DNA of 63,251 nt, counting the filler, from Octopus bimaculoides (taxonomy: Eukaryota): assembly GCF_001194135.2 (NCBI RefSeq). It is 7 parts of 6 records of this genome, joined end to end, with 100 filler letters (N's around TTAATTAATTAA, not from the genome) between each part and the next. Parts side by side here need not be neighbours in the genome. Positions count along the whole stretch, not along the records: positions 1 to 30,762 come from NC_068983.1; 6 more parts are not named here. One strand, 5' to 3'. The notes beneath the pieces are model-generated. The model saw only the letters and a list, made by a program, of their open reading frames with translations. It had not been told where the DNA came from and did no database searches. Of this stretch, positions 1 through 63,251 are shown piece after piece. Every line of letters starts with the position of its first letter. The stretch's first letter is position 1. Both the position numbers and the translations under genes were made by a program.

Positions 1-69
1 TATATATATATATATATATATATACATACACACATATATATATGTATGTATGTATATATTTATGTGTGT

Positions 70-300
70 GTATCATTGTGTCTATGTCCCCCCATCACTG
101 CTTGCTTGACAACTGGTGTTGGTGTGTTTATGTCCTCATAACTTAGTGGTTCAGTAAAAGAGACTAGTAGAATAAGTACTAGGCTTAAGAAGTAAGTCCT
201 GGAGTCAATTTGTTTGACTAAAAAAACCTTTCAAGGTGGTGTCCCAGCATGGCTACAGTCAAATGATTGAAACAGATAAAAGTAAAAGAAAAAGAAAAGA
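70..300 (+). mobile_element. SINE family A, 3' half, CpG-decayed
   Basis: Matches the 3' halves at 30431-30762 (-) and 39090-39300 (+): gcttgacaac...agaataagtactaggctt...ccagcatgg...cagtcaaatga, ending in an aaag tail. Confidence 0.85.
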
Positions 301-817
301 TTGTAGAAGTAAGACCAGATAAATTTTAGTTACAAAATCTTATATGGACTCGTAAGGGCCATATGAAACCCAGTTGAGAAGCATTTGGATAGAGGAGCAG
401 AAAAGTGAGTAAGTGCACAATTAAAAATAGGGATTGAGTTAACGCAGTAAATATCAGTTTGGAGGAGAAGTGTAGGAAGAAAATAGGAGTGAGTTAAGGA
501 GGGAGAGAAGGTTACAATGGACAATAGTAAGGATATGATGTGAAGTGTAGGGTGATAAGTGGTCACGTTTACAAACCTGAAGGATTAGGGAGGGATGCAT
601 GTTAGAAGATGAGTCATTGGAGAAGGCTTGACAGAACTATGATTTTGCTGAGATGGATGGGGTTGGGGTCTTTACAAGCACATAATCTGTTACTTTAGTG
701 CTTTAAAAAAATTTCTCTTTTTTTCCCCTATCTCCAGATGATTTCTCCAGCCTTATTTCTCAGTTGATATTTATATTTCTTCATCTAATTCTTGATATCT
801 CTCTTTCCACTCCCCAG

Positions 818-937
818 ATATTTAAAGTGATATTAATCCAAGATGGCAAAACTGATTCAATTGTTGGTTTTTATAATAGTGTCTACCTACCAACTATGAA
901 GACTTATATTTTACAGTTTGAACCTAACAAACAAACA
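818..937 (+). CDS. RB1: Retinoblastoma protein, exon encoding end of pocket B (IFKVILIQDGKTDSIVGFYNSVYLPTMKTYILQFEPNKQT)
   Basis: Pyrimidine tract plus CAG acceptor at 817; GTGAGT donor at 938; 120 nt, phase 0/0. Peptide resembles human RB1 [34 protein letters not shown] (recalled) better than p107/p130. Confidence 0.93.
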
Positions 938-1087
938 GTGAGTAAATTTATTTCACAGTTATTTGTTCAGTATGTATGCATGCTGTATGCATGTATTTTT
1001 GTGTATATATGTATTTGTGTACGTTTATATATATATATATTTATTTATTTATTTGTAAATTAGTAATTATGTATTATGCATTATTAG

Positions 1088-1134
<47 letters not shown>

Positions 1135-1139
1135 GTCAA

Positions 1140-1340
1140 CTCAGCTGGCAAAAATGAGTAGTACCTATACTTCAAAGGGCCATCTTTGTCACATTGTGTC
1201 ATGCTGAATCTCTCTGGGAACTACATTAAGGGTACACATGTCTGTAGAGTGCTCAGCCACTTGCACATAAATTTCCCAAGCAAGTTTTTTCCATTGATAG
1301 GATCAACTGGAACACTTGTCATAACCAACGGAGTGTCAGT
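1140..1340 (+). mobile_element. SINE-like repeat family B, 3' part
   Basis: Shares ggtacac-tgtctgtggag-tcagccactt motifs with 12385-12700. Confidence 0.55.
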
Positions 1341-1426
1341 CAGTATGTATATGTGTATATGAATATATAATGTATGTTTATATATCTGTGTGAGTGAGAG
1401 AGAGTATATATATATATATATATATA

Positions 1427-1566
1427 TAGGGTGTCCATAAATAACTTTACAATATAAAAAATTCAGAAAAAAAAAATTAAAATAACTCAGTACAGTTTAT
1501 TGGAAAATAAGTTTTATTAGAAACATCAGAACATTTCCACATGGCCTCCATTGGTTGAAAACCTGC
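1427..1566 (-). mobile_element. Tc1/mariner-superfamily transposon 3' end
   Basis: Minus-strand peptide STNGGHVEMF (typical NGGHxE transposase end); TA followed by a GGGTGTCC TIR-like end. Confidence 0.5.
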
Positions 1567-1576
1567 NNNNNNNNNN

Positions 1577-1655
<79 letters not shown>

Positions 1656-3399
1656 ATATACTTATATACATATATATGTATGTATTTAAAGAACGTGACT
1701 GAGACAGAGACATGGCTTTTTTGTGAAGTGATACAACACAAAAACACATCATGGAGTTGAACTTGTACCTCTGTTACCAGTCGTTCAATGTCTTAACCTC
1801 ACAGTCTTTGAACTACATTGTACTTTTATCTTGTGCATTCACCGCCTGCCTGAACAGTGGGGTGGGTGGGTTTACTCAGAATCGGAGTCTCACTTGCATT
1901 CTATGAAGCTTGCTTGCTGCATTATCTCTTTCATCTTTGTGTTTGTTTGAAAGATGGCGTTTTTTTTTTCAAATCGTGGAAGTAATTCAGTTTTAATGGG
2001 GGCTGCCAACAGGATTTAACTGTGATGATGTGTCTTGATTCAGTTAAACTAAAAAGGTAAGAGATATAATCGTGAAACCTCATGCGTCGGTATGGTGACT
2101 TTAACACAACATGTCTGGTAATTCTTCCCATTGTGCCTCAATTTAGTATCTTCAGTAAGTATATAGCGTGTGTGTGTGTGTGTGTGCAGAATTGCTGAAT
2201 GGTATGAAATTTTTCTTTGCAATCACAAGGTTCTGAGTGTGAGTTAAGTATCTTCTCTAAGTAAATAGTTTGTCTGTATGTGCATGTATTATCTGTAGTG
2301 TGCATAAGGTGGAGAGCTGGTAGAATCATTAGCGTGCTTGGCAAGATGCTGAGCGGTATTTCATCTGCCTTTACATACTGAGTTCAAATTCCGCTTACCT
2401 TTCATGGTTGTATGCCATACATATTAATTTGCGCAAGTATATACTTATATATGTACATACATACATACACACAAGAAAATAGGCTTCTCAAAACCAGAAA
2501 GGAAAAAGCTAATTCGAAGGCCATAGATCCAATCTTTCACTGGAACTGTAAGAATCTGTTAACTTTTCAGAAGTTTGTCATTTAAGTATATATGAGCATG
2601 TCGATATGCAACTATATGCATGAGAATATATACATAAAACAAAACATACGAATCTGCACATATACATACATACAAAAATACCCTGTTGTTGATGTTGAAA
2701 TTCCAATGAAGGAGCCTTGGATCTAGGTTAGAAACCAACTCTTTTACTATTAGCAAGAAATCTTGAAATAAAACTGAATAATGACATACGTACTTACTTA
2801 CTTGTGTGTGTGTTTCATCACCCTCATTATCATATTTCACATGCAATTTCCATACTGGCATGGGTTAGACAGTTTGTCATAGACCAAGTCAGTTATTGCC
2901 TTTCCACACAGGTCAGTCAATCACTTCTATACATTCCCTGTATATGTGTATATAAGATGAAAGTGTAGGATAGTTGGTTGAGTAGGGGAATTACAAGTAT
3001 GATTTTATAAAATTATTTTTGAAGTTAAGAACATAGTAATGAATAAGAGGTGAAAATTGTTTTTTGCATGGTCTATTTATATGTCTGTGTCTGAATGTAG
3101 ATGTCATTTTTGTATTTATGTCATTGAAATTTTAATCTTAATGTATGCATGTTCTTGTTTGTGACTGTTAGAGAGAGAGAGAAAGTGTGTACACGTGTAT
3201 GCATGCATTCATGTGTGTCTGTGCAATATACTTATTTGTGCAGAATTTTTTGGAAAATATATGAGAAAGTTAATATAGAAAATTAGATGATTCAAGTTTA
3301 AAGTTTCTCAAAATATGTATTTTATTAATTCTGTTAAATATATACTTTGAATTTATTTGTTTGTGGGTTTATTTCTTCTAGGTATATGTTCTTGTGTCT

Positions 3400-3500
3400 G
3401 CATCATGAGATTGACTTTTACCTCTTCTATGCATGTCTTCCTTGGACTTCTTCTGTAGTTCCTTTCCTCTTGAGATAGTCTGTCTCTTCCTTTACTTAAC
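3400..3500 (-). mobile_element. Very old RTE-like LINE C-terminal relic
   Basis: Minus frame RRSPRKTCIEEVKVNL resembles the RTE RGRPRKTW..VV..DL motif. Confidence 0.35.
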
Positions 3501-5744
3501 TGCCATTATCCTTACAAAATACATATCTATACTTGCACTACTGTGTCTCTTGCATGTTGTTTTTGATTCCTCTTTGTTGTAAACCAATTCAAAAGAAAAG
3601 TTTTATTTAAACTTTGTTCAGCCCACTGTCTGATCTATTAATTTTAGCTGCCCAACGATTAAGACACATTGTTTTATGTTAGGTAAAGATAGCATCCGCC
3701 CTTCAGTGTCATTCAACACTGTCCACACTTTCATACTCATACAAAATATGATTTCTATATTTTTGTCTACTATTTACTATTGTAGAAAGGAATTAATCAT
3801 AGAATATTATAGTCACGATGCATTTAAAACGTATGGTCTTTTAGATAGGAAGGGGTCTTGATAATTCATCCTGGCCTCAGTTTTATGGTTTGAGCAAATT
3901 TGCTTTGGTATTTTGTTTCAACCACAGATCTTATCTGTGACCACTTTAAGTTATCTCATTGAAACTAACAGTTGTTTTCTATGTTTTGAATCTCTACTGC
4001 TGCCTTCTCATCATGTGCCACCTAAAACATCAGAAGGATGTTTTAATTTTAATATTTTCCTTCTCCAGATTGTCTTATTTTAGTCTAACTGTTTGTTATT
4101 CTGATGTCACCAATCACTCGTCTATGTTGAATGATATATTTTTCTGTATGTTGAGTAGTACAGCTTTCTGACTATCCTGCTCCCTGATGAATATGCACTC
4201 TGTTAACCTTATGTATTTATTTGTTTAGTAGGTAATCAGGTAACCGATCAGTCTATTTTAGTGTTGCAGATAGTTCATTTGCAACACAAACTTTTAGAAG
4301 CCTTCGTTTCTCCTTATGTACTCTTGAGTAACCATCATGATACTTCCCAACATATCTATTTTAGTAACTGCTCCTGAGATGATCGCAAAAATGGTCTTTT
4401 TGGTCATCAGTTAGTTTTGATTGTGGTGCATCAGCAGAGATAACAGCTGCAGTTGCATTGTCTATGATTAGTCCAAGCATCATTATTCTGTTGCTTATTT
4501 TTAGTACATTAATTAATTTTTCTATCCATTTCTCCATCAACAGTATGCTTACTCAAGCATCAACAATATTATTACTTAGAAGAATGTGTACTTATGTTCT
4601 CTGCCTGTGAGGTATCTTGTTGAGTCTCCTCTCCATTCAACTCTTGTGCAAAGTACATACGAACACATCTCTCCTCTCTTGCATCACTAATTTTTATAGA
4701 TCTATTTTTCATTATACAACATTGATAATTATAAAATTAATTTTTTTCTTTTTTACTTCACTAAGCGAGGAGGATATCCTGTGGTATGTAGGTTATTTGA
4801 ACTCTACACCTTAAAGGAAGTTTGCTATTACTCACTGACAATCAAGGGGTTCTCACATATACTCAGATAGGTCCAATTGACCAACCCATTACATAGTCCA
4901 ATATATGCAATTAGGGAATTTCATTATATTTGTATTTACTGTGATTTTGGCATGGTTTTACTCATTGGTTACTTATCACAATGCCAATCACTTTACAACA
5001 TAAACAGGTGTGTTTTATTCTACCATTTGTACAAGTGATGTTATCTGTTTGGACTAAAGTGTCACCTTACTGAGTTACTGTTCTCCTGGACAGGTTTATA
5101 GTCTCTTCTATGCAAGTAGTTGTTTGGAGTTATACTTCTCCTTGTGGCTTGCTGAGAGCATATCTTCCTGCTGTAGGTTTCCATCCTTGCTTACAATGCT
5201 AACGGTTTGTTATAGGTCACAGTAGGTAGAAACTGAAAGTTGGAGTGAAGGAGGTGAGGAACTAATAAAGGGAAGGAGTGAAAGAGGTAGGGAGAGGTGA
5301 GAAGATAGATAGATTGTATATATAAATAGAGAGAGGGGGGCATATGAGCAAGAAAGTGTGTAAGAGAGAAGAGAAATGAACATGGGAAGAGAGATGGGAT
5401 GAAGGAGAGTTTTGCCCCAGTTTGTTTCTTCTGTGGCAGTCTTGACCTCATTTACACTATGCAGCAGGTCATGGTCTTTGAAGAGAGGCTTCTGAGGTAT
5501 TTACTGCAATGCTTCCTAGCTGACAGTGGATGGCCACTTTAGGAGTTAGGTGAAGTGTTCCTGGCACCTTGCCCTGAATCCTTCTTTGTCTTTGATGATG
5601 GTTGTGCCATTCGTGGATGTCAGGGTGTGGCTGTTCCACTTCTGGAAGGGTCATACATGGCCTTGATGGTACTGTACAGCACCTTGGACTTGTTGGTGTT
5701 GGCATAGAGCTGCTCTTCTTCAACTTCCTGCTTCCACCATCTGC

Positions 5745-5916
5745 TTGCATGCTATGAAGCTCTTTCTGGGCTCTGGTTTGACAGTCCCTGTATCTGTCAT
5801 GCTGTGAGGGGTAGTTTGGGTGGTTTTGCCTGTCAGTGTAGGCCTGTCTCTTATCATCCAACAGTGCCAGTACAACCTTGTCATTGTCATCAAACCAGTC
5901 CTGATGAAGTTTTTCC

Positions 5917-5918
<2 letters not shown>
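5745..5918 (-). mobile_element. RTE-BovB-like LINE ORF fragment
   Basis: KLHQDWFDDNDKVVLALLDDKRQAY...RAQKELHSMQ matches the RTE-BovB HQDWFDEND...IQ.LL..K motif. Confidence 0.7.
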
Positions 5919-5953
<35 letters not shown>

Positions 5954-6079
5954 GTGGACCCTCCTATCCACCATATGTGTGTGTAAAACGTTTAAAAAAA
6001 TAAATACAAAACCTGTTACATAAAGTGTTTTTTTTTCATAGTTCTAATATTAATTTGAATATGTTGTCTTACTTTTCAG

Positions 6080-6135
6080 ACTCCACCTCTCTCTTCTACA
6101 CCTAAGTCATGTGTAACCTCTTCACCAGTTTTCAG
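6080..6135 (+). CDS. RB1: RB exon, start of C-terminal domain (TPPLSSTPKSCVTSSPVF-S)
   Basis: TTTTCAG acceptor, GTAAAT donor; 56 nt, phase 0/2; S/T-P sites similar to RB1 PPTLSP...SSP. Confidence 0.85.
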
Positions 6136-6149
6136 GTAAATACTATGCA

Positions 6150-6194
<45 letters not shown>

Positions 6195-6276
6195 TTGTTA
6201 TACTTGGGCATGGTCATATTTTGCCAGTTAAGCACAAGCACTGCATGTTTGATCTTTATTTCAGCTTTATTATTAT

Positions 6277-6833
6277 TGAGTGAGAGAGCAGTGCATGCCA
6301 TCAAAGTGACACTGGGGTAAAATATACGAAGCCCATTATACCCATCATGACTACCCGTCTGATAAGGGTACACCAAGCACATGCATCACAACCATATGTG
6401 CACGACATGGTGATCTCATATCAAGATGAACAGTGCATGACCTCGCAGGTGGGGCCCAGTTAGAATTTTCTTCAGGTCGAGTAGCCCATTCCGCTCAAAA
6501 GGTCCCTGAATAAGGTTTGTTTAAGGATGTTGAGCAAAACACCCATGTTTCCAAAGGTGAATTATTCAAACCCCAAAGACTTCCTCTCAACACATGGCTA
6601 TGATGCTTCCCCACTACTTCTGCTCATGATCAGATATGCACATATTGTCAGCCACCAAGGGACATGCTCAACTGGTTAACCTCAAGCAACTGATAAGCAA
6701 ATCTGTGGTATTAAGCAGAATATTTGCTGTAGTCCATCTTTTTATACCAAGACAAAACAATGTACATGATAACACTTCCAATCAGTTAAGATCAGAAGCC
6801 ATGAGAGCCACTGCCTGGTACTGCATCAGGGCA
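6277..6833 (-). mobile_element. About 560-bp SINE-like repeat family D with (TAA)n tail
   Basis: Second partial copy at 46428-46540 (gagagagcagtgcatgccatcaaagtgacactggggtaaaatata); the TTA run at the left end is the tail in minus orientation. Confidence 0.7.
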
Positions 6834-7457
6834 TTCAGAAGCCATGAGAGCCGTATTCTGTGACCTCTTGTTTCACTTAGTCCATTTTGTCTTTCTCTGA
6901 ACTAAGGTGAATAAAAGGAGACACGTAGGATAAAGAGTCTTTGAAGCGGTCATAGGATGTGTGAGGAAAAATCATTGACAAAGAAACAAAAATAATAATA
7001 ATAAAGCATAAGTAAAGCTCAAACATATAGTGCTTGTGTTTAACTGGCAAAAAATGACCATCCCCAAGTATAACAATATCTGTTTCAACACATAATTTCA
7101 CATCAAGAATCTTGCAAAACAAATACATATACTTATCCTAATACCTTCTAATGAGCTCTACACAAAAATGTTACTGGAGAAAATGATAGACCTTATAAGG
7201 CACATAAGATGTAAGGTTTTTGTCTATGATCAAAGCACACCACCCTCTGAGGCCAATACATACAGTATCAAGTCTCGGAAGTTCCCACCTAGAATCAAGG
7301 AACTCAAGGCCTTTAAAGCAGACCTACTGTGCATAATACCCAGGTTGAAATTCCGTAAATCCTTTTCCCCTTTTCAAAGCAAACTTCATGAAGATATACA
7401 AAAAATAAGAAACTTTAACAGGTCCTTAATCTTCTCGGATAAGACTAAGAGCTTATA

Positions 7458-7605
7458 CATCATCATCATCATCATCGTTTAACGTCCGCTTTCCATGCTA
7501 GCATGGGTTGGACAACTTGACTGAGGACTGGTGAAACCGGATGGCAACACCAGGCTCCAATCTAAATTTGGCAGAGTTTCTACAGCTGGATCCCTTCCTA
7601 ACGCC
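7458..7605 (-). mobile_element. RTE 3'-tail element with (GAT)n tail, nested in the PLE
   Basis: Nearly identical to the 3' UTR of the RTE LINE at 20470-20616. Confidence 0.85.
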
Positions 7606-9835
7606 GATAGATACATATGCTTACGATAGGCTTTTAAATGATTCAGTCACACAAAAATACAGATATGCTTCCCAACACACTTACAATAACATTAACTGTG
7701 AGGCTAAACAGATAGCAGTTGACCTTGGTATAGCAGACAGAGTAAAGATCTTGGCCAAGAGAAATGCCTTTATAACTTTGAAAGACCACAAGCAAAAGTT
7801 TGCCTCTAACTCCAAATGCCGCTTGTTCAACCCAGCCAAGTCCAAGATCGATCAGGTGAGTAAGTATATACTGAGGAAATTAATGACAACATAAGAAGAT
7901 ACATGAGCCTCCCTCTATGGCACAGCACCTATGAGGTAACCTCATGGTTTATTGCCAACTAGGACAGAGGCAGGGCTAGATTTACATAGTTCGACATTGT
8001 CGACCTTTATCCATCTATTTCTAAAGAGTTATTGTTGAAAGCACTTTCCTTTGCCAAGGGCTTAACAGATGTTAGTGATAGTGATGTTAGAGTTATCATG
8101 CATGCCAGGAAGACGGTGCTGTTCAGCAAAGATTCGACTTGGGTCAAGCAATCTAACCCCAAGGACTCCTTTGATATAGCTATGGGAGCATATGACAGTG
8201 CCAATGTCTGTGATCTTATCAGACTGTACATCCTGGACATCTTAAAGAAGAGGTTTCCTTTGGTCCTCTTCAACTTCTACAGAGATGATGCCCTAGCCAT
8301 CTCTAGAGGAGCCAACAGCTAATTAGCACCTCAGGCTCAAAGGGTCTCAAGATCACCATTGAGATTAATCTCACTACAGTAGACTTCTTAAATGTTACTT
8401 TAGATCTGGGCTCTGGTACATACAGGCCCTATCACAAGCCAACTGAGAGACTGTCTTATATTATTAGCTCAGCCTCCTGCCACCCTCCTATAGTTTTCAA
8501 GAACCTAGTGAAAGGTGTAAGCAAGAGGATCTCAAATTTATCCTCGAGCCAAGATATCTTCGACGCCACTGCCTCCTACTACAATGAGGTACTGGTATTG
8601 AGTGGGTTTAAGACTGCATCTCTTACATGCCTGGCCCTAGCACCCGGACAAGGAAGTGCCGCAGAAATGTCGTTTGGTTTGGTCCACCCTTCTCGCTCAA
8701 CGTCAAGGCTTGTGTGGGAAAGATTTTCCTTAGATTGATGGACAAACGTTTCACACACACATAGATACAAGCATTTATTTAACAAGCACAACCTAAGAGT
8801 CTCCTTTAGTTGTGCACCTAACATAAAAAACATTTTAACAAGTACCCACAATACAAAGGAGGCAGGTTGCTCTTGTAAGGTATATAATAACTGTTCAGTA
8901 GGAGTCTGATGTAAGGGTGAAGGGGTCATTTATGATGCTACGGTGATACCTAGACTTGCTATCCGCATTAACAGTAATGTACCATCCAACAACAATATGA
9001 ATAGACTAACCAGATCTCATGCCAGTACGATTGCCACGCCCAGAGATAATAACCAGTCTGGGACCAGCATCATAGAGGGCATCACCAACAACCCCGGTAC
9101 CACCACCACAGATAATGAACAAACCATAGACACAGAATGACCAGGCTTGCAACATATGTTACCACTAGTACAATCGCCACACCTAGAGATGATGACCAAT
9201 CCAGGATAAGTGAGATGGAGGGAATATCCGGCATTTCCAGTACCACCACTACAGATGATGACCAAATAATTATCTTTGATACTGATGGGATGACTGGCCC
9301 TGCACCATATGTTACCAGGGGTGCCAATATGGCCTCATTCCATGCTTGTAAATTTATTGGATCTGTCAGTACTTCTTTCAGATGATATTTTCTTAACCTT
9401 CAGTTATCCTTCAGAGTCCTAGAAAGACAGTTTGTTACATCCCTGGCCCGCCATGTGTAGCACCTCAAAGATCAAGGGAACCTGTGTGATATCAGGTGGA
9501 AAATAATTATCATCCAGGCCCATATATTAATGGAAGTGGCCATTGCAAGATCTGTATTGTGGAGAGAGCCAAAATTCTTAAGGACTATATGAAACCATGT
9601 GCATTAAATAGTCTTAAAATGTGTTTTCTTAATGTGTCCACTTCAAGTGTTACCTACTGGAAAATTGGATCACCCAGTTTGCTGGTTAGGCCTTTTTGGG
9701 GTCTATAAGGGTTGTTTTATCCTCTGGTTCAGAGGAGACAACCCGTCCCCATTAACATTTTTTGTTAAGATGTATTTCTCGATTTCTGAGTGCTTCCTCA
9801 TGTCTGCGACGTAGAAATTAAAAATTTTTGTCTTT

Positions 9836-9900
9836 ATATAGTTTGATGAGCTGTCCACAAGACTTTAGCTTTGTGGATACAAAATCTTAGGTAACTCTAT
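9836..9900 (+). ncRNA. Decayed type I hammerhead ribozyme in PLE 3' region
   Basis: ATATAGT-TTGATGA-stem II (GTCCACAA/TTGTGGAT)-AAAA...GTA-ACTCTAT. The core has mutations (C3 to T; GAAA to AAAA). Confidence 0.45.
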
Positions 9901-10064
9901 GTCCTAGATATAAAATTTTTTGTTGTAACAATTACTGTTCTATTCTTTAGAGTGTGCTTCTTTTCTGATATATGTTTTATTAATTAACNNNNNNNNNNTA
10001 TATATATATATAGAATCCGTCAACAACAGTGTAAGAGGGTAAAGACACCTTTCGGTCATGAATG

Positions 10065-10362
10065 ACTATGAGATTGCACCTAGAAAATTATTCTCTGAGG
10101 CACAAGTTCGGACAAGGTTGTTTTTTGTGGCAGGCCAGCAATCGCCCATGCATACTGGTTTCTCCTTTCCATGCCACCAATGTTATCCAAGGGAAAGGCA
10201 AAGGCCAATACTGCTTGGCACTAGTGATGTTGCAACTCATTTCTACAGCTGAATGAAGTGGAGCTTGCTCAAGAACACAACATACAGCCCAGTCCAGAAA
10301 TCAAACTCACTACCTCATGATTGTGAGCCCAATGCTCTAACCACTGAGCTGTGAGCCTTCAC
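10065..10362 (-). mobile_element. tRNA-derived SINE family E
   Basis: Minus-strand head GCTCAGTGGTTAGAGC (box A-like), followed by gttgtgttcttgagcaag and cagctgtagaaatgagt central motifs. Confidence 0.7.
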
Positions 10363-10577
10363 ATGGGCAGTGTATTTCATTAAAATTATGTCATGAAAGA
10401 ATTAAGTCTTCTTGTATTACCAGTTTAAATCTGTTAATATTGCTAAATCCATTTTCCATCAACTTTTCTTTTAATCTTAACCTTCACAACCTCATTTTGC
10501 TTGCTAACAAGATTAACAATTATGTGAAAGTTTTATTTGTTTTGGTTTTAACAATGTTCCTTTATTTTCAATACCAG

Positions 10578-10692
10578 TGTTGCAGGCAAGAAGAACTTTC
10601 ATGTGTCATATGCTAAAAGTCCACTGTTCAAGACACAAGGTCAACTTACTCCAAGGACAGATCAGTTGTACTGCTTTGTAGAAGGAGTTGGG
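10578..10692 (+). CDS. RB1: RB exon (VAGKKNFHVSYAKSPLFKTQGQLTPRTDQLYCFVEGVG)
   Basis: CCAG acceptor, GTAAGC donor; 115 nt, phase 2/0. LTPRTDQLYCFVEGVG aligns to RB1 MTPRSRILVSIGESFG. Confidence 0.9.
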
Positions 10693-11044
10693 GTAAGCTT
10701 CACATGTTTTCTATCTACTCATCTCAACTTCTTCATTGTAACAGCCTTTTCAGATTTTCTTTTTGTAATAATTACAATTAATCTCAATTTCTCTAATGAT
10801 ATAATTGTATTCTATTTCTTTTTGTTTATATATATATTAAAAAAAAAATTATATTGCATTTTATGAATAATTGCATGTTTTCTCCAACCAATGGGCCAAT
10901 CTCTGGTTTGCTGAATTTACAATGGCAAGGATGACAGACTGGGTAGAACAAATACCATACAGAATTTTAGTTTGAAAACATTAATTTATGAAACTTTTTT
11001 GCTGGTTTACATTGGTAAAAGTATGCACAAATACATGCACATGT

Positions 11045-11200
11045 GTGTTGTGTGGTTAAAAAGCTTGCTTTCCAACCATGTTGTCTTAGATTCAGCCCCA
11101 GTGTATGGCATCTTAGGCAGGTATCTTCTACTATAATCCCAGACCAATGAAAGCCTTGTGAGTGGATTTGGGAGACAGAAACTGAAAGAAGCTTGTTATG
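11045..11200 (+). mobile_element. SINE family A, 5' half
   Basis: tgtggttaaaaagcttgctttccaacc...gtgagtggatttgg..gaaactgaaagaagc. Confidence 0.8.
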
Positions 11201-11459
11201 TATGTATGTGTGTGCGCACACACCTGTGTATGTGATTCAACATGCCTTTGTCATTCTTGCCTCTAGAATTGCAATGAAACAGTGATTGGTGTGTTGGAAA
11301 CCTGTAACAAAAGACATTTGTTGATAATAAAATGTGATATAAAGTAAAAATACAAAATATCAAACTATGTTTTATCTTTCATTCATTTTACTATATTCTA
11401 TATTGCTCTTATACTCTGTTCTGTTTCTCTCTTCTCATGCTGTGTTTTTTTCCATGCTA

Positions 11460-11570
11460 TATTCTATTTCTCTCTTCCCATGCTATATTCTATTTCTCTC
11501 TTCCCATGCTATATTCTATTCCTCTCCCACCATACTATGTTATATTTCTCTCCCACTATACTATATTTTA
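11460..11570 (+). repeat. 26-bp minisatellite, 3-4 copies
   Basis: tatttctctcttcccatgctatattc repeated in tandem. Confidence 0.7.
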
Positions 11571-12160
11571 TTTCTCTATCATTCATTTAATGTGTTGCCT
11601 CTTCCTCTTCGTACTATGTTGTGTTTCTTTCTTACCCTTCTAAATTGTATTTCTCTTCTACCATTCTATGCCCTGTTCCTCTTCTTTCACTGTATATTTT
11701 GTTTGTCCTTTACTTTACTATATCCTGATTACCCCACCTCTTCATACTATCATGTGATTCCCACATTCTCCTGTAATGAAATAAAAGGCTTAATTTATTC
11801 ATTTATTTTTCATTCTAAATTTACTATGGATATTTCAGTTCTGATATTGCTGACAAAAGAATAATCATATGATACAACCAATTCTATTTAGGCTAAAATG
11901 AGCATGAGAAATTCTCTTACTTTACATCATGACTTTTTATTTTTCTATATAGTTTTTGGTAGTTATACTAGAGCTGAGGTTCAGACCTGTAGCTTTCATT
12001 ATGACCCTCAAAGATATATAAATATATTTATATCAAATTACTGTTCTTTGGGCCTCCAAATTCATGTTGTAGCCTCTTTGCTTTCTGTATTTTATTAATC
12101 ATTTTGTCACTTTCAAAGCAAACAACATAAGTAATAAAATTGCTTTTATTTACCTGCCAG

Positions 12161-12303
12161 TCTGCTGAGAAATTACGTAACATCAATGATACCATTGCTC
12201 AAAGCCGAGCTCAGAAACGTCTTCAGTTTGACAACTTAGACAATGACTCCACTAGGAACACAGCTAAAAGGCCGCGTGATGGGATGGATGCTTCTGCCAA
12301 CAG
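12161..12303 (+). CDS. RB1: RB exon (SAEKLRNINDTIAQSRAQKRLQFDNLDNDSTRNTAKRPRDGMDASAN-R)
   Basis: CCAG acceptor, GTAGGA donor; 143 nt, phase 0/2. SAEKLRNIN aligns to RB1 TSEKFQKIN; KRLQFD resembles RB1 KKLRFD. Confidence 0.9.
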
Positions 12304-12881
12304 GTAGGAATTCTGCATGCACATGTGTATGTGTGCACACGCACACACACACGTGCACATATGTGAATGCTATTGATGCATGCCTGACCAAATGATTAAG
12401 AATGCTTTGCAATCATGAGATCCAGGGTTCAATCCCACTGTATGTCATCTTGGGTGTGTGTCTTTTCTCATAACCTCTGATTAATGCAAGCTTTATGAGG
12501 GAAACTGTGGAGGGAGAAACTGTTGAAGCATATTGTGTGAATTGTACTCATAATTCAAAGGATTGGTTTTGTCACACAATGTATCTTGCTGCTTCTGTTT
12601 GAGGATTAAGTTAAAGGTTGAAGTGTCTGTGGGATATTCAGCCACTTCACATGCTGATTCAATGAGTTAAGCAGTCAAGCTGCTTGAACAACTGGAATAC
12701 TTCATTGCTGATAACAATGAGAAGTATTTGTTTATTTTTCTCATGCTAAGATTAATACTTGTAGCAGTTGGTGAGTAATGCCTGCATATATCATCATCAA
12801 CGTTTTGATGTCTACTCTTATCACTTTTATCACATAAAGTCAAGGCAAGGAGACAATAACACACACACACACACACACATG

Positions 12882-13100
12882 CATCATCATCATCGTCATC
12901 ATTTAATATCCGTTGTCCATGCTGGCATGGGTTGGACAATTTGATCAGAGCTGGCAAGCTGGGGAGCTGCACCAAATTCCTGTCTGATTTGGCATGGTTT
13001 CTGTGGACGGATGCCCTTCCTAAGCCAACCACTTTGCAGAGCATGCTGGGCACTTTTATGTGGCACCGCATGGGCACTTTTACATGGTGCCACCACAAGT
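12882..13100 (-). mobile_element. RTE 3'-tail element
   Basis: (CAT)n followed by the reverse complement of ggaagggcatcc...acccatgccagcatgga. Confidence 0.8.
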
Positions 13101-14479
13101 GTTTTATATCACCAGAGGGACCAGTTTTAACACTTCTGCTGCGAAGTATGGGTATTCTTGAGTAGACCAGGCATCTCGGACTTTTGTCATCTCACCAGCA
13201 GTGCACTTTAGTGTTTATACACCCCACCCCTTTGTTTTGACAATATGTGACAGTCATACAAGCAGTGTCATTCATTAATAGCATTCTGCAAAAAAATGTC
13301 TGCCTGTGGGGAGGTATTATTTGCTTGCAAGCAGGCAAGGGTTGGGTAAAAGGAAGGCTGTCTGACCATAGAAAATTTGCTTCCATAAACTCTATCTGAC
13401 CCATGCAAGCGTAGAGAAGTGGATGTCCTAGTTCAGTGTTGCTTTCTGCTTCTGCAACCTGAAAGCTTAGAGAATCTGTTTTTTATTTAATTGCTTTGTG
13501 TTAGAGTAAGCTGGTAGGTGGTTTAGGTTTATAAAAGCATTCTATTTGGAACAGATTTTTTTTAATTGCTGGTTGTCCTTCCTGCTTGCTGCTAGCTATT
13601 CAACTCTGATGTAGTGGTGGGACAAGCAGAGTTATGTACCCTGCCTTAAGGCTTTGGCGTACAATATATTAACACTAGAATCGTTTTGACCACTAAGCTC
13701 TCTAACATTTTTATCCCACACCCATTATTACCACATTTGAGTGTGTGTGTATGTTTGTATCCCCTTGTCTTGACATCACGTGAGTGTTGTAAAAAAGTGT
13801 CACTGTCATATAAGAAATATTATTTCCAATATTCTGGAAGAACATGTCTGGCCATGAGAGAAATATTATCTAGCTTGGAAACAGGTGAGGGTTGGCAACA
13901 GGAAGGGCGTCTGACCAGAAAATCTACATGGAAATCTTACCTAACTTGGAAACAAGTAAGGGCACCTGGCTATGAAAGTCTGTATGGAAAAGTCTGTATG
14001 TTGTTATGTCACTGCTGCTGCTGCCAACCACTGTTTAGGATGAAGAAATATAAAAGAAGACATCATTAGATTAGTCTGGTGGAAAAGGCTGTGCTCATGG
14101 CTTTTGCTGGCTCTCAAAGATTGGTGTGGTTGCTGTTCAGTTTTGGGCCTAGAGGGGTGGACACAATATCAGTAATGAAAGGAGGAGTGACAAATAAGTT
14201 GGAAATGTCTGAGTGTGTAGGCGTCATGAGTCTGACAAATCCTGGGGAGCAAGTGCCACTGTAGTTATGGCATAAAAAAATAATGGAATGAGAAGCCAGA
14301 GATTGAAGTGTGTTGATGAGTGACTTCATACAAACCAAGTTATGTAATTTTTCCTTTAATGCAGTGTAGGATGTTTGTATGTGTAGTAACAACCATTGCA
14401 GATGTTGAGTTATATTCTGTAGTGGATCTTACCTGAGTTTTGTAGAGGGTTAGTAACTGTTAAGATCTGAAATATTTCC

Positions 14480-14845
14480 TGCCCAGTTTTTGTGATACAG
14501 ACTTGGCTAAGATGAAGAGCATGAAGATCTGTTGAGCATCAAACAATGCCTTGTGTTATTTAGTTACATTCTGGCTTTAAAATAATGATGAACCTATTGT
14601 ATACAGTTCCCAGGTGCACTACAACTCATAGAAAAAGTAGCCAAAACTGCTTGAACAGTACATAGAATATGCACAGGTAGTGAACAGTGAATAAGTCATT
14701 AAAAAAAAAACAAGGTTAGGGGGCATCAGGTGTACTGTTGGTGTATTTTAGGAAGTATGGAAGTTTTGAAGGATGTAGTGTCTTGACGGCTAAGAGCTGA
14801 TGCTGGTAGTTTATTCCATGCTTCAGCAATTCCTGCTAGGTAAAA
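14480..14845 (-). mobile_element. CR1/L2-type LINE 3' end
   Basis: Minus frame IAEAWNKLPASALSRQDTTSFKTS matches the WNKLP..V...S...FK C-terminal motif of CR1/L2 elements. Confidence 0.65.
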
Positions 14846-15512
14846 TAATTAACCAAACAATAGTTGTTGTGTTTCAATTAAATTAACTGAACTTTCCTAC
14901 AAAATTTGCGATCTTATGGTTATGTTGGAAATCATTATTGTCAGTTATTATAATTGTTATGGTAGCTAACTGGTGGAATCATTAAAGCACCAGAAAAATA
15001 AGTTCAAATTTGCTTTTTGTCCTTTTGGAGTTGATAAAATGGAATATCAGTTAAATATTGGGGTTAATGTAATTGACTAATCTCCTTCCTCAAAATTGCT
15101 GGGTTTGCACCCAAATCAGAGACCACTGTTATTAATATTATTATATTAGGGCAGTGGAATGATAGAAGCATTAGAGTGTAGGACAAAGTATCTTGCAGTA
15201 TTTCTTCCAGCACTTTACATTCCTAGTTCAAATCCTGCTGAGGTCGATAAAATAGCGTACCAGTCAAGTCTTGGGCTTGCCTCCTTCCAAATTTGCTTTT
15301 CATACTTCCTGGGTTGATGAAATAACATACCAGTCAAATCTTGGAGTTGAAATAATTCACTATTCTCCACCATCACCCTCACAGATTTCAGGCCTTGTGC
15401 CTATGTTAAATACATTATTGTTGTTATAAGTTCTGTATTGGTCAAAGCAGCATATTAATATCACAAAAATCTAGCAACAACATGTCTCCTTAACACTTTG
15501 GAAGTTATCCAG

Positions 15513-15905
15513 TTGTGGCTGTGTGGTTAAGTAGCTTGGTTCCTAACTATGAGGTCTTGGGTTCAGTCTCACTGCATGGCACCTTGGGCAAGTGTCTTCT
15601 TCTATACCTCTGGTCCAATCAAAGTATTGTGAGTGGATTTGGTGGACAGAAACTAAGGGAGACCTGCCATATATGTGTATGCTCTAGTCTAGACATCACA
15701 TGATGGTTGTAAATGAGCTTCATTGTCATACAAGCGAGGTTGTTTCCTGTCTTTTGTGGAAAACATGTTTAACTATGGGAAATATTACCTTGCTTGGAAA
15801 CAGGTGAGGGTTGGTGACAGGATGGGTACCAGGCTGTTGAAAAGCTACCTTGATAAATTCTGTTGGCTCCATGCAAGCATGGAAAAGCAGATGTTAAATG
15901 ACTTG
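15513..15905 (+). mobile_element. SINE family A head with RTE-like tail (composite SINE)
   Basis: gtggctgtgtggttaagtagcttg head; ttggaaacaggtgagggttgg...catgcaagcatggaaaag tail; similar to 13730-13960. Confidence 0.7.
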
Positions 15906-16043
15906 CCAGTTTCTTAAACTCCTATTTTGCTGCTGTTTCCTCTGTTCCTGGGATAACTTTCATTTGCATATCTCAAACTTTTCTTAGTTCTCTGAACATA
16001 TTCTTTATTATTGCTGTTGTTACCATTTCTCCTTTTCCTCTAG

Positions 16044-16128
16044 ATCTGAAACCAATACCTGGAAAGACCCTTCTTTTAAACCCCCAACCCCAGTCAGCTC
16101 AAGAGTCTGTACCACACCAGCAAAGGAG
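16044..16128 (+). CDS. RB1: RB extra exon (SETNTWKDPSFKPPTPVSSRVCTTPAKE)
   Basis: Long pyrimidine tract plus TAG acceptor, GTATGT donor; 85 nt, phase 2/0; keeps frame; has TP sites including TPAK. Confidence 0.78.
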
Positions 16129-16266
16129 GTATGTATGGCATAGAGAGATTGTTAACTGTTAAAATAATCATATTTTTTCTTATATTTAATACTAATTATA
16201 TATTTTAATGATGAGTCTATAATTTTTAATAATAGTATCAACTTTTAATGATAATTACTGTTTCTT

Positions 16267-16492
16267 TTAACCCTTTAGAATTTAGACCAGTCATATGTGG
16301 CCAAAATATTTGACCTATTTTATGTTCAAACCATCCAGATCCAGCCTCTCACATCTGCCCTACAATGTCATTCTAACAATAAACAATCACATCATTGAAA
16401 TCTTGAAGCCACAAGATAATGCATGACTCATTCAAAACAATGTGAATAAATAAGCATTACATTTGACTTTAATCTGAATGCTAAAGTGTTAA
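16267..16492. mobile_element. piggyBac-type MITE
   Basis: TTAA-CCCTTTAG...CTAAAGTG-TTAA termini; paralogous to 23975-24360. Confidence 0.75.
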
Positions 16493-16967
16493 TAATTACA
16501 TTTTGTTTTTAATGATAATTTTGTTTCTGTATTTGGTTTGCAAGCTTCTTAATGTGAAATGTGTTGAAACAGATTTCATTGTAACTTGGAAGGGTCATTT
16601 TGCCAATAACAAACACACACACTAGTTCTGTTTCACTTCTTTTATTAATATTAATCAACTTGTTAACCATTTAATCATTTTATTAATCAATTGACTAATC
16701 ATTCAGTCAATTAATCAATCAGTCAGCTAGATTCATTATAGTCATTTTGTTGCCATTTGTGACCTCATCAATGATATTTTCTCTGTCATAGAGAAGGCAT
16801 GAATGATGAAAGTACACTGATGAACCAAGCTGATGACTGAACTGTTGACTAATAATAATAAGAGAGGTGCATGATTATATTATTGTCTTATTGATAATTA
16901 TTTTGTTCTCCCCTTCAAGAGAAATTCTTAAATGTTGTTAAATTTTTCTTGTATATTGTTTTTAAAG

Positions 16968-17077
16968 TCTGCTGAAAAGAAAGAACAATCATCTCCAATG
17001 TCACGTTATATGTCATCAGCTCTGAAGAAGACACAGCGCTTTCTGCAATTTGATGACATTCAACCTGCTTCTGAAAA
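16968..17077 (+). CDS. RB1: RB extra exon, paralogous to 12161-12303 (SAEKKEQSSPMSRYMSSALKKTQRFLQFDDIQPASE-N)
   Basis: TTTTAAAG acceptor, GTGAGT donor; 110 nt, phase 0/2; open frame; repeats SAEK and LQFD. Confidence 0.8.
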
Positions 17078-17219
17078 GTGAGTTGTACTTACCGATTATT
17101 TTTGAATATGAACTCTGAATATGTAAACATATAGGGAGTTTGCCTCTGTAGTCCATTTATCACCTCTGTGACAGAGAGAGAGAGGGTTTGAGTATCAAGT
17201 AGCATTCTAGATTCCAGTT

Positions 17220-17220
17220 G

Positions 17221-17281
<61 letters not shown>

Positions 17282-17411
17282 TACTTGATTTATTCATGTG
17301 CAATTGGAATAAACCACGCTGGTTTAGTTATGTCCACTTTTGCGATTTTAACTGAATATCATGCTGAAACAGCTTATCAAGCAGACAGTCATGAATAATC
17401 AGGGGTTCTTT
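17220..17411 (-). mobile_element. Short polyadenylated retro-insertion with target-site duplication
   Basis: T56 at 17225-17280; minus-strand AATAAA 8 nt before the poly(A); GGTTCTTT at both 17220 and 17404, the latter followed by AA. Confidence 0.65.
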
Positions 17412-17842
17412 AACTTTGCTGAGGACATGACAACATCCTTGATGCTGGTGCCTTGATAACATGTACCTAGTACATTCTGTAAAGTGCCTATGATAGGAAG
17501 GGCATTCAACCAGAGAAACCTGTCAGAAATGGAATGTGCTAGCGAACCATGGCCCCAATCTGTCTAGGAGAGCATAAATTCCAAATAAGAACTAACTTGG
17601 CCCTTGACAACTCTCATTCACTTTGTGCCACCTTGGTAAAGAAGATGCAAAATGATGATGATGGAATAAGCTTTTATATTTATAACATATAAATATGTTA
17701 TAAATCCCAAGTATTAACACTTTATTTCTAGGCTGAATCTTCATACTTTAATTCTATATTCAGAAATATAAATTTCTAATTTTATGTTGGTGTAAAATTT
17801 TATTGGAATAAATATTGTCCAATTAAAATTCATTCTAGCATA

Positions 17843-17955
17843 AGAAGTAAGAAGTTTGCTTCCCAACCACATAGTTCCAGGTTCAGTCCCTCTTCCTCGG
17901 CCAACCAAACTTTTGTGAGTGGATTTGGTGGATAGAAACTGAAAGAAGTCCATTG

Positions 17956-17990
<35 letters not shown>
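17843..17990 (+). mobile_element. SINE family A, 5' half
   Basis: taagaagtttgcttcccaaccacat...gtgagtggatttgg..gaaactgaaagaag. Confidence 0.8.
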
Positions 17991-18284
17991 ATTTTTTTCT
18001 TTTTCTTTTGAGCCTGGTACTTATTCTATTGGCTTCTTTTTGACAAACTGCTAATAATCCGAATGTTAAAGGGTTTGGGACACTCTTTTGCTCTTCATCA
18101 GTTGTTTTTGTTTAACATGGTAGCTAATTATAAATACTTACCCATCTTATCAAGCAGTGTTAACATTAGAATAAAAGGATGAAAATGAAAATATTAAAAT
18201 GTTCTCCCCTGCTGGTAAAAATGTTACTTAAATAGCCATATGGAGCCTGTTCCTTGTCATTAATTCCAAAATAACTATTTTCAG

Positions 18285-18375
18285 TGAAGTTAACAACTCG
18301 GCTGATAGTCGACCTGGGTCTTTGGCAGTGGACAGTTCTCAAAAAGAAAGAAAAGAAAACACAATGGAGAAATGA
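18285..18375 (+). CDS. RB1: RB terminal coding exon (EVNNSADSRPGSLAVDSSQKERKENTMEK*)
   Basis: TTTTCAG acceptor in phase 2 continues the frame to TGA at 18373-18375; ends in EK like RB1 NKEEK; AATAAA downstream. Confidence 0.78.
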
Positions 18376-18525
18376 TTGTTGCTCTTTAAAGTTTGGTGCT
18401 GTAAACTGACAAATGGATATTTTCAGCTGTAAGTTATTGTTTGTTGGAAATTTTATTGGATAACTGAGATGTGTAGTTGTAATTTAGTGCCTTGATAGGT
18501 AAGGTTATTTTTGCTTTGGTTTAGA

Positions 18526-18531
18526 AATAAA
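18526..18531 (+). promoter_or_regulatory. Candidate polyadenylation signal of RB
   Basis: AATAAA about 150 nt after the stop codon; a second AATAAA at 18701. Confidence 0.4.
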
Positions 18532-19049
18532 GTTTCCTACTTTGAATCTAGTCTAGGACGATGTATATATCTAGGAATAAGATACTTGTTGATGATTGAA
18601 ATTAACCTGATTGAAATATAATGGATATCAATATTGTATATATACATTTCAGATATGATTTAATTTGTAGGGATATAGAAATATGGAAAAAGAAATACTT
18701 AATAAAAAACAGAAAACTGGAACAGAGTTGTGCTTACGTGTTTGAAAGTGTTCCCCTCACAAAGGATTACAAAAAAGTTTAGTTCCACGCACAAAATTAT
18801 AGAATCTGGAAGATTATATAAGATCTAACAACACGTACTAGTGAGTGAAATGGAAAAACTCCAATGAGAATTAATGAAAGTGCAGTAACTTCAATTTTCA
18901 ATACCTACAAAATACCAAAATATATTTATCGGACGAGATGACAAAGGACCGAGATACCTGGTGCCTTGCTGTACTTAAGATCCATTCCCCATAGCAGAAG
19001 CATGAAGTCTACTCCCACTAGTGAAGAGGATTGGCCTACAAGAGTCTTG

Positions 19050-19283
19050 TGCCAGTGCCACATGAAAAAACATTAATGTCAGTACCATGTAAAACTGCTC
19101 AAGCTGGTGCCATGTTAAAAGCACCTAGCACACTGCAAAGTGGCTGGCATTAGGAAGGGCATCTAGCTGTAGAAACCAAGCCAAATCAGACTGGAGTCTG
19201 GTGAAGCTCTCTGCCTTGCTAACTCTGGTCAAACTGTCCAACCCATGCCAGTGTAGGAAACGGACATTAAAGGATGATGATGT
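19050..19283 (+). mobile_element. RTE 3'-tail element
   Basis: ggcattaggaagggcatc...acccatgcc...ggacattaaaggatgatga. Confidence 0.8.
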
Positions 19284-19339
19284 TTAAAACCGTATTCATA
19301 AGATGGAATAAATCATGAGATATATATATTCTGATTTCT

Positions 19340-20616
19340 CTTTAACATGGTAGTAACTCTAGTAGGTAGTAACTCTATAAGATGTACCCGGTGCAAGCTA
19401 TGGACACATAAGAGGTGCAGCAACATCAAAGGCAGGTTAACTAGCAAGTTAGTTTTTGTTTGTGGCAGATGTTCAGGTGCAATAAAGACTGCAAACAAAC
19501 AGGAAACAACTTCTATCTCATTCCAGGGTGAAAAACTAGAGGTAGTCGATAGCTTCCGCTATCTGGGCGACCAAGTTAGTAGTGGGGGTGGGTGCGCTGA
19601 AAGTGTAGCTGCTAGAATAAGAATAGCCTGGGCAAAGTTTAGAGAGCTCTTACCCCTGCTGGCGACAAAGGGACTCTCACTCAGAGTAAAAGGCAGACTG
19701 TATGACGCATGCGTACGNNNNNNNNNNNNNNNNNNNNNNNNNNNNNNNNNNNNNNNNNNNNNNNNNNNNNNNNNNNNNNNNNNNNNNNNNNNNNNNNNNN
19801 NNNNNNNNNNNNNNNNNNNNNNNNNNNNNNNNNNNNNNNNNNNNNNNNNNNNNNNNNNNNNNNNNNNNNNNNNNNNNNNNNNNNNNNNNNNNNNNNNNNN
19901 NNNNNNNNNNNNNNNNNNNNNNNNNNNNNNNNNNNNNNNNNNNNNNNNNNNNNNNNNNNNNNNNNNNNNNNNNNNNNNNNNNNNNNNNNNNNNNNNNNNN
20001 NNNNNNNNNNNNNNNNNNNNNNNNNNNNNNNNNNNNNNNNNNNNNNNNNNNNNNNNNNNNNNNNNNNNNNNNNNNNNNNNNNNNNNNNNNNNNNNNNNNN
20101 NNNNNNNNNNNNNNNNNNNNNNNNNNNNNNNNNNNNNNNNNNNNNNNNNNNNNNNNNNNNNNNNNNNNNNNNNNNNNNNNNNNNNNNNNNNNNNNNNNNN
20201 NNNNNNNNNNNNNNNNNNNNNNNNNNNNNNNNNNNNNNNNNNNNNNNNNNNNNNNNNNNNNNNNNNNNNNNNNNNNNNNNNNNNNNNNNNNNNNNNNNNN
20301 NNNNNNNNNNNNNNNNNNNNNNNNNNNNNNNNNNNNNNNNNNNNNNNNNNNNNNNNNNNNNNNNNNNNNNNNNNNNNNNNNNNNNNNNNNNGGCACATAA
20401 AAGACACCATTTCGAGCGTGGCCGTTTTCGTGCGGGTGACACGTAAAAGCACCCACTACACTCTCTGAGTGGTTGGCGTTAGGAAGGGCATCCAGCTGTA
20501 GAAACTCTGCCAAATCAGACTGGAGCCTGGTGTTGCCATCCGGTTTCACCAGTCCTCAGTCAAATCGTCCAACCCATGCTAGCATGGAAAGCGGACGTTA
20601 AACGATGATGATGATG
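19340..20616 (+). mobile_element. 5'-truncated RTE-clade LINE (C-terminal ORF and 3' UTR, gap inside)
   Basis: SIRCTRCKLWTHKRCS...FVCGRC...LEVVDSFRYLGD...RIRIAWAKFRELLPLL...KGRLYDACV, ending in a (GAT)n tail. Confidence 0.9.
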
Positions 20617-21197
20617 GTGTAGTTATTCAACATTGAAGTTACTGCACTTTCAGTAATTCTCATTGGAGTTGTTCCAATTTGCTCACTAGTATGTGTTGTC
20701 AGATCTTCCATAATCTTTCAGATGCTATAATTTTGTTGTTGTTGGGGTGGGGCTAAATTTTTCTGTAATCCTTCGTCAAAAACGGGCCTGTTCTTTACTA
20801 TTTTGAGATTGCTAGAAATAAATGATAGAGAACTGAATGAAAGGAGAAAGAAAGAAAAATTTCTATTTTACTTTATTGAATTTAATAGATTTGTATGTCA
20901 GTATAATCCAGCTTATAATATTCTATCTTTAATTGCAGCTCCTGTTATAAAACTTGAAGTATTTTGTGACCATCGATGCTGCTTACTTCTGTAAACTATC
21001 TTCCATTTGGTAAACCAGGCCGTTTTAGCAGCAAACTTTAATTCTATCTCTTAGAAGCCCTCTTCTGCTTTTTCAGTTTCCAATAGCCTAGTGACATTTC
21101 TCTGTTGTGCTCTTGTTAACATTCCAGCATAAACTTGCTATTTTTTCTGCTAACTCTGTTCTGAGTGGATTACTCTTTGAACGCTGCTGGAGAATAT
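20617..21197 (-). pseudogene. Decayed coding relic of unknown family (possible spliced pseudogene or Gypsy/Ginger pol remnant)
   Basis: Acceptors at 21198 and 20812 and a GTAAGC donor at 20986 join in one frame with 4 stops; the stop in the distal part is a sense codon in the inverted copy at 18759-18909. Confidence 0.4.
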
Positions 21198-23974
21198 CTG
21201 AACAGAAAAAAATCTATTAAGCAAATCTTATTTGATTGAATCAAGCAAACAGAAGCAAAGCATCACTTGATATAAACTCTAATACGTTGAATGGTTTGGA
21301 AATGACAAATTTTAGAATATATCACACTTGCCACAAATTCAATTTGTTGAAACAATGTTAAAACTGATAATTTATTTTAGATGACAATGAAATGATAATA
21401 TTATTATTATTAATAATAATAATAATGATGATGATGATGATGCTGATAGCTGTAGTGTGATCATTATTGTGAACATGGTTAGAGATGAATTCAGAAACTA
21501 AATGGTGCTTTTGAAATTGAAAAATTGATTGAAAATTTTAATTATTATTTTAAATATATAATTAACAATTTTAAATGTGGACAACAAGTTAAAATGAGTT
21601 GAGAGGAAATGTGTCTTATATATGTGATTTTTTTTTTTTGGATGTGTAACAGTTGTTTTAAAAAAAACTTAGCTGCCCTTTGTTACGATGTCAGTTTTCT
21701 AACACCAATTTAGTTATGAAGAAAGTTAAAAATTCACTTCATTAAAATGACATTCACAAAGCTTCTGTATTATTTATTGCAAAATTCTGTATATGTTAGT
21801 GAGGAAGATCTGGACTCCAGAATAAATTTTCTTTTAATATATTATATTTAAGTATATTAAATGTCTAAATATCTGTTTCATTTATTGGTGTTTCTTATTT
21901 TATCTTATGATTATTATTTTTACAGAGTGAAAATAAATAGATATAATGCTCTCTCAAATGTATTATACCAGTACACTTCTCTTTGTTTCAAGTATAAACA
22001 TTTTTACAATGTTCAATCCTAGGTTAACCAACAAGAAACTAAAATTATTGTTTTTTATCTCCAGCTCTCTTACTTTAAATCTTATTTGCTGGTAATATTG
22101 TATTTTGAAAGTAGATGAAGATCAATCAATCAATCATAGTATTTGTCTGAGATTTTACTTTTCTCTTGTGTTAAACATTGTTGAAATATGCCACAGTAAA
22201 TGTTTCCAAACATTTACTTCAATCATGTATATTTTGTTTTCTTTTACTCACTGTTCAGGTGCTGTTCAGCAGAACGCATCAAACGTATTTGCTTCTTATG
22301 TGTAAACTTTATATGATTGTTCAATATTTTCACTAGATGTATACTTTCAATCACATTTTTGTTATCAAAACTAGCCTGTATGTGGCTTTTTAAGCATAGA
22401 CTTCAACACATGGCTAGTAAAGTTAGACTATTATAACATTTCTATTACATTAAATGGTCAAAATACTGATCAGTTAATTGAAAAATGATAATTTAGTCAC
22501 CTTTTAACATTATAAACAGCACAATTGTGATTAAAATTCTGTGTTTCCATGATGAAGTTTCATACAATATCTGATACTTGCTGACTATTAACTCTTTGAT
22601 TGCAAATGAAATTATTTTTATTCTTTGTAAGTTCTCCAGTTATCTTCAGCTGCCATTTACTTATTCTGTTCTATAATTACATATTATATACAAAGTCCTA
22701 AATAATATGTTTTAATTAACTATACCATGTAATTATCATAAAAATGAGTTCAGTCTCATTTTTAGAACTTAGTATATGATATGTAAATACAGTAATATGG
22801 CTCCTTGTTTCTTAGAGTAACAATATTGTAATTGAAGACAACTGGAGAATTCTTCTTATTCTAGTGTTTCTTTTAAAATACACATACAGGAAATTAAATG
22901 AAATTGAAAAATATATAGTTATGAGTCAAAAAGCATCATATATTACATGTGTAATATTTTATTGAAAAAGTGAAATTTGAAAACCGATTTTTTTTATTAG
23001 TGAAAATAGCATTGGTGTTTTCTAACTATACAAGTAATTTTTTATTCTATTATACAGTTGTTAATTTTAACATAATTTTTATTTAATTTTTTTTATACCT
23101 CATTTCTTTTTTCTCTTTTTCTTTTGTTTTTGTACCACTCTGATCATTATGGTGCCTGTAAATGTTTCAAACCTCAGTGCAATCCTTTGACCATATTTTG
23201 AACTTGCAGTATTTTTCTCTCATGCCTCCTGCCACTAGATTCTTCAGCTATCACTACCTCATTAAAATATACAAAACCAACCATGGTAATTCTTGCCTTG
23301 CCATTCTCAAATGTGCCTATTGGCAAACTCTACTTCTAGTAATTGATTTTATCTTCAGCAGGATTTTTAAGTAAAATTTCCTTCCTTTTCCATATTTTTA
23401 ATATTTAGTTTTGATAGTGGCTTGTGTTAAAGTTTTGTCTTTTTATACACATATATTATTTTACTTTATTGTAAAGTTGTTTGTAGTTGTATTCACCTAC
23501 CACATTCCTGCTCCAATTTTTAATATTGATAATTTTTTTTCTATTTACCAAGTTACAACACCATTACTAAATTAGCTAAACCAAAATGTGTTGTTACTGT
23601 GATAGCTAAATGTGTCATTATTAAGTTAGTTAAACTGATTTGTTGCTAAGTTAACTAATTCATGCCAATAAGGTCACAACAACCCTAAGCTGACTTAGTT
23701 TATTGTACTTTACCAGTTGACGAGATTGAACCATGCTGGCATGGTTTTACAGCAAACTCTCTCTACACCATACTTAAGTAAGTAAAATACCAAACTGATT
23801 TACATTGATTTCCTATTCTTTTTTGTTTATGTTCTTGAATAAAAGTAGTTTATATTCCCCCGATAGATATGATTGCTAGCTTATTATCCAGGGAACCATA
23901 TCCTGTTGAAGTTTTTGTCAGATGGTAAAGGATTTAATTAACACTCCAACATATTACTTCCTGAATAACTGGGT

Positions 23975-24165
23975 TTAACCCTTTGACATTTAAACTGGCC
24001 AAATCAGGCCAAAATATTTTACCTGTTTTGCGATCAAATTGACATTAGGAAGGGCATCCAGCCATAGAAACCATGCCAAAACAGACCGGGAGCCTGAAAA
24101 GCCCTTCAGCTGGTCAGCTTCTGTCAAACCGTCCAACTCATGCCAGTATGGCAAACGGACATTAA

Positions 24166-24199
<34 letters not shown>

Positions 24200-24360
24200 C
24201 CAGATCCAAACTCTCACACCTACCCTACAATGGTACTCTAAAAGTAAACAATCACATCATTGAAGTCTCAAAGTTATGAGATAATGTATGATTAAGTTGA
24301 AACAGTGTGAATGCATAAGCATTACATTATGATAGAATAATCTGAATGCTAAAGGGTTAA
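23975..24360. mobile_element. piggyBac-type MITE with nested RTE-tail insertion (about 24040-24200)
   Basis: TTAACCCTTT...AAAGGGTTAA termini; body matches 16267-16492. Confidence 0.8.
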
Positions 24361-25379
24361 AGAATGACTTAATTATGAACATTTCCATGGAAACACTATA
24401 CTCTGTTACATCTTATAGAGAAAAAAAATGTTTGTATCTCAATTCTTTTCCTGATACTAACCACCAATAGCCGGAATATTTCTTATTAGCCAAGGCAAGT
24501 TGAGTGATGTATATCCAGTTTTTAAATACATTGCAGTTTTATTGATGGAACTCTTTAAACCAGTATATTTTAAATTAAAAACAAAACAGAAAAGGAAATA
24601 CAATAAACCCTGTTTTAAATTACTTTGATACTATTATCACCTAATTCATCCTTTGCTTGTGCATCATTCCAGTATTCTAAACAATCTGTACTACTGTTGG
24701 CATTAGACCAATCTGTGTAAAATGTTGTTTACTATAAAGATCTTTACTCAGCAGTAATAGGTTTAAATACATTTCACAGTATCTTATTGTTTCCACATTC
24801 CATTTTTTTTATTCACCTTCAAATCACTTTTCCTTTCATTCTCAATATGAAATGGTTGTAGGGGTGAACTGAGTATAACTTCATAGTTGCAAGCTACATT
24901 TTGTTGCCAAGTTACTTCCTTAGCATTCATTCATTCATTCATTCAGTCATCCATCCATCCATCCATACTTTCTTCTTGTTTTGCTTCTCATCATCATTAC
25001 TGGCTTCTGAGTGGTGGATGGCAGAAATGGAAGAGCAATTGATTAACTGCCTTCCAATATTTAGATGCATTCTTTTTTTATGTTCTGATTTCAAATTCTA
25101 TCAAGATTGACTTTGCCTTTCATCCTTTTGGAGTGAATAAAATAATAACAATCAAATTCCAGGCTTGACTGTACCTTTTCTCAGGATTTGTAACCTTGTC
25201 CCTATGTTAGAAATAATTTATCAGTGAATTTAGTGTAAAATGGATATTTTTCCATTATTCTCATATGCTATTTGTTCTTTCAATTAACAAGGACAATTGA
25301 CCAAGTTAGCCAAATCAGGATGTAAAGCCCCTGATCATTTACCTATAAAATACCTAGTTAGTATCAAGTTACCATACTT

Positions 25380-25640
25380 CACATCCTTCTACAACAATTA
25401 AAACTTAACCCCTGTCCTTGGTGAAGACTATAAAACTACAATTAACATGGTTTATCAAAACACAATAACAGCTGTTAGTACCCATTTCAAGACTTTTAAG
25501 TATTTGATCTCTCTTCCTGCCTAAATATGTTAATTAATGGTGTCTCTGAGTGAGAAAGTAAAAAAGGTTACTTCTTTTTAATCCATTACAATCTATGAGG
25601 TTATTAGAGGAAGATGGATTTAAGGATTTGAAAGATATAT
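25380..25640 (+). mobile_element. Possible very old LINE reverse-transcriptase relic
   Basis: Fragments VLGEDYKTTINMVYQNT, INGVSE and LFNPLQ resemble RTE/CR1 RT regions; heavily decayed. Confidence 0.3.
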
Positions 25641-28339
25641 ATGTGTGTGTGTGTGTGTGTATTTCTTTAATATCAGAAAGCTATTTTGCTCAGAAGTAGA
25701 GTGCCAAGTTTTAAGACTTTGTCTTTCAGAGATCGTCTTTTCAATATTGACTCACACACAGTGTACATTATACAAACTAAAGGAAGGTTTTACAATGAAG
25801 TATTATTGGGTTGTGGTATACAGCTCAATTCTGTAACATTACTTTTTTTTTTCCTTATTTTTTTTCTTTAATGAAATTTTATTCATTCTCTGCTGTTAAT
25901 CCTGTTGTTTCTGTTGGCAGTTGGGTGTCATTTTGGACCCTAACAATGATCTAACTCCATATCTGGTTCCATAAAATAGTTGTTGGTACTTTATAATATT
26001 TCTGTAGGTTTGGAATTCATATGTTGACTCATTTTCAAGTTAACAAAGTTTTCCTAATCACAATTACTAATTAAACTGATTTCTATTCCTAACATCACAA
26101 TGACTGTGTGCCATGTTGACAGTGTTGGTATTTTCCTTCACCAGGTGTCATCACTTCTGCTCACTGTGACACCTGATATTCAAATCTTCCCAATACAAAT
26201 GTATTTATTTATTGAACTATTGATGAAATAAAGCAATTAAATGCCTTGAAAATATTTTGTTCTTAATATAAAATCTTTTCTTGTTAACACAAAGACAAAC
26301 TCTCAGTATGTTAAATCTTAGATATTCTATTGAACTCCTTGTTGTAAGTGTGTTTTATTCACTTAGATAGTATTGGTCTCACACCATGCTTTCATTTGTC
26401 TCTTCCTGAAAAGTTAGCAGCCACATCAACTACATGGTATCTTTAAATCAAAAGTTTTAAGACATTTGAAGATGTAAAATAATGAACTAATGCTTCACTT
26501 GAACATCTATCTTTCTATTCTGTGCTAGTGTGTCACTGAGGGTGTCTCTCTGCTCAGGTAGCTAGAAATAACAAGCAAACTTCCCCCAAATCATTCTAAA
26601 CCATCTTAAAAAATAAGGTAAGACACATTAATTAATGTAGTCCAGAGTACAATGTTATTTCTATAAAAAAAAAAAAAGAAACGGTCTTCACTGGTTATAG
26701 CTCTACTCAGGGCTGATTTATGACTAAACAACATCTGTGTTTGGTCTAGCAGAAGTGATTGATTGAGGTTGTCTTTGGATAACTTGCTTTTTGCTTGTAT
26801 GTCTCTTTCACCTATAATTGCCATTGATTCTAATGAGTTATCAAGCACAGGAAACTCAACCAACTAATTGCTTCAGACAGGTGACACATTTCACTTGCAA
26901 TATTATCTTTATGTTCTGGTATTAAAAAAAATATTCTGAGTATTAAACATTGATAAAGAATTAATTGAAAGGAAACTAACATATTATTTTGAGAAATATA
27001 GCAAAAGTGAATTCAAAGACCCAGTATTTCTAATATTTTGGAAGGATCATCATAGGTCGTTGAGGAAGTCTTAATAATTTGCCTACCCAGAGCATTTTCA
27101 TAAATTTGTCTTAACCATCCATGCTTGTTTTCAGACTTTTAGTTAGCCCTTGTTTCATATGTTTTGAGTAATGTAAAGCTGTCCTTTCATAAGGCTCACA
27201 GTACTCTGCTAGTTGAAATGAATTGGGAATGTGTATCATATATAATGTATGGATACAAGGGAAATATGACCTGTGTATCAGCAGTGATACAAAGGGCAGG
27301 CAAAAGGTTAAAAATAAAGGTGCCTAGTTACTACAGCAACTCTAATTAATCTAAACCTTTCAAACAAGTAGTTGTTTCATAAACCATGGGATATTTCTTC
27401 CTCATGAAACATGACTACAATCATACCTACATTAGATTCAGGTTCATAAAGAAAGGAAAATAGAAGTGATATTCAAGATTTTCCTAAACAAGTAATATGC
27501 TTGTTTTTATTGGAAATTGAAAACTGGGCTATGTATTAATGCATTTATGGGCTAGTGCCACATATGTATATATGATAAGTAGCCAACCAGCCCTATTTTC
27601 TGTGTGAAGAGAATAACATTTGCTTATAAACTATAGGTTAGTCAAATGGATCACGTGTGTCCGGCTGCTATTTCTTTTCGTTCTTGGACTCCCCAAGCTC
27701 GCATGTACTTCTTTGCCCCTCCTGTTTGTGTTTCACAGCGTTCAATACATACACACTTCACGTCTGGCTCTACAGCCTTTTTGCTTGTTTGTTTATTCAC
27801 CGTTTCGTTTTCCGTCCGCCACTACCCTCCACGAAAATAATTTAATTTGTGTTCGTGGGAAGAACCATTTCAACGATGTGTACTGCCTTAATTCTTCAAA
27901 ACGGTGGTGTTTTAATGGTGGCAGCTGATGAAGGAGATGTTTCTATGTGGCTTGCTTGTTTGTTGTACCTTGTTTATCATTTTGTCCATGTTCTTTTGCC
28001 ATGTCATGTACCCAATTATGTATCTATATGTACATGTAGATGAAGGTATGTNNNNNNNNNNNNNNNNNNNNNNNNNNNNNNNNNNNNNNNNNNNNNNNNN
28101 NNNNNNNNNNNNNNNNNNNNNNNNNNNNNNNNNNNNNNNNNNNNNNNNNNNNNNNNNNNNNNNNNNNNNNNNNNNNNNNNNNNNNNNNNNNNNNNNNNNN
28201 NNNNTATATATATATATATATATATATATGCAAATATGTGTGTGACAGAGGACTGAGATATGTGGTGCATTGCTGTACTCAAGAAGACTCACCCACTACA
28301 ACAGAATTGAATTGGGATCCTAAAATCAAAGTGCCATGT

Positions 28340-28475
28340 AAAAAGCATTGGTATGGGTGCTGGTGCCACATAAAAAGCACTGGTGATGCAGCCCCTGGCC
28401 TTACCAGTTCTTGTCTAGCCATCCAACTCATGCCAGCATGTAAAACAGACATTACATGTTGATGATGATGATGAT
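28340..28475 (+). mobile_element. RTE 3'-tail element
   Basis: gtgccacataaaaagcac...ccaactcatgccagcatg...gatgatgatg. Confidence 0.75.
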
Positions 28476-28779
28476 GTGTGTCGTAAAAAATGGTTAGAGG
28501 TTTTTGTACGTGTGTTGTATAAATAAAAAATGGATGAAAATGCACTAACATTTAGTGGAAGGAGGAGCTGGGAGGTATTTAGATAGAGAGTAGTAGGAGG
28601 AGAAAATAAATTTCAGGGTTAGGGATTATTAATGAGGCTTGTTATTGTATTAGAGGAGGAAGGGAAAGGGTGGTTTAGGTAGTATGTGAATGGTAACCTT
28701 TGTGTTAAGTTTGTATGAAGGCTATAGAGTTAACAATTGAGATAGTGAAAATGGGCATGGCTGTGTTATAATACCATGC

Positions 28780-29020
28780 TCCCACCAAGCAAGTGTATAT
28801 ATCAACAGTACTGTATATTTCAAGCGCCACTACTGTGCACACATGGGTTCTTTTTCCAATCCAAACTCTAAATTATCAACCTTCTTAATGTATATACACA
28901 ACCTTAAATCTCAAAATATTCCATATACCCTAGCCTGGTCCATAGTAAGCAAAACTCCCCATACAATGCAAACATCGGCAAGTGCAAGTTATGTTTAAAA
29001 GAATCATTAACCATTCTTTG
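28780..29020 (+). mobile_element. Penelope-like GIY-YIG C-terminal fragment
   Basis: FKRHYCAHMGSF...LKSQNIPYTLAWSIVSK...YNANIGKCKLCLKESLTIL; same endonuclease type as 9390-9620. Confidence 0.75.
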
Positions 29021-29122
29021 CCTCAGTAGTTAATAGATTCTCTGGTGTAATTTATTATTGTAAACACAGGTACTACTCATCTTTTATGTACTTTGCTAAA
29101 TCTATGTAATCCCATTAACTTT

Positions 29123-29262
29123 TGGCTGTGTGGAAAGTAGCTTGCTTACCAACCACATGGTTCCATGTTCAGTCTCACTGTATGGCATCTTGGGCAAGTG
29201 ACTTCTACTATAGCCAAAGCTTTGTGAGTGGATTTGGTATATGGAAACTGAAAGAAGCCTGT

Positions 29263-29310
<48 letters not shown>
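29123..29310 (+). mobile_element. SINE family A, 5' half
   Basis: ggctgtgtggaaagtagcttgcttaccaaccacatggttcc...gaaactgaaagaagcc. Confidence 0.85.
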
Positions 29311-29311
<1 letters not shown>

Positions 29312-29339
29312 CAAGGTTTTTAACTTTTAAATTCGTATA

Positions 29340-29863
29340 TGTCGGCCTTGACATTTCCTGTGTCCTTATGTTTGCGAGGGAGGGGGGTCAAACTCCTCCA
29401 CCCAGCCTAGCCTGCATTCAGGGACATGTTTCTGAGTCTTTGCTAGTCCAGGCTGATGACGAGCAAAGACTCAGNNNNNNNNNNNNNNNNNNNNNNNNNN
29501 NNNNNNNNNNNNNNNNNNNNNNNNNNNNNNNNNNNNNNNNNNNNNNNNNNNNNNNNNNNNNNNNNNNNNNNNNNNNNNNNNNNNNNNNNNNNNNNNNNNN
29601 NNNNNNNNNNNNNNNNNNNNNNNNNNNNNNNNNNNNNNNNNNNNNNNNNNNNNNNNNNNNNNNNNNNNNNNNNNNNNNNNNNNNNNNNNNNNNNNNNNNN
29701 NNNNNNNNNNNNNNNNNNNNNNNNNNNNNNNNNNNNNNNNNNNNNNNNNNNNNNNNNNNNNNNAAAGACTCAGAAACATGTCCCTGAATACAGGCTAGGC
29801 TGGGTGGAGGAGTTTGACTCCCCTTGCAAACATAAGGACACAGGAAATGTGTCAAGGCCGACA
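29340..29863. repeat. About 105-bp-arm inverted repeat (PLE pLTR-like fold-back) spanning a gap
   Basis: 29340-29444 is the reverse complement of 29764-29863 with few differences; aaagactcag appears on both sides of the gap. Confidence 0.85.
29449..29786 (+). ncRNA. Minimal type I hammerhead ribozyme, intact core (about 50 nt once the gap is closed)
   Basis: CAGG-CTGATGA-c-GAG caaaga CTC-a-GAAA-CATGT-C-CCTG; palindromic stem III ACATGT; GUC cleavage triplet. Confidence 0.65.
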
Positions 29864-30326
29864 GGAAGCGGTCCTGCTTCCTAGGGCTAAATAGCAGTAG
29901 TATATTCCCTTATTGGGACTGTCACGTTAAGTTGACAGTATACAACTACTTTATATATATATATATATATATTAGACAAAATGAGATAACAAAGCCAAGG
30001 CAGTGAGGGGTTTTCAGGACATTTATAAGGAAAGTGATATAGATATAACCTTACACCACAAAACCCTTTGAATGAGCAACACAATCCACGGCTCCATACT
30101 TTGAAATGACTAAACATGAACTACTATTGGAACTTACATACGATGTACAGGAAACTCTTTTACCACTTCTATACACCACTTTACTCGAATAATGGAATAA
30201 TAAAATATTTTATATTTTATTTCTACTTTCATTCTCTTATTTCCCTCTATATTCCCTATCTCCTTTTCCATAATATTTTCCTTATTTTGAACTCAAGTAT
30301 TTACCTCTATTTAATCATCTCACATC

Positions 30327-30374
30327 GTCTCTAATGAAGGGATATCCATAATATCCCAGAAACAGCTGTAAGAC
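30327..30374 (+). ncRNA. Minimal type I hammerhead ribozyme, one core mutation
   Basis: GTCT-CTAATGA-a-GGGATAT ccata ATATCCC-a-GAAA-CAGCTGT-A-AGAC; palindromic ACAGCTGT; GUA triplet. Confidence 0.7.
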
Positions 30375-30430
30375 TATATCTACATCTCTTTCCTTATAAA
30401 TGTCCTGAAAACTCCTCGCAGCTTTGGCTT

Positions 30431-30762
30431 TTACTCTTTTTTACTTGTTTCAGTCATTTGACTGCGGCCATGCTGGAGCACCACCTTTAGTCGAGTTAAT
30501 CGACCCCAGGATTTATTCTTTGTAAGCCTAGTACTTATTCTATCGGTCTCTTTTTGCCGAACCGCTAAGTTACGGGGACGTAAACACACCAGCATTGGTT
30601 GTCAAGTGATGGTGGGGGGACAAACACAGACACACAAACACATACATATATACATATATATACATATACATATATACGACGGGCTTCTTTCAGTTTCCGT
30701 CTACCAAATCCACTCACAAGGCTTTGGTCGGCCCGAGGCTATAGTAGAAGACACTTGCCAAA
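30431..30762 (-). mobile_element. SINE family A, young copy with CpGs retained
   Basis: Reverse complement of the family body at 32992-33335 and 39090-39300. Confidence 0.9.
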
Positions 30763-30862
30763 NNNNNNNNNNNNNNNNNNNNNNNNNNNNNNNNNNNNNN
30801 NNNNNNTTAATTAATTAANNNNNNNNNNNNNNNNNNNNNNNNNNNNNNNNNNNNNNNNNNNN
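30763..30862. other. Assembly linker N44-TTAATTAATTAA-N44; also with cores at 33755, 35363, 58947, 60834 and 61975
   Basis: Identical 100-nt block with a palindromic six-frame stop, repeated six times. Confidence 0.95.
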
Positions 30863-31782
30863 GTGCCCGGGTGTTGTGCCTCATCCCCATCGAAATATGG
30901 AGGAAAATACATTATTCATAAGCTCATGAGTATCCTAGGATCTGGTTCATCAAAATGGCACTACTCACATGAGATATTTTGTATCATTTACTTGTTTCAG
31001 TCATTAGACTACGGCACTCTACATCTGCTGTCAACTGGATGTCATGGCGATTTCGACACCTCCAACAGTATTGCTAGCTCCTTTGTGCGAGTAACTTTTT
31101 TTTCAAAAACGCTGTAAATGAAGTAGTAAAGACAAGACGACAACAAAGATACGAAGAACTGGATGAAATGAAACGCCTGACAGTGTCTATTTATTACCAA
31201 GAGACTTGTCAATGCGAAAGATAAAAATTTGCAAAGAATTACTCAGATCTCAGGGAACATAAAAGATACAAAGACATTCAGTTTTTTTGCGACTGAAACA
31301 AGCAAAACAAGGAAAGTTATGTGCATAGTATCAAAGATATCAAGCTGACAAGCTACACAGAAACGGTACGACTTAAGGTCTTTTAACTGAAATAAAATAA
31401 AATAAGTACGCGACGGTTGTAACATGCGCACAAAAGTAACGCTGGGCAAAGTAAACTATTCGGACAAATGGCCTTTGAAGAAAAAAACAAAAAAATTGGA
31501 GGAGTAACAGAGAATGAAGTGATTGTGACGTAATGCCAAATGGTAAATGCAAAAAAAAAATGGGAATATGCATGAGAGGAATTGGGATGACGGTAAAGCA
31601 GAATGGCATTCTGGGAAGATAGTTAGAGAGCAAGGAAGGAGAGCCAACGCAAGTAAGACAGCGAGAAAGAGAAAGAAAAACGAAGAGTAGAACAGATGGA
31701 GATAGGAGTAAGTGTTAGAAAGAGTGAGAGTGAGAGAGTGAGAGTGAGAGAGTGAGAGGTAGAGAGATGGAGAGTGAATGAC

Positions 31783-31784
<2 letters not shown>

Positions 31785-31862
<78 letters not shown>
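31785..31862. repeat. (GA)n microsatellite
   Basis: Direct reading. Confidence 0.95.
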
Positions 31863-31868
<6 letters not shown>

Positions 31869-32524
31869 AGGGAGATTCAGAGAAGGAGAGAGGTAGGAAT
31901 GTAGAGAAGAATAAGAGAAAAGAAAATAAGTCATAAGGAAAGATAGACAAAAAGATTGAGAAAGAAAAGGGGGGACAAAGTAGAGAGAGGGGGAGAGAAA
32001 GAGGGAGGGAGAAGGAGAAGACGAGAGGGAGAGAGAGGGTGAAAGGGAAAGAGAGAGTGAAAGGGGGGAGAGAGACGTCGTAGAGAGAAAAGATGAGTAA
32101 ATAGCGTCAATGTAGAAGTTAAACTAGGGCTTTAAAATCAACATCGAAGTAAAAACATGAGCAAAGAGCACATAAAAAACGTATAGACGAATATCTTTCG
32201 TTAATTATAATATTGTTTCATCACATCATACTATACACACAGTATTCTGCCTTTTGCTTATTTCAATTATTGACAACTTCTTATTCTTCTTGACCCTCCT
32301 TACTTTCTATAATGCGTCATTTCTTTGCATCATTTTCATTAAAATTACTTGCACCAATAGCCCTAGTAGTTCTGTCGTAGGTGCCGAAACCACAGTGACA
32401 ACAGCTAATGAAGAGAGTTCTCTGACGTTTTCCTCTGTCCTCTATACGTTTTGGTGTTCTTTTGTACATAGATTTTTAAAAACATACTTACATATGTATG
32501 TGTATGTGTGTGTGTGTGCATGGC

Positions 32525-32565
<41 letters not shown>

Positions 32566-32991
32566 NNNNNNNNNNNATATATATACATATATATATATAT
32601 ATATTTATATATACACTTAATATAAAATAATGTACATTTAAACAGAAGAGAAAACTGCCTTCGACAGGCAGTTTTTACACGCTAGAAGAAGTAGTCAAAA
32701 CAACCAAAACCACATTTAAGAGCAATCTTCAAATGGAATGAAAAATAAAAAAAACTTTTACCTTGTTATTTTATTCCGGTCAGACCTTGATTTCAAACTT
32801 TTTTTAGCAAATAAAATAATTTGCCAGGCGAATTTCTCATCAGTGACTGCGCCATAACACTAACATATAATTCAGAGACGAATAACACGTGTCTCATCGT
32901 TATACAATACATTATAATTTTTCAAATTCACCGCGCAAGCGCAGTTTCAGTCGGCAGTAAATGAATAAATGCCGAACTAATCTTTCTACAT

Positions 32992-33386
<395 letters not shown>

Positions 33387-33592
33387 GCATACATACATAT
33401 AAATATACATGCATCAATATACATATATCTGTGTATGTATACATATAAGCATACACGCATGCACACGTACACACAAGCATACATACCTACATACTAACAT
33501 ACATACGTACGTACATACATATTAATGCTTGTACGTGTGTTCATCTTAATATTTGTAATTCTATACTTTCAGACATATATACAAACAGATAA

Positions 33593-33643
<51 letters not shown>

Positions 33644-33810
33644 GATATATAGATTGATTGATTGACAACCACAAAGAGAGACTTCTTAAAAGCGATGCCG
33701 TATATATATANNNNNNNNNNNNNNNNNNNNNNNNNNNNNNNNNNNNNNNNNNNNTTAATTAATTAANNNNNNNNNNNNNNNNNNNNNNNNNNNNNNNNNN
33801 NNNNNNNNNN

Positions 33811-35318
33811 ATTCGTTCTTCTACTTATTTATGGCATTTTGTATTTCGGAGTTTTTGTGGATTTTAGGCAATCCGTAAAAATTGCTCTATTTGATAACAG
33901 AGTTGCATATATACTCTTTTTCTTTGTCAGTGAAAGAATCTTGGAATTCACTGATTAGCCTTCTGATTTTATTTATTATTGTTTTTTCTGAGTGCCTTGG
34001 TTCTTCCTTGTAGTAGGTTTCGTTTGTTAACATTTCCAATATTTTGTCTTTATAATAATCCTTGTCCATGATAACTATTGCCCCTCCCTTGTCGGCTTCT
34101 TTTAGGATGATTGTTGTCATTCTTCAGTGTTCGTAAGGCTTTCTTTTCTTTTTCACAAAGGTTTTGTTTACATCTCTGGGTATTTAGGGGAAATTTTGAA
34201 ATTGTGTCTATATACGCATCCAAATATTTGTCCTTTCCCTTGTAAGGAGTGAAGTGGGGTTTCTAAGTCTTTCTCATTGAAGAATTCTAAAAGTCGGAGG
34301 TGACGGTTGAAGTGTTCAATATCAGATTTCAGTTCAATGAGGTTGGGCGTGGGTGTCGGGGTAAACTTTAGACCTTTTAATAGGAGGTTGATCTCATCGT
34401 TGTTGAGGTTCCGATTTGATAAATTTATGATTTTCGGGTTTATATGTTGTGTGTGGTTAATTAACTCTGGTGTATTATCGGGTCCAGTGCGTGGTTTTGG
34501 TATTTCCTCCCTAAAAAAGGAATTGTGTTTCCACGTCTTCGTTGTCTTGTCTGGGTGTTCTGATTTCCATGTAGGTAAGAGGATGGTTCGTGTCTTTTAT
34601 ACCAATTCCGTTGGGTAAAAGTTTCGTTTTTTTTCTTCCCATCTTTCACGCTTTTTTCTCCCCATTCAGGATATATGGGAATTTTGGTTGTAAATCTTGT
34701 GTTTCTTGAATTGTCATGATTATTGTTCCTATTATAGTATCTGTGTTGTCTGTATTTTATTTGTTTTTCGTCCCATGTATTCATCCATCTGGGGTACATG
34801 TTATTACGAGTTGGTGGTTGTCTGTATGTTATTTGTCTTTCATGTCTGTTTTCCTTTTCATTTATCCATCTATGGTGTTTGGACGTATGGGTTGATGACT
34901 GTCTTCTATATTTCATTTGTTGGTTAATTGTAGCGTTATGTATTGTTGGGTATGGTTTTCTAGTTCGTACTTCGGGTGAGATAGAGGTCATTTCCGCGTA
35001 TGTTTTTGGGTAATTAGAGGTTCGGTATCTCATTTCGATTCTTCTAGGGTTAGTGTCCATATTTGTTTTCGATTTCTTCGTATTTCTTTGTTGTTGCGGT
35101 TTCGTTTTCATAATGGATTTATCTGCATAGTTTTTTTCATAGTTAGTGAACCACTCTTGTTGTTTTTCCCACATTTTTATGGATTTCTCTTCTTCCCGCT
35201 TTGTGTCTTCTTTCCATAGTTTTTGCAGTTTTTCATGATATTGATTGTTGCTTTGTTCAGCAATTTCAGCAAACATAATTGCGTCAATATTCTTCACTTT
35301 TTCTTCGTGTCTCACTTT
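33811..35318 (-). mobile_element. Penelope-like element, N-terminal and RT-proximal part
   Basis: LLLKGLKFTPTPTPN and ILKEADKGGAIVIMDKDYY motifs; 284-aa upstream ORF; bounded by assembly linkers on both sides. Confidence 0.85.
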
Positions 35319-36283
35319 NNNNNNNNNNNNNNNNNNNNNNNNNNNNNNNNNNNNNNNNNNNNTTAATTAATTAANNNNNNNNNNNNNNNNNNNNNNNNNN
35401 NNNNNNNNNNNNNNNNNNTATATATATATATATATATATATATACATACATATACACGCATACGTCCACATACTCGGTCATAATGTCTTACGTTTAAGAT
35501 GATTCCCATGCTTTTCCTGATGAGAAGGTTACAATTTTAATATCACAGATGTGATATGTGTGTGTGTGTGTAAGAAGAAGAGCGTGTGAGAGAGAGTTCC
35601 ATAATTAAATCAACAGAAAAAAGGTGTTTCGCCTTTCAACTTTACCCTATAGCAAATGTCGGGAAAAAGGTGTTTGATTAAAACATTTATATATGGAAAT
35701 AGCGTAGTGCGAAACTTGGTTTTCATATATATACGCTTGCAAATGTACACATGGAAGCATACACGTGGTCACTGATTCTTACACACCACAAACAAACATA
35801 GATTTACGCACACGTACATATATAAGCAACGTGCGCACAAATACATATATTCAAAATATGCATTCACACACACTTACACACATACATATATATACACACA
35901 CACATATACACACATATATAATACCTATACATATTTATATAGGTGCGTGCGTGTTTATATACGGAGATTCATATATATATATATATATATACACACACTT
36001 ACACACACACACACACACACACACACANNNNNNNNNNNNNNNNNNNNNNNNNNNNNNNNNNNNNNTATATATATGACAGCAAACTTTACCCGTTTTTCAA
36101 GTAAGATGATTTCCATTGGCATTCGAAATTGCAGAGCTACAGGATGTAGTATTTACAAGGAAAATATACGTCGTTTAACAGTTATTCTAAACTGCTTCTA
36201 TCCGCTGATGCGCAATAGAAACCTCAGGTATACGCACTTACATGCATACATACATTCACACAGACTCATACATATGTACGTAC

Positions 36284-36369
<86 letters not shown>

Positions 36370-36448
36370 ATGTGAGTGTACATATGTGGTGTGTTTGTGT
36401 TTGCAGATAGATAGACAGACAGACAGACAACAGACAGGTAGATAGATC

Positions 36449-36492
<44 letters not shown>

Positions 36493-37029
36493 CATACATA
36501 CATACATACATACATACATACATACATACATACATAGCTGCAACCTGATTTTGAGTAATGCCATTACTTGATTGTTCTCTTAAACTTGAATTGCACGAAT
36601 GTAAGTTTTCCAGTCATGCTATTGGCCTTCACTTTTTGTACAGATGTGGCACTGACGAGCGTCTCTTACAGACATATGCTCTGTTCACTTGTATGAATTG
36701 GATGGACGCATATTTGAAGCAGTACTCTTACAACCGGTGACACTTCCTGACAGCAAACTTTACCCGTTTTTCAAGTAAGATGATTTCCATTGGCTTTCGA
36801 AATTGCAGAGCTACAGGATGTAATGTTTACAAGGAAAATATATGTCGTTTAACAGTTATTCTAAACTGCTTCTATCCGCTGATGCGCAATAGAAACCTCA
36901 GGTATACGCACTTACATGCATACATACATTCACATAGACTCATACATATGTACGTACATACATATATACATACAAGCAGGAACCTAAGGAAATAAATAGA
37001 GAGAGAATAAAAAGAACTTTTGGAGGGAT

Positions 37030-37390
37030 TCTTACCAACGACAGTGCACCTCGTCCCCGACTTCTTACTTGTGAGTTTCTCACCAAAAGCAACACGGTAT
37101 CACTAGCGCACCTGCCTTATTCGCCAGATTTTGTACTTGTAGACATTCATTTCTTCCCCAAGATGAAAAAGCAGCTCAAAGGTCACCGTTTTAACACTAC
37201 TGTCGAAATCCAGGGCGAATCGCAAAAGATCCTCGGCACACTTACGGAAAACAACTTACAGGACGGATTCCAAAAGTGGCACAAACCCTGGGACCGGTAA
37301 TATGGCTGCGCATGTTGACTATTTCGAAGGAGAGGATGTTAAAAATTAGGTAAAGAAGTTACTTAACATAAATTTTGATACCGACTCGTA
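37030..37390 (+). mobile_element. Mariner transposase C-terminal relic
   Basis: HLPYSPDFVLVDIHFFPKMKKQLKGHRF...FQKW...DYFEG (YSPDL motif); ends at TA. Confidence 0.88.
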
Positions 37391-38688
37391 TATATATATA
37401 GGACACATTAATATAATTTTTTGCAAATATGGAATTAATGCGATAGTGTAGTCTATTCTTAGCTACAGTAGCGACAACATGAATTTCTTCCATCTTCTTG
37501 CTCTGTTAAAATATTTGAGAAAAAATATATTAATGTGTCCTACTGGTTAAAATTTTATTTATTTATTTGTGCATCTGAAAATGGCGCAGCATTTAAGTTC
37601 ATGTAATGATTGCATTGTTCAATTGAATGGGATTGCTTGAAACGGTCGTACTGCATCACTACTCGATATCTTGCTGCCTATTTTCATTTTATTCACTTTA
37701 CTTCGAGCTGTGCAGATAATACCGGACTAAATTGATGCTTCAACCTAAGTACCTAATTTAACTGAATTTCAATTATTTCATGTATATATANNNNNNNNNN
37801 NNNNNNNNNNNNNNNNNNNNNNNNNNNNNNNNNNNNNNNNNNNNNNNNNNNNNNNNNNNNNNNNNNNNNNNNNNNNNNNNNNNNNNNNNNNNNNNNNNNN
37901 NNNNNNNNNNNNNNNNNNNNNNNNNNNNNNNNNNNNNNNNNNNNNNNNNNNNNNNNNNNNNNNNNNNNNNNNNNNNNNNNNNNNNNNNNNNNNNNNNNNN
38001 NNNNNNNNNNNNNNNNNNNNNNNNNNNNNNNNNNNNNNNNNNNNNNNNNNNNNNNNNNNNNNNNNNNNNNNNNNNNNNNNTATATATATATTCATGTGAA
38101 TTTAGAGGAATATATTATCCAGGCTGATACCGTGGTGGCACTCAGTTATGTTCTTGGTTACGGCTAACTGCATGGATTAGTATTTAACGTCTATGACTAC
38201 AATGAGTTGTCACTGACGCTGTTAACTCCTCCGATGGGTAATTCTGTATTCAGTTCTCTGGATGGTAATATTATCTGGAATGTATATTAGCAATAATTAT
38301 AACGATAGAGATTATGGAGACTTCTTCATCATCAAAATTTATTCCCTTTTATTTTGCAAATTCATACAGTATATTTTTATGGTTATTACAACCTACACGT
38401 GTTTCCATAGTACAGATTATGGACAGTTGCGTATGCAAGCGGGCATAATTTTCTGTACAGTGGAAACATATGTTGGTCGTAATGACCATGAAAATATGCT
38501 GTATGAAATTGTAAAATTAAAGGAAATAAATATTGAGTATGAACAATCTCCTTATTCTATATCGTTATAATTATGTATGAATATAATCCACATGACGCAA
38601 TAATTCTACTGCTGATAACAAAAAAGAATTGTTCCGATCCTGTACAACACACTAGAGCAAATAAACCAAACAAATATAGGAAACATAT

Positions 38689-38748
<60 letters not shown>

Positions 38749-39089
38749 NNNNNNNNNNNNNNNNNNNNNNNNNNNNNNNNNNNNNNNNNNNNNNNNNNNN
38801 NNNNNNNNNNNNNNNNNNNNNNNNNNNNNNNNNNNNNNNNNNNNNNNNNNNNNNNNNNNNNNNNNNNNNNNNNNNNNNNNNNNNNNNNNNNNNNNNNNNN
38901 NNNNNNNNNNNNNNNNNNNNNNNNNNNNNNNNNNNNNNNNNNNNNNNNNNNNNNNNNNNNNNNNNNNNNNNNNNNNNNNNNNNNNNNNNNNNNNNNNNNN
39001 NNNNNNNNNNNNNNNNNNNNNNNNNNNNNNNNNNNNNNNNNNNNNNNNNNNNNNNNNNNNNTATATATATATATATATATATATATATG

Positions 39090-39300
39090 CATATGTTTGT
39101 GTGTCTGTATTTGTCCTCCCACCATCGCTTGACAACTGATGTTAGTGTGTTTACGTCCCCGTAAATTAGCGGATCGGCATAAGAGACCGACAGAATAAGT
39201 ACTAGGCTTACAAAGAATAAGTTCTGGGATCAATTTGTTCGACTAAAGGCGGTGCTCCAGCATGATTGCAGTCAAATGACTGAAACAAATAAAAGAATAT
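39090..39300 (+). mobile_element. SINE family A, 3' half
   Basis: ccatcgcttgacaac...ttagcggatcggc...ggcggtgctccagcatg. Confidence 0.85.
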
Positions 39301-39329
39301 ATATATATATACATGTATATTCCTGCTCT

Positions 39330-40860
39330 TATCCACTCCCTTCCCCTTCACCTACCATCTCTCTACTCTACTCGTCGAACATGTCATTCAGTGTGCTTTC
39401 CACCTACTCCAATATAACCCCTCCACCTCCAACATCTTCCTCAACCCACCCCCTCTGTCAAACACCCCCATCACCTATATGACATTCTGATTTGTAGCTT
39501 CTGCCCCACTCCTGACATCCAACCTAGTTTCTTCCCTTACTGCTTCTAGCTTCTTCCCTACGTCTCCAACACTACTGTCGTTACCGTCAACCACATCACC
39601 GATTCATGGCAATTTTTATCTACTGCATGCCCTGCTTCCTCTGACATTCCCTATACCTTGGTCAAGCTGATCGGTTTGCCGAGCATCTGCGGGGGATCGG
39701 ACTCATCAATGACACTTGTTCTCACACCATCTCCGCTCGACTGATCATTTCCTGCAACATCTATGCTCGGACTGGCCTTTCACATTTGGCCATCCGGACT
39801 GCCGCCTTCTTCGAGAAAAGGAACTTATTGTCTTTCTCCCTTCCTCAGTCCCTAACGATCTCTGTTCTTCACTTCCCTACATCTAAATACCTCCACACAT
39901 ATTTCACACACCATACACCTTCCACATTCCACTGCACCACTCCCTCCTTCTCACCTTCACACACCTGGGTAATGAATATAACGGTATAGATACTGTTACG
40001 TTCATTACCCACACCACTCACCGTTATACCTCTGCATCATATACATTCACCTACACACACGCACACACACTCCTTCCCACTATACATACACTGCCACTTC
40101 CTTCCCCAATAGCCGCGCACCCACACCATGTCGACAACATACATACGTGCAAATAGAATATACTCACACACATCAATTTCATACATCCACACTTTATCCA
40201 ACAGCCTCATACATGCACGTATTAGCTGCTACACACATCCAGACATACACGCACATCTGATAGCCTCACACACACACGTCAGACAGCCTCACATACTCAC
40301 ACACATATACACGCGTCCACACACATCCACACATATATACACACAGAGTACGTACACGCACATCTTGTTATGCAGGCGCACGTACGTGTTCACACACACA
40401 CGCACACACAATTACAATTGCATATACACTCGCGATTCCAAAGATAGACACACACACACACATAATCTTCTTACTTACACCCGTGTTTACCCATGCACAC
40501 CTACACATGCAGTTGCCCATACACTCATACATATGCACGCATCATCTTCACATACACTTTCTTGCGTACATACACTTTAGCCATGTCTCTGTTGTCTCCT
40601 TGGCCACCTTTATCTCTAACCACTTCCTTCCGGTCATATGTAGCTGTTAATCCAGACGCGTTTCTTTTTCTCTCCTTTTCTTTTCTCTCTCTCTATCACT
40701 CCATCTATTTTCTCTCTTCATTCCTTTCTGTAGAAGAGCGTAGGCGCGAAACGTTAAAGACTTCTTCCATTTTTCCTGAACGTCAAACTGATACACCCTC
40801 TTTGCTGTTGCCTCACCCGTCTCTGTTTTGTTACTTTTTATTTAGCTTAATAATGAACCG
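39330..40860 (+). mobile_element. Decayed Penelope-like element: GIY-YIG, CA-rich tail and hammerhead
   Basis: One frame at 39609-39700 reads IFIYCMPCFL*HSLYLGQADRFAEHLRGI; hammerhead at 40724. Confidence 0.7.
40724..40759 (+). ncRNA. Minimal type I hammerhead ribozyme, decayed
   Basis: CTTT-CTGTAGA-a-GAGC gtag GCGC-GAAA-CGT-T-AAAG; palindromic ACGT stem III. Confidence 0.55.
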
Positions 40861-41962
40861 TATACTTATATATACATACATACACGCACATAGTTTAAAC
40901 ACATACTTTAAAATGATGTGTAACATCTCATTTGAGAATCTCTCGACTCAATCCCCTAATTATCGTATATAGTTCAATGAAAATAAATCATTTCGTAGAA
41001 AATAAAATAAAATTGTATAGAATTATAAAATATAAGTACACACAAAGAATAAATATATTCAAATACTTTATTTTACTTATACCATACTCTTGATCAAACA
41101 AAATCGTTTGTATTTTGTGTGAATTTTCTCGTCAATTCTGCTAAATTCATTTCAGTTTTACATTAAATATATTTAATTTTCTGTTTATTTTTCTGATGTT
41201 GCGTTTATTCAAGCATATATTTGACGAAGGAGAAGTGGATTCTTTTTAGTGATAATCATATTTATTAGATTACAAACGAAGCATAATAGAGAATTTAGTA
41301 ACTGATACATTTATTTTAATTTGATGGAAATAAATCACCTTCAATTATTGATAAGGAAATAACACTTACACCCGTCTGAAACTGTAGACTTAAAGCAATA
41401 TTTCGGTTTAAATGAATTAAAGCGAATTATTAAGAATATACACAGTTGATTTTTTTTCATCTTCTTATTCAGCATATTTATTTATTAGTTTTTGGTTTTC
41501 TAACAAACAAAAAGTTGATTGATAATTCAGTTAAAACTAATCTAACAGAATGAATAGATATCTTTAATCTTGACTCTTCAGCTTGACTCGAAGAGAGTGG
41601 GATGTGGGAGAAGTCGGAGAATAAGTTGGAAAGAAAAAAGAACAATAGCAAAAAAAAAAAAAAAGGAAAATCCTTTGACATTGGCAAATTAAATCATTTG
41701 TTTAAACTGTGTGTATAACAACAAGATTAGTTTTATTAAGCTGTCAAAAATGAATTAAACGTACTTGCCTTTGAAATATGCTCTTTTCCGTGTAATCTTA
41801 CGAAACTACATATGTGTGTTTGCGCGCGCGTGTGTGTATCTGCATAGGTATGTATCTATCCATATATATATATATATATATANNNNNNNNNNNNNNNNNN
41901 NNNNNNNNNNNNNNNNNNNNNNNNNNNNNNNNNNNNNNNNNNNNNNNNNNNNNNNNNNNNNN

Positions 41963-42004
<42 letters not shown>

Positions 42005-42097
42005 GTAATGTTAAACATTCTTGCCCTGAAATTAAGAGGATTTTCAAACTGTTCCAAAACTAATCAATAATCCCAATTGATTCTCCTTCTTATTTTC

Positions 42098-42327
42098 ATC
42101 ATCATCATCATCATCATCTTCTTCTTCTTCTTCTTCTTTTTCTTCTTCTTCTTCTTCTTCTTCTTCTTCTTCTTCTTCTTCTTCTTCTTCTTCTTCTTCT
42201 TCTTTTTCTTCTTCTTCTTCTCCTTGTTCTTCAAATAATCTCCAGTTTAAATTAATCACAAACACCTCAATAAAAATAGAAATAAACTGCACAGTGTGTT
42301 TTAAAAACACCTACAACACCTACTTCT

Positions 42328-42363
<36 letters not shown>

Positions 42364-42390
42364 GCAACAACGACTACGACAACGACGACT
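42098..42390. repeat. (CAT)/(TTC)n and (CAA)n microsatellites
   Basis: Direct reading. Confidence 0.95.
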
Positions 42391-44040
42391 GCTACAGTTA
42401 TTTATTTACAGTGTCTCCTTATGGCTGTTACATAACAAATAGTTAATTTGATTTGCAATGTGAGCAGAGTTGTGTTAATACCCTAACTAATCTAGGGACT
42501 TGGAAGTAGCGAGGCGGGCGTATAGGGGAAATAGTTCGCTAATAATTTAGATTATATCTCCAAGCTTAGTTTTAGAACAAGGAATCTAAAATGTATTTCA
42601 TGGAAGTCATTGAATGCTGCATGATGTGAGTGAGCCATTATTTACTGCTAGTTCGGAATAAGCAGTGTAAGCTAGCAAGAAACATTCTTCTTCTTTCCAG
42701 TTACCCCACTGTCACCGTCAGACTCATACATCAAATTAAGAAAGAACAGACATTTCTCTTCTCGCCATCATCGGAACTTTGACAAGTCCAGCGAAGCAGC
42801 TACGAGGCGGCGGCTGCTGCTGCTGTTGTTGTTGCTTGCTGTCCGTTAGAAAAGGAGATGTTAAGGGAGGTATGAGAGAGGGGCTAAAGTGGATGGAGGA
42901 GGATTGCTGAACAAACAGATGCGTCTGCCCACTGCCCAGTGCTGCATGATCCCATAGGACAAAGTAATTATTGACATCTGACTCTCTCACTCGCTTAATT
43001 TCATGTCAACATAAAAGTTGTCGAAAACATAATCCCTAATTATTCTTGCTAACAATCACTGGCGCAAGCCGGCCACAAACACGATATTACTTTAGCCACA
43101 TACACTACAATAGGCCGTAAGACACTAAATGTACATTAACGTGATTGACCAGCTTTGCACTTTATTGCCTGCAAATCCAAGCTAGAGATGAATGCTTAAC
43201 AAATCGCTCTATTAGATGCGGATCTAGAGAAAGAGAAGCAAAACAGCTCACCCGCTCGGTCTGTGCGCTGATAAAACAAGCCGACGATAAATAAATCAGC
43301 CGAATGGTAGGATATGGCAGTCTAAATAAGCCATTATAATTCAACAAATGGTTTGAAGAAGTGTAGGAAATGAACGGGAATCCATTGGACGATTCTGTTT
43401 ATATCTCCACAAATCATGATTTCAAAAATAAAGAAAATAATTTTACAATAATAATAATACATAAATGAACCAAACAAAACAAAAAGTGAAAAGGAACTAT
43501 CAATGACTGGATTATGAACATATTTCATCTGGCAACCTATTCAAATAGAGTTTAAACAATGTTTCAGTCTCCTCTATAAAGGTTTCTTCTTGCCTTCTTT
43601 AATGAACTAAGTGCAGGAAATCTTTTCAACTCTCACTTCCTACAAGCATTTTGAAAGCTATCATTCTTCTTATTAACTCAGTATCTCTCGCTGTTTGATT
43701 TCTTTGCTTGTTGCTCTGAACTATTGAGAAAGTTCACTCACCTAAATAAAGATCATTTATTATGGTGCAATATTTTCTAATTAATGCTGGATGATGATGA
43801 AAGAACATTTTACTTTCTTTCTTTTCTATTTTTTTTTTCGGTTATGGAACTCGAAAGAAAGAAAATAACTCAAATAAAATTACAACATAATAAAATAAAA
43901 TAAAATATAGTAAATTTTAAACACAAAATTAAATTAATTTGAAATTGTATTTTTCAACGCGAAGCTTGGATTTCGTTCCGTTTTAATAGTATTCGAAACA
44001 TTAACTACTGAAAGAAAGAAAGAAAGAAAGAAAGAAAGAA

Positions 44041-44088
<48 letters not shown>

Positions 44089-45547
44089 TAAGAAAGGACT
44101 AAGAAAGAAATATATTAAGAGAGAAAGAAAGTAAGAAAGTAGAGAAAGCATAATAAATGGATGTTTCTATACTGTATTTTGAATTTACTGGACCCTTTAA
44201 GAAGAGAATATTATCTCAGTATTGTCGAGATAATTTCGATTTAGGCAAAGCTGTAAATATTATAGTTAATCGATGTCGGCTAGATATACACAGTCTGTGG
44301 ACATTGGCTTAATAGATACTACCTGTTGATATTGGGAAATAATGGCAAGATAGTCTATAGACCTGCAGATAAAACTATACGGTGTAGATGTTGATTAAAT
44401 TATGCCATAGTCCCACGATGGAAATCATTGACTGTTAATTGTCTATTAAATAAGCAATGTCTATATAAATTATCAGCTAGATAAGAACAATGTGTAGATA
44501 CTAAGATTGTTTTAAGTCAGTAAAAGGAGCCTCCAGAGTGGTTGTTTGATATGCAAGAAATAACAAATATTCCTCAAATCACGCACACACTTCTCTTTTA
44601 AAAGAATAGACACGTTAGATGTTTTACTAAATGTGTCGTGTCTCAAAAGAAAAGAAAGGAAGAAAGAAAGAAAAAAAGAAGCAAAGTCATTCGAACAGTG
44701 ATGGTCACTGTTCGTATGACTTTTAATCGTCTTTAAAATAAAGAGACATATTGGATAGAAAGACAACGTGAGAGGGGAAGAGAAAAGGGGAGAGAAGCAC
44801 TGCATGAATGTAAGCTTGTAAGTATTGTTAGATTTTAGTAAAGGCTTCAAACCTTCTCAGTTGGCCAACTATGGAACCTCACCGTGTTGAGTTAACCTGC
44901 TAGCAACAGCAGCTTCTGTCTTAAATGAGAAAGTATAAATTCGATAAAATATTCAAGATGTATTAAGAAAAAAACAAACAAAAAAAAGACTGGGTGGTCA
45001 TAGACGACTCCCGTCTTTTTTATTTATTGTTTTTTTGTTATTGTTGACCGGACTCATTGAAATCAAGCCTCAATTATTATAGCTCGCTCAATACATTATG
45101 TTGAGCTCTTGAACCAGAGACATTGATAGTAATTATCAGTAAAATTGCTTCTTGATATTAAACAAAACTTAAAAACAAATTGTTGTTATTATTTTCATTG
45201 ACCTCAGTGGGATTGAGCCAAGAACACAAAGAACGGCAACAGTAAAAGTAGTATCATTTTTAAAATGTCACAAAAATAAAGTGCTAGATAAACTGTATGG
45301 TTGATTTAATTGACTAGGAACTCTCACCAAATTTGTGGGCCTATAACTATTCTAGCAATCAAGGGTGATGAACTGGTAGATACTTCCACGGATTTGTCCC
45401 AGGTCATTACATTTTAATTTCAAATACTACTCCAGCTAACTTTATCTTGCATCTCCTCTGGGATCGATTAAGTAAAGCACCAGTCAATTAGTGTGGTCAA
45501 TGTAATCAAATAACTCCACTACCTTCAGAGTTGCTGGTCTTGTGCCT

Positions 45548-45760
45548 GGCAGAAACGTTAGCAAGCCGGGCGAAATGCTTCGCGGTATTTCATCTGCTGT
45601 TACGTTCTGAGTTCAAATTCCGCCGAGGTCGACTTTGACTTTCATCCTTTCGGGGTCGATTAGATAAGTACCAATTACGCACTGGGGTCGATGTAATCGA
45701 CTTAATCCCCATGTTTGTACCCTCTATGTTTAGCCCCTTGTGGGCAATAAAGAAATAATT
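45548..45760 (+). mobile_element. SINE family C (possibly MetaSINE-type central domain), young copy
   Basis: ggcagaaacgttagc...gagttcaaattccgccgaggtcgactttgactttcatcctttcggggtcgat...gtacca. Older copies lie near 2310, 15145, 25020, 46813, 47890, 50480 (-) and 61383. The superfamily name is from memory. Confidence 0.85.
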
Positions 45761-46109
45761 ATTATTTTACATTATTATTATTGTTGTTGTTGTTGTTTTC
45801 TAGCTGTTTTCATCCCTCATGCATCATAAAGCACCCGCCCGCCAGTTAAGCAGCAGATTTAATTAACTAGTCCTTCCCACTAAATTTTGTGAATACTTTA
45901 GAAATTAGGGGAAATGGAGTGGTAGAATTTTTAAAGTGTTCGGTGTTCAAATCCTGCCGAGTTTGGTATTGGATTTAAACTTGCAGGGATCAATAAAAGA
46001 CATCTCAGTGAAGTTCTTATACTATAAGCCCGACAAACAGCTAACTTTGTTGTCAAACGCTATAAGAAGTTCCCGGATTAGTTCTGTAGCGCACCAACAG
46101 ATGACAGCA

Positions 46110-46330
46110 CACAGTTGCGTTCACAGTGAGAGCTAGTTGTGACATTCATGAGGCAGTGTGACAAGAGACATCGCTGTGTTTACTTCACAAGTTGTAAAAT
46201 TTGTGTTTTGGTGTAGTTTGCGATTTTGTCATGGACAAGAACAAAGTGTCGACGTGAAATTTTGCGTTAAACTTGGGAAGTCTGCTACAGAGAGATTTTT
46301 TGAACCAGTTGAAGACATGCGAGATGTCGA
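46110..46330 (+). mobile_element. Mariner 5' end and transposase N-terminus
   Basis: EQSVDVKFCVKLGKSATE matches the mariner EQRxxIKFCVKLGKSATET motif. Confidence 0.75.
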
Positions 46331-46427
46331 AATATTGTTCACTAGATAAATGGCATTCTTCTTTTAATTTTGACTCTATATCTTCAGGAGGAGTTACCTC
46401 AATCCTGTCTGTATTATTATTATTATT

Positions 46428-46540
46428 ATGTGAGAGAGCAGTGCATGCCATCAAAGTGACACTGGGGTAAAATATACTAAGCCCAGTATACCCATCGTGA
46501 CTACCTGTCTGATAAGAGTACACCAGGCACATGCATCACT
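46428..46540 (-). mobile_element. Family D repeat, 3' fragment
   Basis: Near-identical to 6280-6390. Confidence 0.8.
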
Positions 46541-46813
<273 letters not shown>

Positions 46814-47091
46814 AGGTGATGAACTGGCAGAAACGTTAGCACGCCGGTCAAAATTCTTTGCAGCATTTCATCCGTCCTTACGTTCTAACTTCAAATTCTG
46901 ACGACGTTGGCTTTGTCTTTCATTCTTTTGGGGTCGTTGAAATGAAGACCAGCTCCGTACCAGGATCGATGTTAATATCTACTCCCCTCCCACAATTCTC
47001 TCTACTATTGGCCTTCTCCCAATAGTAGAAAGAATCATTATTATTATCATTATAATTATAATTATTATTATTATTATTATTATTATTATTG

Positions 47092-47785
47092 TTCAGTAGT
47101 TTTATTTTTATAACGTGCTTTCACTTCACTACCGAGCGCAGCTCTGTGCGCCTTGGGTATGTGCTGTGGTTTGCTGTGGTGCTCTTATGTTTACTGTATT
47201 GAAAGTGTTTTGCGTAGGATGTGTGCAGTACCCAGTAGTGCAATTTTCTGTATGTTATATATATTTGTAAGTCCTGGTGTTTTTGTTATGTATTTGTCTG
47301 AATATTTTTTTATTATACCTAAGGCACCTACTATGATAGGAATTGTTTCTGTTTTTAGACTCCACATTCGAGTTATCTCTATTTCCAAGTCTTTGTATTT
47401 TGAAAGTNNNNNNNNNNNNNNNNNNNNNNNNNNNNNNNNNNNNNNNNNNNNNNNNNNNNNNNNNNNNNNNNNNNNNNNNNNNNTATATCTGGTCTGTTTG
47501 CCTTAATTTCTCTATCTGTGTGTATTGGCATATCCCAGAGTATGGTTGCTTTCTCGTTTTCTGTGACCTTTCTGGCGTGTGTTTATACCATCTTTTTTCT
47601 GTTGTTATTCCATAGTGTTGGCATAGCTTCCAGTGTATATAGGTCCCAGCTCTGTCGTGTCTGTGAATATATTCCTTCTTAGCCAGGACTGGGCAGCCAG
47701 AGATAATATGATTTCTTGTTTCTTGTCCATCTCCACATATTCTACAGTTACTTGTTATATTTCTTTTCATTATGTGTTTTTGGTA

Positions 47786-47787
<2 letters not shown>
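47092..47787 (-). mobile_element. R4/Dong-clade non-LTR retrotransposon 3' end (CCHC plus restriction-like endonuclease)
   Basis: CRICGDGQETRNHIISGC, YIHRHD, ILWDMPIHTDREIKANRPD, KYKDLEIEITRMW, IPIIVGALG and LLGTAHILRK; flanked by (TAA)n on both sides. Confidence 0.88.
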
Positions 47788-47858
<71 letters not shown>

Positions 47859-50800
47859 TTAGTTAGTTATTTTGAAAACTAAGGTTGTTATTTGATAGAA
47901 GTGGTAAAAGGTAAAGTAATACTCCGCTCGGTATTTAGAAATTCCCCTTTCCAGTTCTGAGTTCAAATCCCTCCCGGATCAGTTTTGGTTTCATGCATCC
48001 CGAGTCAATAAATTAAGTGTCCGTCAATAAATTTTTTTTACCTCACTCCACCACCTTTATGGTCTACTGAGAATGCTAAAATAAATTGCCATTATGTTTG
48101 TTGGGAGACACTAGCTGAACTTGCTTCCCAGCATTACTTCAAGGTCACAGAGTTAAAGACAAGGAAATCTGCAATTCTATGGTGTTCACGCCATTTCTAA
48201 TAGCATTAAAAGAATAAGTGAAATGAAATGGTTTCAACCAGAAATCAAAACCGTTCACTAGAAGTTTTCCCCGTGCCTGCCTCAGCAGTATGAAGTACCA
48301 GTATCAAACATTAACCTCAATCAACCTTATTTATTAGTCTTCTCTCCCTTCATTGTCTCTGAGTATTTATCTTCCCATCTGGATCACTGGAAACTTCAAA
48401 TTCAAGTTCTTCTCAAGCAATGTTATATATTAAAAAAATTAATCTCCAAAGTTGTCGTCTTGTGTTGTAATCTCTTTAAATCTTTTAATCTTTCTGAATT
48501 TTTATCCATTTCGTTCCCAAACTCAGACCATAAGCATACGTATTTAACTCACTCCACTGCAATTGAAGAAATAAATTGGGACAGATGGAAGCAGAGAACG
48601 GTAAAATACTAAAGAAATTCAAAGATAGTGGAAAGAAATCTTTAAAGAAAATACTGAGCAAAAGAAGAAGGAAAAGAAGGAAACAGGTAGTAAAAGAAAA
48701 ATAATACTGTGAACTTTAAATTCATTTCAATGAGTTTATAGAAAATCTTTTCTTCAGTTAAAGTGATATTTTTTTACATTTTTTTTATCATTCCTGCGTT
48801 GTAGTTTTATTTATTAATTTTTCTTATTTCGAATATTATTTTTCATTTTTTTTTTTCTTTTAGTTATTCACATCTCGCCATTAGCTTTGAATATTGTTTC
48901 TTTCTCAAGTGGTCTTAGATTCTTCAGAGGACTTGATCTTGAAAGAGCTGTAATGTTCTTTAAGAAGAAATTGTGAAGCTGGTATGAGGATCTAAGAAAC
49001 TGTGTTCGCGATTAAGGAGAAGACAGTTAAACAATTGTGGGCATCTAGGAAAAAAAATAGACAGGAAGTTTACAATGAGCAGTGTTACCTTGGAAACAAA
49101 AGAAGAGACTACAAATCGAGATGTAAGCATTGAGAATTTAAATTTAAAGCAATGTTGTTGAAATGAGATGAGTTTTCAAGAAATTTTCATGCGTTAACAA
49201 CGATTTTCGAGTAGCCATATTAGTAATTTAGCTATCTGAGAAAAATCAGAATGAATGAACAATAAAAAAAAGAAAAAAGAAAAGAAAAAGGAAAGAGAGA
49301 TCGTATTTAATTTTAGTTATCTGTGATAGTTTTTGCTGATATCGTTAAAACCAACTTTGTGGAATACCCTTAGTTCCTTTTAGCCTCATGAGTCACTTTT
49401 TCTTAACAAGTTGAGTTTGAAAGTGCTTCTTTGCGTCTACTATTTTGTTGGAACAAGACAACGCCAACTTCGTGAAAACAGAACATAGAGATGAGAGCTA
49501 TTGAGCAATATATTCTCCATATGTATATTCACCTCATCTTCTATAGAAAATTCTAAGCAAGCTTTTTTATATTACTTTGTCTATAATAATTGTAAAATGC
49601 ATGCTTAGAATACAATAATACAATAATAATTTTCCAAAATATTGATTAGGTCAGGCCTCTACAGTAAATTGACAGAATGAAAAATAACGTCATTTTCATT
49701 GAAATAATTATAAGAATTATTTGTGATATTTAAAAAAAATATTCTCATCTATACTTTGTTTCGAACAATTTAATACATAGCCAAGTATTTTATTTCCCTG
49801 CGTGTATAATCTTACTGTTCAGGATTCTAGCTGGGACAATTTACTTATAAACTAAGGGTACATGCGTTAATGGAATAATGGATAAGAGTTTTTGTGACAG
49901 TTTAGAAATAATGGTTTCTAGTACGACATCCAGACTGGTACTATGTTAGTATCGAGGAATAAAACACTCGATGTTCGAAGATCAAACTAATCAAAACACT
50001 TGTATTTTAACATTGTTCTTATCTATTGATGAACTTAATAGCTTGATGAAATATAATTTTATTAATAGTAAATCAGTTCAGACATTTACGAATACAATTA
50101 ATGATTTTCATTGATCGGTTTCTAAACGTGTAAAACTTCAACGGTACTTTCATAGAATATTGAAGGCACTTGTTAATTTCACAAGACCATCACTCTGTGA
50201 ATGGAAAGTTTTACTTCGGTCTTGTTGGAAGAGCAAGGCCTATTGTGACTGTAGAAAATAAAATGTGACAGCCTCAGCTACAGTGACTTCATTTAAAGGT
50301 GCTATCTGCCAGTCTTGCTTTTTTTCGTCTAATTTCCTTTACTTTTTCAGCAATCCTCAGCCTCTCCCCTCATTTTTATAAACCCGTTTGTTTCCAGTTT
50401 GCAATCAACGGCAATGTCCTCCGACCATTTGATATTTGTGTAATGAGACTTTATATCTTTCTTGCGGAAAGGGATGAGTAAGTCAATTGCATTGACACCA
50501 GTATTCAACTGTTACTTATTTTATCGACCCCTGAAAGAGATGACATCAAGGTCTGCCTCGGCGTCATTTGAACTCAGGACGTGAAGACGGATGAAATGCC
50601 TCTAAGCAATTTTGTTCGACATGCTAACGAGATTCTGCTAGCTCGCCGCCATCATCACTCTGTTTTATATTAAACAGGAACGGATGAAATGAACGTCACT
50701 AACTTTAATAGTAGCTCACTTTGCATATTGTGAAAGCAAGAAAGATCGTAAGTTTTTTTTTATGCACTTGGCGATAATTGAAACTTCAAGTGAGGACATT

Positions 50801-50872
50801 GAGGAAGTTAAGAGGGGTATGGTTAATATGGTAATAAGTAATATTTGAGTAAAATTAATATACATGAGAGAC

Positions 50873-50912
<40 letters not shown>

Positions 50913-51101
50913 TATATATATATATATATNNNNNNNNNNNNNNNNNNNNNNNNNNNNNNNNNNNNNNNNNNNNNNNNNNNNNNNNNNNNNNNNNNNNNNN
51001 NNNNNNNNNNNNNNNNNNNNNNNNNNNNNNNNNNNNNNNNNNNNNNNNNNNNNNNNNNNNNNNNNNNNNNNNNNNNNNNNNNNNNNNNNNNNNNNNNNNN
51101 N

Positions 51102-51139
<38 letters not shown>

Positions 51140-51368
51140 GTGTTATATGCATCACTATCAATCTACGTATATATATACTTATGCATACTTGTATGCATGT
51201 GTGTGTGCATATATATAACTGTATAACACACATACGGGTGCATGTATACATATATATATATAAAGAAATACATGCAATCGCAAGCATATACATGCTCACA
51301 AAACACATATCTTCACTCACTTTCTCTCTCTCACGCATACACACATAGACATACACGCACACATACAC

Positions 51369-51413
<45 letters not shown>

Positions 51414-52176
51414 AAACATAACATCCTTATTCATATATGCATATATTTTACAAATATAAACAGTGTACAACTAACAAACACGCACATTCAAGTATACATG
51501 TATATTCATATATTCGTATACGTCCGTATGTATGTGTGCGGGGTGTGGGGCTGTATGTGTGTATGTGTGTGTGTAAGTGGGTGTGATATGCCTATATAAA
51601 GCTGATAGATGTAGTGATATGAATATATTAAAAGTTATAAGAAATTAAGGCCTAAAAATAATATAATATGATATAATGCAAAATAATGGATCAAAACTTG
51701 CGTATAATAAAAAGCGAATAATGAAATTTGCGATAAACGTAACGTTGTATATAATATTTCAGTTAGTGTTAAACAGTAAAGATATATTAAGTTTAAGTTT
51801 AAAATTAAACATATAAAATAATATAGAATAATATAGAATGGTATAATGGATCAGAATATGTGTTTAATAAAAGGAAGATAAAAATCAATTAATTTGCGAT
51901 AAAGGAACCGTTGTACGGGAAAGGTGGGGAGAGCGAATATGTGGGATATAGTGAATATTGTAGTAGGTGATAAGTGAGAAAAAAATTATAATTGGGAAAC
52001 ACACGTACGCACACTCATACTTCCACACATATTTACGCATACATACGTAGAGATTTATGCATACGCATACACATTAGACGCAAAATTGCTCAGGTACATA
52101 TTTATACACCTGAAATGCATAAAAATGTACATGCATGTACATGTATACGCATGCATACACAAGCTCATATATGCAT

Positions 52177-52212
<36 letters not shown>

Positions 52213-52268
52213 ATATATATATATATATCAAAATATATCTGCACACAAACACACACATACGTTAATAG

Positions 52269-52301
<33 letters not shown>

Positions 52302-53371
52302 TGTATGTATGTATGTATGTATGTGTGTATGTATGAAACTATTGCAATGTAAAAGACATTGATGAAATTAAATATAAAAGGTAAAATCATATATGGTATG
52401 ATATAATGCAACAAGCCTTGTATTTCATAGAAAGAAAATAAAAATAAAAATCCATCAATTATCGTTATGAACAACTGATAGTTTTAAAATCTTTGTAAGT
52501 CATAGAAATGTTGTGCGCAAGCAGTGATAAGCTTTCATAGTGTTTGTTGAATAGGGAAAATGGGGAAATGAGTAAAAACTTTGTTTGAAATGGTTTGATA
52601 TCGTGTCGATATAGGCCTTGGAAACACGTTCTGTCTAGACATTTCATACGTGGAAGACATAATCTCTCTGTCAAAATTTCAAAATATTAAGCTACCTTTT
52701 TTCCATGTATTTCCTTGCTGACATTTTGGCATACAGATATAAGTACATCTACGTAGGTACAGTGACTAGAATGTACTTTAACTTTCTTGATAACAGCCAA
52801 ATGGGCATTTATATCCTATCAGGTGAAAAATAATGCGAGATAAATAGTGGGGTGCTTTAGCGAGGTCTATTTTTCTCGTCTGAAAAATATTAATTCATTC
52901 TACCAGAGACAAATTGTTTGGTATCTTCACCCATGACGTTCTAGAAATCCAGCACTCTTGGACATTTTATATCCAGACATTTTCTCATCACAACACTCAT
53001 GTCCTCTACATAACTTGATTACAAACCTCCTTTCCCCCAAAGTACACTAAATTTCATTTATGCTTGTCCAACTTCATATAAACCATTGGGTATGATCTCA
53101 ATTATACAAGCACATGAAACGGTGCAATCAGGTCAAGAAAACGGCACTACAAAATTTAAACGCATCACTAGCATTTCCTTGTCTTTAATTTTTTTTTCCT
53201 ACTATAACCATCTGAAAGCCACCCGAAATGTATATTACGTAAATTGAAATTCCAGCTTCAGCTGTAAAGATTTAAAGCTTCCAATTTCTTCTTGTCCTGC
53301 ATTTTTCTAGGTTCTATTAATTTAGAAGATATGCAGACAGACATACACACATGTACACACGTATATATCTA

Positions 53372-53421
<50 letters not shown>

Positions 53422-53999
53422 TACAAGTATGCATATATACATATGCTTATATACATAAACACACAAGAATTCCTGTATATACGCATATATATATATACAT
53501 AGAGAGTGAGAGAGAGAAGGGAAGAGATACAATTACATACACATGTACACCGTACATGCATAATTTCAAACACATACTTAATACATTGTATAATTCCAAA
53601 TATATACTTAATACATTCATTCATTAAAAAAAAGTATTATCATATTTAAGGTATGTGTGGATAAAATCAATACTTGTATTTATGATCTGATATTGATATT
53701 TATTAATTTACATGTCAAAAGAATCTTATGACCACTTCATTTATTTCTTCAGTGCAGACAACGAATCAACTCACTGGAGCTATTTATAAAATGTCGCCTT
53801 TTTCAGACATTACAACTGTTTGGCTCATCTCATCTTCTTACATATTTCCATTTATATATTTCCTCTGCTCTCTTTCTATACCATTTTTAGAATTGTACAA
53901 ACATATCTGCAAGAATTTTCTCTAAATGCAACCAAAAACATGTCAGTTTTATTTCTGCTGACTGAAAACAAAACAAAAACAAAAACAAAAGTACAAAGA

Positions 54000-54042
54000 T
54001 GAAATGATGACGATGATGACTATAAAAATGATGATGATGATA

Positions 54043-54091
<49 letters not shown>

Positions 54092-54105
54092 CGACGATGG
54101 TGATG

Positions 54106-54137
<32 letters not shown>

Positions 54138-54140
54138 GAT
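54000..54140. repeat. (GAT)n microsatellite
   Basis: Direct reading. Confidence 0.95.
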
Positions 54141-54902
54141 AAAATACATGAAATAAAAATACAAGAAACAGTTAAACGAAGAGAGGGTTTTGTTATTTCA
54201 ATTCCAGATGTTAAGGAGCTCGAGAACTTATGAAATAGTCGAATATGATGAGTGTTGGTCCCTTTAACAAGGCATGCTGATGATATTTTTATGTCTTTAC
54301 ACCTTTTAAAGGAGCTGGAGAAAAGATCAGAATCTTTTATAGGAACGGAGAAAGTCCCAAAACTAAAATTCTGACGTAAACATATTAGAACGATTTAAGG
54401 TGAGGTAACTCTAAAGAAATAATAATAAGAAGAATAGACAGAAAAATCGCTTTTCACAAATCTGCTTTTGCCATTAATATTCTGAGGAGCTTTCCAAGAT
54501 GATTCCGTCAAAAGTACGAAGCAGGAACATCCAGCGACTGAGGTATGGTATACGTGTTGAAGGCTTTCGAAAAGAAGGGACTATTACAATGTACTTACAA
54601 ATGACATGACAGATTTAAGGCATGGTTAAATAGTCACTGACATGGTTGGGAAATAAAACCTCATGCTGTTCTTTCTGTTGTTATGAAACTCAGTAGTTTC
54701 CTGGCGTATTTAAGCATAAGCAACAATGCGTGCATGTGTGTGTTCGTATGTGTGTATGTGAAATATGTGCATATGTGAAGTGTGTGTATGTGTTTGTGTG
54801 TTTATGTGAAGAGTATGAGTGTGCGTGTGTGTGTGTGTGCATGTTAGTGTGTGTGTGTATGTGTGTGTGTATGTGTGTGTGTGTGTGCATGTTAGTGTGT
54901 GT

Positions 54903-54994
<92 letters not shown>

Positions 54995-55184
54995 TTTTAG
55001 TCACGCAGTTATTTCATCAATATCGATTGCTGAACAGTTAATTTGTGGAATCTAAAGAAACAATATAGATTTTTTAAACACAAGCATATATACATACAGA
55101 CAGTCATGTACACACACCGTAAATGATGCCTTAAAACACACTCATAGAGGTATTAGTATGTTTTAAGCTTAAAATATATAATTT

Positions 55185-55700
55185 CAGTAAAGTGGTGTCA
55201 GCAGAATTCTTAGAACGCAGGACAAAATGCTTAGGGGCGTTTCATCAGTCATAACTTTTTAAGTTCAAATTCCGCCGAGGTTGACTTTGCTTTTCATTCT
55301 TTCGTGATCGATAAAATAAGTACCAGTTGACTACTGGGATCGATGACTTAAAATCCATTGGCGCTTTACTTTTTATATGCTTCACTTAAAGTGCTTCATA
55401 TAAACAAATGTAAAGGAGGTCAAACTAAACTAAATTAGGGTATTTTGTCATCTATAATCAAACAAGGGGCACGAAGTAAGTTTTATAATATTGTATAATG
55501 CAAGGCAACGAATCAGTAGAATCGCTACAGCGTTTGATAGATAGCTGTGAAGTTTTTTTGTTCTGACGTTCTGCACTCGGAGTTCGAATTCAGCAAAAGT
55601 CAAAAATACATTAATCATTTCAGAGTCGATTATAAAAAAAGCCAATCTAGGCTGATGGATTGACGGAATTGAAGATTATCGGACAAGATGCTTTGTAATA
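55185..55700 (+). mobile_element. Two SINE family C copies, + orientation
   Basis: agttcaaattccgccgaggttgactttgc...gatcgataaaataagtaccag, plus a more decayed second copy. Confidence 0.7.
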
Positions 55701-55924
55701 TTTGTTCTGGTTTCTTGCGTCCTGATGCGAATGCCCACGAGGATAACTACTCCGCACCTGCTGCGTAAGACTTTAAGGACAGTGTTTTCCTTTGTCAACA
55801 TAAATGCATCAACTACCAGTCGAGTCTTCTACTGAAAATCTTGGCCAGGCCTGCATGTATAGACACAGATATATGATCCATACTATCCGAGAGAAGTCCA
55901 CGAATACATAATAATACAGCACGT

Positions 55925-56940
55925 ATAATATTGATTTCAATTTTTGGCACAAGGCCAGAAATTTCTGGGGCGGATCTAAGTCTATTAATTCTACCACAGT
56001 GCTTAACTAGTATTTATTTTATCGACCCCGAAAGGATGAAAATAAAAGTCGAAATTTGAACTCAGAATGTGAAGACAGATAAACTACCATTAAACATTTT
56101 GCCCGGCGTGCTAATGACTTTGCCAGTTCACTGCTTTTATAACAGCTATAATATTAGCTAGTAAGACATTTATTATTCAACAAAATTTAAATAACTTAAT
56201 GATTTTAGATTTTTTCTTGAACTTGGAGTATTGAGACAAAAATTTCCGCAATAGATTTATGTGAGAAAGTTTTGTTAGCTGGCTTTCGAAACACCATTTT
56301 GATACATCAAATTTTGACACAAATGCCTTCAAATTTTGATACACGGCCATTAGTTTTTGAGAGATAGGGAAAATTGATAACACGGACCCAAGTAGTTGAC
56401 TGGTACTCATTTTATCAACCCTGAAAGGCAAAGTCGACCTCGGTGGAATTTCAGCTCACAACGTAAAGACGGACGAAAAGCCACTATGTAGTTTGTCCGA
56501 CGTCCTAACGATTCTGCCAGCTTGCCGCCTTTGATATATCAATAAATAATTCTTTCTACTATAGACACAAGGCCTGAAATTTTGTGGGAGGGGGCTAGTC
56601 AATTATATCGGCCCCAGTAATTAACTGGTACTTATTTTATCGACCTCGGCGTAATTTGAACTCAGAACGTAAAGGTGAACCAAATGCTGGTAAGCATGGC
56701 GTGCTAACGATTCTGTTAGCGCAACGCCTTTGATATACTAATAAGTCCTTTCTACTGAAGGCGCAAAGCCTGAAATTTTGAGGGAGGGGACTAGTCGATT
56801 ACATCTACCCAGTGTTTCACTGGTACTTAATTTATCGACCCCGAAAAGATGAGAGGCAATGTTGACCTCGGTTGAATTTGAGTTCACAAGGTAAAGTTAG
56901 ACGTGCTAAGGGTTCTGCCTTAGGTATATCAATAAATAAT
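55925..56940 (-). mobile_element. Cluster of four SINE family C copies, - orientation; the last three are tandem at about 195 bp
   Basis: Repeated tttatcgacc(ccgaaag)...ttgaactcag...gtgctaacgattctgc with a shared spacer tgatatatcaataaataat. Confidence 0.8.
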
Positions 56941-57238
56941 AAAAATTATAGTTCTCTCGTGAAACCAGTTTTAATTCATCATTATTTTATGGCGTAATTG
57001 AAACACATAGGTGCATATTAGAAATATTAGAACAAGAGGGTTTCTTTTTTTCTTTGGAAATATTAAGATTTAATAAGGACCTGAATATATCAAACTCTAA
57101 AAAAAGACTTGTTAATGGGTAGGGTTACGAACGTGATGTGAAAACATGGTTTAAATTTACATTTTTGTTTTTTTAAGAACGACTCTCCCAAAATTGAGGT
57201 GCGTCAAATAAGTACATGCAGCTTAATAACCATCAGAT

Positions 57239-57288
<50 letters not shown>

Positions 57289-57303
57289 NNNNNNNNNNNN
57301 NNN

Positions 57304-57390
<87 letters not shown>

Positions 57391-57463
57391 TTCATATTTA
57401 TACGTACATATATACGTATAGGTATGTATGCATGGGTATAGTGTGTATTTATATATAAATGTG

Positions 57464-57497
<34 letters not shown>

Positions 57498-58070
57498 CAC
57501 ATGTGTGCGCAATGTATGTGTGTTTGCGTGTGTGCTTCTGTGCTAGGCTTCCTTTGATATTAGTTTCAATCATAAGGCTCTGTTTCATATTTAACCATCT
57601 ATCATATTTCCCCATTATAATGAAACCATTCAGTGATATTTAAGAAGTCTCATAGCTGAAATAACCTTTCTTATGTATATACTACTGTATATTTATACAA
57701 ACTGAAGAAGAGACAGAGGGAGAATACTAAGAAGTAAACATGTACATATCTACTCCCCGAAAACTAACAGTTTGTTTTTTGATGTTGATTATTTCTTGGT
57801 CTTATTCTTCTTGCCGTTATTGCTGTTTCCGTTGTTGTTCAACTCCAGCTCAAAGCTTATTGAATAGACTTAAAATAAGATGTATTAAAATGATCAGCTC
57901 TTCTTTTTCGTCGTATCTAAGACTAAGTTATCTAGACCTTCCCTTTTTTAAGGCTGTACATTTGAAGGAAATTTTTATGTTATTTCTAGTATGGCAACTC
58001 ATTACGTAGATGTTCTCACATTGACTTCGTCAGAATCGTAGTTACTAAATGAATAATTTATTCCCCTATT

Positions 58071-58117
<47 letters not shown>

Positions 58118-58689
58118 NNNNNNNNNNCTCTCTCTCTCTCTATCTCTATCTCTCTCTCTCTCTCTTTCTCTCTCTCCTTACGTTCGTTATTGTTATCGTT
58201 AGAAATATTTGTATATAATCACAAAGGTCAAATATTTTGGAAGATTTTTTTAGAACAAAGAAAAGAAAGAAAAGAAAAAAAACAGCCTTAAATTCTAGAA
58301 TTTTAAAACGGAGATTCCATAATTGAAGTGTAATAAGAACCTATTACTTTTTTTTCACAAATTTGAAGGATATCTAACCCGCCAGAAACATTACATTACA
58401 TATCAAGGCCAGACAGTATGGCGGTAAAATACACAGACGAGCGTTGTTTATATAAAGTTTTAAACAAATTCGGCATTGTTATATATTACGTAAAATATAT
58501 ATTTCCTCTCGATGTTACTTCGTAGTTTCAGCATCCAATAATCCAGACTTCTTGAATGACATTATATTTTTTGTTTTCGCAGTTTTGATAATTATTCTTG
58601 TTTTCGTTGTCGCCGCCGTTGTCGTTGTTGTTGTAATTGTTGAGCTTCCCTGTCTCGCTAACCAGCTCCCATGACTGGGTAGACACATG

Positions 58690-58853
58690 CATGGTTGTGT
58701 GGTTTAGAAATTCGCTTCGCAATCACATGATTTCACGTTCGGACTCAATGTGCGGTTCCCTGGACAAGTGTATTTTATTATAGCCCCGAATTGACCGGTG
58801 TCTTGTAAGGGATTTTGGAAAACGGAAAGTGCCTGGAAGCCTATCGTGTTTTT

Positions 58854-58902
<49 letters not shown>
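58690..58902 (+). mobile_element. SINE family A, diverged 5' half
   Basis: ggttgtgtggtttagaaattcgctt...ggacaagtgt...ggaaaacggaaa. Confidence 0.6.
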
Positions 58903-59188
58903 NNNNNNNNNNNNNNNNNNNNNNNNNNNNNNNNNNNNNNNNNNNNTTAATTAATTAANNNNNNNNNNNNNNNNNNNNNNNNNNNNNNNNNNNNNNNNNN
59001 NNCCCACCGCCATAGGTGCGCATGTATATGGTTCTGCTAATTACAGCTTAATAGTAAAATTCAAAAGTCTTTGTTTTGGCGCACTAATTCCAGGAATATG
59101 TCTGCAGAGAATATTTACTGCGTCGCATATATCCAGTATGAGAACTCGGTAAGGGTTAATATATTATTAAAAAATATGGCAAAAACTC

Positions 59189-59252
59189 ATATATTAATTA
59201 ATATCGATTAATTACCAGCTTCCTGGTAATTAATCGATATTAATTAATATAT
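59189..59252. repeat. Perfect 30-bp-arm palindrome with 4-nt loop
   Basis: atATATTAATTAATATCGATTAATTACCAG-cttc-CTGGTAATTAATCGATATTAATTAATATat. Confidence 0.95.
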
Positions 59253-59253
59253 A

Positions 59254-60645
59254 GACTACCAGTACTAGATACAAAACTCTGGCTGGAAACTGAGAATAAT
59301 AAAACCCGAATCCTTCATTTACACTATGCCAAACCTATGGCCTCCAAATACCTGATCCACCAGAACTCAGCTATCGTGGACAATGCCAAATTGAATATAT
59401 TGATGGCAGACCTCGTCAGAGTAATGCAAACTGTGTCCCGCATGTGCGACCCTACAGAGTTAAAGAGACATATAGAACATTTCGTTCACCGCATGCAGTT
59501 CCCAGGTTACAGCCATAAAGAAAGGATCAGAGTATACAAAGGAGCTCTGAAGAAATTTGAAACTATCAACTGTAACGATAGGAATAGGATTTGTCCACTT
59601 TATAGGAGAAAGTCATGGAACACCATTGAAAAGATTAAGAAGAAAATAGGGAAGGCCAACTCATGGTATGATAGCCACAAATACCAGAGTGTCATGTTCG
59701 TTGACACCACCCCTAGAGGCAAACTGGTGCACTGCTTTATAAGGGCCCTAGACAAACTTAAACTAAGAATTAAGGTTGTTGAAAGGCCAGGCAACCCTAT
59801 CAAATCCCTTATCGTTAGAACCTACCCTTTTAGTAGAACCCCTTGTACTGAGAGGAACTGTACTGTATGTTAATTTAGCCCACAAACAAACTGTAAAGCC
59901 AGAAATGTAGTCTATAGTATAAGATGTACAGAGGGACGATGCAGTAACAAGACAACGACGTACGTAGAGGAAACGGCACGGACCATAGGAGAGCGGGTAT
60001 ATGAACATTGGAGGGAACTTAAGGAAGAGAAGAGCTCATCAGTTCTGTACCAGCACGCTGAGCAGGAACACAGAGGCTCACTCAACAATATAGAAGTTAA
60101 AATCTTGTCCACACATAATAGAAGATACACCTAGCCTGAATAGGAAACTGGAATGGAACACTAAAGCATACCCCCAACACACCACAACATATGACAGAAT
60201 AAAATCCCCATAAACTGATAACAATATGAACAAAATATAATAGAATACACAGATAAACAAATGGAATTAAATAACTATATACATTGACAAAATTTTTAAA
60301 AAAATAAAATTAAATACAAACAAAAAAAAAGAAAGAATAGAAAAAAAAATAATAAGTAGGTATAAACACATGAACAAATAAATAAAAACAAATTAAACGA
60401 ACATGTATAAACAGGGGATACAGATAATACAGGCGCTCTCCATACACACACATGCACTTACTAAACATAGACACACATAGGGAGATACACATTCGCAAAT
60501 AAAGATACAACAGGAATACAAAATACAAAATGGCTGATCGCTAGTAAAGAAAGACACACAAATAGGAAAGAAGAAAGCAAAAGACCACTGATGAGGTCAC
60601 AGAAGTGTGACAAAAGAACTCTGGCCGAAATACAATTAATGTAAA
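59254..60645 (+). mobile_element. 5'-truncated Neptune-like Penelope element (RT thumb, Cys linker, GIY-YIG, 3' tail)
   Basis: LPVLDTKLW, KPMASKYLIHQNSA, IKVVERPG, C..C, NVVYSIRC...YVEETARTIGERVYEH...LYQHAEQEH. Confidence 0.88.
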
Positions 60646-61002
60646 AATAAAGCTGAAGCAAATTAACACCAAATATAAAGTGTGTGTGTTTTTATTGGCT
60701 AAACTGGCAACATGGCCATCCCCAAATACAACAACATACATAAATATATATATATATTTCGTTTTGGGATTTGGTTTGCAAGATTCTTTNNNNNNNNNNN
60801 NNNNNNNNNNNNNNNNNNNNNNNNNNNNNNNNNTTAATTAATTAANNNNNNNNNNNNNNNNNNNNNNNNNNNNNNNNNNNNNNNNNNNNGCAAATGGATG
60901 AATGAAAGTGTTTGTTTTTTCTTTGTTTAGACATTGCAAGAAAGATTAGCAGGGGAAATAACTCCTGATGTCATTTTGTTGAAATATGAATTCGTCTGAG
61001 AA

Positions 61003-61227
61003 TACAGTAATTTCTCACCATATCGCGGTTCACCTATCGGGTTTATTACTTAAGGCTACGTTGATTCCTCCGCGGTGTTGTTTTGATTAATAATAAAATA
61101 AATATATCTAAATTATAAAAATAATTTTAGAAAATATACAGTGCAGTACTGTTTCTACATCGCGGATTTTCATCTATCGCAGGCGTTTTGGGAATATAAC
61201 ATCCGCAATAGTCGAGGGATTATTATA
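61003..61227. mobile_element. Tigger/pogo-type MITE
   Basis: TA-CAGTAATTTCTCACCATATCGCGG ... CCGCAATAGTCGAGGGATTATTA-TA imperfect TIRs. Confidence 0.6.
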
Positions 61228-61575
61228 TATTTATGAAATTAAATTTTAATTTATCCTTCTGTGCACGCAAGTTATGATTCACTCCTTCTGTGCCCTTTTC
61301 ATCATCATCTTCTTCATTTTCTTTCTTCTTCATTCTTCTTCATTTTCTTCATTCTTCTTCTTATTATTATCATTATTATTAAAGGTGGTGAACTGGTCGA
61401 AATGTTAGCACATCGGGAAAACTACTTAGCTTCATTTCCTGTGGGTTTTCCTTTCAAATTTACCTTTCATTCTTTCGGGATCCATGAAACATGCACCAGC
61501 GCACCAGTCAATTAACGGGGTCGGTATAATTACTGATCTCGTACCAAAATTTGAAAGTGCTACTACTACTACTAC

Positions 61576-61601
<26 letters not shown>

Positions 61602-61606
<5 letters not shown>

Positions 61607-61814
61607 TAGTTTTATTTTTATAAGGTGCTTTCACTTCACTACCGAGCGCAGCTCTGTGCGCCTTGGGTATGTGCTGTGGTTTGCTGTGGTGCTCTTATGT
61701 TTACTGTATTGAAAGTGTTTTGCGTAGAATGTGTGCAGTACCCAGAAGTGCAATTTTCTGTATGTTATATATATTTGTATGTCCTGGTGTTTTTGTTATG
61801 TATTTGTCTGAATA

Positions 61815-61815
<1 letters not shown>
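61602..61815 (-). mobile_element. Second, shorter R4/Dong 3' end
   Basis: Near-identical to 47092-47305; (TAA)n on both sides. Confidence 0.88.
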
Positions 61816-61881
<66 letters not shown>

Positions 61882-62030
61882 ATAATAATAGTAATAGTAA
61901 TAGTAATAGTAATAATAATAATAATAATAANNNNNNNNNNNNNNNNNNNNNNNNNNNNNNNNNNNNNNNNNNNNTTAATTAATTAANNNNNNNNNNNNNN
62001 NNNNNNNNNNNNNNNNNNNNNNNNNNNNNN

Positions 62031-63251
62031 TCCTTCGTTATTTCGTACGTACGTTCGTTCTTTCTTTCGTTCGTTCATTCGTTGTTTCGTACGTTCGGTC
62101 CCACGTTCGTTCCTTCGTTGATGCCTTGGTTCGTTCGTTCGTACATACGTTCTTTTCTTATTCCCTGCCTACGTAATACGTACGTTCGTTTGCTCGTACG
62201 TACGTACTAACGGACAAACGTTCGTTCCTTCGTTCGTTCATTCGATCGCTCGTTCGTACATACGTTCGTTTAATCGTTCTTTTATTCGTTCGTTCATTTG
62301 TACGTACGTTCGATCTTTCGTTCGTTGGTTCCTTCGTTATTTCGTTCATTCGTACGTACGATTGTTCGTTTGTTCTTTCGTTCGTTCGTTGCGTCGTTTG
62401 TTCCTTCGGTCGTATGTACGTACGTTCATTCGCTTGTTTCTTCGTTAGTTCGGTCGTTCGTTCGTTTGTACGTACATAGTTCTTTCCTTATTCCCTGCCT
62501 ACGTAANNNNNNNNNNNNNNNNNNNNNNNNNNNNNNNNNNNNNNNNNNNNNNNNNNNNNNNNNNNNNNNNNNNNNNNNNNNNNNNNGTTCGTAAGTACGT
62601 ACGTACGTTCGTTCAATAATTTGTTCGTATGTACGTTCGATCGTTCGTTCTTACGTACGTAAGTAGAGACGAACGTTCGTTCCTTCGTACATTCTTTTCG
62701 TTTATTCGTTCGTTCATACGTACGTACGTTCGTTNNNNNNNNNNCGTACATTCTTTTCGTTTATTCGTTCGTTCATACGTACGTACGTTCGTTCGCTCGT
62801 TCGTTTGATCTATCGTTCGTTCGTTCGGACGATTCTTCGTTTGTTCGTTCCATCGTTCGTTGCTTCGCAAGTACGTACGTTCGGTCGTATCTACGTACGT
62901 AGATTCGTTTGTTCGGTCGTTCGTTCGTATGTTCATTCGTTCGTACGTACATACGTTTGCTCGTTCGTACATAGTTCTTTCCTTATTCCCTGCCTACGTA
63001 ATACGTATGTACGTTCGTTCGTACCTTCTTTCAATNNNNNNNNNNNNNNNNNNNNNNNNNNNNNNNNNNNNNNNNNNNNNNNNNNNNNNNNNNNNNNNNN
63101 NNNNNNNNNNNNNNNNNNNNNNNNNNNNNNNNGTACGTACGTAGGGACGAACGTTCGTTCGTTCATACCTACGTGCGTTCGTTCTTACGTACGTACGATC
63201 GTTCATTAGTTCGTTATTTCGTTCGTACGTAAGTTTGCTCGTTCGTTCGTT
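62031..63251. repeat. CpG-rich satellite built from TTCG/TACG tetramers with a higher-order marker
   Basis: Continuous (TTCG/TACG)-type degenerate repeat; cttattccctgcctacgtaa recurs at about 62157, 62487 and 62982. Confidence 0.9.

What the first reader, a model, noticed from the sequence alone, without database searches (positions are those of the whole stretch)
10578..17077. RB1 C-terminus carries a tandemly duplicated exon module with two cyclin/PP1-type docking motifs
Seen: exons 12161-12303 and 16968-17077 have identical phases (0/2), both start SAEK and both contain LQFD. In these motifs every nucleotide difference is at a third codon position (TCTGCTGAGAAA vs TCTGCTGAAAAG; CTTCAGTTTGAC vs CTGCAATTTGAT), while the rest has diverged. 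Each is preceded by a phase 2/0 exon with a TP site (LTPRT; TTPAK). Known: human RB1 has one KKLRF motif, an overlapping cyclin RxL and PP1 docking site. KRLQF and RFLQF both fit [RK]xLxF. Inference: an old, selected duplication gives this RB two docking sites plus extra CDK sites, which could uncouple kinase and phosphatase binding that compete in mammals.
Basis: partly seen in the sequence, partly recalled or inferred. Interest (0 to 1): 0.75.

Follow-up and report, generated by a model that had tools for sequence, protein, structure and literature searches.

The report
Duplicated docking module in octopus RB1
The octopus retinoblastoma (RB1) gene carries a second, diverged copy of the two exons that encode its C-terminal regulatory segment, so cephalopod RB1 has two cyclin/phosphatase-type docking motifs where other sampled animals have one; the copy is old, always spliced in and under purifying selection, but what it binds is untested.

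Summary
The window is the 3' end of Octopus bimaculoides RB1 (XP_052822290.1). Exons 10578-10692 and 12161-12303 (module A) and 16044-16128 and 16968-17077 (module B) have the stated phases and peptides.

- **Splicing.** RNA-seq shows junctions 10692>12161, 12303>16044 and 16128>16968. No skipping was seen.
- **Distribution.** Module B is present in O. vulgaris, O. sinensis, Argonauta hians (same exon phases) and a cuttlefish. It is absent from an oyster (locus searched), a snail, an annelid, a crinoid, two hemichordates and human.
- **Motif counts.** [RK]xLxF occurs twice in octopod C-terminal tails, three times in cuttlefish, and once or never in the others.
- **Selection.** Octopus-Argonauta dN/dS is 0.19 for B1 and 0.07 for B2, like module A and the pocket exon.
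- **Duplication.** Cuttlefish module B aligns colinearly with oyster module A (score 70; 0 of 30,000 shuffles reach it). It does not align with the sequence after the motif in other species.
- **Conservation within B.** The best-kept blocks are TTPxK and K[KR]TQRxLxFDD.

So there is an ancient, selected tandem duplication that predates the octopus-cuttlefish split. Docking of cyclin-CDK or PP1, and any uncoupling of the two, remain inference. This is a new variant of a known kind, of moderate interest.

The parts
818..937 (+). RB1 exon encoding the end of pocket domain B (IFKVILIQDGKTDSIVGFYNSVYLPTMKTYILQFEPNKQT), phase 0 to phase 0
   Evidence: AG/GTGAGT flanks. Weak RB_B hit. Identical to residues of XP_052822290.1. 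Same 120-nt exon in Argonauta.
6080..6135 (+). 56-nt exon, TPPLSSTPKSCVTSSPVF, phase 0 in, 2 bases over
   Evidence: Predicted from the CAG|GT end implied by read overhang. Confirmed by the annotated protein and by a 56-nt Argonauta exon.
10578..10692 (+). Module A, exon A1 (115 nt): (S)VAGKKNFHVSYAKSPLFKTQGQLTPRTDQLYCFVEGVG. It holds the TP site matching human T826 and the LYxFxEG strand region.
   Evidence: RNA depth edges and junction 10692>12161. Rb_C Pfam match. Alignment to human 786-888 scores 64, 0 of 5,000 shuffles reach it.
12161..12303 (+). Module A, exon A2 (143 nt): SAEK...KRLQFD...AKRPRDG. It corresponds to human RB1 exon 25.
   Evidence: RNA depth edges and junctions. Rb_C match.
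12215..12232 (+). Docking-type motif 1, KRLQFD. It aligns with human KKLRFD, residues 873-878 in my own numbering of the remembered human sequence.
   Evidence: Sequence. Multi-species alignment. Motif count.
16044..16128 (+). Module B, exon B1 (85 nt): (R)SETNTWKDPSFKPPTPVSSRVCTTPAKE. It is a diverged copy of A1 lacking the strand region.
   Evidence: RNA junctions 12303>16044 and 16128>16968. 85-nt exon with the same phases in Argonauta. dN/dS 0.19.
16111..16125 (+). TTPAK, a full-consensus CDK site (TPxK). TTPxK is invariant in octopods and cuttlefish.
   Evidence: alignment.
16968..17077 (+). Module B, exon B2 (110 nt): SAEKKEQSSPMSRYMSSALKKTQRFLQFDDIQPASE
   Evidence: RNA depth and junction. 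107-nt exon with the same phases in Argonauta. dN/dS 0.07. One substitution versus about 18 in the flanking introns among close relatives.
17037..17057 (+). Docking-type motif 2, RFLQFDD (cuttlefish RHLRFDD), inside the conserved block K[KR]TQRxLxFDD
18285..18428 (+). Last coding exon of the main isoform: (N)EVNNSADSRPGSLAVDSSQKERKENTMEK, stop at 18373-18375, followed by a GTAAGT donor at 18429
   Evidence: Depth begins exactly at 18285 and ends near 18430. Sequence. Annotated protein.
20939..20957 (+). Start of a downstream exon. Joined directly to 17077 it would encode (N)SCYKT-stop, the C-terminus annotated for O. sinensis RB1. It is probably also the 3'UTR exon of the main isoform.
   Evidence: Sequence search and P0027. 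No reads were laid here.

Best explanation
The window holds the last exons of Octopus bimaculoides RB1. Before octopods and cuttlefish diverged, the genomic segment carrying the two exons of the RB C-terminal core was duplicated in tandem. Module A is exons A1+A2, matching human exons 23/24+25.

The unit starts and ends with the same codon offset, so the extra copy (module B, exons B1+B2, 65 residues) is in frame. It is included in every spliced read seen.

The copy lost the stretch that in human RB forms the E2F1-DP1-binding strand. It kept, under purifying selection, the K[SD]PxFK stretch, S/T-P sites (a new full-consensus TPxK among them) and the motif Q[KR]xLxFD.

**Inferred mechanism.** Module B is a second, self-contained cassette of CDK sites plus a docking site. 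RFLQFDD fits both the cyclin hydrophobic-patch motif ([RK]xLxF) and the PP1 RVxF-type motif. In human RB one such site is shared and contested by cyclin-CDK and PP1. A second site would raise the avidity for these enzymes, or let both be bound at once, and would direct phosphorylation of the extra TP/SP sites.

**Shown:** the exons, splicing, conservation, selection and duplication. **Inferred:** the binding partners and any regulatory consequence.
For: **Gene identity**
- Rb_C hit of 26.7 bits against a cut-off of 21.
- The C-terminus is identical to XP_052822290.1.

**Splicing**
-. All 21 reads leaving 12303 continue into 16044.

**Conservation**
- Module B is found in O. vulgaris, O. sinensis, Argonauta and a cuttlefish.
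- Argonauta exon lengths are 115/146/85/107 with identical phases.

**Restriction to cephalopods in the sample**
- There is one strict [RK]xLxF in the C-terminal tail of the oyster, annelid, crinoid, both hemichordates and human, and none in the snail model (KRLNM).
- There are 2 in octopods and 3 in cuttlefish.
- No hidden second module exists in the oyster locus.

**Selection**
- dN/dS is 0.19 for B1 and 0.07 for B2, against 0.17 for A1, 0.05 for A2 and 0.14 for the pocket exon, at dS 0.56-0.94.
- Among close relatives there are about 18 intron substitutions versus 1 in exon B2 (my Poisson estimate p about 0.02).

**Duplication**
- Cuttlefish B versus oyster A scores 70, and 0 of 30,000 shuffles reach it. 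With the motif removed the score is 42, p=0.009.
- Versus hemichordate A p=0.0005, versus human A p=0.0015. Versus the post-motif tails it is not significant.
- A model of non-cephalopod module A matches module B colinearly.
- The intron falls at the same aligned position and phase.

**Known biology**
- PP1 and cyclin-CDK compete for an overlapping site in the RB C-terminus (review PMC9161509).
- RxL docking on Rb is described in preprint 10.1101/397448.
Against: - No binding or phosphorylation data exist. Fitting a short motif pattern is weak evidence on its own.
- Octopus module B against its own module A is barely detectable. BLASTP finds nothing. The profile-profile comparison aligns only the 14-column motif, with probability 16% and P=0.0016.
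- The case for homology rests largely on the less diverged cuttlefish copy.
- The single-sequence AlphaFold model puts RFLQF inside a predicted helix. Cyclin and PP1 bind such motifs in extended form.
- Sampling outside cephalopods is thin: one bivalve and one gastropod (a possibly truncated model). There is no Nautilus, squid or other mollusc class.
- The cuttlefish has a third KCLKFD where octopus has AKRPRDG. Such motifs can therefore also arise or vanish locally.
Confidence: 0.6

Rival explanations
1. There was no duplication. Module B is ordinary lineage-specific disordered tail sequence in which a second [RK]xLxFD motif (and in Octopus the SAEK start) arose by convergence.
For: - Octopus A versus B similarity is confined to short motifs.
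- SAEK at the start of B2 is SSEK in Argonauta and TPQK in cuttlefish.
- The cuttlefish has a third KCLKFD, which shows local motif turnover.
Against: - Cuttlefish B aligns colinearly over about 60 residues with module A of oyster, hemichordate and human. 0 of 30,000 shuffles reach the score, and it stays at p=0.009 with the motif removed.
- The intron sits at the same aligned position and phase.
- There is no similarity to the post-motif tails.
Confidence: 0.08
2. Exon B2 is the cephalopod version of the RB-family C-terminal docking helix recognised by cyclin D-CDK4/6. It is not a linear RxL/RVxF site.
For: - AlphaFold (single sequence) predicts a 21-residue helix at B2 residues 10-30, pLDDT about 80-89. 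The human helix 895-915 has the same length.
- A C-terminal helix is reported across metazoan RB proteins.
- Cephalopod tails otherwise lack the core pattern.
Against: - The core pattern (hydrophobic, x3, L, x6, R; from F897/L901/R908) is absent from B2 and from the whole cephalopod tail.
- The helix-forming stretch is not conserved in cuttlefish (GPRHVTPNT, with prolines), while RxLxFDD is.
- Module B is homologous to module A, not to the tails that carry the helix.
Confidence: 0.1
3. The conserved basic-hydrophobic block of module B serves another partner, for example importin-alpha as extra nuclear localisation signal, or a ligase or adaptor binding the RB C-terminus.
For: - In human RB the KKLR of the docking site is also half of the bipartite NLS crystallised with importin-alpha (1PJM matched).
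- Module B keeps K[KR]TQR next to the motif.
Against: - The invariant residues extend to L, F and DD, which an NLS does not need.
- Octopus already has KR...KRPR in module A.
Confidence: 0.1
4. Module B is an annotation or assembly artefact, or a rarely used cassette.
For: B1+B2 total 195 nt, so skipping would stay in frame.
Against: - 21 of 21 junction reads from 12303 go to 16044 in three libraries.
- Exon depth is similar to neighbouring exons.
- A contig from a run under another organism label shows the same junction.
- Module B is present in independent genomes and transcript contigs of five cephalopods.
Confidence: 0.02

Closest known systems
Human RB1 C-terminal KxLxF site (KKLRFD), the overlapping cyclin-CDK and PP1 docking site
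   Same: - Octopus motif 1 (KRLQFD) aligns with it in an exon of the same length and phases.
- Motif 2 (RFLQFDD) has the same pattern and acidic continuation, and lies C-terminal to TP/SP sites.
   Different: - Human and the other non-cephalopods sampled have one strict copy; cephalopods have two or three.
- Motif 2 sits in a copy that lacks the E2F1-DP1-binding strand.
- Binding has not been tested in any cephalopod.
RB-family C-terminal cyclin D docking helix (human Rb 895-915; F897, L901, R908)
   Same: - Lies downstream of the KxLxF site near the C-terminus.
- B2 is predicted to be helical over 21 residues.
   Different: - The core residue pattern is absent.
- The helical stretch is not conserved in cuttlefish.
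- Module B is homologous to the Rb_C core, not to the helix-bearing tail.
Tandem exon (module) duplication within genes
   Same: Adjacent copies, identical exon phases, frame-neutral unit, colinear residual similarity.
   Different: - Both copies are included together, not spliced as mutually exclusive alternatives.
- The second copy is reduced to its short linear motifs.
Multi-RxL CDK substrates (human Rb itself has 5 loose RxL sequences in unstructured regions)
   Same: Several docking sequences in one disordered tail.
   Different: Here the second site is a conserved, full [RK]xLxF-acidic copy produced by duplicating the whole regulatory module.

Membership tests
RB1 / pocket protein family | Rb_C C-terminal domain following pocket domain B | tested here: met
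   - Rb_C scores 26.7 bits against a cut-off of 21 on module A.
- RB_B has a weak hit on the exon fragment.
- The full annotated protein carries PF11934, PF01858, PF01857 and PF08934.
RB1 / pocket protein family | Orthology to RB1 rather than p107/p130 | tested here: inconclusive
   - Module A aligns with human RB1 786-888; score 64, 0 of 5,000 shuffles reach it.
- Sources name the protein retinoblastoma-associated protein.
- The 143-nt, phase 0/2 exon equals human RB1 exon 25 by my recollection only.
- No comparison with p107/p130 was run.
Cyclin hydrophobic-patch docking motif (RxL / KxLxF) | Pattern [RK]xLxF in a disordered region | tested here: met
   KRLQF and RFLQF are the only two RxL matches in the octopus tail.
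Cyclin hydrophobic-patch docking motif (RxL / KxLxF) | Conserved as an island within variable sequence | tested here: met
   K[KR]TQRxLxFDD is kept between octopods and cuttlefish, while module B overall is 42% identical.
Cyclin hydrophobic-patch docking motif (RxL / KxLxF) | Physical binding to a cyclin and enhancement of phosphorylation | not testable with these tools
   Needs pull-down and kinase assays.
PP1 RVxF-type docking motif | Pattern [RK]-x(0,1)-[VIL]-{P}-[FW] | tested here: met
   R-F-L-Q-F and K-R-L-Q-F fit by inspection. The pattern definition is from my own knowledge.
PP1 RVxF-type docking motif | Binding to the PP1 catalytic subunit | not testable with these tools
   Needs a binding assay.
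RB C-terminal cyclin D docking helix | Hydrophobic(i), L(i+4), R(i+11) on one face of a helix of about 21 residues | tested here: not met
   - A helix is predicted.
- The pattern is absent from all three cephalopod tails and present in human and Ptychodera.
- This is a simple regex; the published weight matrix was not available.
Tandem exon-module duplication | Adjacent copies with the same exon phases | tested here: met
   A1 and B1 start with one base completing a codon and end in phase 0. A2 and B2 start in phase 0 and end 2 bases over, in both Octopus and Argonauta.
Tandem exon-module duplication | Sequence similarity beyond chance between the copies | tested here: met
   - Within Octopus it is weak: shuffle p=0.002 and BLASTP finds nothing.
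- Via cuttlefish B against module A of other phyla it is strong: 0 of 30,000 shuffles reach the score.

The most novel reading that the evidence does not exclude
Coleoid cephalopod RB1 lacks the cyclin D-type C-terminal docking helix and instead has a duplicated 'CDK sites plus RxLxF' cassette. With two equivalent docking sites, cyclin-CDK and PP1 could sit on one RB molecule at the same time. The kinase/phosphatase competition that shapes RB switching in mammals would then be replaced by a different logic in this lineage.
Probability: 0.15. Interest if true: 0.7.

Novelty: new variant of a known kind. Interest (0 to 1): 0.5.

Why it matters
RB is the central brake on cell-cycle entry. In mammals its C-terminal KxLxF site is where the inactivating kinases and the reactivating phosphatase compete.

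Cephalopods offer a natural variant with two such sites. By my own estimate of the octopus-cuttlefish split, it has been kept for more than 200 million years. It allows a direct test of whether that competition is essential or can be relaxed, using peptides and recombinant proteins.

It is also a clean example of how duplicating a whole exon module, and then eroding it down to its short linear motifs, adds regulatory sites to a disordered tail.

The proteins are already in public databases. I found no paper on cephalopod RB in one full-text search.

Tried and rejected
- **Word-index protein searches.** Searches with my spliced C-terminal peptides found nothing, although the identical protein is in that collection. 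The index evidently missed it, so those two negatives mean nothing.
- **Spliced query to the representative library.** A single pocket-B exon worked and opened up all the comparative data.
- **Laying reads on long stretches.** Others were swamped by intronic repeats. Short single-exon stretches worked.
- **Junction 17077>18285.** It was never displayed directly, because the loose-end tables were truncated.
- **Runs labelled organisms B and C.** They are too close to be informative beyond one comparison: about 2-3% intron divergence and an identical RNA contig.
- **PDB sequence search with the octopus tail.** It found only a chance phage-fibre match.
- **Module B against human 889-928.** There is no similarity, so module B is not the counterpart of human exons 26-27.
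- **A human internal repeat.** SEKFQKINQM versus ESKFQQKLAEM, which I noticed by eye, did not reach significance. The best local alignment was a different one, p=0.02.
- **DNA comparison of the two modules with their introns.** Only chance words were found.
- **Pfam on intronic ORFs.** It did not confirm my impression that they are reverse-transcriptase remnants.

Full report
**What is in the sequence.** On the + strand the window carries the last exons of an RB-family gene. I mapped seven:
- 818-937, the end of pocket B
- 6080-6135
- 10578-10692 (A1)
- 12161-12303 (A2)
- 16044-16128 (B1)
- 16968-17077 (B2)
- 18285-18428, with the stop at 18373-18375

The mapping rests.
- A2 and B2 both begin in phase 0 with SAEK, both contain LQFD, and both end two bases into a codon.
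- A1 and B1 both begin with one base completing a codon, contain a TP site, and end in phase 0.
- The remark that all differences lie at third codon positions adds nothing. It follows from the amino acids being identical. It only shows that the identity is not recent.

**Transcription.** I used three deep RNA-seq libraries of the same species.
- Coverage starts and stops exactly at the exon edges.
- Reads leaving 10692 continue with the first bases of 12161 (18 reads).
- Reads leaving 12303 continue with the first bases of 16044 (21 reads, agreement 0.99-1).
- 18 reads join 16128 to 16968 across a GT..AG intron.
- Exon depths are similar, roughly 5-17, so module B is constitutive in these samples.
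- A contig from a run under a second organism label shows the same B1-B2 junction.
- Junction 17077>18285 was never displayed. It is implied by exact depth edges and by the annotated protein.

**Identity.**
- Module A matches Pfam Rb_C above its cut-off; module B alone matches nothing.
- Module A aligns with human RB1 786-888 (score 64, none of 5,000 shuffles as high). I wrote the human sequence from memory. Residues 829-874 were verified against PDB 2AZE chain C. The residue numbers of the far C-terminus agree with those quoted in preprint 10.1101/397448.
- A search starting from the pocket-B exon and one follow-up search retrieved the gene's own product. It is Octopus bimaculoides retinoblastoma-associated protein XP_052822290.1, 988 residues. 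Its C-terminus is identical to my spliced reconstruction.
- By my recollection human RB1 exon 25 is also 143 nt with the same phases, starting TSEK. I could not check this here.

**Distribution.**

| Species | Module B | Strict [RK]xLxF in the C-terminal tail |
|---|---|---|
| Octopus bimaculoides, O. vulgaris, O. sinensis | present | 2 |
| Argonauta hians | present | 2 |
| Cuttlefish (Acanthosepion pharaonis genome model, near-identical transcript contigs) | present | 3 |
| Oyster Saccostrea echinata | absent | 1 |
| Snail Bulinus truncatus | absent | 0 (has KRLNM) |
| Tubeworm Lamellibrachia satsuma | absent | 1 |
| Crinoid Antedon mediterranea | absent | 1 |
| Hemichordates Ptychodera flava, Saccoglossus kowalevskii | absent | 1 each |
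| Human | absent | 1 |

- Sequences and names come; the counts come.
- Lamellibrachia has an extra match, SRILQF, but it lies in the last pocket-B helix, not in the tail.
- In the oyster locus, a model built from module B finds only the normal A2 exon. No second [RK]xLxF[DE] is encoded anywhere downstream.
The sample lacks Nautilus, squids and several mollusc classes.

**Gene structure elsewhere.**
- In Argonauta the six exons are 120, 56, 115, 146, 85 and 107 nt, all with AG/GT and the same phases as in Octopus.
- In the oyster, A2 (119 nt, phase 0, 2 bases over) is followed by one 90-nt exon and then the last exon. That 90-nt exon starts and ends with the same codon offset. It has no internal phase-0 intron and no SxEK.
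- The A1+A2 unit starts and ends with the same codon offset. A tandem genomic duplication of it is therefore automatically in frame.

**Selection.** Between Octopus and Argonauta the figures are as follows.

| Exon | dN/dS |
|---|---|
| Pocket B end | 0.14 |
| A1 | 0.17 |
| A2 | 0.05 |
| B1 | 0.19 |
| B2 | 0.07 |

- Synonymous divergence is high: dS is 0.56 for module B and 0.94 for module A.
- The B1-B2 introns of the two species share no BLAST-detectable similarity.
- Among very close relatives, the 336 intron bases flanking B2 carry about 18 substitutions and three indels. The 110 exon bases carry one substitution, 17001 T>C (Ser to Pro). That change matches the O. vulgaris and O. sinensis proteins.
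- By my Poisson arithmetic, one or fewer exon changes where about six are expected has p of roughly 0.02.

**Is it a duplication?**
- Within Octopus the evidence is modest. BLASTP finds nothing. A Smith-Waterman alignment of the two modules scores 40 against a shuffle mean of 23 (p=0.002).
- Exact SAEK at the exon start has probability 1.8e-4, and a second shared 4-mer 0.024.
- The profile-profile comparison aligns only the 14 columns around the motif (P=0.0016, probability 16%).
- The less diverged cuttlefish copy settles the question. It aligns colinearly, from ESTFKSP to QRHLRFD, with module A of the oyster (score 70; the maximum of 30,000 shuffles is 68).
- With the docking motif cut off, that alignment still scores 42 (p=0.009).
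- It also aligns with module A of Ptychodera (p=0.0005), human (p=0.0015) and Lamellibrachia (p=0.0055).
- Neither cephalopod module B resembles the sequences that follow the motif in those species.
- A model built only from non-cephalopod module A matches all three B modules colinearly (empirical p<0.001 to 0.05).
- The alignments show a gap in B where A has the SRxLYxFG stretch. In human RB that stretch lies in the piece crystallised with E2F1-DP1 (2AZE).

I conclude that B is a paralogous, reduced copy of A. It was made before the octopod-decapodiform split and after the divergence from the bivalve and gastropod lineages sampled.

**What it probably does.** Across octopods and cuttlefish the best-conserved parts of B are TTPxK, a full CDK consensus, and K[KR]TQRxLxFDD.
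- The latter fits the cyclin hydrophobic-patch motif and the PP1 RVxF-type pattern, as does motif 1.
- RxL sequences on Rb promote phosphorylation by cyclins E, A and D (preprint 10.1101/397448).
- The TP/SP sites of B lie about 15, 28 and 37 residues upstream of the motif. By my own knowledge, that is the usual arrangement for a docking site serving CDK sites.

My best reading is that module B is a second 'CDK sites plus docking site' cassette. It raises avidity or allows two enzymes to be bound at once. This is inference; nothing here measures binding.

**A rival I took seriously.** B2 might be the cephalopod form of the cyclin D docking helix, reported across metazoan RB proteins.
- AlphaFold without an alignment predicts a helix over B2 residues 10-30. 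It also predicts a long helix for A2.
- The core pattern taken from F897/L901/R908 is absent from all cephalopod tails and from the oyster and crinoid tails. It is present in human and Ptychodera.
- The helix-forming stretch is replaced by a proline-containing sequence in cuttlefish, while RxLxFDD is kept.

The cephalopod tails therefore seem to lack that helix altogether. This makes the extra RxLxF site more interesting but proves nothing.

**Novelty and verdict.** The proteins are annotated in public databases, so the exons themselves are not new. I found no paper on cephalopod RB in one full-text search. I rate the duplicated docking module as a new variant of a known kind, of moderate interest. 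The mechanistic half is open and directly testable.

Noticed in passing
window 18285-18428 and 20939-20957: The last coding exon behaves like a cassette. It ends at a GTAAGT donor 53 nt after the stop codon. A downstream exon starting at 20939 would, if joined directly to 17077, encode NSCYKT-stop. That is the C-terminus annotated for O. sinensis RB1; Argonauta isoform X2 ends NS-stop. RB1 may therefore have a short-tail and a long-tail isoform, both keeping module B.
   Followed up: partly
cuttlefish proteins P0004/P0023, aligned to window 12270-12290 (AKRPRDG): The cuttlefish has a third KxLxFD motif (AVKCLKFDG) where octopods have AKRPRDG or AKRQRCDG. This suggests local gain or loss of docking-type motifs on top of the module duplication.
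   Followed up: no
RB tails of Octopus, Argonauta, cuttlefish, oyster and crinoid (proteins P0022, P0001, P0023, P0024, P0005): The core pattern of the cyclin D docking helix (hydrophobic, x3, L, x6, R) is not found in these tails. It is present in human and Ptychodera. This sits uneasily with the published statement that the helix is present across metazoan RB proteins. It was tested only with a crude regex.
   Followed up: partly
window 10948-11395, 12740-12963, 15428-15875, 16324-16547, 17805-18008: Intronic repeats have RNA-seq depth tens to thousands of times that of the RB1 exons (up to about 2,600 at 17958-18008). Many reads join them in inverted or back-jumping order. These are highly expressed dispersed repeats, not RB1 transcripts.
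   Followed up: no
window 7168-8322 and 19347-19717: Long intronic or downstream ORFs look like mobile-element remnants to me. Pfam gave no hit for the first group and only a sub-threshold PHD-finger match for the ORF at 19347, which runs into an assembly gap.
   Followed up: partly
window 17001: T>C (Ser to Pro, SSPMS to SSPMP) is found in two runs labelled organism C and in the O. vulgaris and O. sinensis proteins. It is the only exon B2 difference among close relatives. A third run with the same organism label (X52) lacks it and shares intron variants with organism B, so that label may cover two lineages.
   Followed up: partly
window 1567-1576, 9989-9998, 19718-20391, 28052-28204, 29475-29763: Runs of N (assembly gaps) lie next to microsatellites. 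None touches an RB1 exon.
   Followed up: no
human RB1 841-851 versus 894-904 (not in the window): By eye, TSEKFQKINQM and ESKFQQKLAEM resemble each other. This hints at an old internal repeat in vertebrate RB1 as well. Standard alignment statistics did not support it.
   Followed up: partly
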